From Basidiobolus meristosporus CBS 931.73 (taxonomy: Eukaryota; Fungi; Basidiobolomycota), in contig MCFE01000550.1 in assembly GCA_002104905.1 (NCBI GenBank), positions 1 through 59,426 on the forward strand: a stretch of 59,426 bases of DNA. Direction: 5' to 3'. The translations under genes and the position numbers were made by a program. This document shows, one piece after another, positions 1 to 59,426 of this stretch (position 1 is its first letter; every line of letters starts with the position of its first letter). Below the pieces are notes generated by a model that was given only the letters and a program-made list of their open reading frames with translations, searched no databases and was not told the DNA's origin.

Positions 1-232
1 CACTATCCTCGGGCGCGCCGTGGGTGTTCCCCTGGGGGTTGAAATGGGCCCCGGCGGAAGTGCAACCGTTGGTATTGTCACCAAACTCGTGGATGTGAAA
101 TCCGTGTTTGCCGGGAGCAAGACCAGTGATCTTGGCCTCGACCTTCACGGGGGAATTCTCGCCGTCCTGCGTGAAGTGGACGGTACCTTGGACCGAGGAG
201 TCCCCTCGGAGAACTGCGACTGCTTTGACCAT
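1..232 (-). CDS. SOD1: Cu/Zn superoxide dismutase, 5' part (runs off the left edge)
   Basis: Manual minus-strand translation from ATG at 232: [77 protein letters not shown]. It contains the HGFHIH and GCTSAGxHFNP SOD1 motifs. Not in the supplied ORF track. Confidence 0.95.
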
Positions 233-1393
233 TTGAATGGGAATGTGAGAATGGGATGGGCTGTGGACTGTGGACTGTAGGCTATAGGCTGTAGGATGGG
301 ACAGGATGAGACAGATTTACGCCAGATGCTTGGTGCCTGATGCTCCTTATAAACACGTCTCTAGCGGTCGTGACGTGAGGCGAGCGGTTTTCGCCGCATG
401 AAATCCGTCTCGGATTGACTGCCGTATTTGGACTGGACGTACAGCGTCACCACCACTCACGCAGATATCTCACATGATGCAACAGCAAGAGGTGGCTTAT
501 TTCGACTGTAGGTAGCCAATAGGCCGACACGGGGATGATGGCGACTCTGATTGATGGGATTTAGGGACCGTTGAGTTGGCTTCTTTCCAGCAAGTCTAAG
601 CCTCGGACCCCTGTCTGGCACCATCCGGACTGATTGACACCTCGTGAAGCAATACGAAGGTGCCGTGAGATCAAGTGGCAAGGCGGCCAGCATTGGCTGT
701 CGTCGAGCGATGCCGTTGACGTGGGATTTCATGGGACTTCATTTGCTACGAGTGAAATCATCCAAATGTCAAGGGCATTCGGCGCTTACCAATCTCACAC
801 CATGGCTGCCCAGGATTGTCTGATGAATCCAGCCAGATCACCCCGGAGAGTGGACGTGCTTGTTTACTGCATACGAGCGGATTTTGCCAGACTCCATTAG
901 CAGCGGGAAACGGTCAACGGACTAATCAACCCCTCCTGTCCTAAGGGCGCCGCAGCTAATCGAGCTCTGGATCACTCGGGTCGGGATCGAATGCTTGGGA
1001 TGCTGGGAGGATCGTGCTTGCAGGTGTTGAGGCAGCAGCTCTGTCAGCGAGAGGCTCTTTGGATAGCTGAGACACTTGGTTGCACAGTTGATGTTGCAGT
1101 ACCAGAATCCACATGTGTGCCTGTGGGCTAGACAGGTCGGGTTTCATTTCGATTGATTGAACATGGATCTCTATGAGGGGATGGGCCTTTATTCCGCCGG
1201 GCACCCTAACCGACACTCATTTCTGAATGGGCAAGTGGATCTGTTCACCAATCATTCAGGGGCCATTGGAATCCATTGGAATCGCTTGGAACCACCTCTG
1301 CCGGGTGCGGATCTAAACAAATTCGTCAAGTGGACGTGGTGCTGGGTGGAATTTTCTCCAACACACCAAGGGGTAGCCGACACTCTTTCAACC

Positions 1394-2581
1394 ATGGAAG
1401 TTGACCAGTCTGCATTGTTGAAGAAGCTAGAAAGCTTTCGGTTCGTACGCCAGCTGAACGAGGGTAACTGTGTGCTCTTTGTCCCCTCTCGCTTTCCCCG
1501 CAAACTAACCGGCCTTCTCAAGACTCCTTTTCAAAAAGCGTCGCCCTCCTAGGCAAGATCACCGACGAGACAACCCAGAAAGAGGAGCAAGGAATTTTAC
1601 TGGTGGAAAAGCTACCTTTCCAAGCCTCCGAGATCCCGGACTTCGTCTCATCCCGTCTCAAAGACCCCAAATTATTCTTCAACAACGATGTCTACCACTG
1701 GTACAAATCCAACCTGGACAACTGCGAAGCGTACCCTGATGTCAAAATGACCCTTATCTACCCTGCCACTGATGTCGTAAGTGCCAGCTTCGCTCCCATA
1801 TACCCACGGAGCCTTACTGACCGCAGACCACACAGCACGTAAACAAGTACAGCGAACAGGAGGCAATCATGGTCCGCGAGACGCCTGATATGTACGAGAA
1901 GGTGGTGGTGCCCTACATTAAAAGATTCCCTGTCTCCCGCATTCAGTGGGTATACAACATCCTGGACAAGGTCCAGGAGAGCGAGAAGATTATCTTTGAA
2001 GACCCCGACCCACAACATGGATTCATCCTACTCCCAGACAGGTCGGTACTTGCCGGTTGGTCTATGGTTCTCCCTCTCACAGACGACTGATTCCTCTTAC
2101 TCTAGCAAGTGGGATCAGACCACTATGAAAGCGCTCTATCTCCTGGTTATCTGCCATACTCGCGATATCCACAGTGTGAGAGACTTGCGCTCCAAGCACC
2201 TAGAGCTACTGCGTCGGATTCGAGCCGAAATCCCGAGGGCTGTAGTCGCCAGATACCCCCATGTGACCGAAGACCAGCTTAAACTCTATATCCATTATCA
2301 ACCCTCTTACTGTAAGCAAGCTCCATCCTCCCTGGCTCAAACTACAGCCACCTAACCTCGTATTTGCAGACCATTTCCATGTGCATGTTACCCATGTGGG
2401 TCTCAGCACGAGCCCCGGCGCAACCTCTGGGAAAGCAATCTTGCTTGATACAGTGATCGATAATATCGAGTGCATCGATCCAGAGTACTACGCCAAGTGC
2501 ACCATAAGCTATGTTTTGGGAACCAACCATGGTCTCTATGCAAGTATCAGAGAATACGAAGACGCCAAACACGATAATTAG
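1394..2581 (+). CDS. DCS1: m7GpppX scavenger mRNA-decapping enzyme DcpS (multi-exon)
   Basis: Spliced exons read MEVDQSALLKKLESFRFVRQLNE/DSFSKSVALLGKI...EKLPF...FNNDVYHWY...KMTLIYPAT...YHYQPSY/YHFHVHVTH (HIT triad). First intron is 1464-1522 (GTAACT..ACTAAC..AG). Confidence 0.9.
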
Positions 2582-2914
2582 AGATCATCCTCCCATCTGA
2601 ACGTGAGTTTACGAGATCGATTTGAAAGGAACCGCACGTACAATAAGTAACCAGAATAATGTCAAGATAATAAAGATGAAGTGTCCAAACAAAAGCTTCC
2701 CCGCTCGGATGTTGTCGCGTCGCAGGGATCACCATATATTCACGCTGATCTGAGAATCTAGCTCTTCGCAAATCGAGGGCCATGTTGCCTACGGGGTGCT
2801 AAGCACATCAGTGTTTATTAATTTCTAGAATAAATATAAAATAATCATACATGAATTCAACTACAAGCTACATCAAGTCAGTGTTCGCAACTAAGCGCTT
2901 TGTTCAATCAGCTG

Positions 2915-5900
2915 TTACCCTTCGAACTCCGATACGTCGGACTCTCCATTGCTGGAACTACCCGTGTCAAGACCTCGAAAATTAACCTGCCGCTTGATTC
3001 GAGAGGACGATCTTGTAGAGGATGGTCCAGCTGAGGCTGGTGACGTATCTTCGCTGGTTGAAGACCTCATCTGCTTTTTCGGGGTAGAGTACGTAACTCG
3101 AGTTCGTTTAGATTTCGGGGTTGCACTGGTTGGATCGGGCAAGCTGTCGCCAACAGTCTGCGAGTCTTGTGGTTCTTGATCGTGCTCCAACTTCCTCTTA
3201 CTCTTGGCAGTGGTAGGGCTCTTCGAGATGGGAGTTTTGTTCGGGGTGCTACTGGAGGACTTGAAATCGTAGATGTCGATCTCCTTCGATACTGCCTCTA
3301 TCTCAGTCTCCGTAGATGGCCCATCTGGGACTACGGTTTTTTAGAATGCCATCCTTTTTTGGATCTAGAAAATACACTTACCAATCACACTTGCCCTCGC
3401 ATCGATTTCCACCTTGACAATATCCTTGGGAGATATAGGTTCTGTTGGACCGTTCTTTGGAGAGCTTTCAATTTTGACAACCACCGTAGGCTCTGAGACA
3501 CTCTTCCTTCCCAGCATATCCGTGACTTTTTTTTGCTTGAGCTTTGTAGCTGTCGGTGTGGCTGCTGTACCAAGGAATTAGCATTTGGTGATGAACGAGC
3601 AGAGCATGGTTAAAACCGGACGTACCAGCCACCTCGTCGACTGGAGGTGTTTCATTCTTGATCGGTCTTGAGCCTTGCTCTAGTTTCACCGATTCGCCTT
3701 CATCTGAATCCGCAATGGGCTGCTGGGTTTTCTTTCGGGCCGCTCGCGAGGGAGTAGCTCTAGGTTTGACATCTTCAAGCAAAATTAGCATGTGCTCCGT
3801 TTTGGGGGGGGGGGGTATTCTTCATACTTTACCTATGGTTTCGTTGTCACCATGATCACTTTGGAAGTCATCCATACTATCAGCGTCACTATCAAGCTTT
3901 CTCTTCGCTTTCGAAGTTGATGCCTTTGGTTTGGGGGTTTTCCTTGCGCCTCCTCTACCCTTTTTGTTATTTTTGAGGCTGTTTTCTGGGTTGTGCTTCA
4001 TGGTTAGCTGAAACTCCTCAAGGGATACCTACGGATAGAATACATCAATACTGAACTGAGATACCAGGAATGCGACATCCAACTACCATCCATTCGGCAA
4101 CAAATTCTTCCAAATCGGCTTCCCAAAGATTGATCGGAGTTTTCTCCATCAAATCGCTAACCTCCTGGTTTATCTTGGCAATTTCTTCGAGTAGTTGATC
4201 CACCTGTTTTTCAGACAAAAGAGATAAATTCTCCTCTTAACGAAATACGACCAAGAATCTACAAACCTTTTCCTTAGTTAAGCTCCAGATAGGCATGCTG
4301 AGAAGATAATTGTAGCCATTAATGCCCTCGTCGTTAGCTGGCTCATCTTCAGCTTCGTCTTCGTCTGCATTGGTATCCTTTTTTTTGGTTTTATCAATGG
4401 CTTTGTATCCTCTGGCCTTCAATTCATTCAGGATATGCAATTTCTTCTTATTCTGAACGATCAGTGTCCCGTCAATGATCTCTTGCACAAACCTAGCCTT
4501 GTTCTCTAGCTCCTCTTTCTTCTGGTTCATCTGGTTTAGACGCCACTCCTATAAAGTTTGTTGGTGCTTAGGATCCAGGAAAGGAGACTCAGTAACGCGT
4601 TTGGATATCTACCTTTCGACGACTGTAGAAGTCCAAACGAATCTCGAAGAATTCCTCTAGGATGGCCTCTGGAGTGGGATACTTCTTAATTTTGAGATTT
4701 TTGTCGAAGCACACCATGTTGGAAGTGGATATAAAATTGGTCAATTTGAACTTTTTCTCAAGACCCTCCTCCTCAGCCTCCTTCATCTTCGCTTCTGAAA
4801 GCTCAATCTCGAAGTGTACAGAGGTATGGGTATGATACTCTTTGTAATCCTACAATGAATTCATCATCAGTATCAGATGAGCTGGCTATGCAGTCCAATC
4901 TACGAGTAGAAAACCTTAATGAATGGTTCGCCTTTCCCTTTATCATCTAACAAGCTCTCCAAGAATTCCTTGTATGTTTGGGTCCAGCTGCGAACTGGTA
5001 ATTCGGTGATTTCAATCTTAGTATCACTAATCTTTCTGATAATACCCGAGACTTGGTATTTATCATCCGAAACCGGGATAATGGAACCCTAATGCGAGAA
5101 TATATAGAAGTTAGATGTGGTAATCACATAAAAGCACTCATTACCCGATACCTTGAATCCTCGGTACCAAGGAATCATTTTGACGACTTCCTCGCCCCGC
5201 ATCTTCCGTCGAAGATTTTCAACCAAATCCATGGGATTGAAATTAGGGATCATCGAACTCCACCCAGTGCCAATCCCTTCGCCACCATTTACAAGTATCA
5301 TGGGGATGGTAGGCATATACCTATATCCATTACGGAGCAATGAATATTTAACTGAGGGAAATCTAGGATTGCATTGAGAGTCTCACCATTGTGGCTCAAC
5401 TTGCTGGCCATCGTCGTTAAGATATGTGAGTAGCTGTGAGTCGTCTGGATGGAAGATATGGCGAGAGAGTTTCGAAAGCGAGGTAAAGATATAACGAGGA
5501 CTGGCAGCATCTTTTCCACCCTGGAATGCACATTTAGTCCAAGCTTTGCATACAGGATTCGTGCGAATATGCTTACTTTGATACGGGTACCAAACATGCC
5601 AATTGGTTCCAACAAATTCAGGTTGTTGCTACCCACGAAGTCTTGAGCCAATCCAACAATAGTTGCACACAAACTTTGTTCACCGTGATGATAAGCCGAA
5701 TGCTCACTGACATACCCGGCAAGTTGTTGAACCTTACGCCTCAATGCTTAGACAAGTTTTGAATTTTCCTTATCCGTGGAGATATTTACCTTGATCTCGC
5801 CCTTCAATTTTCTTTTGAAACAGCCAAATAATATTTTTCTATGACCTGGTTTCAAGCCATCAACAATAGATGGGATCGAGCGGATATTGTCGGCAATGGC

Positions 5901-8454
5901 TAGCAAGGAACGGAGATGGTAAATATTTGGGATGCAGAGAAAACACCAATGGCTTACGTACAAAAGAGAATTAATTCCTTGTTGATAAATTCGGATATCT
6001 CGATATTGGTCACGCTATGGTCCATATAGGTGCCAATCTAATGGAAACATCGGCAATACTAGGTTACGAGGTGTATATCGATACATGGTCTGGAAATTCA
6101 CCCTTACCTGGAAGTTTTGAAGCCACTCTTTACGATCGTCTGCTTTCTTTTTATTGAATGCCATATCAATCAATAATCTGTCCTGTTCCTTAGCTTTGGC
6201 GAACTCTTTGCCGTGATAATCTATAGACCGGAAATAGTTTTTTGCATCGACGGCAGTACTAGTACCGAGACCCTAGAGGTGGTGATGCATCTTCCATTAG
6301 TATATTTGACCCAAGAAATGGATCCACTGTTGCTCGTACCTTGTAGTATTTGATGTTCCAGCCATTCCCGTTGTTGTTGTTGGTTTTCCATGTTTCGTAC
6401 TCGGGAATAGTGAAGAAGCTTATGTCATTTTTACCCTTCTTGACCTGATAAAGCAATGAGTCAACCAACGCATATTGTCATCGGACAGCATGATGTGATA
6501 TCATACCCGAACAATGGGTGTAATAAACTCCTGTAGAAAGCCTGGGATCTTCAAGAGCGAAGGCCAGAAATGATCCAGGAAATTAATGATGAGACCCTTG
6601 ATATGAGACCCATCATGATCCTGATCCGTCATAATCATAAGTCGGCCGTAGCGTAGACTTTCGGTGCTGGTATACTCTTTGCCATGCTGCAGCCCAAGAA
6701 TCTTCTTGACATTATTGATTTCTGCATTGTCATAGATCTGCTTATTTGATGCTTCCCTCACGTTCAGCAACTTGCCTCGTAACGGGAATACGCCATAGAA
6801 GTCTCTTCCCACAACGCTTAACCCACTCACCGCGAGTGCTTTCGCAGAGTCTCCTTCGGTTAAAATCAGGGTGCAGAACTTGGCATGTTTGGTGCCAGCC
6901 ATATTAGCATCGTCAAGCTTGGCTATTCCGGTTAGTCGAGACCGTTTCTGTCCGTTGGTTTTCTTCATCAATTCGTTCTCTTTAACACGAGCGAAATCCA
7001 TGATATTTTCCACCACTTTGGTCTGGTTGGTGATTCGGTTCAGGAATCCCTCGGACAACTGTGGCTTGGAGCCAAAACTGCTGGCCCGCAGTGTAAGATT
7101 TTCCTTGGTTTGCGAATCGAAGGCAGGGTTTTCAATCAGGGAATTGATGAAAACCCAACATTGGTTTTTGATCTGAAATTTCTTGACCGAGGCCCCCTTG
7201 TTCTTGGATTTCACATAGTCTGCAAGCTTATTGACTATCTGATCGGCAATCAGTTGAACGTGCGTTCCTCCTTTAGTAGTGGCAATGTTGTTTACAAAGC
7301 TGACTTGCTGGAATTGGCCTTCGCTTTGCGTAAAGCAAACCTCCCATCGGTCGTCCTTCCCGCATTCGACCTTTTCGTAAACTATCTGAGGCTTCTTCTC
7401 ATTTTCGTCTTCAGCAGTCCTTTTTAAGTACAATTTTACGTAATCCTTGAAGTTTTTGACGGGAATCACTTTGTTGTTTAAGTACACTTTCACTCCACCT
7501 CTAAGACATCCAGCAATGTCATATACGCGTTTAACCAGCAAACTCTCATGGTCAACGTCAATTTCAGTCATGCCAAACTTCGCCAGATCTGGTTTGAAAG
7601 TGATTTTGGTGAAGTCCGTTTTGTTGCTTTTTGTAATGGAGGGTTTCCCAATTTTGGACATGTTGTTACTAAACACCTGAATGTAACAGAGGTTTAGCAA
7701 GTTGGGTGATTGAAGACGTTGAAGGTAATGAAACAAGAGGCGACATCAACAAACCTGCTTATATTTTTTGCCAGTCTCTTTGTTGCCGGTCTCCACAATA
7801 AATTGCGTGCTATAAATGTTGCAAAGCTTGGCGCCGTACCCATTTCGCCCTCCTGTCACCTTTTTCTCTTTGTCGTCGTAGTTGGATGAGGTCAGGAGAT
7901 GACCAAAAATCAACTCAGGTATATATACTTTCTCCTTGTTATGCATCTCAATAGGAATTCCGCTTCCGTTGTTGTAGACTGATATGGTGTTGGTTTCTCG
8001 GTCGATGGTCACCTTAATGGTACTCATACTAGGGTCTCTGATCTACTTATTTACGTCGCTTAGTGTATGCTCAACAGAAATATATCACCGGCGCTTCATA
8101 CCTTATTATCGGCTGCATTCACGAGAATCTCATCGAAAATTTTGTAGAACCCAGGCACTATGTTTGCTTTCTTGTAGACCATACATTCTTCGTTGGAATC
8201 ATAAACCCAGAGGGGCATTTCTGTCACTTCAGCTGAGCCAATATAGGTATCGGGTCTGAGCAGAATGTGTTCTAGTTGGGTTTTCTTTTGATAGATGTCT
8301 GAGGAGTTGTTAACAAGGGCGACATCGATGAGCATACAATCAATAATCACTGACCTTCAAGTGCTTTTCCCTGGTTCGCGCCTTCTGAAGCTTCCTTCGG
8401 CTTCGGTGGCTTTGAATCGGCGGATTCGCTATCCGGTTTGGCTTTAGGATTCAT
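2915..8454 (-). CDS. TOP2: DNA topoisomerase II (multi-exon; start codon uncertain, may extend further upstream)
   Basis: Exon ORFs contain [99 protein letters not shown] and [18 protein letters not shown]. Confidence 0.95.
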
Positions 8455-9226
8455 AAAAGCCAATATACTACCTTTAGGTTCAGATTTCTTCACGTACACG
8501 AAACATTAGGCCACTGGTACAAGCAAAGCAAAAGAACAGAACAAGTTTACCATGTGTGACTTCTATGGCCGTTTCCGAGGATGAAGGCGATGAACAGTAT
8601 AGAAAGCTCGCTACACGCCCTGATACGATAGTGGACAACCTTTACCAACCACTGTTCAAATTTCACTATTTCTTTCGTAGGGATCTCCACAATTGTGTTT
8701 TCAATTGGATTCATCTCATCAACAACTTGATCTGGTTCAATGTGACCACTGGGTGAGATTCCCTCCTATTGGTCAAAACAAGCCCACTTGATGTGCCGTA
8801 TTTACATTCAAGGATGGATTCGCCCAGTAGAAACATCCACTGCGCGTAGACGAATCGACCACACACAATGCATTTACTGCGATCACCATCGACGTAACCA
8901 CAGACGTTGGGCAGATTCAATGCGCATCGAGCTCTAAAAGTGCGAGCATACAGATTGAAGATGGGGTGAACATAAGTTAAAGTCCAACAGGTTTATTTCT
9001 AAATGTATCTCTAAGATCAGTATACTTGCGAGTAGGTACATAATTACACTACAGTGAAACGGGACCAGTTGCCTTTTCAGACATGTCTGATGAAAGAAAC
9101 ACAACGGAGAATTCCAGACGACTGATGCCAAATAGCCACAGGATCTAGAACGATGCCTATTGCACCATGGGCCTAGTGAAGTTGGGTTAGTATATTGCCG
9201 CCAATCGTTCATGGCCTCGAAAGCAG

Positions 9227-10824
9227 TTACCTGTATTCACGCAAGACAACTGGAACACTCGTACAAGGGATCATGCCGACTTCCGAGATGACAACGGTAA
9301 TGAACTCTGATGGTGTTAGATCGTACAGAAGGTTAAGCAACTTTAGGTCGGATATGCTCTTCCAGTCGGCAAGTGCCGAGTTCTGGGTTCGACAGGGCTT
9401 GGCATTCGCTGAAGCGGATGGTCGATCGGTCGAGGCGATTTCTTCGACGCTGCCGATTTCGTTGTACACAAAGGAGTCCAATTGAACACGGTCCGAGAAC
9501 TTGTAGGTCTCGCAGCAAACAATCACTGGGATCTTTTGATGGTTGGCCATCATGGCGACAATTGCAGTACCAGAGCGGGAAAGCAATGCACCGTTGGAGA
9601 ACATCCCGTGAGCCCCTAAGAACACCTTGGACACCTCCTTGATTACAAACCCAATTGCGTTGATCAAAACGTAGGTGCATTGAATCCCAGCCTGAGCAAG
9701 TCTTTTCATCAAAGTGATACCCTCAAATTTGGGCCGGGAGTCGACCACGATCACACGGAAAGCGATCCCTTTCGCGTGTGCTTCAAGAAGAAGGTTCTGA
9801 ATGATTGATGAGCTGTAACATTGCGTAAGTCGCGGTTCAATGAGTAAGCGCAAACGAACGAACTATACCAAGCGTATGTCAAGATCACGTCGCCGTTTTG
9901 GATCTTTTGAAGACCGAAGTCGATGATCATTTTGTCAGCTACGGTGATTCGGTCACGGATGAACTGGTCAATGCGCTCAATCAGAAGTGTTTTGGCCTAG
10001 AGAACGAAGCAATGTTACTAAACATGTACCATCGGCAGATTCGTTTGTCTGGTCCTGTACATACGTCTTCGTCGGGCAGATCGATGCTGAGAATAGAGAT
10101 CTCGTACTTCAAGTAACGGATGGCATTACCCATACTGACTGAGAGTGGGCGCATGCTGACCAGGTAGGCAATTTGGGGATTCAAATAATGCTGAAGGTTA
10201 CGAGTAAGCGTTGTATGAGGAGGCGTTTGATAATCTTGAATGACCTACATATGTACGTTTTGGAGGTAAATATAGGATGCTGAAGTATGTGCATAAGTTC
10301 TTTTGTTACTTTTTTGAACGCATTTAGGGTCGCTAAGGCTCTAGAGTTCGAACCAGATATTTTAAACTCTGAAAACTGAAGTCCAAGTGATAAAATAGCG
10401 GGATGCAATTCCTTGGGGATTTGGGTTCCCAGAGGACCTTTAGGCTCTTCCAAATGTGCAAACAGACCAAGTTGTTTTGGCTTTTTATCCTCTTTGGAAC
10501 TGACGGATTTAGTCTGGGGCTGGGGGGTGACTGTAGGCTTGCTGGGAGTAGTTTTAGGAGCACCGCCCTTGGCCTTCTGACCCTGGCCACCCGCCGCCTG
10601 TTTCAATGCCTCTTTGGCAGCACGTTGCTTTTCCTTTGTTGACGATTAGCTGGAGACCACTGTGAAAGTTGATTGCATTGAAGAATTACCTGTTGAGCTC
10701 GACGCTCAGCTTTTGTCATCTCCCTTTGTGGTTTTCTTACAGAGCTCTCACCATGTTGAGAGCTTTCAAGACTTTCCTTAGTCTTTTGTTTGGTGGGAGT
10801 GGAAATTTCCTTATTACTAGACAT
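9227..10824 (-). CDS. GCD2: Translation initiation factor eIF2B delta subunit (multi-exon)
   Basis: Lys-rich N-terminus (MTKAERRAQQ), LHPAILSLGLQFSEFKISGSNSR, RPLSVSMGNAIRYLK, VIVVDSRPKFEG, VFLGAHGMFSNGALLSRSGTA, CETYKFSDRVQLDS and YDLTPSEFITVVISEVGMIPCTSVP. Confidence 0.9.
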
Positions 10825-11408
10825 ATTTGTCAACCCTCTCAGCAAGGAGAAAGGGAAAGCTGGAGATTAAGTTCGTTTTGTTAACACACACTAGCAAATC
10901 ATTATGGATCACATTATCCAACTAAAATTCATTTTTTTTAGACCATTGAAACGTCCATTGAAAAAAAAATATTCGATCTTCCATCTGATACTGGTGTGGT
11001 GCCAAAATCAACTCTGCTTATTTTATGGCATGACACGTTATGTTGTACCTCCAGGGAAGCTGTGGTTTTCAACGATGTCCAGCATCTCTCATTGTGCACG
11101 ACCAGTCTTGTTCGGGTTCACGTCTATTTGAACGCCGAAATGGAATCCAGCATGACAAAACTGGTCGAAGATGCCAGCTATGAGGAGCCGCTCATCGGTG
11201 TGTGACAGAAGGTACAGGGTGATAGGGCAACTGCCATTGGGGTGCAGTCTAATCAAATATGGGGAGCTTATGGATTTGGTTCTAGCTGCCAACCTTTAAT
11301 AAGATATGCGACAAAAACAACTGCTATGAAAAATACACTTTTATGAGCAAAATTAGGCGGCAACTACACTGGTTTACGACTTTTTCAGTCCAGTGAGTGT
11401 GTGGGTTC

Positions 11409-12441
11409 CTATACGTTGGTAGAGCGCGCCTCCTCCCATAGAGTTTTTCCGGAGCAGGCACACACCTTTTTGTCGTTCTCGAACAGTCCGGCGGAGCGTG
11501 CGATGATTCCGCAGATCAAACCCAGACCGGAGTTCCCGTCAACGGAGCTTTGCTTGGTTGCTCCTTTGCCCAAGTCATCTTTATCGGCGCTAATAACCAT
11601 GGATCTTCCGATGATATCCCACACCTTCACACGAGTGCTTTCGATGATCATGTCGCCCCAGCCATTTTTGTCAACGGTGATATTTCCTAAATCGCCAACG
11701 TGGCCTTTTTCGTGATCACCATGAGGCTCATTAGTGGGATTGAAATGATCTCCAGTGCTTTTGGCACCTTCAGAAACGTCTCCATATTCATGGATGTGAA
11801 CACCATGCTCGCCGGGTGGGAGATTATTCACAGTAATATCGATTAAGCAGTGGTCTTCGCTTACTTGAACAAAGCGGGCCAAACCTTTGGGATGGTAGTC
11901 CTTGTTTTCCGAGTTGATGTTGTGTTCTTCAAAGATACAGACAGCAGCGCCTAGATGCTTGCCTACATAGGTCCAGCATGAATAATAAACCCCTACTAAA
12001 CTCTGATACAAGCAAAACTTACCATCGCTGGTGCCGGAGCCGCGTACAATGACGGTGCGGCCTGTTTCTCTTAGAAGGTTAACAATCTTCGAGGGTGGGA
12101 CTATCAATGACAAAAAACTGTCAGAACATGCAAATTGAATCGAAGCGGGTATATAAACCAACCTGTTCCTTCAACGACGACACGTTGGTTTTTCAAGTCC
12201 ACTTCGGAATTTTGGATTCCTATATCAGGTTTTGGGTTAGGCATGCGATAAACAGAGCTAGTTGGAGCCCATCGTACCTGGAACTTGGCTCAAAGTGCTT
12301 TTCACGTCGTTTACACAACTTTCACAAGTCATGTCGACGGCATATTCAGTCTGGGAGAGTGGTGAAGAAAACAATGGATTCCGTTAAGCCTGAATTCGTA
12401 ACACCTCGGACGATCAAGCCTGCACATACCTTGAAGGTCAT
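11409..12441 (-). CDS. CCS1: Copper chaperone for SOD1 (HMA, SOD-like and CXC domains)
   Basis: Spliced N-terminus MTFK/TEYAVDMTCESCVNDVK (MxCxxC), a SOD-fold middle domain (HGVHIHEYGD, HVGDLGNI) and C-terminal VCACSGKTLWEE. Confidence 0.92.
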
Positions 12442-13084
12442 GTTGAGAAGAGGTAAAGCGAGGAGCTTGGAGACTCTAGGGATGATGCGCTTCTTTAAAG
12501 TGGCCGAAATCCATTTTATCCATGATGCAATGGATATCTGACTAATTCTAAAGTTCGAGAATCTAGCTTAGCATAACGATGCTTCCATTTTTGGTTTTGA
12601 TTGGTAATATAGATAGCCATGGTTCATCATGTCCAGCTTCGACACATAAGCCTGTGTGATGAATGAATTATCATAACCTAAACCAAACCATCAGGCAGAC
12701 ACTATACGTTCTTTATCACGTGACTTGGGGTGGATCTCAGCAATGCAAAATTTGCTGAATGCGATGCTGATTGGCCCGGAGAGTTTAAATCCAATATCAC
12801 AGGACATAAACAATTTGAACTTATGGTGGCTTAATGCAGGTCACGTATTAGCCAGTATAATGGCGGGAATCTAGATTCAATCGAGTTGAACAGCCATCAA
12901 CAGAAAACGGTTGTTATTGTTATGGTGAACTGTTGCTTGCAGATGGTGGGGGTCCAGTCATATCACGCATGAGTAACAGTCCAATGTAGACAAATTAATA
13001 GATCCTCACCAATACCACGAACACCAATACAATATACTTCCGGTTTGTTTATGTTTAATTTATTTCTCCCTAGAGTTGGTCAAA

Positions 13085-14651
13085 ATGGTCACTTGCATTT
13101 CCGAGTTTGGTATTTACTCTTCTCACTTGAGCAGCCAGCTTCTGCGTTCTTCCCAACTTTACCTCGTAGCGCTTGTATACTCCACTGTGCCTCGTTTACC
13201 TGATTCGAAATCGCTGAGCGTAGTATTTCTTACGTGTTCTTTCTCCACTGAAAATATCAGACAACTAGTTTTGCTGACAAACTTTCCGATATACACTTGC
13301 CTATCCAGCGTACATACAGCCACATGACTGTTCTCACTGCTGCACCCAGCAAGAAGCGTGGTGCTGATACTCTATGCTCTCCTTTGCGCAAAAAACCCAG
13401 TTTTTTCGTGTCGCTATTCCAGCGAGCTTCCAGAGAGTTTACTGAGCTATGCTCATCCATATCTAGTGTTCTGTACGACCCTCACGTAAGTTTCTCGCGT
13501 TTCTTGCTTAAACTTCAACCGGCTTACCTCTCCACCCCAGACACAACAGGCTGCCTTGATTCAGAGCCAGAGCAAACGCTCTTCAGTCCGGCGTAAGCAA
13601 CGTAGGTCTCGCTCTCCCAAAGAGTCCAGGAAGATAGCTACACCAGTTACTAGACGACGATCAGCACGCTTTAATCGCCCCTCTCCAAAGGACACAAATA
13701 CTACACCAGGTAAAGAGCCGTTGCGCTCCACTCTATAGTTACTTCAGGTTTAATAACGTCAAGGCATAGGAAATCTAGACGGGAGTCCCCTTACCGAGCT
13801 AATCCTGAGTGACGCTGGAAATTCGCCCAGTGAATGGTTGCTTTACAGCTCTACGCCACAATGCTCCCCAAAATACAAGACCATACCCGTGGTCTTGATT
13901 CCAGTGAAGTCCGATCCTCGCCGTAGTTCCCGAAACAGAAGTAAAACATGCAAGCACTCCCCCGCAATCGGCACGGTGAAGGACTCTGTTCCAGGTGATA
14001 GGAACATGCCTGCCGGGGTCACAGATGGTATTCACATCCACTCAAGCCCTTCGTCCACGGGATACCCAGCCGGTGTACACCAGTCACTAAATTCTTCACT
14101 CGGGTTGGATACATCACTCTGTTCACCTTCCTCCAACGATGTATCTTCTATATCGGCGAATTGCGCCCACAGAAAATCCAACTCTGCTCGTAACGGAGCC
14201 GCATCAACTAGCCCAAGCAAGATTGGCAAGATCGCCAGACTGGAGGAGGAGTTACAAGCATTGAAAGTGCAGGTAATTCAAAGTTGATTACATCGCTTTA
14301 TGATCATGGGCCCTGACCGCTCATTAGGTTGCTTCGTTGAGACAAGTGGTGAATGAGAAGAAACAAAACGGCGATTCATCGCTGCCTTCACCTGTCTCCG
14401 AGTCCGAGAGTAGTACATTCTCGCCGCCACTACCACTGCTACCACCTCTCCCTCCAGTAGCTCAATCAAACTCGAAGTCGCTTGATGGATCCCCGAAACA
14501 GGTGATTACACCCATCTTCTCACCTCCATCCTGTGCCCACTAACACTTTCAATAGGCCAAAGCGGGGCCTACGAGTAGTGATAGTGATCGAATGACGAAG
14601 ATGTTGGAGGAAATGCGTACTGTGAAGTTGCGCAAGACTGGTCGACTGTAG
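13085..14651 (+). CDS. Multi-exon Ser/Pro-rich protein resembling mitochondrial fission regulator (MTFR1-like); exon limits approximate
   Basis: Short ORFs linked by GT..AG introns. Motif order is KIARLEEELQALKVQ (coiled coil), PPLPLLPPLPP, then MTKMLEEMRTVKLRKTGRL. The family call is from recalled motif order only. Confidence 0.45.
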
Positions 14652-14995
14652 GAATCATGGCCCGCTTTTACAGGACGTGAATGCAACAGGCTTTTTGGAC
14701 TGTTGGACATTGATCCAATCCCCTCATGTAGATAGTTAGTTGAGCGATCCCGGATCCAATCATGTACAGTACGGGTTGTCAGTCAACGTCTCCTCGCAGA
14801 GCCCTTCAACGTTCATATATCATTGATTCAGTTTCTTTTCATTGTTTTATCCAATCGGAGTTCTTTATATTTATTTAAATTGCTTTGTACGATGTCGGTT
14901 CCATCTGTCAAGTAATAAACCATAGGCAACATCTTTTTACCTCACACATGGCAATGAGGGTGGCAAGGTTCGCTGGAGTATTGTGTACGGAAAGG

Positions 14996-16782
14996 TCAGT
15001 GTGCAACTTTTAGTCGATTGAGGCGGTCGTTTAGCTGCCATTGGTAGAGGCTAGCTGGCTCGACCCTGGTCCCATGGCTCTCCCAATACCCAGGGCCGGC
15101 TCGCTCCGGGAACGCACCCATTTCCTGGGCACCTTGAACACCAATGGCAAAGTTCATGGCAGTTGGCGGCTTTTGAACTACAGCTGTGCCATTAGTATTC
15201 CATAAAACATAGTTGGCACCAGCCCATCCATGACCTGTACCATAGTATTCTCGGTCTTGAACGGCAATGTTTGCAGATACGTTATCATACAAGCCGCCCA
15301 CGGACCATCTGTGATGGGGTTCTGGGTGAAATTAGTTGGTATAGAATATCAATCGCTGAAGTGGTGGCTTAACTTACCGCTACTATCGTAATCATCTACG
15401 GAAGTGCAGTTGTAGAAAACATTGGGGCCGGTAACCCGAGCTCCCACGATAAACGCGTGCCTGGCTTGCGAGGCGTAATTTCTCTGGTGCAGAATGAGCT
15501 CGCTGCCGTCCTCGATGAAATATGCGTACCGTTTGGTACCTTCTATCAGCGATACCGGCTCAGAATAGTCACAATCCTGCACGGTCACCCAACGGGTGTT
15601 GTTCACGGTGACGACGAAGTTGTTGAAATGCTTTCCAGAGAGGTTTCTGGCGTATCCGTGCTGGAGCTTCTCAAATGTCACGAAGCTCTCTGCGTGCTCT
15701 TCATCGGAGTAATAGCTCTTTCCCTCCGCGGTGACGTTCTTGATGGCTGGGTTAAAGACGGATATGCCATTCAAGTATTCTATGCCGACATGAGAGATTC
15801 TTCCGGAATACCCGTACTTATATATGTACCCTCCACCCCATCTATCCTCGAAGCTACTTGTCAATGGACTGTCTAGTATGATGGTGCCTGTTTCTGCGTC
15901 GATGTAGGATATGCTTCGTGTGAATAGTAAATCGAAGGGTGTCCAGTTCGTGGACTTTCGGCCCTCTGGGTCACGTGAAGAGAGGTCGTTCATTCCTAAC
16001 GCTCGGATCCATGGATCATTCCCAACTCTACCAACTATCACATCATCACCAACACTGAACTCGGTGATATCCCGAGGGGCCACTTGGACCTGGAACGAGC
16101 CCACCGATACATAAGATCCTGTTATGGGGGCTTTTCGAGACGACCTCTCAGGTTCGCCTGACCCGGTGAAATGGAACACCGTGTACGGGGATTTGCCAGT
16201 CGCCACAATAGTAGTGTTTCCTTTGAGATCACCTCGGATGATCACCCCGCTGTACCCTATCATGATTGGCTGAGATATTCTATAGACTCCAGATTGAAGC
16301 AACAAGGCCCCTCTGTACCCAGTCCCAGAGTCGATTGGCTTAGAGCCTAGTGCATTGACAGCTTCCTGAACCCTAGTGGTATCGTCCGTGTTCCCAGCTG
16401 ATGGAGTCAGGGTCAGCAAGTTTGGGATTCCTTCCGGGATCGGCTTGACTCCTGCCTCATACCCAGCATAAGAAAAATCAGGCAGGATATCATAAAGGTC
16501 AGTATACGTATTATAGCAAGTGAAATCGGAAGTCAGCTGGAGAAGATTGGTATCCCCGGGCTTCGCGGACGGCTGGATGATCTGTAGAGCGGGTGGCGAG
16601 TGAGGGCTGTAGGGGGTCGCATACCGAGTTTGCTTTGGCAAATAACGCAAACACGCACGCCTCGTATATCCATACTGGCGCGAGAGAAGGGCCCCGGCCA
16701 GGACCGCGACCACCAGGAATGTCAGGAGCGAGTGTAACAAAGGCCTCCTATAGAAGCACAATAGCCTACGAAGCTTGGCCAT
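14996..16782 (-). CDS. Membrane-anchored pectin-lyase-fold (parallel beta-helix) protein; one intron at 15322-15377
   Basis: N-terminal TM segment, then PDFSYAGYEAG, DDTTRVQEAVN and GALLLQSGVYRIS (pectate_lyase_3-like start). Splicing joins YDSS/EPHHRWSVGGLYDN...GHGWAGANYVLWN. Confidence 0.6.
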
Positions 16783-18401
16783 ACTCTAGAAGTCCCAACA
16801 GCCACGGATGAGCTTTTACGGAATAGATAAGAACAGGGTGGTCGCCACTTGAAATAGGCTAAAATCCAATCTGAGCTCGAGTTGAGCATCACGCTGATCG
16901 TTTGCGTTTCAACCTGCCACAAGGTGCACCACCTAGAAGACCAAAAAACGAGTGTGCCCAGATGCCACTACAATGCGGGGGAGATTAGTTGCCACGTTGC
17001 ATGCACACCTCACACACACACACACACCCGAGGCGGATTTCATGCTCGTAGGTCTGGATGGTTACTCGCATGACTGCAACAGTGGAGCAGATTCCTTAAA
17101 ATCACGGGCTCCAATTGGATTTGACTGCAGGAGATCACCATGGCCGCCTGAAGGCATTTGTGGGTCTGGGGTGGCAGAGTTCGAACGAAGAGCCTGAGAC
17201 CATTAGTGTTCCGATAAGCTAAGCGCGCATAGACATCTAAGACACTTTGTTTATGTATCTGGTTTGTTTCTTCCCCCTACGTCCTGCCTTTTTATGGCAC
17301 ACCGGCCTCGTACCTCCACTGGAAAGCCAAAACAGTCTTCCCAGGCCAGCCCCACAGATCGTGGGCAATGTGAATCTTCGCTCTCGAGATCAATCCCAAT
17401 GGTCGCTAGGTAAGGGAAGGCAAGCCACTAATGGGGTAAGCAAGACGTCACCTTCGTGCTGGACTAAATGAAATTCTTGAATTTCCTAGCCTATTGTCCA
17501 ACAAGAGGTTGGGAAAATAGGGACCAGATGGATTGGAATAATTGGCGAGAGGCAATCAAGAGCAATTGTAAGGTTTATCGTACAATCAACTGGATCGCGC
17601 TATTCGTCATGGTATAGGTTGCTTGGAATTGGTGTGGCATACTCTTATCTAGAGTTCCTTCCATCCTGCGATCTCCACTGATAGCTCAGATGCCCTTCTG
17701 ATCTTCGCCGATCAACTCCAAGTCACACCTCAATTCCTCGCCATAGCACCACACACGGGAGGATTTGTCGTCATATCTACCCCTATATCCCAGGGGTAGC
17801 GATGTCACTCGATGGCTCGTAGATCAGGTTGTGAGCGGACGCTTTGGGTGCGCTGCCCCATAAGGCCCTAGACCCTTGAGGCAGGCGGTTGACTGGGTGG
17901 TTAGCGTTTAAGCTTCATCTGCTGCGCTTGGGATAAAGAAATGCCGTTCATTCACACCGAGATGTGCAAACGAATCCATATTTTCGTGGCGTCTTGGATA
18001 CTGGAAATCCCACAACACCACTGGTGCATTGAATACGTAAGCCAATTCCCAATCAAGCCCATCTATTGACACTTAACATATATGGTGGGCGACGTTTGGT
18101 TGGCTTTGAATTTCGCTGGAGGAATAGAGTAGCTGATCAATTCATATATACTCGCCATTCGGATTCGATATGTATTGGCACCTCTCCAGATCCAGAATTA
18201 GCGTAGTGACTATATCAGGAAGAATTTCGGTCAGAATTGTTAGGACGTCATGCATATTCATACTTATAAAAGGGTTTCGTAGGTTGCAAGTTATTGAGTA
18301 CCTACACCTCTTTTACGCAACCACCTTCCTAGTTAGTTTCTTGATTAAATCCCTTGCCTCCTCAACCCTTTAATTTTTCACTGCGAACCTGTAAACTGCC
18401 A

Positions 18402-21400
18402 ATGTCACAAGCCTCAGAAAAATTGGTTGTTTATTTGCTCGAGTTGGAGGACGATGGCTCTCCAAATCCCAAGAAACAGGTAATTCTTGCATCGATGGGC
18501 ATGCCCGCGCCCACAGGTCCACCTCGTACTTACTCGTCCCTCAGCTCATAAGACTCCCCTCGCCCACCAGTCCCTACGGACTACGTGTCCAACTAGTCCC
18601 CGGTTCCTTGGCTGCCAAGGGTGGCGTGCTCTACACCAACTATCCCGTCAATGGGTAGGCCTGTTCTTGCCTCTGACATTATGAGCCGAGCGCTAATGTT
18701 TTGATTTTAGTGGGAAATACGAACGCACACAATTCAACAAAGTCAAGTAAGTGAATCAACCCATACATAGGTTGTTGGTCGGGCTCAATGTTGACCCATT
18801 TGTTTGATTCAAGCTTCAGCAACGACCACGTCACAGAATGTTACTGCGATCTCCTGATCAAGCAAGCTGGCACCTTCCAATACTATGTTGAATACGACGC
18901 GCCCCAGTCTTCGAACGAGCCTTCTGACCAAAAGACTCGCGTCAAGTCGAAGTTGGGCTATTTCCTTGTCGCGCCTAACCTAACGATTAATTCGGCGAAG
19001 GGGAAGAAGCACCTGCCCTTGGACGGGGTTGTATTGCAGAGTATCATTCCAAAGTGGCTTGGCCCTATCTCTCAGTGGGCTGACCAGATCAAGGGAATCG
19101 CCGAGCTTGGGTACAACATGCTACACTTCGTGCCTTTGCAGCAGCGAGGAATGTCAAACTCCCCCTATTCCATTTACGATCAGCTGGCTCTGTCCGATGA
19201 TCTTTTCGACCAGAAGCTGGATGAAAAGACCAAGTTCAATCAGCTGAAGAAGGTCTTGCGAGGTATCGAGGAAAACTATGGCGTCTTGGGGCTGACCGAC
19301 GTGGTGTATAACCATACCGCCAACAACAGCGAATGGCTACAACGCCACCCCGAAGCCGGCTACAATCTTGTCAATTCCCCCCACCTTATCCCCGCGTTTG
19401 AGCTCGACACCGCGTTGCTAGAATACTCCGCTAGACTGGGAGAATATGGAATCCCAACCAAGGTCGAGAATGAGAACAATTTGAATCAGGTCGTCGACGG
19501 CGTCAGGCCCTATGCCATCAACCGAGTTAAGCTTTGGGAATTCTATATTATTGATACCAAGCAAGCGTCCGAAGAGCTTCGTCAGGCTATCGAGAAGAAC
19601 ACCAAGCCCGATGGCATCTACGACGGAAAGAACCTTTCTTACACCTCGGTCAAAGAAAGAGCGGAGCTGCTGATAAAGGACGCGCTATATGTGGAGAAGA
19701 TCGGAGGTAGATTCGGCAAGAAAATCAACACCTCGGTAGCCTTGGCATTGCTGTCCTCCGTGTTCGGAAAGCCTGTTGACTCTAGCATTGCCGATGACGT
19801 CATTCGTCATTATGAGGAGATCCTCAGCGACGTCAACCTCGTCTTCTATAAAAAGTACGACGAAGATACCGTCGCCATCATCGAGAACATTCGCAACCAG
19901 GCCAGATACCAACGTCTTGAGGAGAATGGGCCGAAGATGGGCGAGATCAATAGCGAGAATCCATTGATCCAAACCTATTTCACCCGTCTTCCTGAGAACG
20001 AGATCACCAAGAAGTTCCCCAAAGAAGCCTGTGCCTTAGCCAACAATGGATGGATCTGGGGAGCTGACCCATTGGTCGATTTCGCTAGCGAGGGTGACAA
20101 CTACCTGCGTAGAGAAGTGATCGTTTGGGCCGATTGTGTGAAGCTCAGATATGGCAAGAGCAAAGAGGACAACCCTTGGTTGTGGGATCACATGGCCAAA
20201 TATACCGAATCCATGGCTCATCTCTTCCAAGGCTTCAGAATCGACAACTGCCATTCCACTCCCATCCACGTGGCTGAGTATCTCTTGGACACTGCTCGCC
20301 GTATTCGCCCTGACCTCTATGTCTTGGCCGAGCTTTTCACTGGTGCCGAAGACAAAGATAGAATCTTCGTCAATAGACTTGGTATCAACTCTCTAATCAG
20401 AGAAGCCATGCAGGCTTGGGATGCCCATGAGTTAAGTCGCCTAGTACATCGTCATGGCGGTCTTCCAGTTGGATCCATGTACTTCGATTGCTTACCCAAA
20501 GAGTCGGTCACTGACGTTGGAAAGGGCAAGGTCCCTTGTACCATCATCCCCTTGGCCGGCGAGCTCCCCCATGCGCTGTTCATGGACTGTACCCATGACA
20601 ACGAGACCCCCAACCAGAAGAGAATGGCCGAGGATACCCTTCCTAACGCAGCTTTGGTGGCCATGGCCTCTTGCGCAATCGGCAGCGTCAAGGGTTATGA
20701 CGAAGTGTATCCCAGACTCCTGGATCTCGTGGGTGAGAGTAGAAGATACAAGAAGACCGAGGACCCACTTAACACAGGCATCGGGAAAAGCAAGAAGATT
20801 CTGCAAGAATTGCACCGACAGATGGCTAGAGAGGGCTACAGGGAGGTTCATGTCCATCATGAGAATCAATATGTGATGGTTCACCGCCAACACCCTGACA
20901 CTCACGATGGCTATTTCATGATTGCCCACACCGCCTTTGCCAATTCGGAGGAGCGCTCCTGGGTTGCTCCGGTTAAGTTGCGAGGAACCAAGGCCGAGTC
21001 CATCTTCTGCCACCGATTGGTCGTGAAGAACAGAAAGCCAGAGCAAAATGCCGAGTATCTTGCCGGGCTTGATACTGTTCTTGAAGAGTTGCCTGCCCCT
21101 CAGTTGGTTGAAGGCTCAGATGAACATGGGGCCTACACCGAAGTGATCTTCCCGGAGAACTTTACCCGTGGCAGTGTTATGTTGATGAAGACGTCGTTGA
21201 CTTCCACCCCTTCAGGAATCACCGAGAAACTGTCTAGCGGTATTAAGCAGGCTGTCAGTAAGCTTGGATTGCTTGAATTAAATGTGGCGCTGTACCGATG
21301 CGATGAAGAGGAGAGAGATATTCTCAACCAAGATGGTACCTACAATATTCCCAACTACGGACAGCTGCCTTACTGTGGTTTGGAGGGATTCATCTCGGTA

Positions 21401-23161
21401 CTAAAGCCCATCATGAAGAATAGTGACTTGGGACATCCATTCTGTGGTCATCTCCGAGATGGCCAATGGGCACTGAATTACGTTGTAGGTAGACTCGAGA
21501 AATATTCTGAGCGCTACCCCAACCTCCATGATCTTTGCAATTGGTTCAAGGAGAAGTTCGACATTATCCGTCAATTCCCGAACTTCTTGCTTCCCAAGTA
21601 CTTCGCATCTGTCATTCACACTGCCTATCAGGCCTGTCGTGAGCGAGCTATCGAGCAGATGTCACCATTCGTCCGTAACGGTGATGACTTTGTGAAGTCG
21701 CTGGCATTGACGTCCGTACAAATGTACAGCGTTGTCGGTACTACCAGCTTGCATCCCACCAAGCCTGGCCCATGTCTTGCCGCAGGACTTCCACATTTCG
21801 CTGTACGCCACATGAGATGCTGGGGTCGCGATGTCTTCATCGCGCTCAGAGGCTTGATGATGGTGACAGGGAACTTCGAAGGAGCCAAAGAACATATTCT
21901 TGCCTTCGCCGGTAGTTTGAAGCATGGACAAATCCCCAACCTTCTCGACAGCCTGAGAAAGCCAAGATATAACGCCCGTGACTCCACCTGGTGGTTCTTG
22001 CAAGCCATTCAGGATTATTGCAATCTTGCCCCCAACGGCATTGAGCTCCTCAAGGAAAGCGTCCCACGCAGATTCCCCAAGACAGACGAATACGTCGAGT
22101 CCGATGATCCCCTAGCCTACTCGTATAGCTCCACCATCATCGAGATCATCCAAGAGATTCTGGAGCGTCACGCCAACGGTATTCATTTCCGTGAATGGAA
22201 CGCTGGCCCTAACCTTGATCATTCGATGAGCAACGAAGGCTTCCAAGTGGACATTGCGACCGACTGGAAGACTGGTTTGATACATGGAGGCAGTCAGTTT
22301 AACTGTGGTACTTGGATGGACAAGATGGGCGAATCCCCACGTGCAGGAACCGTAGGAGTTCCCGCCACTCCCAGAGATGGAGCCACCATTGAGATCATAG
22401 CCTTGCTGAAGTCAACCCTACGCTGGTTGTTGAACCTCTCCGCATCGGGTAAGTATCCTCACAAGGGAGTCCAGGTCCAGGATGAAAATGGCACCCGAAT
22501 GGTTACTTTCAGACAATGGAACGACTTGATCCAGAAGTCATTTGAAGAGCATTTCTACGTTCCTTCGGACGAATCTGAAGATTCTCAGTACAAGATCGAG
22601 CCAAGCCTTGTCAAGCGTCGCGGCATCTACAAGGATACCTACGGATCAAGCAAGAAGTATACCGATTACGACTTCCGCCCCAACTTTGGTATCGCCATCA
22701 ACGTTGCTCCAGAACTGTTCAATCCTAAACACGCACTCACTGCTCTTGAGAATGCCAGAGTGGTGTTGCTGGGTCCCCTGGGGATGAGAACCTTGGATCC
22801 TTCGGATAATGAATACCGCGGGGATTATGACAATGGCAATGACTCCTACGACAGAAGCGTTGCTCGCGGATTCAACTACCATCAAGGACCAGAGTGGGTT
22901 TGGGTATTCGGCTACTACTTGAAGGCATACTTCACCTACAAGCTCAAGAACACAAAGGAAGATGTTAACGATCTGATATACACAGTGCTTCGTCATCTTG
23001 TTCCTCACCGCAAAGAGGTCGAGACCTCGAAGTGGGCAGGTTTGCCCGAACTAACCAACTCCAATGGATCCTTCTGCTATGGATCATGCCCTACTCAAGC
23101 ATGGTCAAGTGGCGCCGTACTTGACGTTTTGCGCGAGCTGCACTTGAATGTCAAGAATTAA
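18402..23161 (+). CDS. GDB1: Glycogen debranching enzyme (4-alpha-glucanotransferase/amylo-1,6-glucosidase)
   Basis: Short 5' exons (MSQASEKLVVYLLELEDDGSP) plus a 1457-aa ORF with SNSPYSIYDQL, DVVYNHTANNS, GFRIDNCHSTP, AELFTG, DCTHDNETP, RCWGRDVFI, TWMDKMGES and YHQGPEWVW. Confidence 0.95.
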
Positions 23162-23480
23162 ACTCACTGTGCGCTTGTCGATGCGCCCTCTTCTAGAATA
23201 GATTCTATTCTGTCAACACACGATGATTCCTGATGTATAATGCTTAATTAAACCTATTTAATATTACCAATTTTGGGGGGCCATCACTCTTGTCAGAGAA
23301 CGTCAGCCGGCATTAATTTAGACTTAATGGGAGAGATAGGAAGGAAGTGCCGTAGCACCCAGACTTGGGAAAGTGGACTATGATACAGTTGCCAGGATAT
23401 TCATTTCCAAATCTAATCGAAATGTAACCAAACTAGCAATAATGCTACAAGCAGGGGCTAGACAAAGCAGGCTTGAGTGT

Positions 23481-24953
23481 TTACGGGCTGTTCTGATCGC
23501 TGCCAGCCTCTAGTCTGTTCTCTCTCAACCGGGTGGCAAGCGCGAAGACCACGATGATAGCATGGCAGATGCCAAGGATAACAAAAGGCGCACCTTGCAT
23601 CCACTCGTCGAACAGCCAGCCACCAGCTTTGTTTATGACCATCACAGCTAAAGCACCAAAGAAGCTGTAAACACCTGCTACACTTCCACGTATTTCCTCC
23701 CTGACGTACGGCCCATTTACCAGAATCATACTCGTTACGATCATCCCGATTTGGCCAAAGCCAATTAGAACGGCCCAAAGGTTACCAAGCCCGGAGGTTG
23801 GGTCCTTGGAGAAAGCGAATGGGAAGCAGCCAATCATTCCTACAACACCTGCGATTAGTGTGGTCGTGGTCCGACGGAGACGGTCACTCAAAATGCCGAA
23901 AACTGGGGCTCCAACGATGGCACAGGTTTGAGCTACTCCAGATAATCGAGAGGCAATGTTATAGGCTTGTGGGCAAGATGCCTTGCCCTCACTCTCACAC
24001 AGGTTGTTGTCAAGATAATACTGCGCAACCCACAAGCTTATAAACGTGGAGACCACTACCGTATCGGCACGAGCCACAAAGCTCGAGATATACCCAAGGA
24101 AGACACGTGGATCTTTACTTGCAAGAAATCCTTCTTTTAGCAAAGCGAGCGTGTTTTCAGGTTTCTTCTCCTGATCAACCCCTGCCTCCTTTTGACCTAG
24201 GCTCCTTTCTTTGGGAAGGGTAAACCATAAGAAGAGACTCAAGCACATTGCAATACCACCAACAATGTAGAAGCTTGTTTTGATGGCCTTGACCGAATCG
24301 CCGTCGTATAGCTTAGTCAAGCGCCCTGGGAGTGGTAGCAATACCCCAACTGCAAGAAGGGCGCCTGTATTCAACACCGAGATTAGTGATTGATGAAATT
24401 GGTCAAAAATGAAGGATTGATGCATACCTAATCCAGAGAAAATACCGACAACCCCAGCGACACGGCCCCGTTTGTTGCTTAGGCAGTCACCCAACAAAGC
24501 AGTTAACATGGAGGTACAAGCACTGGAGCCGGCTGCGAACAAGAGACGAAGCAACAGGAGGCCTGGATAAACATTCGTGGCAGTCGTAAACGTCAGGATA
24601 CTGATACTCGTCAGGAAGAAGCCCAAAACATAAATAGGGCGTCTGCCGATGCGATCAGACAGGGTTCCCCAAACGGTGACCATGACTATAGAGAGGATCT
24701 CATCGTAAAGGCCAAGAGAGCCGGTAATGTTCCCAATACTGCCGGAATCAGTTTTGATGATGTCTGTGAGAACAAAAGCCTGAGAGGAGCCCACATACAC
24801 CACAAAGCATATAGAGAAAGCCACTGCTACCAAGTAGGCCACGAAGTTGATGGGCTTTATGTTAGGGCGCAGCGAAAAGATTCGAAGAAAGCGGCGCTCC
24901 TCAAAGCGCTCCTCAACCACGTGTGTTTCCAGCTCTTCCTTGCCGAGACTCAT
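23481..24953 (-). CDS. Major facilitator superfamily transporter; likely 63-nt intron at 24365-24427
   Basis: About 12 hydrophobic segments, motif A twice (GTLSDRIGRR; GILSDRLRRT). ATG at 24953. Confidence 0.85.
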   Translation of the reverse strand: MSLGKEELETHVVEERFEERRFLRIFSLRPNIKPINFVAYLVAVAFSICFVVYVGSSQAFVLTDIIKTDSGSIGNITGSLGLYDEILSIVMVTVWGTLSDRIGRRPIYVLGFFLTSISILTFTTATNVYPGLLLLRLLFAAGSSACTSMLTALLGDCLSNKRGRVAGVVGIFSGLGMHQSFIFDQFHQSLISVLNTGALLAVGVLLPLPGRLTKLYDGDSVKAIKTSFYIVGGIAMCLSLFLWFTLPKERSLGQKEAGVDQEKKPENTLALLKEGFLASKDPRVFLGYISSFVARADTVVVSTFISLWVAQYYLDNNLCESEGKASCPQAYNIASRLSGVAQTCAIVGAPVFGILSDRLRRTTTTLIAGVVGMIGCFPFAFSKDPTSGLGNLWAVLIGFGQIGMIVTSMILVNGPYVREEIRGSVAGVYSFFGALAVMVINKAGGWLFDEWMQGAPFVILGICHAIIVVFALATRLRENRLEAGSDQNSP

Positions 24954-26184
24954 TTTTGGCTTAGTTAGGTTTAGAGTACGGCTTAGGGGAAGAAAGAACG
25001 GACTTTGCATAGATGTTGGATCCCGGCTGCTTTTAAAAGAAATCCAACAAAAAGCGCTTGCTGTCTGATTCGAAAAGCTTAAATCAATTTAACTATAACA
25101 CTGAAAATCGCAAGCCGAATTTCATGTATCATCCGTGTCTTCCAATGGAGCTCTTCTGCAAACCCACTGTACGACGGAATAAATTACCGGCTTCTTGCAC
25201 TCACATCATGAATAGTAGCTTCGCGGTGATATTTCGCCAAATGGGGAAATTGACCACCAATTGCCTCCATTAGGAGCTAACCATTTATATGCAACCATAC
25301 AGACTGGATTATTGGCAAAATGTAGATCGAAAGACAAAGGTTGATGCTGCGATGGTTATGTTAGAGCTTTCACCTCTGTGGCACCCAACTAAATATACCA
25401 CTAGATATGGTCCCTGATAAAACACGAACAACGTCAGCCACTTGGACGTGGACAGTCATACTCTCGATTGTAGGTAGGAAGAGTGTGTGGTGGTCGAACG
25501 AAGCTCCCTCTTCCGCTTATGTCAGGAAGCATGTTCAACCACACGCAATGGACGAAGGAAATGCGGAGGCCGAGGAAGCATTCCTACGCATATGACAGGC
25601 AGGTTCAGATATCGGACAGTGTAGAATCAGCGTTCTATTCAAGGAAACCTCCTGTTGCCTCATATCGTTAGCTATAACTATCAGCCATTTGGGTATCAGC
25701 CGCAGGAGCATTTTATAGACAGAGTTGGAGTGAGGCGTCGATTAATCTGAGTTCCCCAAGACTGATGCAAATCCTCTACCAACCAAGCTTGGTGACATAA
25801 TTGCCAATCATACCAAGTCAATGTCTACGGGGATTCTTCCTAGCATAACGAAGTAAATCTTGTCAATCTATATTATTTATTTGTAACACCCCTGAATTAT
25901 CCAGATGCAGGGCCTTCCCGGAGGCCGCATTGTTTCGTGACCACCAACTATCGTACAATGGATATCAGTCATCAGAAGCATTATCTTGACTCCAACCCGT
26001 GCCCTTCGTAATTTGGCAAATCTTCACCACAATAGTCGCAACAAGCCACCTCGTTATTGTGCGATTGTGGCCCCTCGCCCTGCGCATTCTTCAGCTCACC
26101 TATATATAGCGGCCAGGCTCTAAGGGCGACAATTTCCTCGTAAATCCCTCTCTTAATCCAGAAAAATTTAACACCATAATTTAA

Positions 26185-27279
26185 ATGAACGGTCCAAATG
26201 GGGATCCACTCTCGATTTACGCCAAGATTGTGGTCGCAGTCAACGCCATCTCAACCATCGCGTCTACTTTCGTCGCATGCATGATCATCGGCATCCGCTG
26301 CTACAACAAGGAGATTGTTAATCGAGTGAGCATCCGGCTGACCCTGGCCATGGCCGTGACAGACATATTCTATTCGATTTTTCAAGTGTGGAACCTGTTC
26401 TCGACGACCAGGGTCAGCTGCGTCCTATCCACCTGGGGCGTTCTGCTGACCACCCTGGCATTCAACTTCCTGTCGGTAACGGTGGCATTGAATCTACAGT
26501 TGATCTTCCTACACGATCGGCGCAACTTGAAGCTGAGAGAACAGTACTACTTCATTGTCGACTTCGGCGGGGCCTTCTTTATCACCGTTCTTCCGGTGGT
26601 GTTCGGGAGGGTTGGCCTGAAGCCAGACGGGACGTGCTGGTTTCTTGATACCTGGAGAGCGAAAGGAATACTGTGGGAAACTGCAACGTATCTGATGTGG
26701 ATATGTATGGGAGTGCTTTACTGTCTGGTTGCCGTCACCATGGTTGTTTGGAAGCTACATCAGCAACGCAAGCAGCTGTCGCGTCTAATTCGGCTTTCCC
26801 CAGATACAAGGGTTATGCAGCAGGAAAAAATGCTTATCCGAATGGCTATGCGGATAGTGTTTCATGCACTTGTGCCCATTGCTAGCCAGACACCTAGGTT
26901 CATCCTTGAACTAATGAACTTCTTGGGCGTGAGGCCTAGATTCCCCTTGGTGCTTATCGTAGACATTGCCGCCGGATTGCAGGGAACTCTTAATGCCATT
27001 GTGTTCCTGTTCGACCCGGCCATTCACGCAGTGTGGTACGAATTTAGAAAACGCTTGACAAGCCACTTTATGGTGGAGCAGTACGTGTTTACTTCTAGCA
27101 CCCGGTCTGAGTGGGTCAAAACTAGGATCAAGAGCTTCTTGGTCCTGAACAATGGCGTCCAGCGACCTGTATCGGGTATAGCGGGACTACTACCACCACT
27201 TGAGGAGCTCGACGACGAGTTCCATCTGACCTTTGCTTCGGCCGACGACGAGAAGGGTCGAGTGATGAAACTGCTGTAA
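26185..27279 (+). CDS. Seven-transmembrane receptor-like protein (Git3/cAMP-receptor-like GPCR), intronless
   Basis: 364-aa ORF with about 7 hydrophobic helices, Cys in loop 1 (VSCVLSTW) and loop 2 (GTCWF), and a TM7 LQGTLNAIVFLFDP motif. Confidence 0.7.
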   Translation: MNGPNGDPLSIYAKIVVAVNAISTIASTFVACMIIGIRCYNKEIVNRVSIRLTLAMAVTDIFYSIFQVWNLFSTTRVSCVLSTWGVLLTTLAFNFLSVTVALNLQLIFLHDRRNLKLREQYYFIVDFGGAFFITVLPVVFGRVGLKPDGTCWFLDTWRAKGILWETATYLMWICMGVLYCLVAVTMVVWKLHQQRKQLSRLIRLSPDTRVMQQEKMLIRMAMRIVFHALVPIASQTPRFILELMNFLGVRPRFPLVLIVDIAAGLQGTLNAIVFLFDPAIHAVWYEFRKRLTSHFMVEQYVFTSSTRSEWVKTRIKSFLVLNNGVQRPVSGIAGLLPPLEELDDEFHLTFASADDEKGRVMKLL

Positions 27280-27950
27280 ACTATCCCCAGGATCAAGCAA
27301 TGCGCTTCAGCAAAAGTGCCCTCACCCAATAACATTAACATTAACCTTCATCGTAACTGTTAACTGTGGCCAGTATAGACTTATTCCTGTAAATGCTAAG
27401 CACTCACTATAGACAACATGGTTCCTGAAGTATAACAAAGATACAGACTATATCGTTTTGCATATTCTACCTTGCGTTCATTAAACTAGAGCATTCTCTG
27501 GTATACTACCCGCATGGATCCCCCTCAGCCATCATATTGGCTGTCGATGTCCACATCATGTCAGGGCGCTTAGCGGGATACCATCAGCACTTCCGCCCCG
27601 TTCACATAGCTCCTCTCACTTCAACTTCAGCGTCACAAGTGGGTTTATTCAAAGATGGACAAAATTGGAATTTACATTCGCTTTATGTTATATGGTTCAC
27701 AGGTAACGCGCGTACTGACGCTAATATCGATTGCATGAATGCGGCAAGTCAGGTGCACATACTATGATTTACATGGAATAGCTCTAAGGTAGTATAGTTA
27801 ATCACAAAAGTTAATTAGACGGTTAAGGTGGGTAGAGTATTGAGGCTGGTCAATGGTTTGTTTGGCACCAGAAATGTCGAGGAATCCTCACATATTTAAC
27901 AAAGTACTACATACACGTGCCAAACGCTAACGAAAGCAGGGATATGGGAA

Positions 27951-30900
27951 TCAAGAATAACAATATCTGGCTGGGTTGCTTGCCCTCCTCTCTAACTGTG
28001 AGTAATTGGCTTCTAGGGAAGTCGGGTTTGGAGGCACCACTGGCTTTGTCAGGACTAGCTTAAACACATATTGGAAGTCCATAAAGGTGTTTGCGACGCA
28101 GTGGATCGAGTCCGAGCTTGTATTAAGCGTGCGGAGGTTATGGCAGGGTATAACCTGCTCGAGATTCCCGGTCTCCACGTGTCGCACCTCAATGAAGGTT
28201 GGATCGAACGCAAGGATGTATGGGTATTGGAATGCTACAAGAAAAACAAATTAGGAACTACGCCCAGTATGGCTTGAGTAAAATGCATACCAAACGATGT
28301 GGGGTTTCCTTCCCAGTTGATGACCCAGCTCGCTCTAGCTCTTCGGCCATTCTTATTAACATAGAAGGCAAATTCTATAAGATCAAGGTTAGCTGGTGGC
28401 CTGGGAGAATATTTTGACCGGGATGCTTCCAACTAACCATTGTAGCACAACAGGAAATCACCATCCTTGAGCCGGAAGATATCAATCGGGTGTGCGTTCT
28501 CTTTTTTCGTGACGAAGTTGAGATTCTCGTCGAAGGGATCCAGCAAGCCTACACAAACCATTGCAGTTAAGCAAATATACGGGCCAAGGCATGCACAATC
28601 ATACTCTACTGACATTGCGTGCTGAGCGTGGCAAGATCAACCACCTCGAATCCCTTGGCACAGCCAACGCATAGCTTGGATTTGAGGAAGTGGACGGACG
28701 AAGACTCGGTTGGGATATAGAATTCCTTGTAAATCTTCATGCCTTCGATCCCATTCCTGATCAACAATCTACCGAACGCGTTCTTCTTCTGCTTGACTGA
28801 TGCGGGGATGGGCTCGTAAGTCTTCACTGTGGACGAAAGCGCAGTAGATTTGACAACACAGACGAGTGTGCGTCCCAGACACACTCCGGCCTTGAAGAAC
28901 GTCACGTGCGAAGAGATCTTGCGCGCTCGCTTGGCCCCGACGATTTCCTTCGAGTCCAACGTCTCTAGTGGGTACGAAACAAGAGTCCTCTCTGTTGCAC
29001 GAAAATTAGGCTCCGTGCGCATTCATACAGCCAAGAAGAAAACCATCTTACCAGACAGAATCAAGATCAGATCAAAGTCTTCCAGGATCGTGATTTGCGA
29101 GACCTTTTCGATGTCGATAACCTTGCGGAATCCCCCTTTGGCGCTATCTGCTGTCACGTACACCCCATCTTCTGCTCCGATGACCACCTTTTGGCCGTCG
29201 TTGTAGGTTGTTGAGCATGTCACTTTGTAGGTGACGCCAAACGTGTTAGCATCCGACAGTGGCTCAACCTCGTAGATTCCCGTTTTACGCGTGATCAAAT
29301 CTCGCTGCTGCTCGATCTTCTCTTTCCACTCTTTCCTGTCTGCCTGATTGGCAGCATACAGGGTAATCGACATTCCATTACGGCCAAGATGGGTGATCAA
29401 CAGAGGAAACCCACCCTTGGCAGCCTCGGGCACGGGCTTCGGCGGCTGGCTTATGCTGTTTTTTCCAAGAAAGGTGGTGCTTGATCTGCGAGCGACCGGT
29501 TTCTGCATCGAATCGTCGGGAGAAGAGAACAACAGCAGCTCCAGAGGAATTGGCTACAATCGACACATGCAGTTAGTCTTAGCATTGCCATGATGAGCTC
29601 GTACATTCGTCGATGTCAGCTAACCTTCTTGTGCACTCGGTATTCATACCGCTCACCGTCTCGTATTTTCTTTTTCTTGGTGAAGAGCAGCATATGATCA
29701 AAGAGGAACATAGTCAGCTCCACTTGGTCAACCCCGGATTTCTTTTTAACAACTCCATCGCGGATAAGTTGACGGGATTCATCCAGAAGCCTCAAGTCCT
29801 AAAAGGTGGGCGAACGATGGGAGTTATGCACTGAACCTAGGCGGGCCACATTGTTAGAAAAGCTACCTTGCTTTCGCCGCTTTTGCACACTAGCGTATCG
29901 TTAAGCTTGGAGAGGCGTAGCCTATTATCAGCCTTCCCGCTTTCGGTGTTGATTTGGGATAAACTTTCCTTGATGGTTTCTATAGCAGCTGCTAGGTTCT
30001 CCCGATCTGGGTGACCCTCAGGAGAGCTCTTGATAACCCCCTCCAATAGTAAAGGATACCGCCCAAGGCGAGTGGTAGGTCGCGCCAAAAAGCTGTGGAT
30101 TGGAAGCTTTCTCAATTCCGGGAGTCTTTCACGCTCCTATAGAAACGTTACTGTCTGCTCAGTTCACCCTCGTGCAACAAACTCAAAGTACCTCTAAGAA
30201 CTTGGAGAGCCTTGGGTTGCGTTTGACTTCAACTTCCAGGCGATGCTTTGAGTAAACCTGATGCCCTCCATATATGACGAAAGGCCTTAGGTTCTTGACA
30301 TAATTCAAGAAAATATCACCTATTTGATCAATGACATGTTGCTCGCTCTGTCGCTTGGCTAAAGCATGGCACAACTTTGCGCTAACATTGTGGATCTCAT
30401 TGATATTATAAAAGACATCTCGAACAAACGGCTCTCTAGCAAATGACTCGATATAGAATCCATTTCTTAGAGGTTTGATGTAAAGCTAGTCTGCATGTTA
30501 CTAAATGGCAAGGTGAATCTAGAGTAAATGCAGACCGTACCTCCTTGAGTAACTCCAGATCCTTAACAAAGTCCATTTCTGTATAGATCAATTCGAAGAT
30601 GATCTCCTGGCGCTTGCGTTCATCCTTCGAGAGCGAGTCTGATATCTCTTTCGGGACGGATTCAATCCACAAGTCGTTACGTTTCTATGGCATCGCAGGC
30701 GGTCAGCTATACATTACGATGGGCTGCTACTGGGACACTAATTTACCTGCTTTTCCTGGATTGACGCTCTACTATCTGACCTCTCCAATGGCGGGTTGTT
30801 GAGAGAGTTGATTCTTGCCTGTTGTTCAATACGATTAGGGCAGAAGCTGCTATAGCATAACTTCTCAGGTGAGCAGGTTGGAGAGTAGCAGCTGGCTAAC

Positions 30901-32134
30901 TGAGTGAATACTCCGTTGATTTCATAATTCTCGTGTGTAGGTGATCTGGATGTGCAATTTGACGAAGTATCATCAAATATAAGTTCCCGAAACATATAAA
31001 GTTCGTTTGGACTGTCTCTCAAGCGATGCTCATATGTCACATCATGAAACAGCTTTTGACTATCCAGTGCACGTCCCACATGTAACGCCAAGCTACGATC
31101 CTTCGTTTGAAGAATTTTACACAGGGAATCCTGCAGAGAAAAAAGTATTAGAAACGAGCAAACCATGAGCGCATAGGTACTGCAACATACAATAGCCTCC
31201 TGTCCTGTAAACGACTCCTTGTATTCCAGGGACTCTTTCACGTGACTTTTAGCAGAGATGTACTCCTTGAATGCCTCTGCTACGGTCGACAATAGAGCTG
31301 GGGTGTTCGAGAGAACGAGATTCTTCGTGGAACAGAGTGAATCGGCACGGCTAGCAACACGAGAGAGCCCTCCATCCGAATTACTTCTAGTATGGCGCTG
31401 GTCTGCTTTTGGAGGCGATGGGTTGACTAGATAAATTTGCCAAATGAGAAACGGGTCAAGGCAAGGGAGCAAACGGTTATATAGGCACCTTGTTCTTCAC
31501 AGGCAATAGTCTTTCCTGCGCCTTCAGCGCTTGTAGCTGGGGTTGTGGGTTGCTTGGGTGTAGGCTTGGGTGAAGTGCTTGTTTGCGGGGAATTTAACGC
31601 GGGTGGGGAGCTGAGACGAAAGGCGGATTTTCTGACAAAATAGCCTCTTTGTAATAATTGATTAGAAGAATCTGCAATCTGTGTGGAGAACTCTTCATCA
31701 ATAGAAGTAACGGACGCCACGATATCGTATTGTGACCCGGATAAACGATATGCTGCATAACTGCTGGGTGGTTTGGCAGTGGAATTACTACGATCACGAG
31801 AGTATCGTTGACGATTGTTCTGGCCTGAATTGGCGCTTTCAGCCTTGGACGATTTGGAAGTTTGGATCTGCGAGGTCTCTTCGGCCAGATTCATAGGGTA
31901 GTTTTTCGAGCTATATACACTAATTCTGGAGTAGTGGCTACGATCACCATATCTAGTCAAAGTGTCGTTTACCGGGGATCTTACCGAGGAAAAGGATGTT
32001 GAGGATTTGGTGGAAGGATGTCCTTGAAGATTTAGGTATACATTTTGATAGGGAATGTTCGAGTGAGGGCTATTTCTACCAGAGGCACCTGTATTTGGAG
32101 GATGACCAAAGGATTTCGCGGATTCATATAACAT
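27951..32134 (-). CDS. ROM2: Rho1 guanine-nucleotide exchange factor (DEP-DH-PH-CNH), multi-exon
   Basis: DEP (SFTGQEAI, LDSQKLFHDVTYEHRLRDSPNELY), DH (KRQEIIFELIYTEMDFVKDL, SFLARPTTRLGRYPLLL) and CNH (FYIPTESSSVHFLKSKLCVGC, ENAHPIDIFRLKDGDFLLCY) motifs. Confidence 0.9.
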
Positions 32135-33702
32135 GACTAGGGAGATATCTAGTTGTGGTTAGAAGAGATAACAACTTGTGTGATAATGTATCATCGGAGA
32201 AAACTCGGCTAGAACCAACTGGAAGCAATGTTCTATTTATTTCAATCCGTAGTAACATTCAGAAAAATACACAATCAGAGTAGCAAATCAAATTCCGATC
32301 GGTGTAAAAACCAACTGACATTATTGCCCCAGCAAGAAAGTATTCCCTGAGTAGTGAATGTTTATATTAGATTGCATCGTGAGGTCGAATTCCGACTCTG
32401 ATAAGACATATATATACATATCGAATTTTATTTGCCCTCTGGATACATCAAAACACCAGGTTCTGCTCAATTGCCATGTGAGAAATTGGCTCCACACCCT
32501 CAGTTAGCTTCAGGTTGTAGCCTGTGTGGCCTCATCATGCACGGCTATCTTTAGGCGCCTACCAAGATGCCAAGAATATGCTACGTAGGACAAGCAATAC
32601 TGGGCGCCTGCGGGATCCATTGTTGTATCCATATCGGTAGCGCAATTGCCAATATTGTTGCTGGCTGATCCTCTTTGTACGTAGCCACAATGAAGATCTA
32701 TTCGAAGGATATATAAGGATTGTGCCTGTCTGAAATGGATCACCATGAGGATTGTACTTCATGGACCTGATGCTGAACCAGTACACGGCGAAGAAGTAAA
32801 GGTCATACTGTCAGATGGCCATCTGGTGATGAAAGTGGTGTTGCGCATCAAAGATGCAAACGGGGGCTAATACCTCAGGCCCCGCGATTAAGCAAGGAGG
32901 GAGCATTATGATTCCAACTAGGGCGTTGGCAGACAACACTACCCACCCGAAATATGACAATTGGAATGAATCCAGGTGGTGTGTTGAAATCTGGTGAACA
33001 TCTCCACCAGGGAAGTCCCGCCCAATGTCCTTGATGCTAGAGATTGACCTCTCGATGCGTGCACAAAGTGGCAGGTGGAGTCTGAATTAGATGCCATTTG
33101 ACGACCCAAAGCTTGTTCTTCACTAGACATATATGGGGAATCGTCGGTAGCTCAGCTCTGCAAGCTCATGTGAAGCCCAATCCAGTTTAGTGTAACAGTG
33201 TCTATTTCTATCATCCGCTGCACTAGAATATATCCCAATGTGTTTTGCCCAACCCACTTGCCAAATCCAGCACCAACTGTATATCTATAAATAGACTGCG
33301 CGAAGATCCTGCCCCTCCCAGGTATTCTCCGCCGCAAATGAAACGCCGTTCGCCTCCAGGTGATCCCGGGAACCTCGCACGCTGGATAGCTGATCTCTAT
33401 TATCAGAAACCCGCCAACTATACTTCAGGGTCTTCATGACGTATATGATGACAACATTCATGCTGGATCTCGCGGATCAGAATGACAGATTGGTTCAATG
33501 TACTGTATTGATAGTCAGAGGGGTTTTTGAGTTTAACAAGCGAGGGGAGTTGGGTGGGGATGGGGGTGGGGGTGGGGATGTGGTGCCTATGTGTGTATGT
33601 ACTAGATTGACTTTTGATGGTGATACAAAAGCATATCGCGAATAAATGGGATGGGAAATGGAATTAAAATTAATCAGGCTATCGAACTTCAAATATCCAA
33701 GT

Positions 33703-35052
33703 TTAGTATTCTTCTTCAGCAGCGTATTCGCCTTCACCTTCTTCATATTCAAGATCATCCTCGACGGTGGCATCCTGATACTGTTGGTATTCTGATACAA
33801 GATCATTCATGTTCGACTCGGCCTCAGTGAACTCCATCTCATCCATACCCTCACCAGTGTACCAATGCAAGAAAGCTTTGCGACGGAACATAGCGGTGAA
33901 CTGCTCATTAACACGCTTGAAGAGCTCCTGGATAGCAGTGGAGTTACCAAGGAATGTAACGGCCATCTTGAGACCCTTCGGAGGAATATCACAAAGGGAA
34001 ACCTTGATGTTGCTAGGAATCCATTCAACGAAGTAGCTGGAGTTCTTTTGTTGAACGTTAAGCATTTGGTCGTCAACCTCTCTCATGGACATACGGCCAC
34101 GGAACATGGCGGCGCAGGTCAAGTAGCGACCATGACGAGGGTCAGAGGCGGCCATCATATTCTTGGCATCGAACATCTGTTGAGAAAGCTCAGGAACAGA
34201 CAAGGAACGGAAGTCTTGGGAGCCACGGGCAGTCAAAGGAGCGAAGCCCACCATGAAGAAGTGAAGACGAGGGAAGGGAACCATGTTGACAGCAGTCTTT
34301 CTCAAATCGGAGTTCAACTGGCCAGGGAAACGAAGAGAAGTGGTGGTACCACTCATGACGTTAGAGACAAGGTGATTCAAGTCACCGTAGGTTGGGTTAC
34401 TGAGCTTGAGGGTTCTGAAGCAGATATCATACAACGCTTCGTTATCAATACAGAAAGTCATGTCGGAGTTTTCAACCAATTGGTGGACAGAGAGGGTGGC
34501 GTTGTAAGGCTCGACAACAGTGTCGGAAACCTTTGGTGATGGTACCACAGAGAAGGTGCACATCATACGGTCAGGGTACTCCTCGCGGATCTTGGAGATA
34601 AGGAGGGTACCTAAACCAGACCCAGTACCACCGCCAAGGGAGTGGGTGACTTGGAAACCTTGAAGACAATCACAGTTCTCAGCCTCCTTACGAACAACAT
34701 CAAGAACTGAGTCGACTAGTTCAGCTCCCTCAGTATAATGACCCTTAGCCCAGTTGTTACCAGCACCACTTTGACCATAAACCATGTTGTCTGGGCGGAA
34801 CAAAGCACCAAGATCAGAACCACGGATGTTGTCCATGGTTCCTGGCTCCAAATCAACCAATACTGCACGAGGAACATACTTGGCTCCAGAAGCTTCATTG
34901 TAGTAGACATTGATTCTCTCCAGTTGAAGATCAGAGTCACCATTGTAGGAACCAGAGCCGTCGATACCGTGTTCAGCAGAAATGGTTTCCCAGAACTTGT
35001 GACCGATTTGGTTACCACACTGACCAGCTTGAACTTGAATAATTTCTCTCAT
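33703..35052 (-). CDS. TUB2: Beta-tubulin, intronless and divergent (449 aa)
   Basis: [38 protein letters not shown] and acidic tail in one uninterrupted ORF from ATG 35052. Confidence 0.97.
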
Positions 35053-36768
35053 GTGGGCGTGCAACTTAATGCAAAGGAAGGTATATGCTACGAAAAGAGG
35101 TGTGGACACCGAAGGGGAGCCTGAGTGGTTTTATACCGGAGGTAAATTAGCGAGAAATGTTTTGAAATGGAACGAGCATAAATAGACGGTGATTGGGTGG
35201 AGGCGTGATGCAATCAATGAAAATGGTACTCTGAGTACCCATAAAACCTGATTGGGGGTGAAGAGGTGGAGGGGGAATGGATTTTAAACATGGGCAAAAA
35301 TTTACAGCATATACGTTTTTGCCATGGTGCACGGGTTCAGACAGGTTGTGAGAAGCTGACAATATTCCCCTGCCGCACCCTAGATTGCTGCGTTGATAGG
35401 TGCAATCCACCGCATATATCATTGAGATTCGAAGAGAATCCCATCATAAACACATCCCACAGTCGTCAGATTTCGAATCGATCAATCCAGAGTAGGCTCT
35501 AGTGTATTACAACGAATTGACAAGTAAATGGTATACATTAGATGTAACATAGTGTAGCTGGTCAGCTGAATCATTCGAACTGATAACAAGGCATTTTAGG
35601 GCAAGAGATCATTCCATCAGCCCTCTCATTTGGCTACAACAGAGGCATCCAATGAAGTACATCAGGGGATATCAGTGAAGGCCGGAGCCCGAGAAAGCAG
35701 GAGCTGCGTAACTCTCTACGTAGCTACACGCCAAGCAGAGCATTCTCCAAGTCCTCCGAGCCTCAGACGATGGCAATGACTGTTCCTTCAAGCATGGGTG
35801 ATTGATTCGTACATAATACACTGGACCCCAAGATTGTGTGAATTTTGTAAATATTGATTCCTTAAGTATCGCTGTAATAGCTGTTGTATAGCTGCATCCA
35901 AATTAGACAATTGATTCATAGTGTGTACCTAGGCCCTATACCAAGCCCAGTGCTCATAAGATAGGGATTCGGAGGGTGCACCAAATGGAAGAAATGGATT
36001 GGCTGCTGATGGATGTTACATTTCCTTGTCTATTTCCAACATGCTGATGTATATCAATATATCTGGCCATTCTACTTGGTCGGTTCCTGGGTGCCTAAAC
36101 AGGCAAATGGTCCATGATGTCAGGAGCGCTCTTGGCCACTACGTAGCAGGGGAAGTGTGCGTAAAACCCATTGATGACTAAGCTTCTAGTCGATATCATT
36201 AAATAGTTTGCAGGCTTGCTAATCAGCATGGCTTGGGAAGCGGATCATTTGTGTGGCTTACACTCCAAATTTGAAATGGTCTGGATTCATACGCACCATT
36301 AATCTGCCAACACAAACTTGTCCCACTTTCTTTCCGCTCCTGATCACCACAGCCTTGGTTGGCAGCCTGAAATCCTGCGCTGCACCTGTCCAGGAACTAG
36401 GTGCGTGGTTGAAGAGGCTGCCGCGACCCATCTGCAGTCCCAAGATAACTACACACGCCGTTGCTTCTTACCAAAAAGCTGAACTCTTTCTTAGCCAGGT
36501 GTGCTACCCGCATTGGATGAATCTTATTTAGGCAGAGAAATGGATTGGGTAGCTTGGCAGCTATACCATCGATGATACACGGCCGAGGCCCAGCAATTAT
36601 ACCAGAGGTGAAATTGGTTGCAGTGCGATAGAAAGGCTTTGTCTTTATGTACTTAATTCTTAGGATTAACTTATCTAAATTGTGGTAGTTCATGGTTGTA
36701 GAGAAGAGCAACTGGGTTCATCATAAAGAGCCTTCGAATATATTAGGTAGGTAAGCAATTGAACTAAG

Positions 36769-38184
36769 CTAGAATGCTTGGCCGCTCTTACCTTCCTTCT
36801 CGCAAGCGATCACTCTACGCTGGATGGGTATTGAGGTTGGTAAGGTGGATTCTGGCTTGGGTTGCCTGATTTTCGAGTATGTGTAGACCAATCCGGAAAA
36901 GAATCCTGGCGTTCATGGTATAAATAAAGAAACCACCAAAAGACGGGAAACAACTTACCAAGCAAGATTGCCATAATTCCTCCACTAGTAACAGGATCTT
37001 TGAAATAGATCATCGCTACAATAGCCATAGGCAGTTTGTTCAATGCGCCCACCATACTGTTTGCGGCTAGCATTAATATACCATTTGGGGCAGCAGAATG
37101 TGGGCATCCTTTACCTGTATGTAGTCGAGTTGCTCATTCGAATGCACCAGGCACTGCAATAGCTAATCATGAATGAACTGCAGCCACTAATCAGAATGGC
37201 AACCGCAAAGGAATTTAGTTCCTTAGCGTGGTCTTCCTCTTGACTACATTGTTTGGTAAACAAAATTCAAGGTTATTTGAGGTGAGCTACAGAGTTTCAA
37301 GCATCGTCACTTACTAATAAGCAACCAGGCTGGTCCATCTTTCGGATATCAAGCTCATGAATAGGAATATGGGTATGAGCATAAGGTTGTTGTAATAAAC
37401 TGTGTCGAAGTCCTTAAAGTTCACTAGCTTTATAATCTTGCGCATTTGTAACACATACAAAGCAGAAGATATGCAATTAATAAACATCCAAATGTAACCT
37501 TCAAGGTTGAACTCGATATCATTCCACCCGCCTACTAACGAGCTTAAAATCTACAATTAGGCTGGGTTAGCTTCTGTATCTGAATAGAGCCATATTCGAT
37601 TTGAAAGTACCATGAGAGCAAACGACATCAACATCCAATTGGTCACAGGAATGCGGAACATGATTTTCTCGCCATAGGCAACCAGGATGATAGTGAGATT
37701 CTTGAAAATGGTGAACAAAGGGACTCGCAGAAACTGCAAACTAAAAATGAGAAGGAATTTAACTGAATTGCTGCGGTACAGTATGCCTTCTAAAGTAAGA
37801 ATACCTTTTTCCTCCGGTATATAGCATTACTGCCATTAGTATCGAGATGGGCAACCCTATTGGAAAAAAATGTTATTTAAGAGTAGGTGATGTCTCGCAA
37901 GAAATCATTTCGCTGGTAATGGCCGTGTCGGTGACTTGGTAGGAGGACTTATACTCACAAGTTCTCAAGTCTTCCTTGTTCAACTTTCGATGTTCAATCA
38001 ATCCAAACTTCGCGAAGCTTTTCACTAATAGAATACAGCACATGGACTGTATTGCTAGTATAAGAAATACCGGATGTTGTGAGAACTCCGATAAAACCAG
38101 CTTATTCACCAGAGTCATAAATACAGAGGCAAAGCAGTAGGCAAATATAGGGCCTAGGGAACGCGGACTAGGTAATTTAATCAT
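36769..38184 (-). CDS. VRG4: Golgi GDP-mannose transporter (multi-exon)
   Basis: [46 protein letters not shown] and [13 protein letters not shown] (GALNK motif). The spliced last exon ends at TAG 36769. Confidence 0.85.
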
Positions 38185-38519
38185 TCAATATCTAAAGCTA
38201 ACGGGCAAGGGAAGAGAGGAGGACAGGTGCTCTTTCACTGCGATGTGGTTATCAAGTAAGCCCATTTACAACAAGTATACATAAACTAATCAGATTGTCT
38301 TACCAGGCGCAGATAGGTGGGCGGGATAAATTTTATAATACAACTGCCTTTATCTGAGCAATCATCAAAAGTGTGTTGATTGGACTGTGTAACTACAGAA
38401 CACATTGGATCAAGATCAACCCGCCTGAACGTTAGGAAATTACTATACAATCAAGCTCCTCTAATAACTTTAATTTAGTATATGATTAGTGTGTACATTT
38501 AACCATCGTAATTGAGTTG

Positions 38520-41087
38520 TTAGTTGTCAATCAGTGCTTCCTCAAAGGCTCGTCTGGTTTTTGTGCCAAACATATGATGAATAGAATCTTGAATTTCGTT
38601 AGGAGTTCTGGAAATCCTTCTCGTCTTTTCTTGCTGAGAACTTTCATTGCCAGATGCTTGAGAAGGAGGTGGAACTACGTGACTGTATACCTCTTTGCTT
38701 CTTCTATTCCGCACTCTCGGGGTTTCCTGCGATTTTAATGGCAACTTTGCCAAGCGACTCCTCAAGGCGAAACCATAGTTGGGGTGTGTAGACCTTGTTA
38801 GTGGGGCGCTATATCGTCTTAATTCAGGATTCTGAGGCTCCTTCGGTTGGGCAAAATCGCTTGAACTATCCCCATCCCCCCTGGCTTCCGTCTCAAAATA
38901 TTGCAGCTTTCCCACCATTTCCCTTCTATCTCGGATTCTGGTCGAGTTGTGCCGTGTTAGCGAGGCTGGCCTGGTGCGAAGAGTAGGAACACGGAAAGAG
39001 CCGGAGCCAGCTTTATACATATGTGGTTGCATATTCGGGCTGGATGCTATTGATATTGCACTTCAGTATCGAAATTTGAGGGTCACTTGGTACATACGGA
39101 GATACCTGGGTCCATGCTCTTGTACGTATCAGACTCTGTTAGGTGTGTACTAGGGCAGTTATCTCTTCGAATATTCGGAAACTTTGGATTCCCACCATTT
39201 CGGGGGATGGATGACTCGTACCCTAAGCATAGCAAGGTTGATTCTATCGCATCAGCCAAATCCAAGTTTAGGAATGAATGGGCTGTCCAAGTAATGCAGA
39301 ATACCGACCTTCATCCTCGATTCCTTCCATCAAAAGATCTTCAATAGCAGACAGGTGTTTGAGGGTTTTCGGAAGAACCTCGTCTATCGTGGGTAGTTCC
39401 TTGCCGTAGTATTTCGGTGGGGTACGCGGTGGATTTACAAAGGGCTTCTGTGAATTGACCGATAGCGGACGACTCTCCAACTCGAAGCTGTCATCGATGT
39501 ACTTCTTTGAAGAGACTGGGAATCCCTCCCCCACTATCTCCTTGAACACCGATTCAGAACTTGCTTTTGCTCGCAGACGGTTGGTTGCCTGATTGGCTAT
39601 GAGGTACAGCGGTGGCTCAATAGATGCTTGATGAACCACTAAGAGTGGAAGTTGAATTACAATAGAGCTAGAGGAGCAATGTCATGCTGTGAGTACGGTG
39701 AGGCCAAGCACGTTGAAGCAAGCCGTCTCTTACTTAAGCGTTCGGATGAGCGTTACTTGAATTACGTAGGACACATCTAATAGCCGCGAACGTCTCACAG
39801 TCCTAGCATCACTCTGGAATGAAAAGCCATCAGCGGGCAGTGCAAAGGGAAGAAAGCGCATCACACATACCGGGATTTGTAGTCTGAGCGTACACTCCCG
39901 TTCTACCCCGTTGTCGAGACCTATCAGGATCGATTTGCTCTTGCATACCTGGCTTGCTACGATGGTTTGGTAGGAAACTACTGGCTCAGTGAGGTTCTTG
40001 GATGAGTACGACTTGAAGCATTGAACAAGTGATAGCTTGATGGCGGATATCTATTTTTGTGTGAGGTTTGCATCAATCACTGGACAGTGACGAAGTGTTT
40101 TCGCGGGCTCTTACTTTTCTTCTCGTTTCATTGCGGATTCGAATCCCAACCGGAATTTCATTACCTGCAGACCAAATTTGTTTCTGCAGGGAGCATTGCA
40201 CCTTTATCATTCCCTTACCTCCCAAGAAAAGCTGTCTTTGGCATTCGGTGATCACAGGGAATTTTAGCAGATGCGGAAGTTCGGTGGACAGTTCAATTCC
40301 CTCATAGACAGTCGCCTCCTGGTGGGTAATCAAGTTCCTTTTTCTGCTATGAAACGCTACTTCAACCGATCTAAAGAAGACACAGCATCAATACCAAGGC
40401 ACCCAACAGGAGTCATGATCCATCGAATCGCTGTATATACCAACCCTGCAATGATGTACCGGATCTCAGAAAATTGATTGGAAAACACGCTTGGTGCCGT
40501 CTCCGGAAGATTCAACGAAAATGGTAGAAACACCTTCCCTTTTCTGACGGGCCACATGCCATCAGAATCCGGGGGCCCTGTAGAGAGCTCCGGGGCTGCA
40601 CCTATCTCCACTGATTGCAGTGTTGTTGGCGAGACCAAGAAGATATGTCTATTGCATCTGGTTGAGATTCCTCGCTTGATGTTGGGTTTGTCCACGATCT
40701 CTAAGTAACAGGCGGATGTCCATGAGAGAGCCTGGAGGAATGAATCCATATTCAATCCTTACCTTCAAAGCCGATAACCTCTACACCAACTTTACCGATG
40801 CGCAGTTTTAGTTCTGTAGTGCACTCAATCTCTAGCTGCCCTTGTATATCGAATCCACCCACGTATAATGGATTATCCAAATGAATTTTGACTTTTACTT
40901 TTGGATGCCTGGTTGTTATATTGTTAGCTCGTAAACTTAACGAAAGGGAATTTCTAGAGCGATAAAATATTTGTCCATCGGGGGTGATATTGTTGTTCAT
41001 AGGGACCGAATCCACTAAAGCATTCTGCTTGGAGTCCCGTTCTGCTCTGGGGTAACGATGAGGCAAATTCAGTGGCAACGGGTTCAT
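38520..41087 (-). CDS. Arrestin-fold (alpha-arrestin-like) protein with a long disordered C-terminus; exon limits approximate
   Basis: VKVKIHLDNPLYVGGFDIQGQLEIEC, VFLPFSLNLPETAPSVF..IRYIIAG and VQCSLQKQIWSAGNEIPVGIRIRNET are arrestin N/C-type beta-sandwich patterns. Confidence 0.65.
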
Positions 41088-41989
41088 CCAAGAATGAATA
41101 CTAGAAGGCAAAAACTGCGGAAGATGCGAGGCTCAAGTAGCAATAGGAGACAGTGGAGAGACGAGCAACCGGGGGAATTTTACATGCTAAAGACGGCCTT
41201 CATTAAGTATGAAAATCGAAATGACCTGAAACACCAATACAATTAGATCTGATCAAGTTCTTCGGAACTACCTTTGAAGAATTGTTTGATCAGTAGCTGC
41301 ATATATCCGAGTATCAGAGTTCCAAAGACATGTTCTTTAGGGTAATAATCGCAAGGTTCATAATTGGCGCGTTTCTCAATACATGAGTAGAGAATTTGAT
41401 TCCAACTAGGTTCCATTCGGTGTAATGCCGCCTAATTGAGAGGTGGAAATGAACAATATGCCAAGAGCAGAAATCTTACGCCGTTATTGATGTTGTACAC
41501 ATTATGTAAGCTACAATGGTACTTCGATACTATGCCCTTTGCATTGGTTCGTCTCGTGTCGGAGTAATCAAAGTGTCTACCATATCTGGAATGAGAACGA
41601 ATTGATATTGTGAGACTCCCGAGGTGGATTTAAATCTCCTTTAAGCAATGATGAACATCCTCCATGTGGTTGGGCAGAAACATACGTTCTCTGATGTCAT
41701 CCGTTTCGCAAGACTAATAGAGCATGGTGATGCCCAATAAGTGGCACTTGGCTAGTTGTTAAGGTTGGACTGTTCAATGATCCATCACAATTAACTCACC
41801 ATCAGCGTGGATCATGTCGGATTTGCTTACAGCCACCCCAAGCCCACACATCAAACCACTTTAGTCACTCGACTTTTTTGCTTATTTTGTAAAGTACATG
41901 GCGTACCCACAAGACTGAAATCCTGCCCTTGCCTCCACGAGTTCTACACGATCTATTTTATTAATAGGGACAGTACATCAAGATGGTGG

Positions 41990-42574
41990 TCAAGCAGCGT
42001 TTTGCTTCATTGTCAAAGTAACAGGCGGTAGCACTTGCCAGTTCTTCATGCTACGACCAACAACGAGAACATTAACTGAAACATCTCCATACGGCTCTTT
42101 GGGAGTCCAAAGAAATTTCTGTGGTATCGGCTTTTGGTCTGCATTGGAGTTAGTCAAGATTGAATTTGGCTCAGATGGATAACTCAACAGGCTACATTTG
42201 TGATGAATGCTAAGGTGTTGCTCTACAGGTGCAAAGGAGCCCACTCTAGATTTCAATTTCTCCTTGGGCTCCACATAAATTAAGATCCCTTTGTAAAACG
42301 ACTCTTCCCCTACTAACTCTAATGGTATGGCTACATTTGGCTCGTACGTTAAGTTAGCCGCGTTCAACCTGTGAGGTGCTGCAAGTCAGTTGCTGACCAA
42401 TATGGGTCTTTAGATAGTAAAAAATTACCTAAATCCCAAATCCTCATTATCACCGCCCATGCCGTGCTTCATTTTTTCAATCTGGATCTCGCAAACCGGG
42501 GATCCAGCTGAATTCCCACTTACTGTGAGGCCTAAAAGAAGTCCAGTAACTATAAACTTTTCCATGAGGCCCAT
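41990..42574 (-). CDS. Secreted Reeler-domain protein (two exons)
   Basis: Signal peptide (MEKFIVTGLLLGLTVSG), then GSPVC, YKGILIYV, RVGSF, SILTN..K..FLWTPKEPYGDVSVNVLVV. Confidence 0.7.
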
Positions 42575-44606
42575 CTCTGACGGTGAAGAGTAGCGTTTGG
42601 GTAGAGTGGTAGGGATACGCAAAGATGCGTCGTATCTGTCATACCTTCTTATAAAGCATTGATCGTTTCTTGATTGTTTGAGGCAAGCCAACATGTATTA
42701 AACCGGATCTACATGAAACGGGTAGCTTAGTATACACTATTTTACCATGTGTGAGAGGTTGTTTGCATAGAACGTTGTACATCTGGCCATACCCTGCTGA
42801 AAGCTAGCTAGTACTCTCCGGTTACCGTCATACGCGGTTTGAAATAGGGGTTTTTCCCTATTGCCCTCTAAACTGCTCACTCATCCTAGTAACTGCACCA
42901 CTTGATGAGGTGAACTATGGATTTGGTCTAACTTTAGACATCTGCAAAGAGTCTGCTTTGAACACCAACACTGATGTCCGATTCTTGATAAACTGTGTGG
43001 CTGTGGTAAACATCCAGAACTCGTAAACGCTCCAAACGATATATATTTCCGAAGTTTCATGTCTGTCGACTATAGTAATGGCCATCCTGTTCTTCTGGTA
43101 CCTCACACTTATGTGCTCTATTCCCCAATGGACGGAATCATTACGAGTACTACTACTCACCATAATCGTGATCAATGAGCTGTGGCACATCCTCCATAAC
43201 TGGTTGCATCATTGACTAACTGATGTGTGTGGCCAAACAAATAATCCAGAATTCTGATCAAGGCGCCTGGGCAGTTAGCGGTGGGAATTACATTCCTCCA
43301 ATCGTCATCGCCTATCACCAATAGGTCTTCACTGGCGAAAGATTGGCTTTGGGGACTGCTCCAACGAATAGACTCCGGTTGATCGCCATAATCTGTGTTT
43401 AAAATGGCTCAGATCTACACCCAGCTCATATCTAGGTTATTCTCTAGCCCGCATTGATGTGATATGCTGGTACGGACACGACGGCCCAGTCACGTGATCG
43501 ACCTCGTTCACAAAAGGAGTGGTGCTCGCTCGTGAGTTTGGATTAGATCGCCTATATTAATTCCAGATGTTTGTTTGATCAAATCTACGTCACAAAATTG
43601 GTGTTGACGTGAAAGGAGTCTGACAGTAGAAGAAATCAATAGGCTAGCGGCAAAAGATTGGGCTGGATTACAATGGTTCCAGTCGCAGCAAGGATTGGCC
43701 AATCGCCAGAGCAATAATGGCCAATGACATTATTGCCAGCCTTACAACGATACGGTAACAACCTTTCTGAGACATTTGCGGTTCGGGATCAAATCAAAGT
43801 GCCACTCGCACTTGGCTGCACATCATGATTGTTGACTGCAAGGAGCACGGCTAGGGACTTGAGCCTGCCGTAACAATACTCCGGTGTGTTGCTACATACA
43901 TCACTCAGTATCGGGATTGTTGAATCTAACCAATTACCTGGTCTAGGAAAAGCCCCTGGTGAATCAGGGTGGTTATGGAATGATTCGATTGGTTTCACAA
44001 TAGAGAGATTTTCATTGTCACTTGTACGCCAAATCAACGATATCCCTCAACGAACCATTGGACGTGCAATGGCGGCTATCATGGTTAGCACATTCTCGTT
44101 CTTGCCGTGGGATCCTGAAGTGGAAAAAGCGTGTCGTCTGAATCAGTGATCTAACCTGACAATCATTCGGTGATTTTAGGAGTATTTTGCACACCACATC
44201 CTTGCTTGATTAAACTGCATGTACCACCAATCCAAATGAAGTCCATTTAGGCTTTTGGGACATTCCCCTTTAAAATCTCGCCAGCTGCAACCATCGATAT
44301 CCAATGGAATTCCTCAAGAGCGCCGGAATGCTATTGACTTGCCTAGTGACTCACCTCTTATAACCCTCGTTGCATGTTTACAAGCCTGAAATCTCATCAA
44401 ATTGCATCTCTTCGTTAACACATTGTAACTATTACCGTGGCTGCTAGACCAGTTGGGTAGCCACTACTTCTCCTTCAGCCTTTGGTCATAAGCACTTTCG
44501 TCACCAGCTTCTAGCGACACGACTTAAGTGAGACGTAAAACTTCCGACGAATACCCAGCTCTCCCTCTATCACATTGACTATACTACAAAGGTACATCTA
44601 CCAAGC

Positions 44607-45789
44607 ATGTCCCAATATCCTACATACAATCACGACAGACCAAGCCATGCTAATAAGGAAATAAAGTACGTTAGGCAAGGACATCCACTTAACGTACAAC
44701 AGCCTGATCCCAGAGGGCCTCGTGGTTACAGTAGCAATGGCAGTCTCAGAACCATCAACAGATATCCCCCCTCAGCTCAAATACAAACTCCTTATCCACC
44801 ACCCCAGAGAGCCCCACAATATAAGCAATCAGTGTATACGCGAAGTGTATACTCAGCTGCGCCTGGTTATCCCGTAAAACAAGGTTCCTGTCCACCGCTT
44901 CACAGCTTCGCGCAGTCCCCAGCGGAGGAATACGAGGCTACCTCCAACACTATGAGAAAAACAGCTCCTCATGGAATAGCGAACAAAAATCCAGGTACAT
45001 TGGGGACAGAAAGCCAAGCGTTTGCCGAAGGGACAGAGCCTAGACCGCTTTCTGCCCCCACGCCCGAAAACCCACCGGAAGACGAAGTATTAAATCTGAT
45101 GAACTACAAGAAAAATGAATTGGAAGTTATGGAAGATTTGGAAAAACCCGCAAAAAAAGGGAGAGGCGTGTGGCCTTGCTGCTGCTGTCCCGGTTGTTGC
45201 TCACGCAAAGTGTGCGTTATCACTACATTTCTCACCTGCATGATTATTGGAGTGGTGATTTGGTTGCTGTACCCGAAGGTTCCTTCCTCTTCCATCGAGA
45301 CAATCCAGCTTTCTGGGTCGCCACAAGTAAACAATGAGCAGCTACCATATTTTTTCAACGCGACCTTGATAATCCGAGTCAGTATGAACAACTATAATCT
45401 AATCCCAATAACGCTGAGCAAGCTTGAGGCAGTGGTAAGTGATCCTGTGTACAGGCAAATGGGCGATCGCTTTGCTGACTTTTGTTTAGGGCTATGACTC
45501 CAATACTAATTCGGAGATCGGTAAAGGGATTGCGGAGCACGTATCGCTGCCAGGCCAACGGGTCACGAGTTTCGAGTTTCCCTACGTCCTGACCTATTTC
45601 TTTGGCAATGTCTCCGATCCAACTTGGATCCATTTAGCTCGTTCTTGTGTCCCAACCCTGGTGAATTTCCCTGATCGCAGTGCTATGGCGGTTCGGTTTA
45701 TGGCCAGCATGTGGTTCCCAATATTAAGCTGGACCGGATGGGTTCCCAAAGTAACCTACCAAGGGAATTTTGTGTGCCCAGAGCCATGA
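44607..45789 (+). CDS. Single-pass membrane protein with a Cys cluster and LEA_2-like domain; intron at 45435-45489; last gene before the array
   Basis: Pro/Gln-rich N-terminus, PCCCCPGCCSRKVC before a TM helix, then NNYNLIPITLSKLEAV/GYDSNTNSEIGKG...VCPEP*. Confidence 0.6.
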
Positions 45790-46576
45790 TCATTCCGATG
45801 AATAATACATTTATGATTTTGACATTTCGAGTTCAGTGTTTTTAGATGTTTTCCGGTATAAATAAATCTCACTTATCTTCAACCTAGCAAGTAAATGTAA
45901 AGTGTCCACCGTTAGCTTCAGGATAAACTGGTGCATAAGCTCTCCTACGCTACACATATACGGGCTGGTATCCAGGCCGACATAGGGAAAAGCCTGTGAA
46001 AAAAGCAGAAACCATCAAGGAATGGCTGTTTACCACTCATTGATATCTAATCATGAAGCAGTCTTTGGGTAATGGAGCTACAGACTTCTTTTAACATGCT
46101 CCGTGACATGGGACTGCTGATTCAAACCTGATATCACCCAATCATTCTGGAGCCAAAAATTGTGGCTTGGCTACGTTATCAGAATATCATTTCTTGCCTA
46201 ATGATAATATGGTTTCAATGAAAGAAAAGCCGCATCGAAGTTTGGGGTATTCTCCATAAGATTGTAATTCTTGGCAATTTCCGGGACTTTTACAATTCAT
46301 ATATTCCGTCATACGAACTTAAATCAAAAGTACATTCTTGATGAAAATACTAAGGATGCCCCAGATGATTTGACACTTCGATATTGAACTGAGAAATCTA
46401 TTTGAATTATCAGAGTTCATTGAGTTTTTATTTCTGTGATTGATAAACTGTGGTCAAGCTCCTAATGTTTCTGGCAGGGCACTTTCCCAAAGCACATTCA
46501 CCATGAGTCCAACAAGGGCTGCTTAAAAGTGTCAATATTTGTCTGAGCTTAATATTCCCTATGAAAAAAAAAACCA

Positions 46577-46999
46577 TGATGATCCTGTCAAAAGACTGTT
46601 GCAAAATTGAAATCTCATGACCAAGAGGTAATGATGACATTAGGACACCCCAAGAAAAAAAACCAAGAGGAAGGAAAGTCATCAATATAGGTGAAATATT
46701 CATATGAATCCAGATAAGTCAATCTACAAATAAACAAGCCAGCTGGAAATTCTAAGTTCCCATAGTAATGACTAACCATGAGAAAAATAACTGTGATGAT
46801 CTAACCAAAAGGCTGTTGCAAAATCTAGATTCTGTGACTAAGAGATATTGCTGCTGTTGGCACACTGTGCAAATATTGTTGGAAAAAAGCCTTGAGAAAT
46901 ATTGTGATGATCCCATCAAAAGGCCATCACAGATTTAAAATCCTGTGACTAAGAGTACTGATCTCATCAGGACACTGTGCAGAGACCATTGAAAAATAA
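46577..46999. repeat. Degenerate ~110-bp subtelomeric repeat, 3 copies (46577, 46792, 46903)
   Basis: Recurring tgatgatc..caaaag(a/g)c.....a....a..(c)tgtgactaagag pattern. Copies 2 and 3 are 111 bp apart. Confidence 0.65.
46668..46768 (-). mobile_element. Decayed relic of an S-type element 3' terminus
   Basis: ggaaagtcatcaatataggtgaaat...ctacaaataaacaagccagctggaa aligns by eye to the terminus at 47061-47157. Confidence 0.75.
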
Positions 47000-47050
47000 T
47001 TGCACCCCAGATTTCACAAAAAACCTAGTCAAGATTTTTCATCACAACAA

Positions 47051-47977
47051 GGGTTAGGGGAAGGGAAAGTCACCAAGGTAGGTGAAATCTTTATTTGATT
47101 TCAGACAAGTCTAACTACAAATAAAGAAGCCAGCTGGGAATAGAAGATTCCCAAAGTAAACACCAAGTTGAATATGAATAAATCTAAGCTAAAGTTAAGA
47201 CAGTATCCCAGAGTACACTGGAGTTCAGGTTCATGGGGGAGTGAAGTAGATGAGCTTGAGAGACATAATAATCTTTGGGGAAGTGTATAACAGCAGGTGA
47301 AGGGGAGTCTTTGATAAGTGAAGTGAATCTTGAGAGCAGAGATTCCTCTAATGAGAAGGTCTTGTAAACTGGAGAATCAGGAAACTCTTTAAAGGCATGG
47401 TCAGTAGGTTCCCAAAAAAACTGGTCAGAGACATTTGAGAGAATTGTTTAGCAATACTTTTGTCAAGTACTACCTCTAGAGTGTGATGGTTGATAAATCT
47501 CATGTTAACAATCTTGGATAAGTTGTAACCTTGTTGCTTGAGATACATCCTATGCTCAGATATAGGAATAAACTCCACATTGGCAAAGTAGCAGACATCC
47601 CAGTCAGTAGCAGGAGGTAAATCAGAAGTGGCAGGAAACCTTCTTTTGGTCTTGGGAGGAGCAGCAGGATTTCTTGAGGAAGCAGGAACAGGCTTTTTGA
47701 CAGCTTCAGAGTAGGAAGAGTGAGCAGGAGCAGATGATTCTTGGGGAGTCTTGTTGACAGGAAGAGTTGGCACAGGGACAATAGATTCTTGCAGATCAGA
47801 GAAAGCAGAAAACAGCTTTTGAACTTGTTTCTAGAGTAAAGCATTTTCAGCTTCAACAAGTGCAAGCCTTTCCTCAAGGAAGAAAATCTGAAGGAAATGG
47901 AGTGAAGGCATCAGAAATAAGAAGAAGAGGCTAAGATGGGGTGGGTGGGTGGAAAAATTAGCAGAGAGAAGAGAAGG
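47051..47977 (-). mobile_element. E1: short ORF1-only telomeric retroelement (family S), inactivated copy
   Basis: Starts at gggttagggg followed by the conserved terminus. It is colinear with 51405-52330 along its whole length and has the same 5' end. Confidence 0.85.
47184..47911 (-). pseudogene. Disrupted ORF1 of E1
   Basis: Homologous to 51535-52263, with AAG>TAG near 47831 and a 1-nt deletion near 47436. Confidence 0.8.
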
Positions 47978-48640
47978 GGTAAGGGGAGGGAAAGTCACCA
48001 AGTTGGTGAAATCTTTATTTGAGTTAAGAACTAATTGTTGTATCCAAGAGAAAGTGTAACAAAACTCTTAAATAGTTTAACTGTACCAAAGGGACAATTA
48101 AGTGCAGAATCTTAGAATTGTCAGAGAGTGGCGGAAATATTAGCAGAAAGATTCTGATCTAATATTGGTCTTGGATATAGCTGGGTTGGCTATAATGACA
48201 ATGATATTTGTTTGCTAGGCAGGCTAGGCTTGGTGTTCTTTGGAGTGCTAGATATACTAGGCTTGGATAGAAACCAGAACGGAATTGTTGGATTCTTATT
48301 TTTTCTGAGACAGAATCTAAATTTTGTTGAGACACACACTAAACCAAAAGGTTCAGTAAACTTTATATATACTTTTCTGATCAAGTTGAATTAGTAAGTG
48401 CCAAGGGACTGGATAGATTGAAATCAATTTGAGTGTTCATAGGTGCTTAAGATAAATGAAAATTACATCATCAATCACCTGATGTCTTGGCAACTGCACA
48501 GTGGTTGGATAGATCTCAGATGACTAATCACCTGGGAAGGCTTGGCAGATAGGTTGATAACATAATGACCATTTGAAAATAGATCAGGTGTGATAGCTAA
48601 AAATAGATTCTGAGGTGGGATAAAATACACTGTAACTGGG
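47977..48640 (-). mobile_element. E2: ~660-bp segment with a B-type 3' terminus and a unique body
   Basis: gggtaagggg-agggaaagtcaccaagttggtgaaatctttatttgagttaagaactaat nearly matches 57372-57428 and then diverges. No recognisable long ORF. Confidence 0.7.
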
Positions 48641-48714
48641 TTAGGGGGGAGGGAAAGTCACCAAGGCAGGTGAAATCTTTATTTGATTGCAGACAAGTCT
48701 AACTACAAATAAAG
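48638..48714 (-). mobile_element. E3: terminus-only (~65 nt) S-type copy flanked by telomeric repeats
   Basis: gggttagggggg-agggaaagtcacc...ctacaaataaag-ggttaggg. It ends exactly at the distal arm of the larger hairpin. Confidence 0.8.
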
Positions 48715-48757
48715 GGTTAGGGTGTAGGTGTTATAGTAAGGGCTAGGAAAAGGTTAG
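48714..48757 (+). repeat. Decayed TTAGGG-type telomeric tract
   Basis: gggttagggtgtaggtgttatagtaagggctaggaaaaggttag. Confidence 0.55.
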
Positions 48758-48760
48758 AAG

Positions 48761-48831
48761 AGCAGGGGGTCTGGGGGACGCAGTCCCCTAGAGAATAAAA
48801 AAGCAGGGGGTTTGGGGGATGCAATCCCCTA
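48761..48831. repeat. Two 30-bp G-rich hairpin direct repeats
   Basis: agcagggggtctgggggacgcagtccccta (48761) and agcagggggtttgggggatgcaatccccta (48802). Confidence 0.85.
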
Positions 48832-48895
48832 TACTGCTCCCATACTCTTTAAATTCCCATTGGATTACTTTTCTCTCATTCTTGGTTCTGGTCCC

Positions 48896-48937
48896 TTAGG
48901 GTTAGAATTCCTCCTCCTAACCCTTATCACCCTAACC
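48896..48937. repeat. Telomeric units in opposed orientation (TTAGGG then CCTAAC)
   Basis: ttagggttag-aattcctcct-cctaaccct-tatca-ccctaacc. Confidence 0.6.
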
Positions 48938-49346
48938 ATAAATATTTTTACCCTACAATTGGCACATTGTCTGCTCATATAGTGGGCATGTCTGGGCCAA
49001 TATTTGTCTCCCTATACTGTCCATATGCTCTGTATAAGTCTTGATGACTATTTAATTAATAAATTGTTATTTTTAATGTATATCTAATAATTAATGGGAT
49101 TCATCCCAATCTGACCACAATCCCATATTTTGATAAGCTTTGGGCACCACAAATTGCGCGGCCCTAATATGATAAAAAAATTCATGGCCAATACAAATTT
49201 TCTGTAACCCAATTGCTTTTACCAAATATAAAGTGTATCCCAAAGTTCAATATATATTATGGCTATAATAGAAACTTTATTTGACACCATTGCAACTACT
49301 ACTTATGTTCTATGCGCACATGTATCCCGCAGGAATTGTAAAACTT

Positions 49347-49822
49347 AGCCACGTGGTACAAAAGTGATTTTATTTTTCATCATGATAGTTTAACATGAGT
49401 CCCTAACGCACTTTTATAGTGCGTGGTAACCATACCCCAACAGGTTTTAAGGATACCCACTTGCTACATTTACTTGTGTCTAGTGGGAGTTAGCAATCAT
49501 CAGCCGCGTGGTAATAAAGTGCTTTTATTTTTCATCATGATAGTTTTACATGAGTCCTTAACGCACTTTCATAGTGCACGGTAACCATACCCCAACAGGT
49601 TTTAAGGATACCCACTTGCTACGTTTACTTGTGTCTAGCGGGAGTTATCAATCATCAGCCACACGGTAATAAAGTGCTTTTATTTTTCATCATGATAGTT
49701 TTACATGAGTCCCTAATGCACTTTTATAGTGCACGGTACCCATACCCCCAGAAAGTAGTGTGGATGCTTACTTTAAACGCTCACTTGTGTATTGTACAGA
49801 CTATCAACAAACAGCCGCGTGG
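49347..49822. repeat. ~155-bp tandem repeat, about 3 copies plus the start of a 4th
   Basis: Units start at 49347, 49502, 49657 and 49813 (agcc(a/g)c..gg) and share ttttatttttcatcatgatagttt.acatgagtcc.taa.gcac. Confidence 0.9.
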
Positions 49823-50207
49823 GAATGGAACATCATAGAAAAGCATTGCTTTGTTGTTAGCAAGTATTGATGCGCAAATAGTGGTACTATGTGAATTATT
49901 GAGTAACTATTTACTCTAGTTGGTTCCAAGATATTCCTAGACAATATGCTCAAAATCAATATTAGCATCAATAGCTTGCTCTTTGATCACTAAACCACCG
50001 CACCCAATATGAGGTGGCCTTGGTTTTGTCTAGCTGTCAAGGAATGAAACCAGAGTACAGTCACAAGAGAGGCAAAAGTGAAATGTGATGAAGTAAGTGT
50101 ATATGAAAGTAATATAAATCTACAGGACAGAAGAGAACAACCAGTAGTTAAACAGCACTCACTGACACTCCACCAAGTAGAGCACCAACACGGACAATAA
50201 ACAAGTC

Positions 50208-50669
50208 ATGAGGGGAAAGCTTAAGGACCGCTACTTGGGGATCAAGACCAAAAGAGGAAGCTGCCTCTACCATAGCAGTCCTTGCGCTCCAAAGGAAGAC
50301 CAAGAGTCTATTATAGACAAAGATTGCGGCAAGAAGAGCAGTACAATTACCAGTTCTGGTAGTGGTACCTTTGGAAGTCCCAAATACCTGGAGAAAACTT
50401 GGAAAAAATTGGCAGATGACTCAGTTGTCCTGAGGAGAAAACAAACCAATGCGATTGAGCAGTTCCAAAACAAACTTCAGCTTAGTTCTTCTTTGCCTCA
50501 CTATAAAGTACTCCAAGTGGCTTATTTGGATTATAAGCGTATGAAGAAGAATCAGGCAGAGACTGATAAATTAAGTGATAGTCAATTGCATCACTTCTTA
50601 GATCAGGTAGAGAAACAGTCGCACAGCCAAGAGACGGAACAAGAATTGACAATTACAGAAACCAAATAA
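50208..50669 (+). CDS. 153-aa ORF of unknown function inside the array, opposite in strand to the elements
   Basis: ATG-initiated open frame followed by an AT-rich tail with AATAAA motifs at ~50695. No family recognised; it may be a fragment. Confidence 0.35.
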   Translation: MRGKLKDRYLGIKTKRGSCLYHSSPCAPKEDQESIIDKDCGKKSSTITSSGSGTFGSPKYLEKTWKKLADDSVVLRRKQTNAIEQFQNKLQLSSSLPHYKVLQVAYLDYKRMKKNQAETDKLSDSQLHHFLDQVEKQSHSQETEQELTITETK

Positions 50670-50706
50670 TTTTGCCAATGTAGTTTTGCATTTTAATAAA
50701 ATAAAA

Positions 50707-51407
50707 GGGTAGGGGGAGACAGTCACGAACAGGTGAAATCTTTATTTCAGTTGAAACAAAGAAGCCAGCGCTACTGTTGTAGCTTTGATACAAGCGTGTG
50801 TAGCTGAGGGGAATTTGTAGGTAAGTTGATAAGAAGTGATGATAGTTCTTCAGTGCTCAAGACACTGTTCAGTGGGAAGGGGGGTAGCAAGAGAGGTAAG
50901 AATGACTTGTGAACAACATTAATGAGGGGAATGTGATAAGGATTGATATTCATCATAAAGGGAGTGTGCTGCTGCAGATATTGCTGCCAAAGGTCTGTCA
51001 AGTACTTCAGGTAGGCCAGCTTGGGTTTTTCTGACTGCAGAATATAGTGAGCAAACTTCTTGACTTCAGGATCTCCCAGTAGAGTTCTCCAGCAGGAGCC
51101 AGGTGTAGTGTGGTGTGTTCTCTTCCAGGCCTTAATCAGTGGGTTCTTGCAGTTGTGAAGTCTGAGGTATAATCTGGTTCTAAGGTAGAGAAGTCTGATC
51201 TTATAGGGCATAAACCCAAAAGCACCAAGAATAGCATGTCTGTAGGGGCATTCAGGCAAATGAGGCACCAAGGAGGTAATGCACCATACTGCAAACTTGT
51301 CAAGCTTAGTGCAGTCTCTAGAAGTAAGAGAGAGAAGTGGTAAGCCAAATTCCAGGACAGGGAAGACAAACTGCTTGAGTAGAAGGAGGCAGCTGGGAGA
51401 TGAAGTT
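50707..51407 (-). mobile_element. E4: 5'-truncated family A LINE copy (~700 bp)
   Basis: A-type terminus after gggtaggggg. It encodes the C-terminal part of family A ORF2. Confidence 0.9.
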
Positions 51408-52330
51408 AGGGGAGGGAAAGTCACCAAAGTAGGTGAAATCTTTATTTGATTTCAGACAAGTCTAACTACAAATAAAGAAGCCAGCTGGGAATAGAAGATT
51501 CCCAAAGTAAACACTAAGTTGAATATGAATAAATCTAAGCTAAAGTTAAGGCACAATCCCAGAGTACACTGGAGTTCAGGTTCATGGGGGAGTGAAGTAG
51601 ATAAGCTTGAGAGATATAATAATCTTTGAGGAAGTGGGTAACAGCAGGTGAAGGGGAGTTTTTGATAAGTGAAGTGAATCTTGAGATCAGAGATTCCTCT
51701 AATGAGAAGGTCTTGTAAACTGGAGAATCAGGAAACTCTTTGAAGGCATGGTCAGTAGGTTCCCAGTAAAACTGGTCAGAGACATTTTTAGAGAACTCTT
51801 TAGCAATACTTTTGTCAAGTACTACCTCCAGAGTGTGATGGTTGATAACTCTCATGTTGACAATCTTGGATAAGTTGTAACCTTGTTGCTTGAGATACAT
51901 CCTATGCTCAGATATAGGAATAAACTCCACATTGGCAAAGTAGCAGACAGCCCAGTCAGTAGCAGGAGGCAAATCAGAAGTGGCAGGAAACTTTCTTTTG
52001 GTCTTGGGAGGAGCAGCAGGATGTCTTGAGGAAGCAGGAACAGACTTTTTGACAACTTCAGAGTAGGAAGAGTGAGCAGGAGCAGATGATTCTTGGGGAG
52101 TCTTGTTGGCAGGAAGAGTTGGCACAGGGACAATAGATTCTTGCAGATCAGAGAAGGCAGAAAAGAGCTTTTGAACTTGTTTCTTGAGTAGAGCATTTTC
52201 AGCTTCAACAAGTGCAAGCCTTTCCTCAAGGAAAGATATCTGAAGGGAATGGAGTGAAGGCATAAGAAATAAGAAGAAGAGGGTAAGAAAGGGTGGGTGG
52301 GTGGGAAAATTAGCAGGGAGAAGAGAAGGG
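51405..52330 (-). mobile_element. E5: full-length ORF1-only element (family S), intact
   Basis: About 65-nt pyrimidine-rich 5' leader, 242-aa ORF, ~125-nt 3' UTR ending in the double hairpin and CCCCTAAC. Same 5' end as E1. Confidence 0.88.
51535..52263 (-). CDS. ORF1/Gag-like protein of family S (242 aa)
   Basis: Coiled coil (LEERLALVEAENALLKKQVQKL), low-complexity linker and a domain aligning with family A ORF1 (LPPATDWAVCYF..PISEHRMYLK..LSKIVNM..TLEVVLD versus LPPASTWTVVYL..PISNIRKALK..LSRIVNL..ILEVILD). Confidence 0.8.
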   Translation of the reverse strand: MPSLHSLQISFLEERLALVEAENALLKKQVQKLFSAFSDLQESIVPVPTLPANKTPQESSAPAHSSYSEVVKKSVPASSRHPAAPPKTKRKFPATSDLPPATDWAVCYFANVEFIPISEHRMYLKQQGYNLSKIVNMRVINHHTLEVVLDKSIAKEFSKNVSDQFYWEPTDHAFKEFPDSPVYKTFSLEESLISRFTSLIKNSPSPAVTHFLKDYYISQAYLLHSPMNLNSSVLWDCALTLA

Positions 52331-52743
52331 TTAGGGGGAGACAGTCACCAACAGGTGAAATCTTTATTTCAGTTGAAACAAAGAAGCCAGCGCTACTGTT
52401 GTAGCTTTGATACAAGAGTGTGTAGCTGAGGGGAATTTGTAGGTAGGTTAATAAGAAGTGATGATAGTTCTTCAGTGCTCAAGACACTGTTCAGTGGGAA
52501 GGGGGGTAGCAAGAGAGGTAAGAATGACTTGTGAACAACATTAATGAGGGGAATGTGATAAGGATTGATATTCATCATAAAGGGAGTGTGCTGCTGCAGA
52601 TATTGCTGCCAAAGGTCTGTCAAGTACTTCAGGTAGGCCAGCTTGGGTTTTTCTGACTGCAGAATATAGTGAGCAAACTTCTTGACTTCAGGATCTCCAA
52701 GTATAGTTCTCCAGCAGGAGCCAGGTGTAGTGTGGTGTGTTCT
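52328..52743 (-). mobile_element. E6: 5'-truncated family A copy (~415 bp)
   Basis: A-type terminus. Truncated at gtgtgttc, followed by ttagggttaggg. Confidence 0.9.
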
Positions 52744-52811
52744 TAGGGTTAGGGGGGAGACAGTCACCAACAGGTGAAATCTTTATTTCAGTTGAAACAA
52801 AGAAGCCAGCG

Positions 52812-55581
52812 CTACTGTTGTAGCTTTGATACAAGAGTGTGTAGCTGAGGGGAATTTATAGGTAAGTTAATAAGAAGTGATGATAGTTCTTCAGTGCTCA
52901 AGACACTGTTCAGTGGGAAGGGGGGTAGCAAGAGAGGTAAGAATGCCTTGTGAACAACATTAATGAGGGGAATATGATATGGATTGATATTCATCATAAA
53001 GGGAGTGTGCTGCTGCAGATATTGCTGCCAAAGGTCTGTCAAGTACTTCAGGTAGGCCAGCTTGGGTTTTTCTGACTGCAGAATATAGTGAGCAAACTTC
53101 TTGACTTCAGGATCTCCAAGTATAGTTCTCCAGCAGGAGTCAGGTGTAGTGTGGTGTGTTCTCTTCCAGGCCTTAATCAGTGGGTTGTTGCAGTTGTGAA
53201 GTCTGAGGTATAATCTGGTTCTAAGGTAGAGAAGTCTGATCTTATAGGGCATAAACCCAAAAGCACCAAGAATAGCATGTCTGTAGTGGCATTCAGGCAA
53301 ATGAGGCACCAAGGAGGTAATGCACCATACTGCAAACTTGTCAAGCTTAGTGCAGTCTCTAGAAGTAAGAGAGAGAAGTGGTAAGCCAAATTCCAGGACA
53401 GGGAAGACAAACTGCTTGAGTAGAAGGAGGCAGCTGGGAGCTGAAGTTGTAGGAGGAGTAACAGCCAGTAGCTTGTGGAGTGCCTGTCTTGCCAGGATAA
53501 TTCTCTTCTTCAGGTGTGCTCCAGAGTCTAGTCCAGTAGGAAGGAAAGGAAAGCCAAGATATGTAGCAGAAACCTGAGCAGGTAGAGTGGAGTTCTCCAA
53601 GTTGATGGGAGAGCCCAAAGGTACTGTCTTTGCAATGGAAAGCTGGAGATTATTCTTCTGCAGATACTGGTGGATGGTCTGGGAGTCTTGTTGCACATTG
53701 GAGGAGGATATTCTGATGTCATCAGCAAAGAGAGTAACCAGGCAGTCAGCTGAGAGTCTTGGGAAATCATTCAGGAAGATGGCAAACAGTATAGGACCAA
53801 GCATAGAGCCTTGAACCACTCCATTAGGAACTGAGAACACAGCTGATTGCTCACTTGGGTGCAGAATTCTTGCTTGTGGATCCAGAAACAGAGACCTGAC
53901 AAGGAGGGTGAGAGAGGTACTGGAGAAGCATTGCAACTTGGACCAAAGCAGATTTCTGTCAACTGAATCAAAGGCCTTAGTAATATCAAACAGAACAGAG
54001 GGATACTTGCACTGGAGAGAGTGATCTTGGCTAAGTATGACTGCATATTCCAAGGAGAGGCCAGGAACAAAGCCAAACTGTGCAGGATGAAACTTGAGAG
54101 AGTCAGAGTAGAGCTCCTGAGCAAGCAGAAGCTCAAACACCTTTCTGCAGGTGGGCAGCAGAGATATTGGCCTGTAGGAGCTAGGATCCAGGTGCTTTCC
54201 TTTACCCTTGTACAGTGGCAGAACATTTGCAAAGGACCATTCCTCAGGAGTAGAAAGCTGGGCTGAGCATTGCTGAAACAGTGGAAGCAGAAGTGCAGAC
54301 ATGGCCTTGGTACTAGTCTTCAGAAGCTCATAGGAGATTGTGTCCACACCTGGAGCTGTAGAGTTGGGAAGCCTCTTGAGCACATTATGGATTCTCCTTT
54401 GATCAAGTGCAAGTGGGATGGGCAGAGTCTTGAAGTCAGGATGAAAGCCAGGAGTTGAGTACTGCTTTGTAGAGAAGAAGATGTTAGCCAGCTGTTCTGT
54501 TGAAGGTAACTTCCTGGAAGAGGGCCTCATTGCCCTGTAGAGTCTTGATACTGTTCTTGTTATAGAGTTGGAAGATTGCAGAGGCAAGGAACTCATAATA
54601 TGATCCCAGAGCTGAGTATGCAGAGTGTGGTGAATTGCCTTGGAGTGGTGTATTGCTGTCAGGAGGAGTTTCTCTGTTTTTGGGTTAGGGAAACTCAGGT
54701 AGCTTTGTTGCAGGGCTAAAACAATGGATTCCCATTTTCTTGAGGTAACAGCAGTAGTCTTGCATGGCAGTGAGAGGGAGGCAGACACCAGAATCAGATG
54801 CTTCACAAAGAGCCAGGCATAGTTGAGATCATCTGGCAGAGAAAGTAGCAAACTTGCAAGCTTCAAGTAGTTCCCAAAGTCTTTCTTCTGATTCTTAGTA
54901 GCTTTGTGGGTGAGCACAGTAAGTTTTGGCAGCTTCCTCTTCACAACTGGTTGCATAGAAAGGGACCAGGCTGGGTGGTCAGAGGCTCTCAAGGATCCTA
55001 GCTCAGCTCCAGAGAATTGCTTAACTTCATTCACAAAGTAGAGGGCAGCAGCAGAAGGGCAGATCCAGTCAACACATCTTTTCTCAGATTGAGCACCTAG
55101 TGCTAGCAGGTGGCTTTCTCTCAGGAAGTTCAGTAGGAATGTAGACCTTGGCTTCATTCTTGCAGTCAGAGTAGTCTTGTTCTCAGGATGGGGAATGTTG
55201 AGATCTCCAAGCAAGATAACAGGTGTTGATATAGATTGTTGGTATTGCTGAACCTTCTGGCATATAACTTGCACTTCCTGAAGGGCAAGACTTGGAGGCA
55301 GATAGCAGAGTACCAGACTGATAGTTGGCAACTGGAGAGCAGTCACAGTAAGGGGAGTAAAGAGGAACACAGAGCTGAGGAGTATTGATGGTAGAAGAGA
55401 TGAAGCAGATAGAGGAGGTATTCTTTGTTCTAGGAGTAGAAAAGCAATATAGATTAGTCAAAAGTATAGAGGGTAGCTGAACATCAATCAAACACAGGAG
55501 GGAAAATCTTGAAAGAAGTCTCTCTAGAGTTGGTCTTGATGGCTGTATGCTGTTGCAGTTAAGCAACAGAACTTCAGGTAG
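52812..55581 (-). CDS. Family A ORF2: APE endonuclease plus reverse transcriptase (one +1 frameshift near 55370-55400)
   Basis: APE motifs LLNCNS, LCLID, CYLPP, ILLGDLN, VDWI and SDH. RT motifs TAPGVDTI, YRPISLL, QFGF, DITKAFDSV, GVVQGSMLGPILF and FADD. Confidence 0.9.
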
Positions 55582-56464
55582 TCAGGCAGAGGTTGTAGCT
55601 TCTTCAGAGGCAGCATTGATAATGTGACCTGCAGAGTCCCAGAGCTCTTCAAATGGTGCATCACTTAAGTCAGCAAGGAGGGAAATGGCATGATTCTTGA
55701 GGAAGTATGCCACATCATAGGAGGGGGCTTGTCTCTTGATGGCAGCAAAGAAAGACAGAATGGCAACATGGGCTGGAGGCTTGTTGAACAGTAGAGAGTC
55801 AGAGGATTCAGATTCTTCAGGCACAATCTTGAAGTCAGTTTTCAGCCAGTTAAGGTTCTTCTCCACAAAGGCAACAAATGGGTCAGCAATGTTTTGGTCT
55901 AGGATAACCTCCAGAATCTTCCCTTTTCTCCAGGCCAGGTTGACAATTCTTGAGAGCTGAATATTGCATGCCTTGAGTGCTTTCCTGATGTTGGAAATGG
56001 GGGTCCAGGGAACTTGCTTCAAGTACACCACAGTCCAGGTAGAAGCTGGTGGTAGGTTTGCTGGGGGCTTGTAAGTCCTTCTGTGTTGCAATGGAGCTGC
56101 AGTAGTCAGATTGGAGTCCACATTCTCAGTAGAAGGTTTTCTTGATGTATCTTGCTGAATAGTACTGGAGCTGGATGTGCTGATAATTCTTGCTAGAACC
56201 TTGCCTGCATAAGGTCTGAGGTATAGCTGAGGTGACTGTAGAGGTGGTGGCAGCTGGTGCAGGTGGAGAGGCAGAGACTGAAGCAGGAACTGAGGTCACC
56301 TGGGAGAAGGCAGTGGAAGCAGGTTTTCTGGGAGGAACAGAGTTCGCTATCCAGTTGTTCTGTAAAACACTGGAGTAGCTTTTCTGTGGAACAGGATCTT
56401 GCTCTTGAACAGGAACATAAGCAGGAGGCTGGGGCTGAGCAGTAGTGGTAAGGCAGTGGCACTC
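55582..56464 (-). CDS. Family A ORF1 (5'-truncated; one frameshift between 56126 and 56296)
   Basis: KSYSSVL and a Ser/Thr/Pro-rich linker, then the conserved domain shared with family S ORF1. Ends at TGA 55582. Confidence 0.75.
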
Positions 56465-57373
56465 AGGGTTAGGGGGGAGACAGTCACCGACAGGTGAAAT
56501 CTTTATTTCAGTTGAAACAAAGAAGCCAGCGCTACTGTTGTAGCTTTGATACAAGAGTGTGTAGCTGAGGGGAATTTGTAGGTAAGTTAATAAGAAGTGA
56601 TGATAGTTCTTCAGTGCTCAAGACACTGTTCAGTGGGAAGGGGGGTAGCAAGAGAGGTAAGAATGACTTGTGAACAACATTAATGAGGGGAATGTGATAA
56701 GGATTGATATTCATCATAAAGGGAGTGTGCTGCTGCAGATATTGCTGCCAAAGGTCTGTCAAGTACTTCAGGTAGGCCAGCTTGGGTTTTTCTGACTGCA
56801 GAATAAAGTGAGCAAACTTCTTGACTTCAGGATCTCCAAGTATAGTTCTCCAGCAGGAGCCAGGTGTTGTGTGGTGTGTTCTCTTCCAGGCCTTAATCAG
56901 TGGGTTGTTGCAGTTGTGAAGTCTGAGGTATAATCTGGTTCTAAGGTAGAGAAGTCTGATCTTATAGGGCATAAACCCAAAAGCACCAAGAATAGCATGT
57001 CTGTAGTGGCATTCAGGCAAATGAGGCACCAAGGAGGTAATGCACCATACTGCAAGCTTGTCAAGCTTAGTGCAGTCTCTAGAAGTAAGAGAGAGAAGTG
57101 GTAAGCCAAATTCCAGGACAGGGAAGACAAACTGCTTGAGTAGAAGGAGGCAGCTGGGAGCTGAAGTTGTAGGAGGAGTAACAGCCAGTAGCTTGTGGAG
57201 TGCCTGTCTTGCCAGGATAATTCTCTTCTTCAGGTGTGGTCCAGAGTCTAGTCCAGTAGGAAGGAAAGGAAAGCCAAGATATGTAGCAGAAACCTGAGCA
57301 GGTAGAGTGGAGTTCTCCAAGTTGATGGGAGAGCCAAAGGTACTGTCTTGCATGGAAGCTGGAGATTATTCTT
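56465..57373 (-). mobile_element. E8: 5'-truncated family A copy (~900 bp)
   Basis: A-type terminus after agggttagggggg. 273-aa C-terminal ORF2 fragment. Confidence 0.9.
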
Positions 57374-59426
57374 AGGGGGAGGGAAAGTCACCAAGTTGGT
57401 GAAATCTTTATTTGGGTTAAGAACTAATCTAAGTACAAATAAAGAAGCCAATTAAGAGGTCTAGAACCTCTCTAATAAGTAATCTAATTTATGTTTTGTT
57501 TCATCTCTAATGTTTGTTTCAATAAAGTAAAGCTCATCAGGGGTAAATATAAAATTCAGGGGTTTTGGGGGAAGTACAAATTGTAGATGTTTCTGATCAA
57601 TATAATCCAAGACTGGAACCCAGCCTGGGATTAGGTGTAGTAGGAAAGGTGTGTGGACTTGTAAGTAGCTCTGCCACATAGATCTTAGATGGTCCTGAGC
57701 CAGTAGTCTTGGTTTCTCAGCTTTTTGAAGTTTTGAAGCAAGCTCTGTTACTACAGCAGAGCCAACCAGGGTGTGCCAGCAAGAAGATTTCAGGGAGGAG
57801 TTAGATTGAAGCCATAGTTTGATGGAGGGGTTATGTGATTTCTGAAGTTTGACTAGGAAGGAAGCCCGGAGATAGATCATTCGGATTTGGTATGGGTAGA
57901 ACCCAAAGGCTCCATTAGTTGCATGGATATAGGGAGATACTGGAAGATAAGGTACCAAGGATCTGATACACTGATGGAGAAATTTATCCAGGCGGTGAAG
58001 TTCTCTGGAGGTTAGGGGTATAATGTGGAGACCAAATTCAAGTACTGGCAGCACATACTGCTTCAGAAGTATAGGGATCTTTTGAATTGGAGTGTCTGGA
58101 GTGACTACTACCAGAAGCTTTTTGAGAGCCTGTTGGGCAAGACGGATCCTATTATTCAGGTGGAGCTTTGAGTCAATCCCATGTTGACAAAACGGCAGAC
58201 CTAGATATATTGCAGTTTGTTGTGGCAGAATGCTAGTGTTCTGTATAGTTGTAGTGCATCCAATTGGGACTGTCTTGGAAATTGAGAGTGAGAGGTTGTT
58301 GGCAGCCAAGTACTTCTCAATGATGGCAGTGTCTGCTATGGGATTAGGAGTAGCAATCTTGATATCATCCGCATAGAGAGTTAGTAGTGGATAGGGAGAG
58401 TCTGGTGAGGGGCCTTTTGGAAATAAAGGAAAGTCATGTAGGAATATCACAAATAGTAAGGGACCTAGTACAGATCCTTGGACTACTCCATTTGGAACCT
58501 CATAAGTCTCTGATGTGCAACTTGGATGCAAAATTTTGGCTGAGTTCTCACAAAATAGAGAACGTACAAGAAGGGTCATTGGTAGTGTGGTAACTGCTAA
58601 TAGCTTTCTCCAAAGCAGAGCTCTGTCCACAGAGTCAAAGGCTTTAGTAATGTCAAACAGAATGGTTGGCAATGAGAATTGAAGTGAATGATCATGGCTT
58701 AGCACTACAGCCATATCCAAGGAGAGTTTGGGCAAGAAGCCAAACTGAGAAGGATGGAATGGATATAGTTGAGATTGCAAGGATCTTGCTATCATAAGCT
58801 CAAAGATTTTCCGGCAGGTTGGTAGGAGTGAAACTGGCCGGTAAGAACCTGGGAGTGAGTGTTTCCCCTTCCCTTTGTATAAGGGTATTACATTTGCCTG
58901 TGACCAGGCCTTTGGGGTAGTCAATTGTTGGGCACAGATAGAGTAGAATGGGAGAAGTAAGTGACTCATTTTGGAGTAGCACACCCGGAGTAGATCGTAG
59001 GTAATCAAGTCATGTCCAGGTGCAGTATTTGCAGGAAGCTTCTTTAAAATTTTCTCCAGAAGCTTTGCTGAAACCACAATTGGAGATGTTGGACTGGTGG
59101 ATATGTTACCAGTATGGTAGAAAGGAGGAGTGGGATGCATGGTTGAATCAAAGAATATAGGGGCCAGTTTGTCTGGTGATGGTATACTCCTTGCTTGGGG
59201 TCTCATGGCTTTGTATACTCTTGATATGGACCTTGTGGTGGCATTCATATTTACTAAGGGCAAGGTATCCATGATATGAGCCCATAATCTAGTATGCTCA
59301 GTGATCTGTAGTGACTTGGAGTAGGAGATTGCGCTTTCCAGGAGGTTCTGTGTTTTTGGGTTAGGGAAACATAGGTAGCTGGAATTTAAGGCAGAAATGA
59401 TGGATTTCCATTTAAGTTGGTTTGCA
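57372..59426 (-). mobile_element. E9: family B non-LTR retrotransposon (continues beyond the window)
   Basis: B-type terminus at 57372-57450. The RT is colinear with family A but clearly diverged. Confidence 0.92.
57461..59425 (-). CDS. Family B ORF2 reverse transcriptase (open to the window edge)
   Basis: TAPGHDLI, YRPVSLL, QFGF, DITKAFDSV, GVVQGSVLGPLLF and YADD. The frame stays open upstream of ATG 59272 (ANQLKWKSIISALNSSYLCFPNPKT...). Confidence 0.92.
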   Translation of the reverse strand, partial: ANQLKWKSIISALNSSYLCFPNPKTQNLLESAISYSKSLQITEHTRLWAHIMDTLPLVNMNATTRSISRVYKAMRPQARSIPSPDKLAPIFFDSTMHPTPPFYHTGNISTSPTSPIVVSAKLLEKILKKLPANTAPGHDLITYDLLRVCYSKMSHLLLPFYSICAQQLTTPKAWSQANVIPLYKGKGKHSLPGSYRPVSLLPTCRKIFELMIARSLQSQLYPFHPSQFGFLPKLSLDMAVVLSHDHSLQFSLPTILFDITKAFDSVDRALLWRKLLAVTTLPMTLLVRSLFCENSAKILHPSCTSETYEVPNGVVQGSVLGPLLFVIFLHDFPLFPKGPSPDSPYPLLTLYADDIKIATPNPIADTAIIEKYLAANNLSLSISKTVPIGCTTTIQNTSILPQQTAIYLGLPFCQHGIDSKLHLNNRIRLAQQALKKLLVVVTPDTPIQKIPILLKQYVLPVLEFGLHIIPLTSRELHRLDKFLHQCIRSLVPYLPVSPYIHATNGAFGFYPYQIRMIYLRASFLVKLQKSHNPSIKLWLQSNSSLKSSCWHTLVGSAVVTELASKLQKAEKPRLLAQDHLRSMWQSYLQVHTPFLLHLIPGWVPVLDYIDQKHLQFVLPPKPLNFIFTPDELYFIETNIRDETKHKLDYLLERF

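What the first reader, a model, noticed from the sequence alone, without database searches (positions are those of the whole stretch)
46668..59426. Fungal chromosome end built from a multi-family HeT-A/TART-like retrotransposon array interleaved with single TTAGGG units
Seen: nine element copies plus a relic, all on the minus strand, head-to-tail, with junctions at 47051, 47977, 48638, 50707, 51405, 52328, 52743, 56465 and 57372. Each junction has about one or two TTAGGG units (or a one-base variant) and no poly(A) tail. Family A copies share the 3' end but have different 5' truncations (~415, 700, 900, 3700 bp). Established: the G-rich telomere strand runs 5'->3' toward the chromosome end, and Drosophila HeT-A/TART/TAHRE, MoTeR and TRAS point their 5' ends outward as these do. 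The fungal telomere-associated LINEs I know (MoTeR, Cnl1) are RLE-type, not APE-type. Inference: two RT-coding families and an ORF1-only partner extend the chromosome by priming on the telomeric 3' end, possibly cooperating with or partly replacing telomerase.
Basis: partly seen in the sequence, partly recalled or inferred. Interest (0 to 1): 0.95.

Follow-up and report, generated by a model that had tools for sequence, protein, structure and literature searches.

The report
Chromosome-end stack of telomere-tailed LINEs
The right end of this fungal contig is a one-way stack of jumping genes whose RNA ends in the complement of the telomere repeat; they appear to be copied onto worn or broken chromosome tips in a genome that also has a telomerase gene and normal telomere caps, and I found no report of this type in fungi.

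Summary
From 46668 to the contig end at 59426, ten copies of a conserved 3' tail all lie on one strand. Each is joined to the sequence before it through about one TTAGGG unit, with no poly(A).

- Two of the nine "copies" are composites. One is a 59-nt tail plus a truncated LTR. The other is a 78-nt tail plus the first 2.0 kb of a Kelch-SNF2 helicase subtelomeric element. Both inserts lie in + orientation.
- A TERT gene is present, and sister contigs end in 100-220 bp (TTAGGG)n caps set directly on truncated elements. The elements therefore work beside telomerase and do not replace it.

What is there:
- Two RT families, 50% identical, each with a real AP-endonuclease fold.
- An ORF1-only partner.
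- A shared two-hairpin 3' RNA tag.

Junctions show 1-4 nt of microhomology with the telomere register far above chance. Non-LINE DNA is cut distally and capped by LINE tails. No nested insertions were seen.

Most likely mechanism: the telomere-complementary RNA 3' end anneals to a deprotected chromosome 3' end, which primes reverse transcription.

Relatives with the same tail occur in other public samples. The scan had already found this system on other contigs of this genome. I found no paper describing it.

The parts
46668..46790 (-). Relic: old family-B-like 3' tail, unique to this contig, not preceded by a telomere unit
   Evidence: 73% to the tail reference; median 82% to 13 other copies; no other genomic match for 46400-46893.
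46893..47050 (.). Piece of an unrelated dispersed repeat that abuts the first telomere unit; it is unknown whether it is truncated here
   Evidence: 1637 first-look candidates on both strands at 88-93% identity. Flanks of other copies could not be fetched.
47051..47977 (-). Family B copy 1 (ORF1-only element, full length, reading frame broken)
   Evidence: 96% to copy 2; ORF split; 95.3% median identity to other copies.
47977..48035 (-). 59-nt 3' tail of family C, preceded by GGGGTAAGGGG
48036..48640 (+). First 605 bp of an LTR of a high-copy LTR retrotransposon, cut distally at ...ACTGGG and joined to a telomere unit
   Evidence: at least 895 candidates on both strands, with pairs 5.2 kb apart; sharp TG start after a purine tract; other copies continue beyond 48640; the missing remainder is not in the window.
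48641..48716 (-). Telomere unit plus a 78-nt family B tail
48714..50710 (+). Proximal 2.0 kb of subtelomeric 'element D'. It starts with a fixed degenerate telomere-like stretch, holds three 155-bp tandem repeats, and is cut distally at ...AAAAGGGT
   Evidence: at least 73 matches, with orientation fixed relative to contig ends; the same proximal end is joined to different truncated LINEs, and other copies run on for more than 6.4 kb. SNF2-rel_dom 2.5e-29 and Helicase_C 5e-15 on the + strand; the remainder is absent from the window.
50707..51405 (-). Family A copy, 3'-terminal 700 bp
51405..52328 (-). Family B copy 2, full length, with an intact 242-aa ORF (51535-52263) homologous to the C-terminal domain of family A ORF1
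   Evidence: 35% identity, E 1e-22; coiled coil plus a beta-alpha-beta-beta-alpha-beta domain.
52328..52743 (-). Family A copy, 3'-terminal 415 bp
52743..56465 (-). Family A copy, 3.7 kb. It holds part of ORF1 (55582-56121), an in-frame UGA, then the APE+RT ORF2. The frame is broken near 55365 inside the APE domain; intact copies exist elsewhere in the genome
   Evidence: RVT_1 9e-25 and a partial Exo_endo_phos_2 match; at least 46 open 922-aa ORF2 copies in the genome. UGA-CUA junction.
56465..57372 (-). Family A copy, 3'-terminal 900 bp
57372..59426 (-). Family C copy (second RT family), running off the contig end; 603-aa open frame at 57461-59272
   Evidence: RVT_1 7e-21; 50% aa identity to family A ORF2.

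Best explanation
This is the subterminal part of a chromosome end in an early-diverging fungus. Earlier notes of the scan name it Basidiobolus meristosporus.

It was built by repeated addition of a group of APE-type LINEs:
- two autonomous families, A and C;
- an ORF1-only dependent, B;
- elsewhere in the genome, a SINE.

All members share a 3' RNA tag. It consists of a long hairpin that contains AAUAAA, a short CACC/GGUG hairpin, and a single-stranded C-rich end reading ...CCCCUAA(CCC).

Inferred mechanism:
1. A chromosome end loses its cap by erosion or breakage.
2. Its 3' end anneals by 1-4 nt to the UAA/CCC end of the RNA.
3. The element's reverse transcriptase extends that 3' end. The new copy therefore lies with its 3' end inward and its variably truncated 5' end outward.
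4. The new end is then capped by telomerase with about 100-220 bp of TTAGGG, or extended by another element.

Shown here: the anatomy, the orientation, the restriction to contig ends, the microhomology, the healing of non-LINE DNA, and the presence of caps and a TERT gene.

Inferred: priming on natural ends without endonuclease cleavage, the exact RNA 3' end, and the order of events.
For: 1. End restriction and polarity.
- The family B/C-type tail has 277 genomic matches.
- 19 of 20 sampled + hits lie within 7.3 kb of the right contig end.
- All six listed - hits lie within 9.5 kb of a left end.
- 48 of 49 ORF2 copies scored lie on the - strand.

2. Caps. Ten of the 20 sampled ends finish in telomere repeats; the nine measured caps are 102-221 bp of TTAGGG joined directly to truncated A or B bodies at arbitrary positions. 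A TERT RNA-binding domain is present.

3. Junction content. Junctions carry a median of only three telomere-like letters before the G run. That is too few for insertion at random points in a tract of about 35 units.

4. Microhomology. Of 20 usable junctions, 16 share at least 1 nt and 12 share at least 2 nt between the truncated parent and the telomere register. Expected shares are 25% and 6%; binomial p is about 1e-7 and 1e-10. One copy is truncated exactly at family A's internal GGGTTAGGG.

5. Healing of non-LINE DNA. An LTR (48640; also two cases in L003) and element D (50710) are cut distally and capped by LINE tails. Their remainders are absent downstream.

6. No nested insertion was seen at about 35 junctions.

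7. Shared 3' structure. Seven tails from different families fold the same way, with z scores from -2.0 to -5.3. The alignment fold has 15 pairs, 3 of them with compensatory changes.

8. Conservation elsewhere. Relatives at 48-80% aa identity in other public samples have the same tail plus CCCTAACCC, and the same head-to-tail joints.

9. Short-read contigs of the same strain hold many distinct joints of the form truncation point + short TAGG-type filler + tail.

10. Age trend. Identity to other copies rises outward across the window: 82, 95, 95, 97.8, 97.4, 98.8, 97.8, 98.8%.
Against: - The APE domain is conserved in five lineages, with N, Y, D, N, D, D and H catalytic positions intact. This suggests that it is used. 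Its role is not explained by pure end-priming, although Drosophila TART and TAHRE also keep an endonuclease domain (my own knowledge).
- The within-family age test inside arrays gave no signal: 8 pairs against 8. Family A copies are all 98-100% alike.
- This contig has no cap of its own, so what lies beyond 59426 is unknown.
- No RNA data were available, so the RNA 3' end is inferred from DNA junctions only.
- Some array structure comes from DNA-level duplication, for example three tails 120 nt apart with the same truncation point in L004.
- G-run lengths in this long-read assembly may contain homopolymer errors.
Confidence: 0.6

Rival explanations
1. These are TRAS/SART-like site-specific elements. 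The APE nicks the G strand at a fixed place in duplex telomere repeats, and target-primed reverse transcription inserts the element inside the tract. The short units seen today are what remains after later loss of repeats.
For: The APE fold is real and its best retrotransposon match is the TRAS1 endonuclease. The catalytic positions are conserved. A few junctions do carry about 1.5 to more than 4 telomere units (L011, L012, L013).
Against: - Most junctions have no complete unit on the proximal side and sit on non-telomeric DNA.
- The priming ends are heterogeneous (T, TT, TTA, GG, GGG, GGGT) rather than at one nick position.
- SART1 needs at least three repeats and keeps a poly(A) tail (PMC7265360). 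Neither holds here.
- The catalytic Glu is replaced by Asp in all lineages.
Confidence: 0.15
2. Each run of copies is one event. The reverse transcriptase jumps from a broken template to the 3' end of the next RNA, making a concatemeric cDNA in one round.
For: The 1-4 nt microhomology is also what template jumping by LINE reverse transcriptases produces (my own knowledge). Family A copies within an array are nearly identical.
Against: - Non-cDNA pieces (an LTR in sense orientation, and the gene-bearing element D) lie between copies and are themselves truncated and capped.
- Inner copies are clearly older: 82-95% against 98-99%.
- Terminal caps sit on single truncated copies.
Confidence: 0.1
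3. Retrotransposition was rare. The arrays were spread and reshaped mainly by recombination between chromosome ends, through break-induced replication and unequal exchange.
For: Element D has one fixed telomere-like proximal end that is joined to many different truncated LINEs, which suggests telomere-repeat-primed copying. L004 holds a tandem triplet with the same truncation point. D copies differ in their number of 155-bp repeats.
Against: - The truncation points are almost all different.
- At least 46 fully open ORF2 copies at about 98-99% identity show recent activity.
- Recombination does not explain the microhomology with the RNA end.
Confidence: 0.08
4. The array is a misassembly of repeats in a long-read assembly.
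For: The contig stops inside a repeat, and short-read contigs do not bridge the window's own junctions in the rows shown.
Against: The same junction class is present in short-read contigs of the strain, in dozens of other contigs, and in assemblies from other samples.
Confidence: 0.02

Closest known systems
Drosophila HeT-A / TART / TAHRE telomere arrays
   Same: Head-to-tail, one-way arrays at chromosome ends with 3' ends inward and variable 5' truncation. A gag-only element (HeT-A; family B here) sits beside RT-coding APE-type LINEs. Attachment is to ends rather than insertion into a target (reviews PMC5537684 and PMC4700185; features partly from my own knowledge).
   Different: Here telomerase and TTAGGG caps are kept. 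The joints carry a telomere-complementary unit instead of oligo(A). All members share a structured 3' tag. The host is a fungus. Clade membership (Jockey) was not tested.
Endonuclease-deficient Penelope-like elements Athena and Coprina
   Same: Short reverse-complement telomere repeats at the element's 3' end are used to attach to exposed G-rich overhangs. The elements are confined to chromosome ends, and Coprina occurs in fungi (PMC8557442).
   Different: Those elements have a PLE-type RT, no endonuclease, and hammerhead ribozyme motifs. Here there is an N-terminal AP-endonuclease fold, an ORF1, and no Rfam match.
Bombyx TRAS1 / SART1 (telomere-repeat-specific APE LINEs)
   Same: APE + RT LINEs confined to telomeres in a host that has telomere repeats. 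A structured 3' UTR is needed for template choice. Short telomere-like RNA stretches can anneal to the target (PMC7265360).
   Different: Those elements insert inside long repeat tracts at a fixed nick, need at least three repeats, and carry poly(A). Here the joints lie on non-telomeric ends, hold one unit or less, and have no poly(A).
MoTeR, FoTeR and Cnl1 (fungal telomeric non-LTR elements)
   Same: Fungal, located at telomeres, separated by short TTAGGG stretches, 5' truncated.
   Different: Those belong to the CRE/SLACS clade and have a C-terminal restriction-like endonuclease (PMC12857005). Here the endonuclease is an N-terminal AP-type domain, and the nearest relatives outside the lineage are APE LINEs at 25-34% identity.
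Endonuclease-independent L1 retrotransposition at uncapped mammalian telomeres
   Same: The LINE machinery uses a deprotected chromosome end as primer (Morrish 2007, as reviewed in PMC4700185).
   Different: That is an opportunistic side reaction in mutant cells, using poly(A) RNA. Here it looks like the elements' main way of life, with a dedicated telomere-complementary 3' end.
Yeast Y' and fungal telomere-linked helicase elements (for element D only)
   Same: A multi-copy subtelomeric unit that carries a helicase gene, is bounded by an internal telomere-like tract, and has a fixed orientation towards the end.
   Different: The helicase is a SNF2-type protein with Kelch-like repeats. It is not the helicase type I recall for Y' and the fungal telomere-linked helicase genes, which I did not check. 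How it moves was not tested.

Membership tests
APE-type non-LTR retrotransposon (LINE) | Reverse transcriptase domain of the non-LTR type | tested here: met
   RVT_1 at 9e-25 (family A) and 7e-21 (family C). Best solved relative is human L1 ORF2p at 5e-13.
APE-type non-LTR retrotransposon (LINE) | N-terminal AP-endonuclease fold with catalytic residues | tested here: met
   Model pLDDT 82, pTM 0.83. Foldseek matches: ExoA 1.9e-9, TRAS1 EN 3.6e-9, and also APE1 and L1 EN. N7, Y92, D125, N127, D170, D200 and H201 are invariant. The catalytic Glu is Asp (D32) in all five lineages; the effect on activity is unknown.
APE-type non-LTR retrotransposon (LINE) | Variable 5' truncation with a common 3' end | tested here: met
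   Family A copies of 415, 700, 900 and 3700 bp here. Many other truncation points occur in other arrays and in short-read contigs.
APE-type non-LTR retrotransposon (LINE) | Target-site duplications flanking insertions | tested here: not met
   No interrupted target continues beyond any of about 35 copies examined. This fits end addition.
TRAS/SART-type telomere-repeat-specific LINE | Insertion at a fixed site inside long telomere repeat tracts (three or more units needed) | tested here: not met
   Median of three telomere-like letters before the G run. 17 of 21 joints have fewer than two units. The priming ends are heterogeneous. The requirement is from PMC7265360.
TRAS/SART-type telomere-repeat-specific LINE | Poly(A) tail at the 3' junction | tested here: not met
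   No A or T run at any of the 10 tails in the window.
TRAS/SART-type telomere-repeat-specific LINE | RT groups with the R1 clade | not tested
   No reference set of LINE clades was on hand. The nearest proteins outside the lineage are 25-34% identical and mostly unnamed.
Drosophila-type HTT telomere array | One-way head-to-tail array at chromosome ends, 3' ends inward, with a gag-only partner | tested here: met
Drosophila-type HTT telomere array | Telomerase and its repeats are absent; the array itself is the telomere | tested here: not met
   TERT RNA-binding domain at 40.5 bits against a cut-off of 25.
EN-deficient Penelope-like elements (Athena/Coprina) | Reverse-complement telomere repeats at the element's 3' end | tested here: met
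   On the sense strand the elements end ...CCCCTAA(CCC) in families A, B and C and in relatives.
EN-deficient Penelope-like elements (Athena/Coprina) | No endonuclease; PLE-type RT; hammerhead ribozyme motifs | tested here: not met
   An APE fold is present. There is no Rfam match at E up to 0.1 across 46000-59426.
MoTeR/FoTeR/Cnl1 (CRE/SLACS clade) | Restriction-like endonuclease C-terminal to the RT | tested here: not met
   The only endonuclease found is the N-terminal APE. Pfam finds nothing else in ORF2. The defining feature is from PMC12857005. I ran no dedicated motif search for the REL signature.

The most novel reading that the evidence does not exclude
A telomerase-positive fungus keeps a group of APE-type LINEs: two autonomous families, a gag-only dependent and a SINE. 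Their RNAs have evolved a telomere-complementary 3' end and a common structured tag. Their normal mode of replication is then to prime on deprotected chromosome ends. They would act as a second, RNA-templated end-healing system beside telomerase. This would be a living intermediate between telomere-parasitic LINEs (TRAS/SART) and the domesticated Drosophila array, and a convergence with endonuclease-free Penelope-like elements.
Probability: 0.5. Interest if true: 0.85.

Novelty: new variant of a known kind. Interest (0 to 1): 0.8.

Why it matters
How Drosophila came to replace telomerase with retrotransposons is an old open question, because intermediates are missing. Here both systems coexist on the same ends, and many element copies are intact. 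The structured 3' tag and the telomere-complementary tail are defined, and the fungal host may be workable in the laboratory. That makes several questions directly testable:
- whether a LINE can heal broken ends;
- what its AP endonuclease is for;
- how one reverse transcriptase serves several dependents.

The system would also broaden fungal telomere biology beyond the REL-type MoTeR group. It shows that a telomere-complementary RNA end, known from endonuclease-free Penelope-like elements, arose independently in APE LINEs.

Tried and rejected
- Age gradient within a family inside arrays: no signal (8 pairs against 8; family A copies 98-100% alike). Only the cross-family trend in the window and in L003 points to older copies inside.
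- RT clade: not resolved. No clade reference set was available. PDB gives only L1 ORF2p. The protein atlas gives only generic APE+RT clusters. Names of database hits are automatic.
- ORF1 fold: model pLDDT 62. The C-terminal domain is confident and RRM-like in topology, but Foldseek found nothing below E 0.04.
- APE by sequence against PDB: no significant hit. The fold had to be shown by modelling.
- Rfam and tRNA scans of 46000-59426: nothing found. The tRNA-headed SINE reported elsewhere in this genome is not in this window.
- Reads: only short-read contigs of the source strain were served, and no RNA run. They break at every repeat and cannot show what caps this contig.
I therefore could not see a full-length family A 5' end in this genome, nor the flanks of the repeat at 46893-47050.
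- Hairpin 2 shows almost no covariation (CACC/GGUG is invariant). Support for the structure rests mainly on hairpin 1 and on fold energies.
- Rejected: that the + strand ORF at 50208-50669 is a LINE gene (it lies in element D), and that 47977-48638 is a SINE (it is an LTR fragment).

Full report
**Where we are**

The window is a whole 59,426-bp contig (C869) of an 89.5-Mb, 1366-contig assembly. Its first 46 kb carry ordinary genes: a glycogen debranching enzyme, a tubulin, an MFS transporter and a topoisomerase piece. The debranching enzyme's best named relatives are early-diverging fungi at about 50% identity, and none is close. The host is therefore an isolated early-diverging fungus. Earlier notes of the scan name it Basidiobolus meristosporus. 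I did not verify the name itself.

**The observation**

- From 46668 to the contig end, the + strand carries ten copies of a conserved tail whose core is GGTGAAATCTTTATTT. All ten are on the + strand. One further 3-mismatch hit lies in the other 46 kb, against 0.88 expected by chance.
- Each tail is preceded by (0-3 G) + TTA + a run of 4-6 G, apart from one TAA and one single-T variant. None is preceded by poly(A).
- Read on the minus strand, every element therefore ends ...CCCCTAA(CCC).
- Family A is present as copies of 700, 415, 3700 and 900 bp with one common 3' end.
- Family B is 923 bp long with a 242-aa ORF and occurs twice.
- Family C runs off the contig end.
- The family A ORF2 has RVT_1 (9e-25) and a partial endonuclease match. 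Family C has RVT_1 (7e-21) and is 50% identical to A.
- The family B ORF is homologous to the C-terminal domain of A's ORF1 (35% identity, E 1e-22).

**Corrections to the anatomy**

- 47977-48638 is not one element. It is a 59-nt family C tail followed by the first 605 bp of an LTR in + orientation. That LTR belongs to a dispersed family with at least 895 candidates on both strands. Pairs lie 5.2 kb apart, and each copy has a sharp TG start after a purine tract. Other copies continue beyond the point where this one stops. Here it is cut at ...ACTGGG and followed by TTAGGGG plus a 78-nt B tail.
- 48714-50710 is the proximal 2.0 kb of 'element D', a subtelomeric repeat with at least 73 matches and an orientation fixed relative to contig ends. 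It always begins with the same degenerate telomere-like stretch, joined to different truncated LINE bodies. It runs on for more than 6.4 kb elsewhere. It encodes, on the + strand, a protein with weak Kelch-like matches plus SNF2 and Helicase_C domains. In the window it is cut at ...AAAAGGGT and capped by a family A tail.
- The missing parts of the LTR and of D are not in the window.
- The 'relic' at 46668-46790 is a unique old B-like tail.

**Is this a chromosome end?**

- The tail pattern has 277 genomic matches, 244 forward and 33 reverse.
- Of 20 forward hits sampled in list order, 19 lie within 7.3 kb of the right contig end.
- Ten of those 20 contigs finish in telomere repeats. The nine measured caps are 102-221 bp of (TTAGGG)n and sit directly on truncated A or B bodies at arbitrary positions.
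- All six listed reverse hits lie within 9.5 kb of a left end.
- ORF2 copies are on the - strand in 48 of 49 scored cases, and 46 of the 49 are fully open over about 922 aa.
- A TERT RNA-binding domain is present above Pfam's cut-off.
- The arrays are therefore subterminal, uniformly oriented, and capped by normal telomere repeats. This contig merely stops before its cap.

**The proteins**

- An intact family A ORF2 (L012) and four relatives align over a complete N-terminal domain of about 205 aa. The motifs LLLNC.S, YLPPS, GDLN.PHPEN, KRCVDW and GSL..SDH are invariant.
- A model of this domain (pLDDT 82, pTM 0.83) matches ExoA, the TRAS1 endonuclease, APE1 and the L1 endonuclease at about 1e-9. 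Sequence search alone had failed to find them.
- The Glu of the usual 'ET' metal-binding motif is Asp (LIDV) in all five lineages.
- ORF1 and ORF2 lie in one frame, split by UGA followed by CUA or CUC in six elements. This suggests readthrough.
- ORF1 has a coiled coil and a confident beta-alpha-beta-beta-alpha-beta domain, but no significant structural match.

**The RNA tag**

- Seven tails from families A, B and C, the SINE and three foreign relatives all fold the same way. Each has a 10-12-bp hairpin whose 3' arm holds AAUAAA, then a 4-6-bp CACC/GGUG hairpin, then a single-stranded C-rich end (z from -2.0 to -5.3).
- The alignment fold has 15 pairs, three of them with compensatory changes.
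- The scan had reported the same tag from other contigs.

**Mechanism**

- Across the window and 28 other array pieces, the telomere-like stretch before the G run is typically just TTA (median 3 letters, range 0-25).
- Where the truncated parent can be mapped, the letters missing from TTAGGGG are supplied by the parent itself. Examples are TT|AGGGG, TTA|GGGG, T|TAGGG and GGG|TTAGGG.
- Of 20 usable joints, 16 overlap by at least 1 nt and 12 by at least 2 nt. Expected shares are 25% and 6% (binomial p about 1e-7 and 1e-10). One row of the 21 was a self-match and is dropped here.
- One copy is truncated exactly at family A's internal GGGTTAGGG.
- The priming ends differ (T, TT, TTA, GG, GGG, GGGT). 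This argues against a single endonuclease nick site.
- Tracts of more than one unit are rare. This argues against insertion at random points in a cap of about 35 units.
- SART1, by contrast, needs three repeats and poly(A), and inserts into the tract (PMC7265360).
- No element is followed by the continuation of the one it 'interrupts'.
- Sequences that cannot be cDNA in this orientation (the LTR, three cases; element D) are cut distally and capped by tails.
- Taken together, the best reading is addition onto deprotected, often non-telomeric, 3' ends. The RNA's UAA/CCC end anneals by a few bases, and the same kind of end can alternatively be capped by telomerase.
- Template jumping in one event would give the same microhomology. 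It does not explain the intervening non-cDNA pieces or the older inner copies (82-95% against 98-99%).
- The within-family age test was uninformative.

**Elsewhere**

- ORF2 relatives at 48-80% identity come from at least eight other public runs or assemblies.
- Where their contigs reach the 3' end, they show the same tail, followed by CCCTAACCC(TAA) and then another element or a full-length 5' end.
- The next-nearest proteins are only 25-34% identical. One that I examined, from a marine metagenome, has an AT-rich 3' UTR with no telomere unit.
- Short-read contigs of the source strain contain many further truncation-point/filler/tail joints. The junction class is therefore not an artefact of the long-read assembly.

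**Comparison and novelty**

- The array works like the Drosophila HeT-A/TART/TAHRE array in polarity, end addition and the gag-only partner. It fails that family's defining absence of telomerase.
- It shares the telomere-complementary 3' end with the endonuclease-free Penelope-like elements Athena and Coprina (PMC8557442). It differs in having an APE and a LINE-type RT.
- It differs from the published fungal telomeric elements MoTeR, FoTeR and Cnl1, which are REL-type (PMC12857005).
- It resembles, as a way of life, the endonuclease-independent L1 insertions seen at uncapped mammalian telomeres (PMC4700185).
- Three full-text searches found no paper on such elements in Basidiobolus or on APE-type telomere-tailed LINEs in fungi.
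- The scan itself had already described the system on other contigs of this genome.
- This report adds several things to those notes: the healing of non-LINE DNA, the microhomology statistics, the modelled endonuclease fold with its Glu-to-Asp change, and the in-frame UGA. It also adds the relatives found in other public samples and the recognition of element D and the LTR inside this array.

Noticed in passing
whole genome: (TTAGGG)4 occurs 7604 times forward and only 81 times reverse, and element tails 244 against 33. Nearly all assembled telomeres therefore sit at right contig ends. This is probably a convention or artefact of the assembler, but I could not explain it.
   Followed up: no
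window 48714-50710; L052:70-6500: Element D is a multi-copy subtelomeric unit longer than 6.4 kb. It has a fixed degenerate telomere-like proximal end, 3-5 copies of a 155-bp tandem repeat, and a + strand gene with weak Kelch-like matches plus SNF2 and Helicase_C domains. Its proximal end is joined to many different truncated LINEs, as if copied from a telomere-like seed. Earlier notes mention a tyrosine recombinase further out.
   Followed up: partly
window 48036-48640; L037, L038: A high-copy LTR retrotransposon (at least 895 first-look candidates, LTR pairs 5.2 kb apart at 96-97% identity). Its LTR appears three times at array positions, each time starting at LTR base 1 and cut distally before a LINE tail (window 48640; L003 near 405 and 3925).
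   Followed up: partly
window 55582-55584 (- strand); L023, L024, L025, L029, L030: ORF1 and ORF2 are in the same frame, separated by a single UGA followed by CUA or CUC in all six elements examined. ORF2 has no ATG of its own at that point. This suggests programmed stop-codon readthrough.
   Followed up: partly
window 54682-54690 and 59358-59366: Both RT families contain CCCTAACCC on the sense strand, inside the codons of the conserved protein motif FPNPK. One copy in another array (L016:4870) is truncated exactly at this internal telomere-like site.
   Followed up: partly
L012:2870-3550 (-); alignment A5: The endonuclease domain has Asp where AP endonucleases have the metal-binding Glu (motif LIDV). 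This is conserved in five lineages 42-54% identical to each other, while the other catalytic positions are canonical.
   Followed up: partly
L004:2520-2880: Three family A tails lie 120 nt apart and share one truncation point, give or take three bases. This shows tandem duplication or repeated slippage inside an array.
   Followed up: no
window 46893-47050: The last 158 bp before the first telomere unit belong to another dispersed repeat (1637 first-look candidates, both strands, 88-93% identity). Whether it is truncated at 47050 could not be checked.
   Followed up: no
L024, L025, L026-L030, L057, L058: Close relatives of the elements, with the same tail and joints, occur in runs ERR14127404, ERR14042393, ERR14042384, ERR14042375, ERR14656578, ERR14127551 and SRR13100619, and in assemblies ERZ27274739 and ERZ23872178. 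The organisms in those samples are unknown to me.
   Followed up: partly
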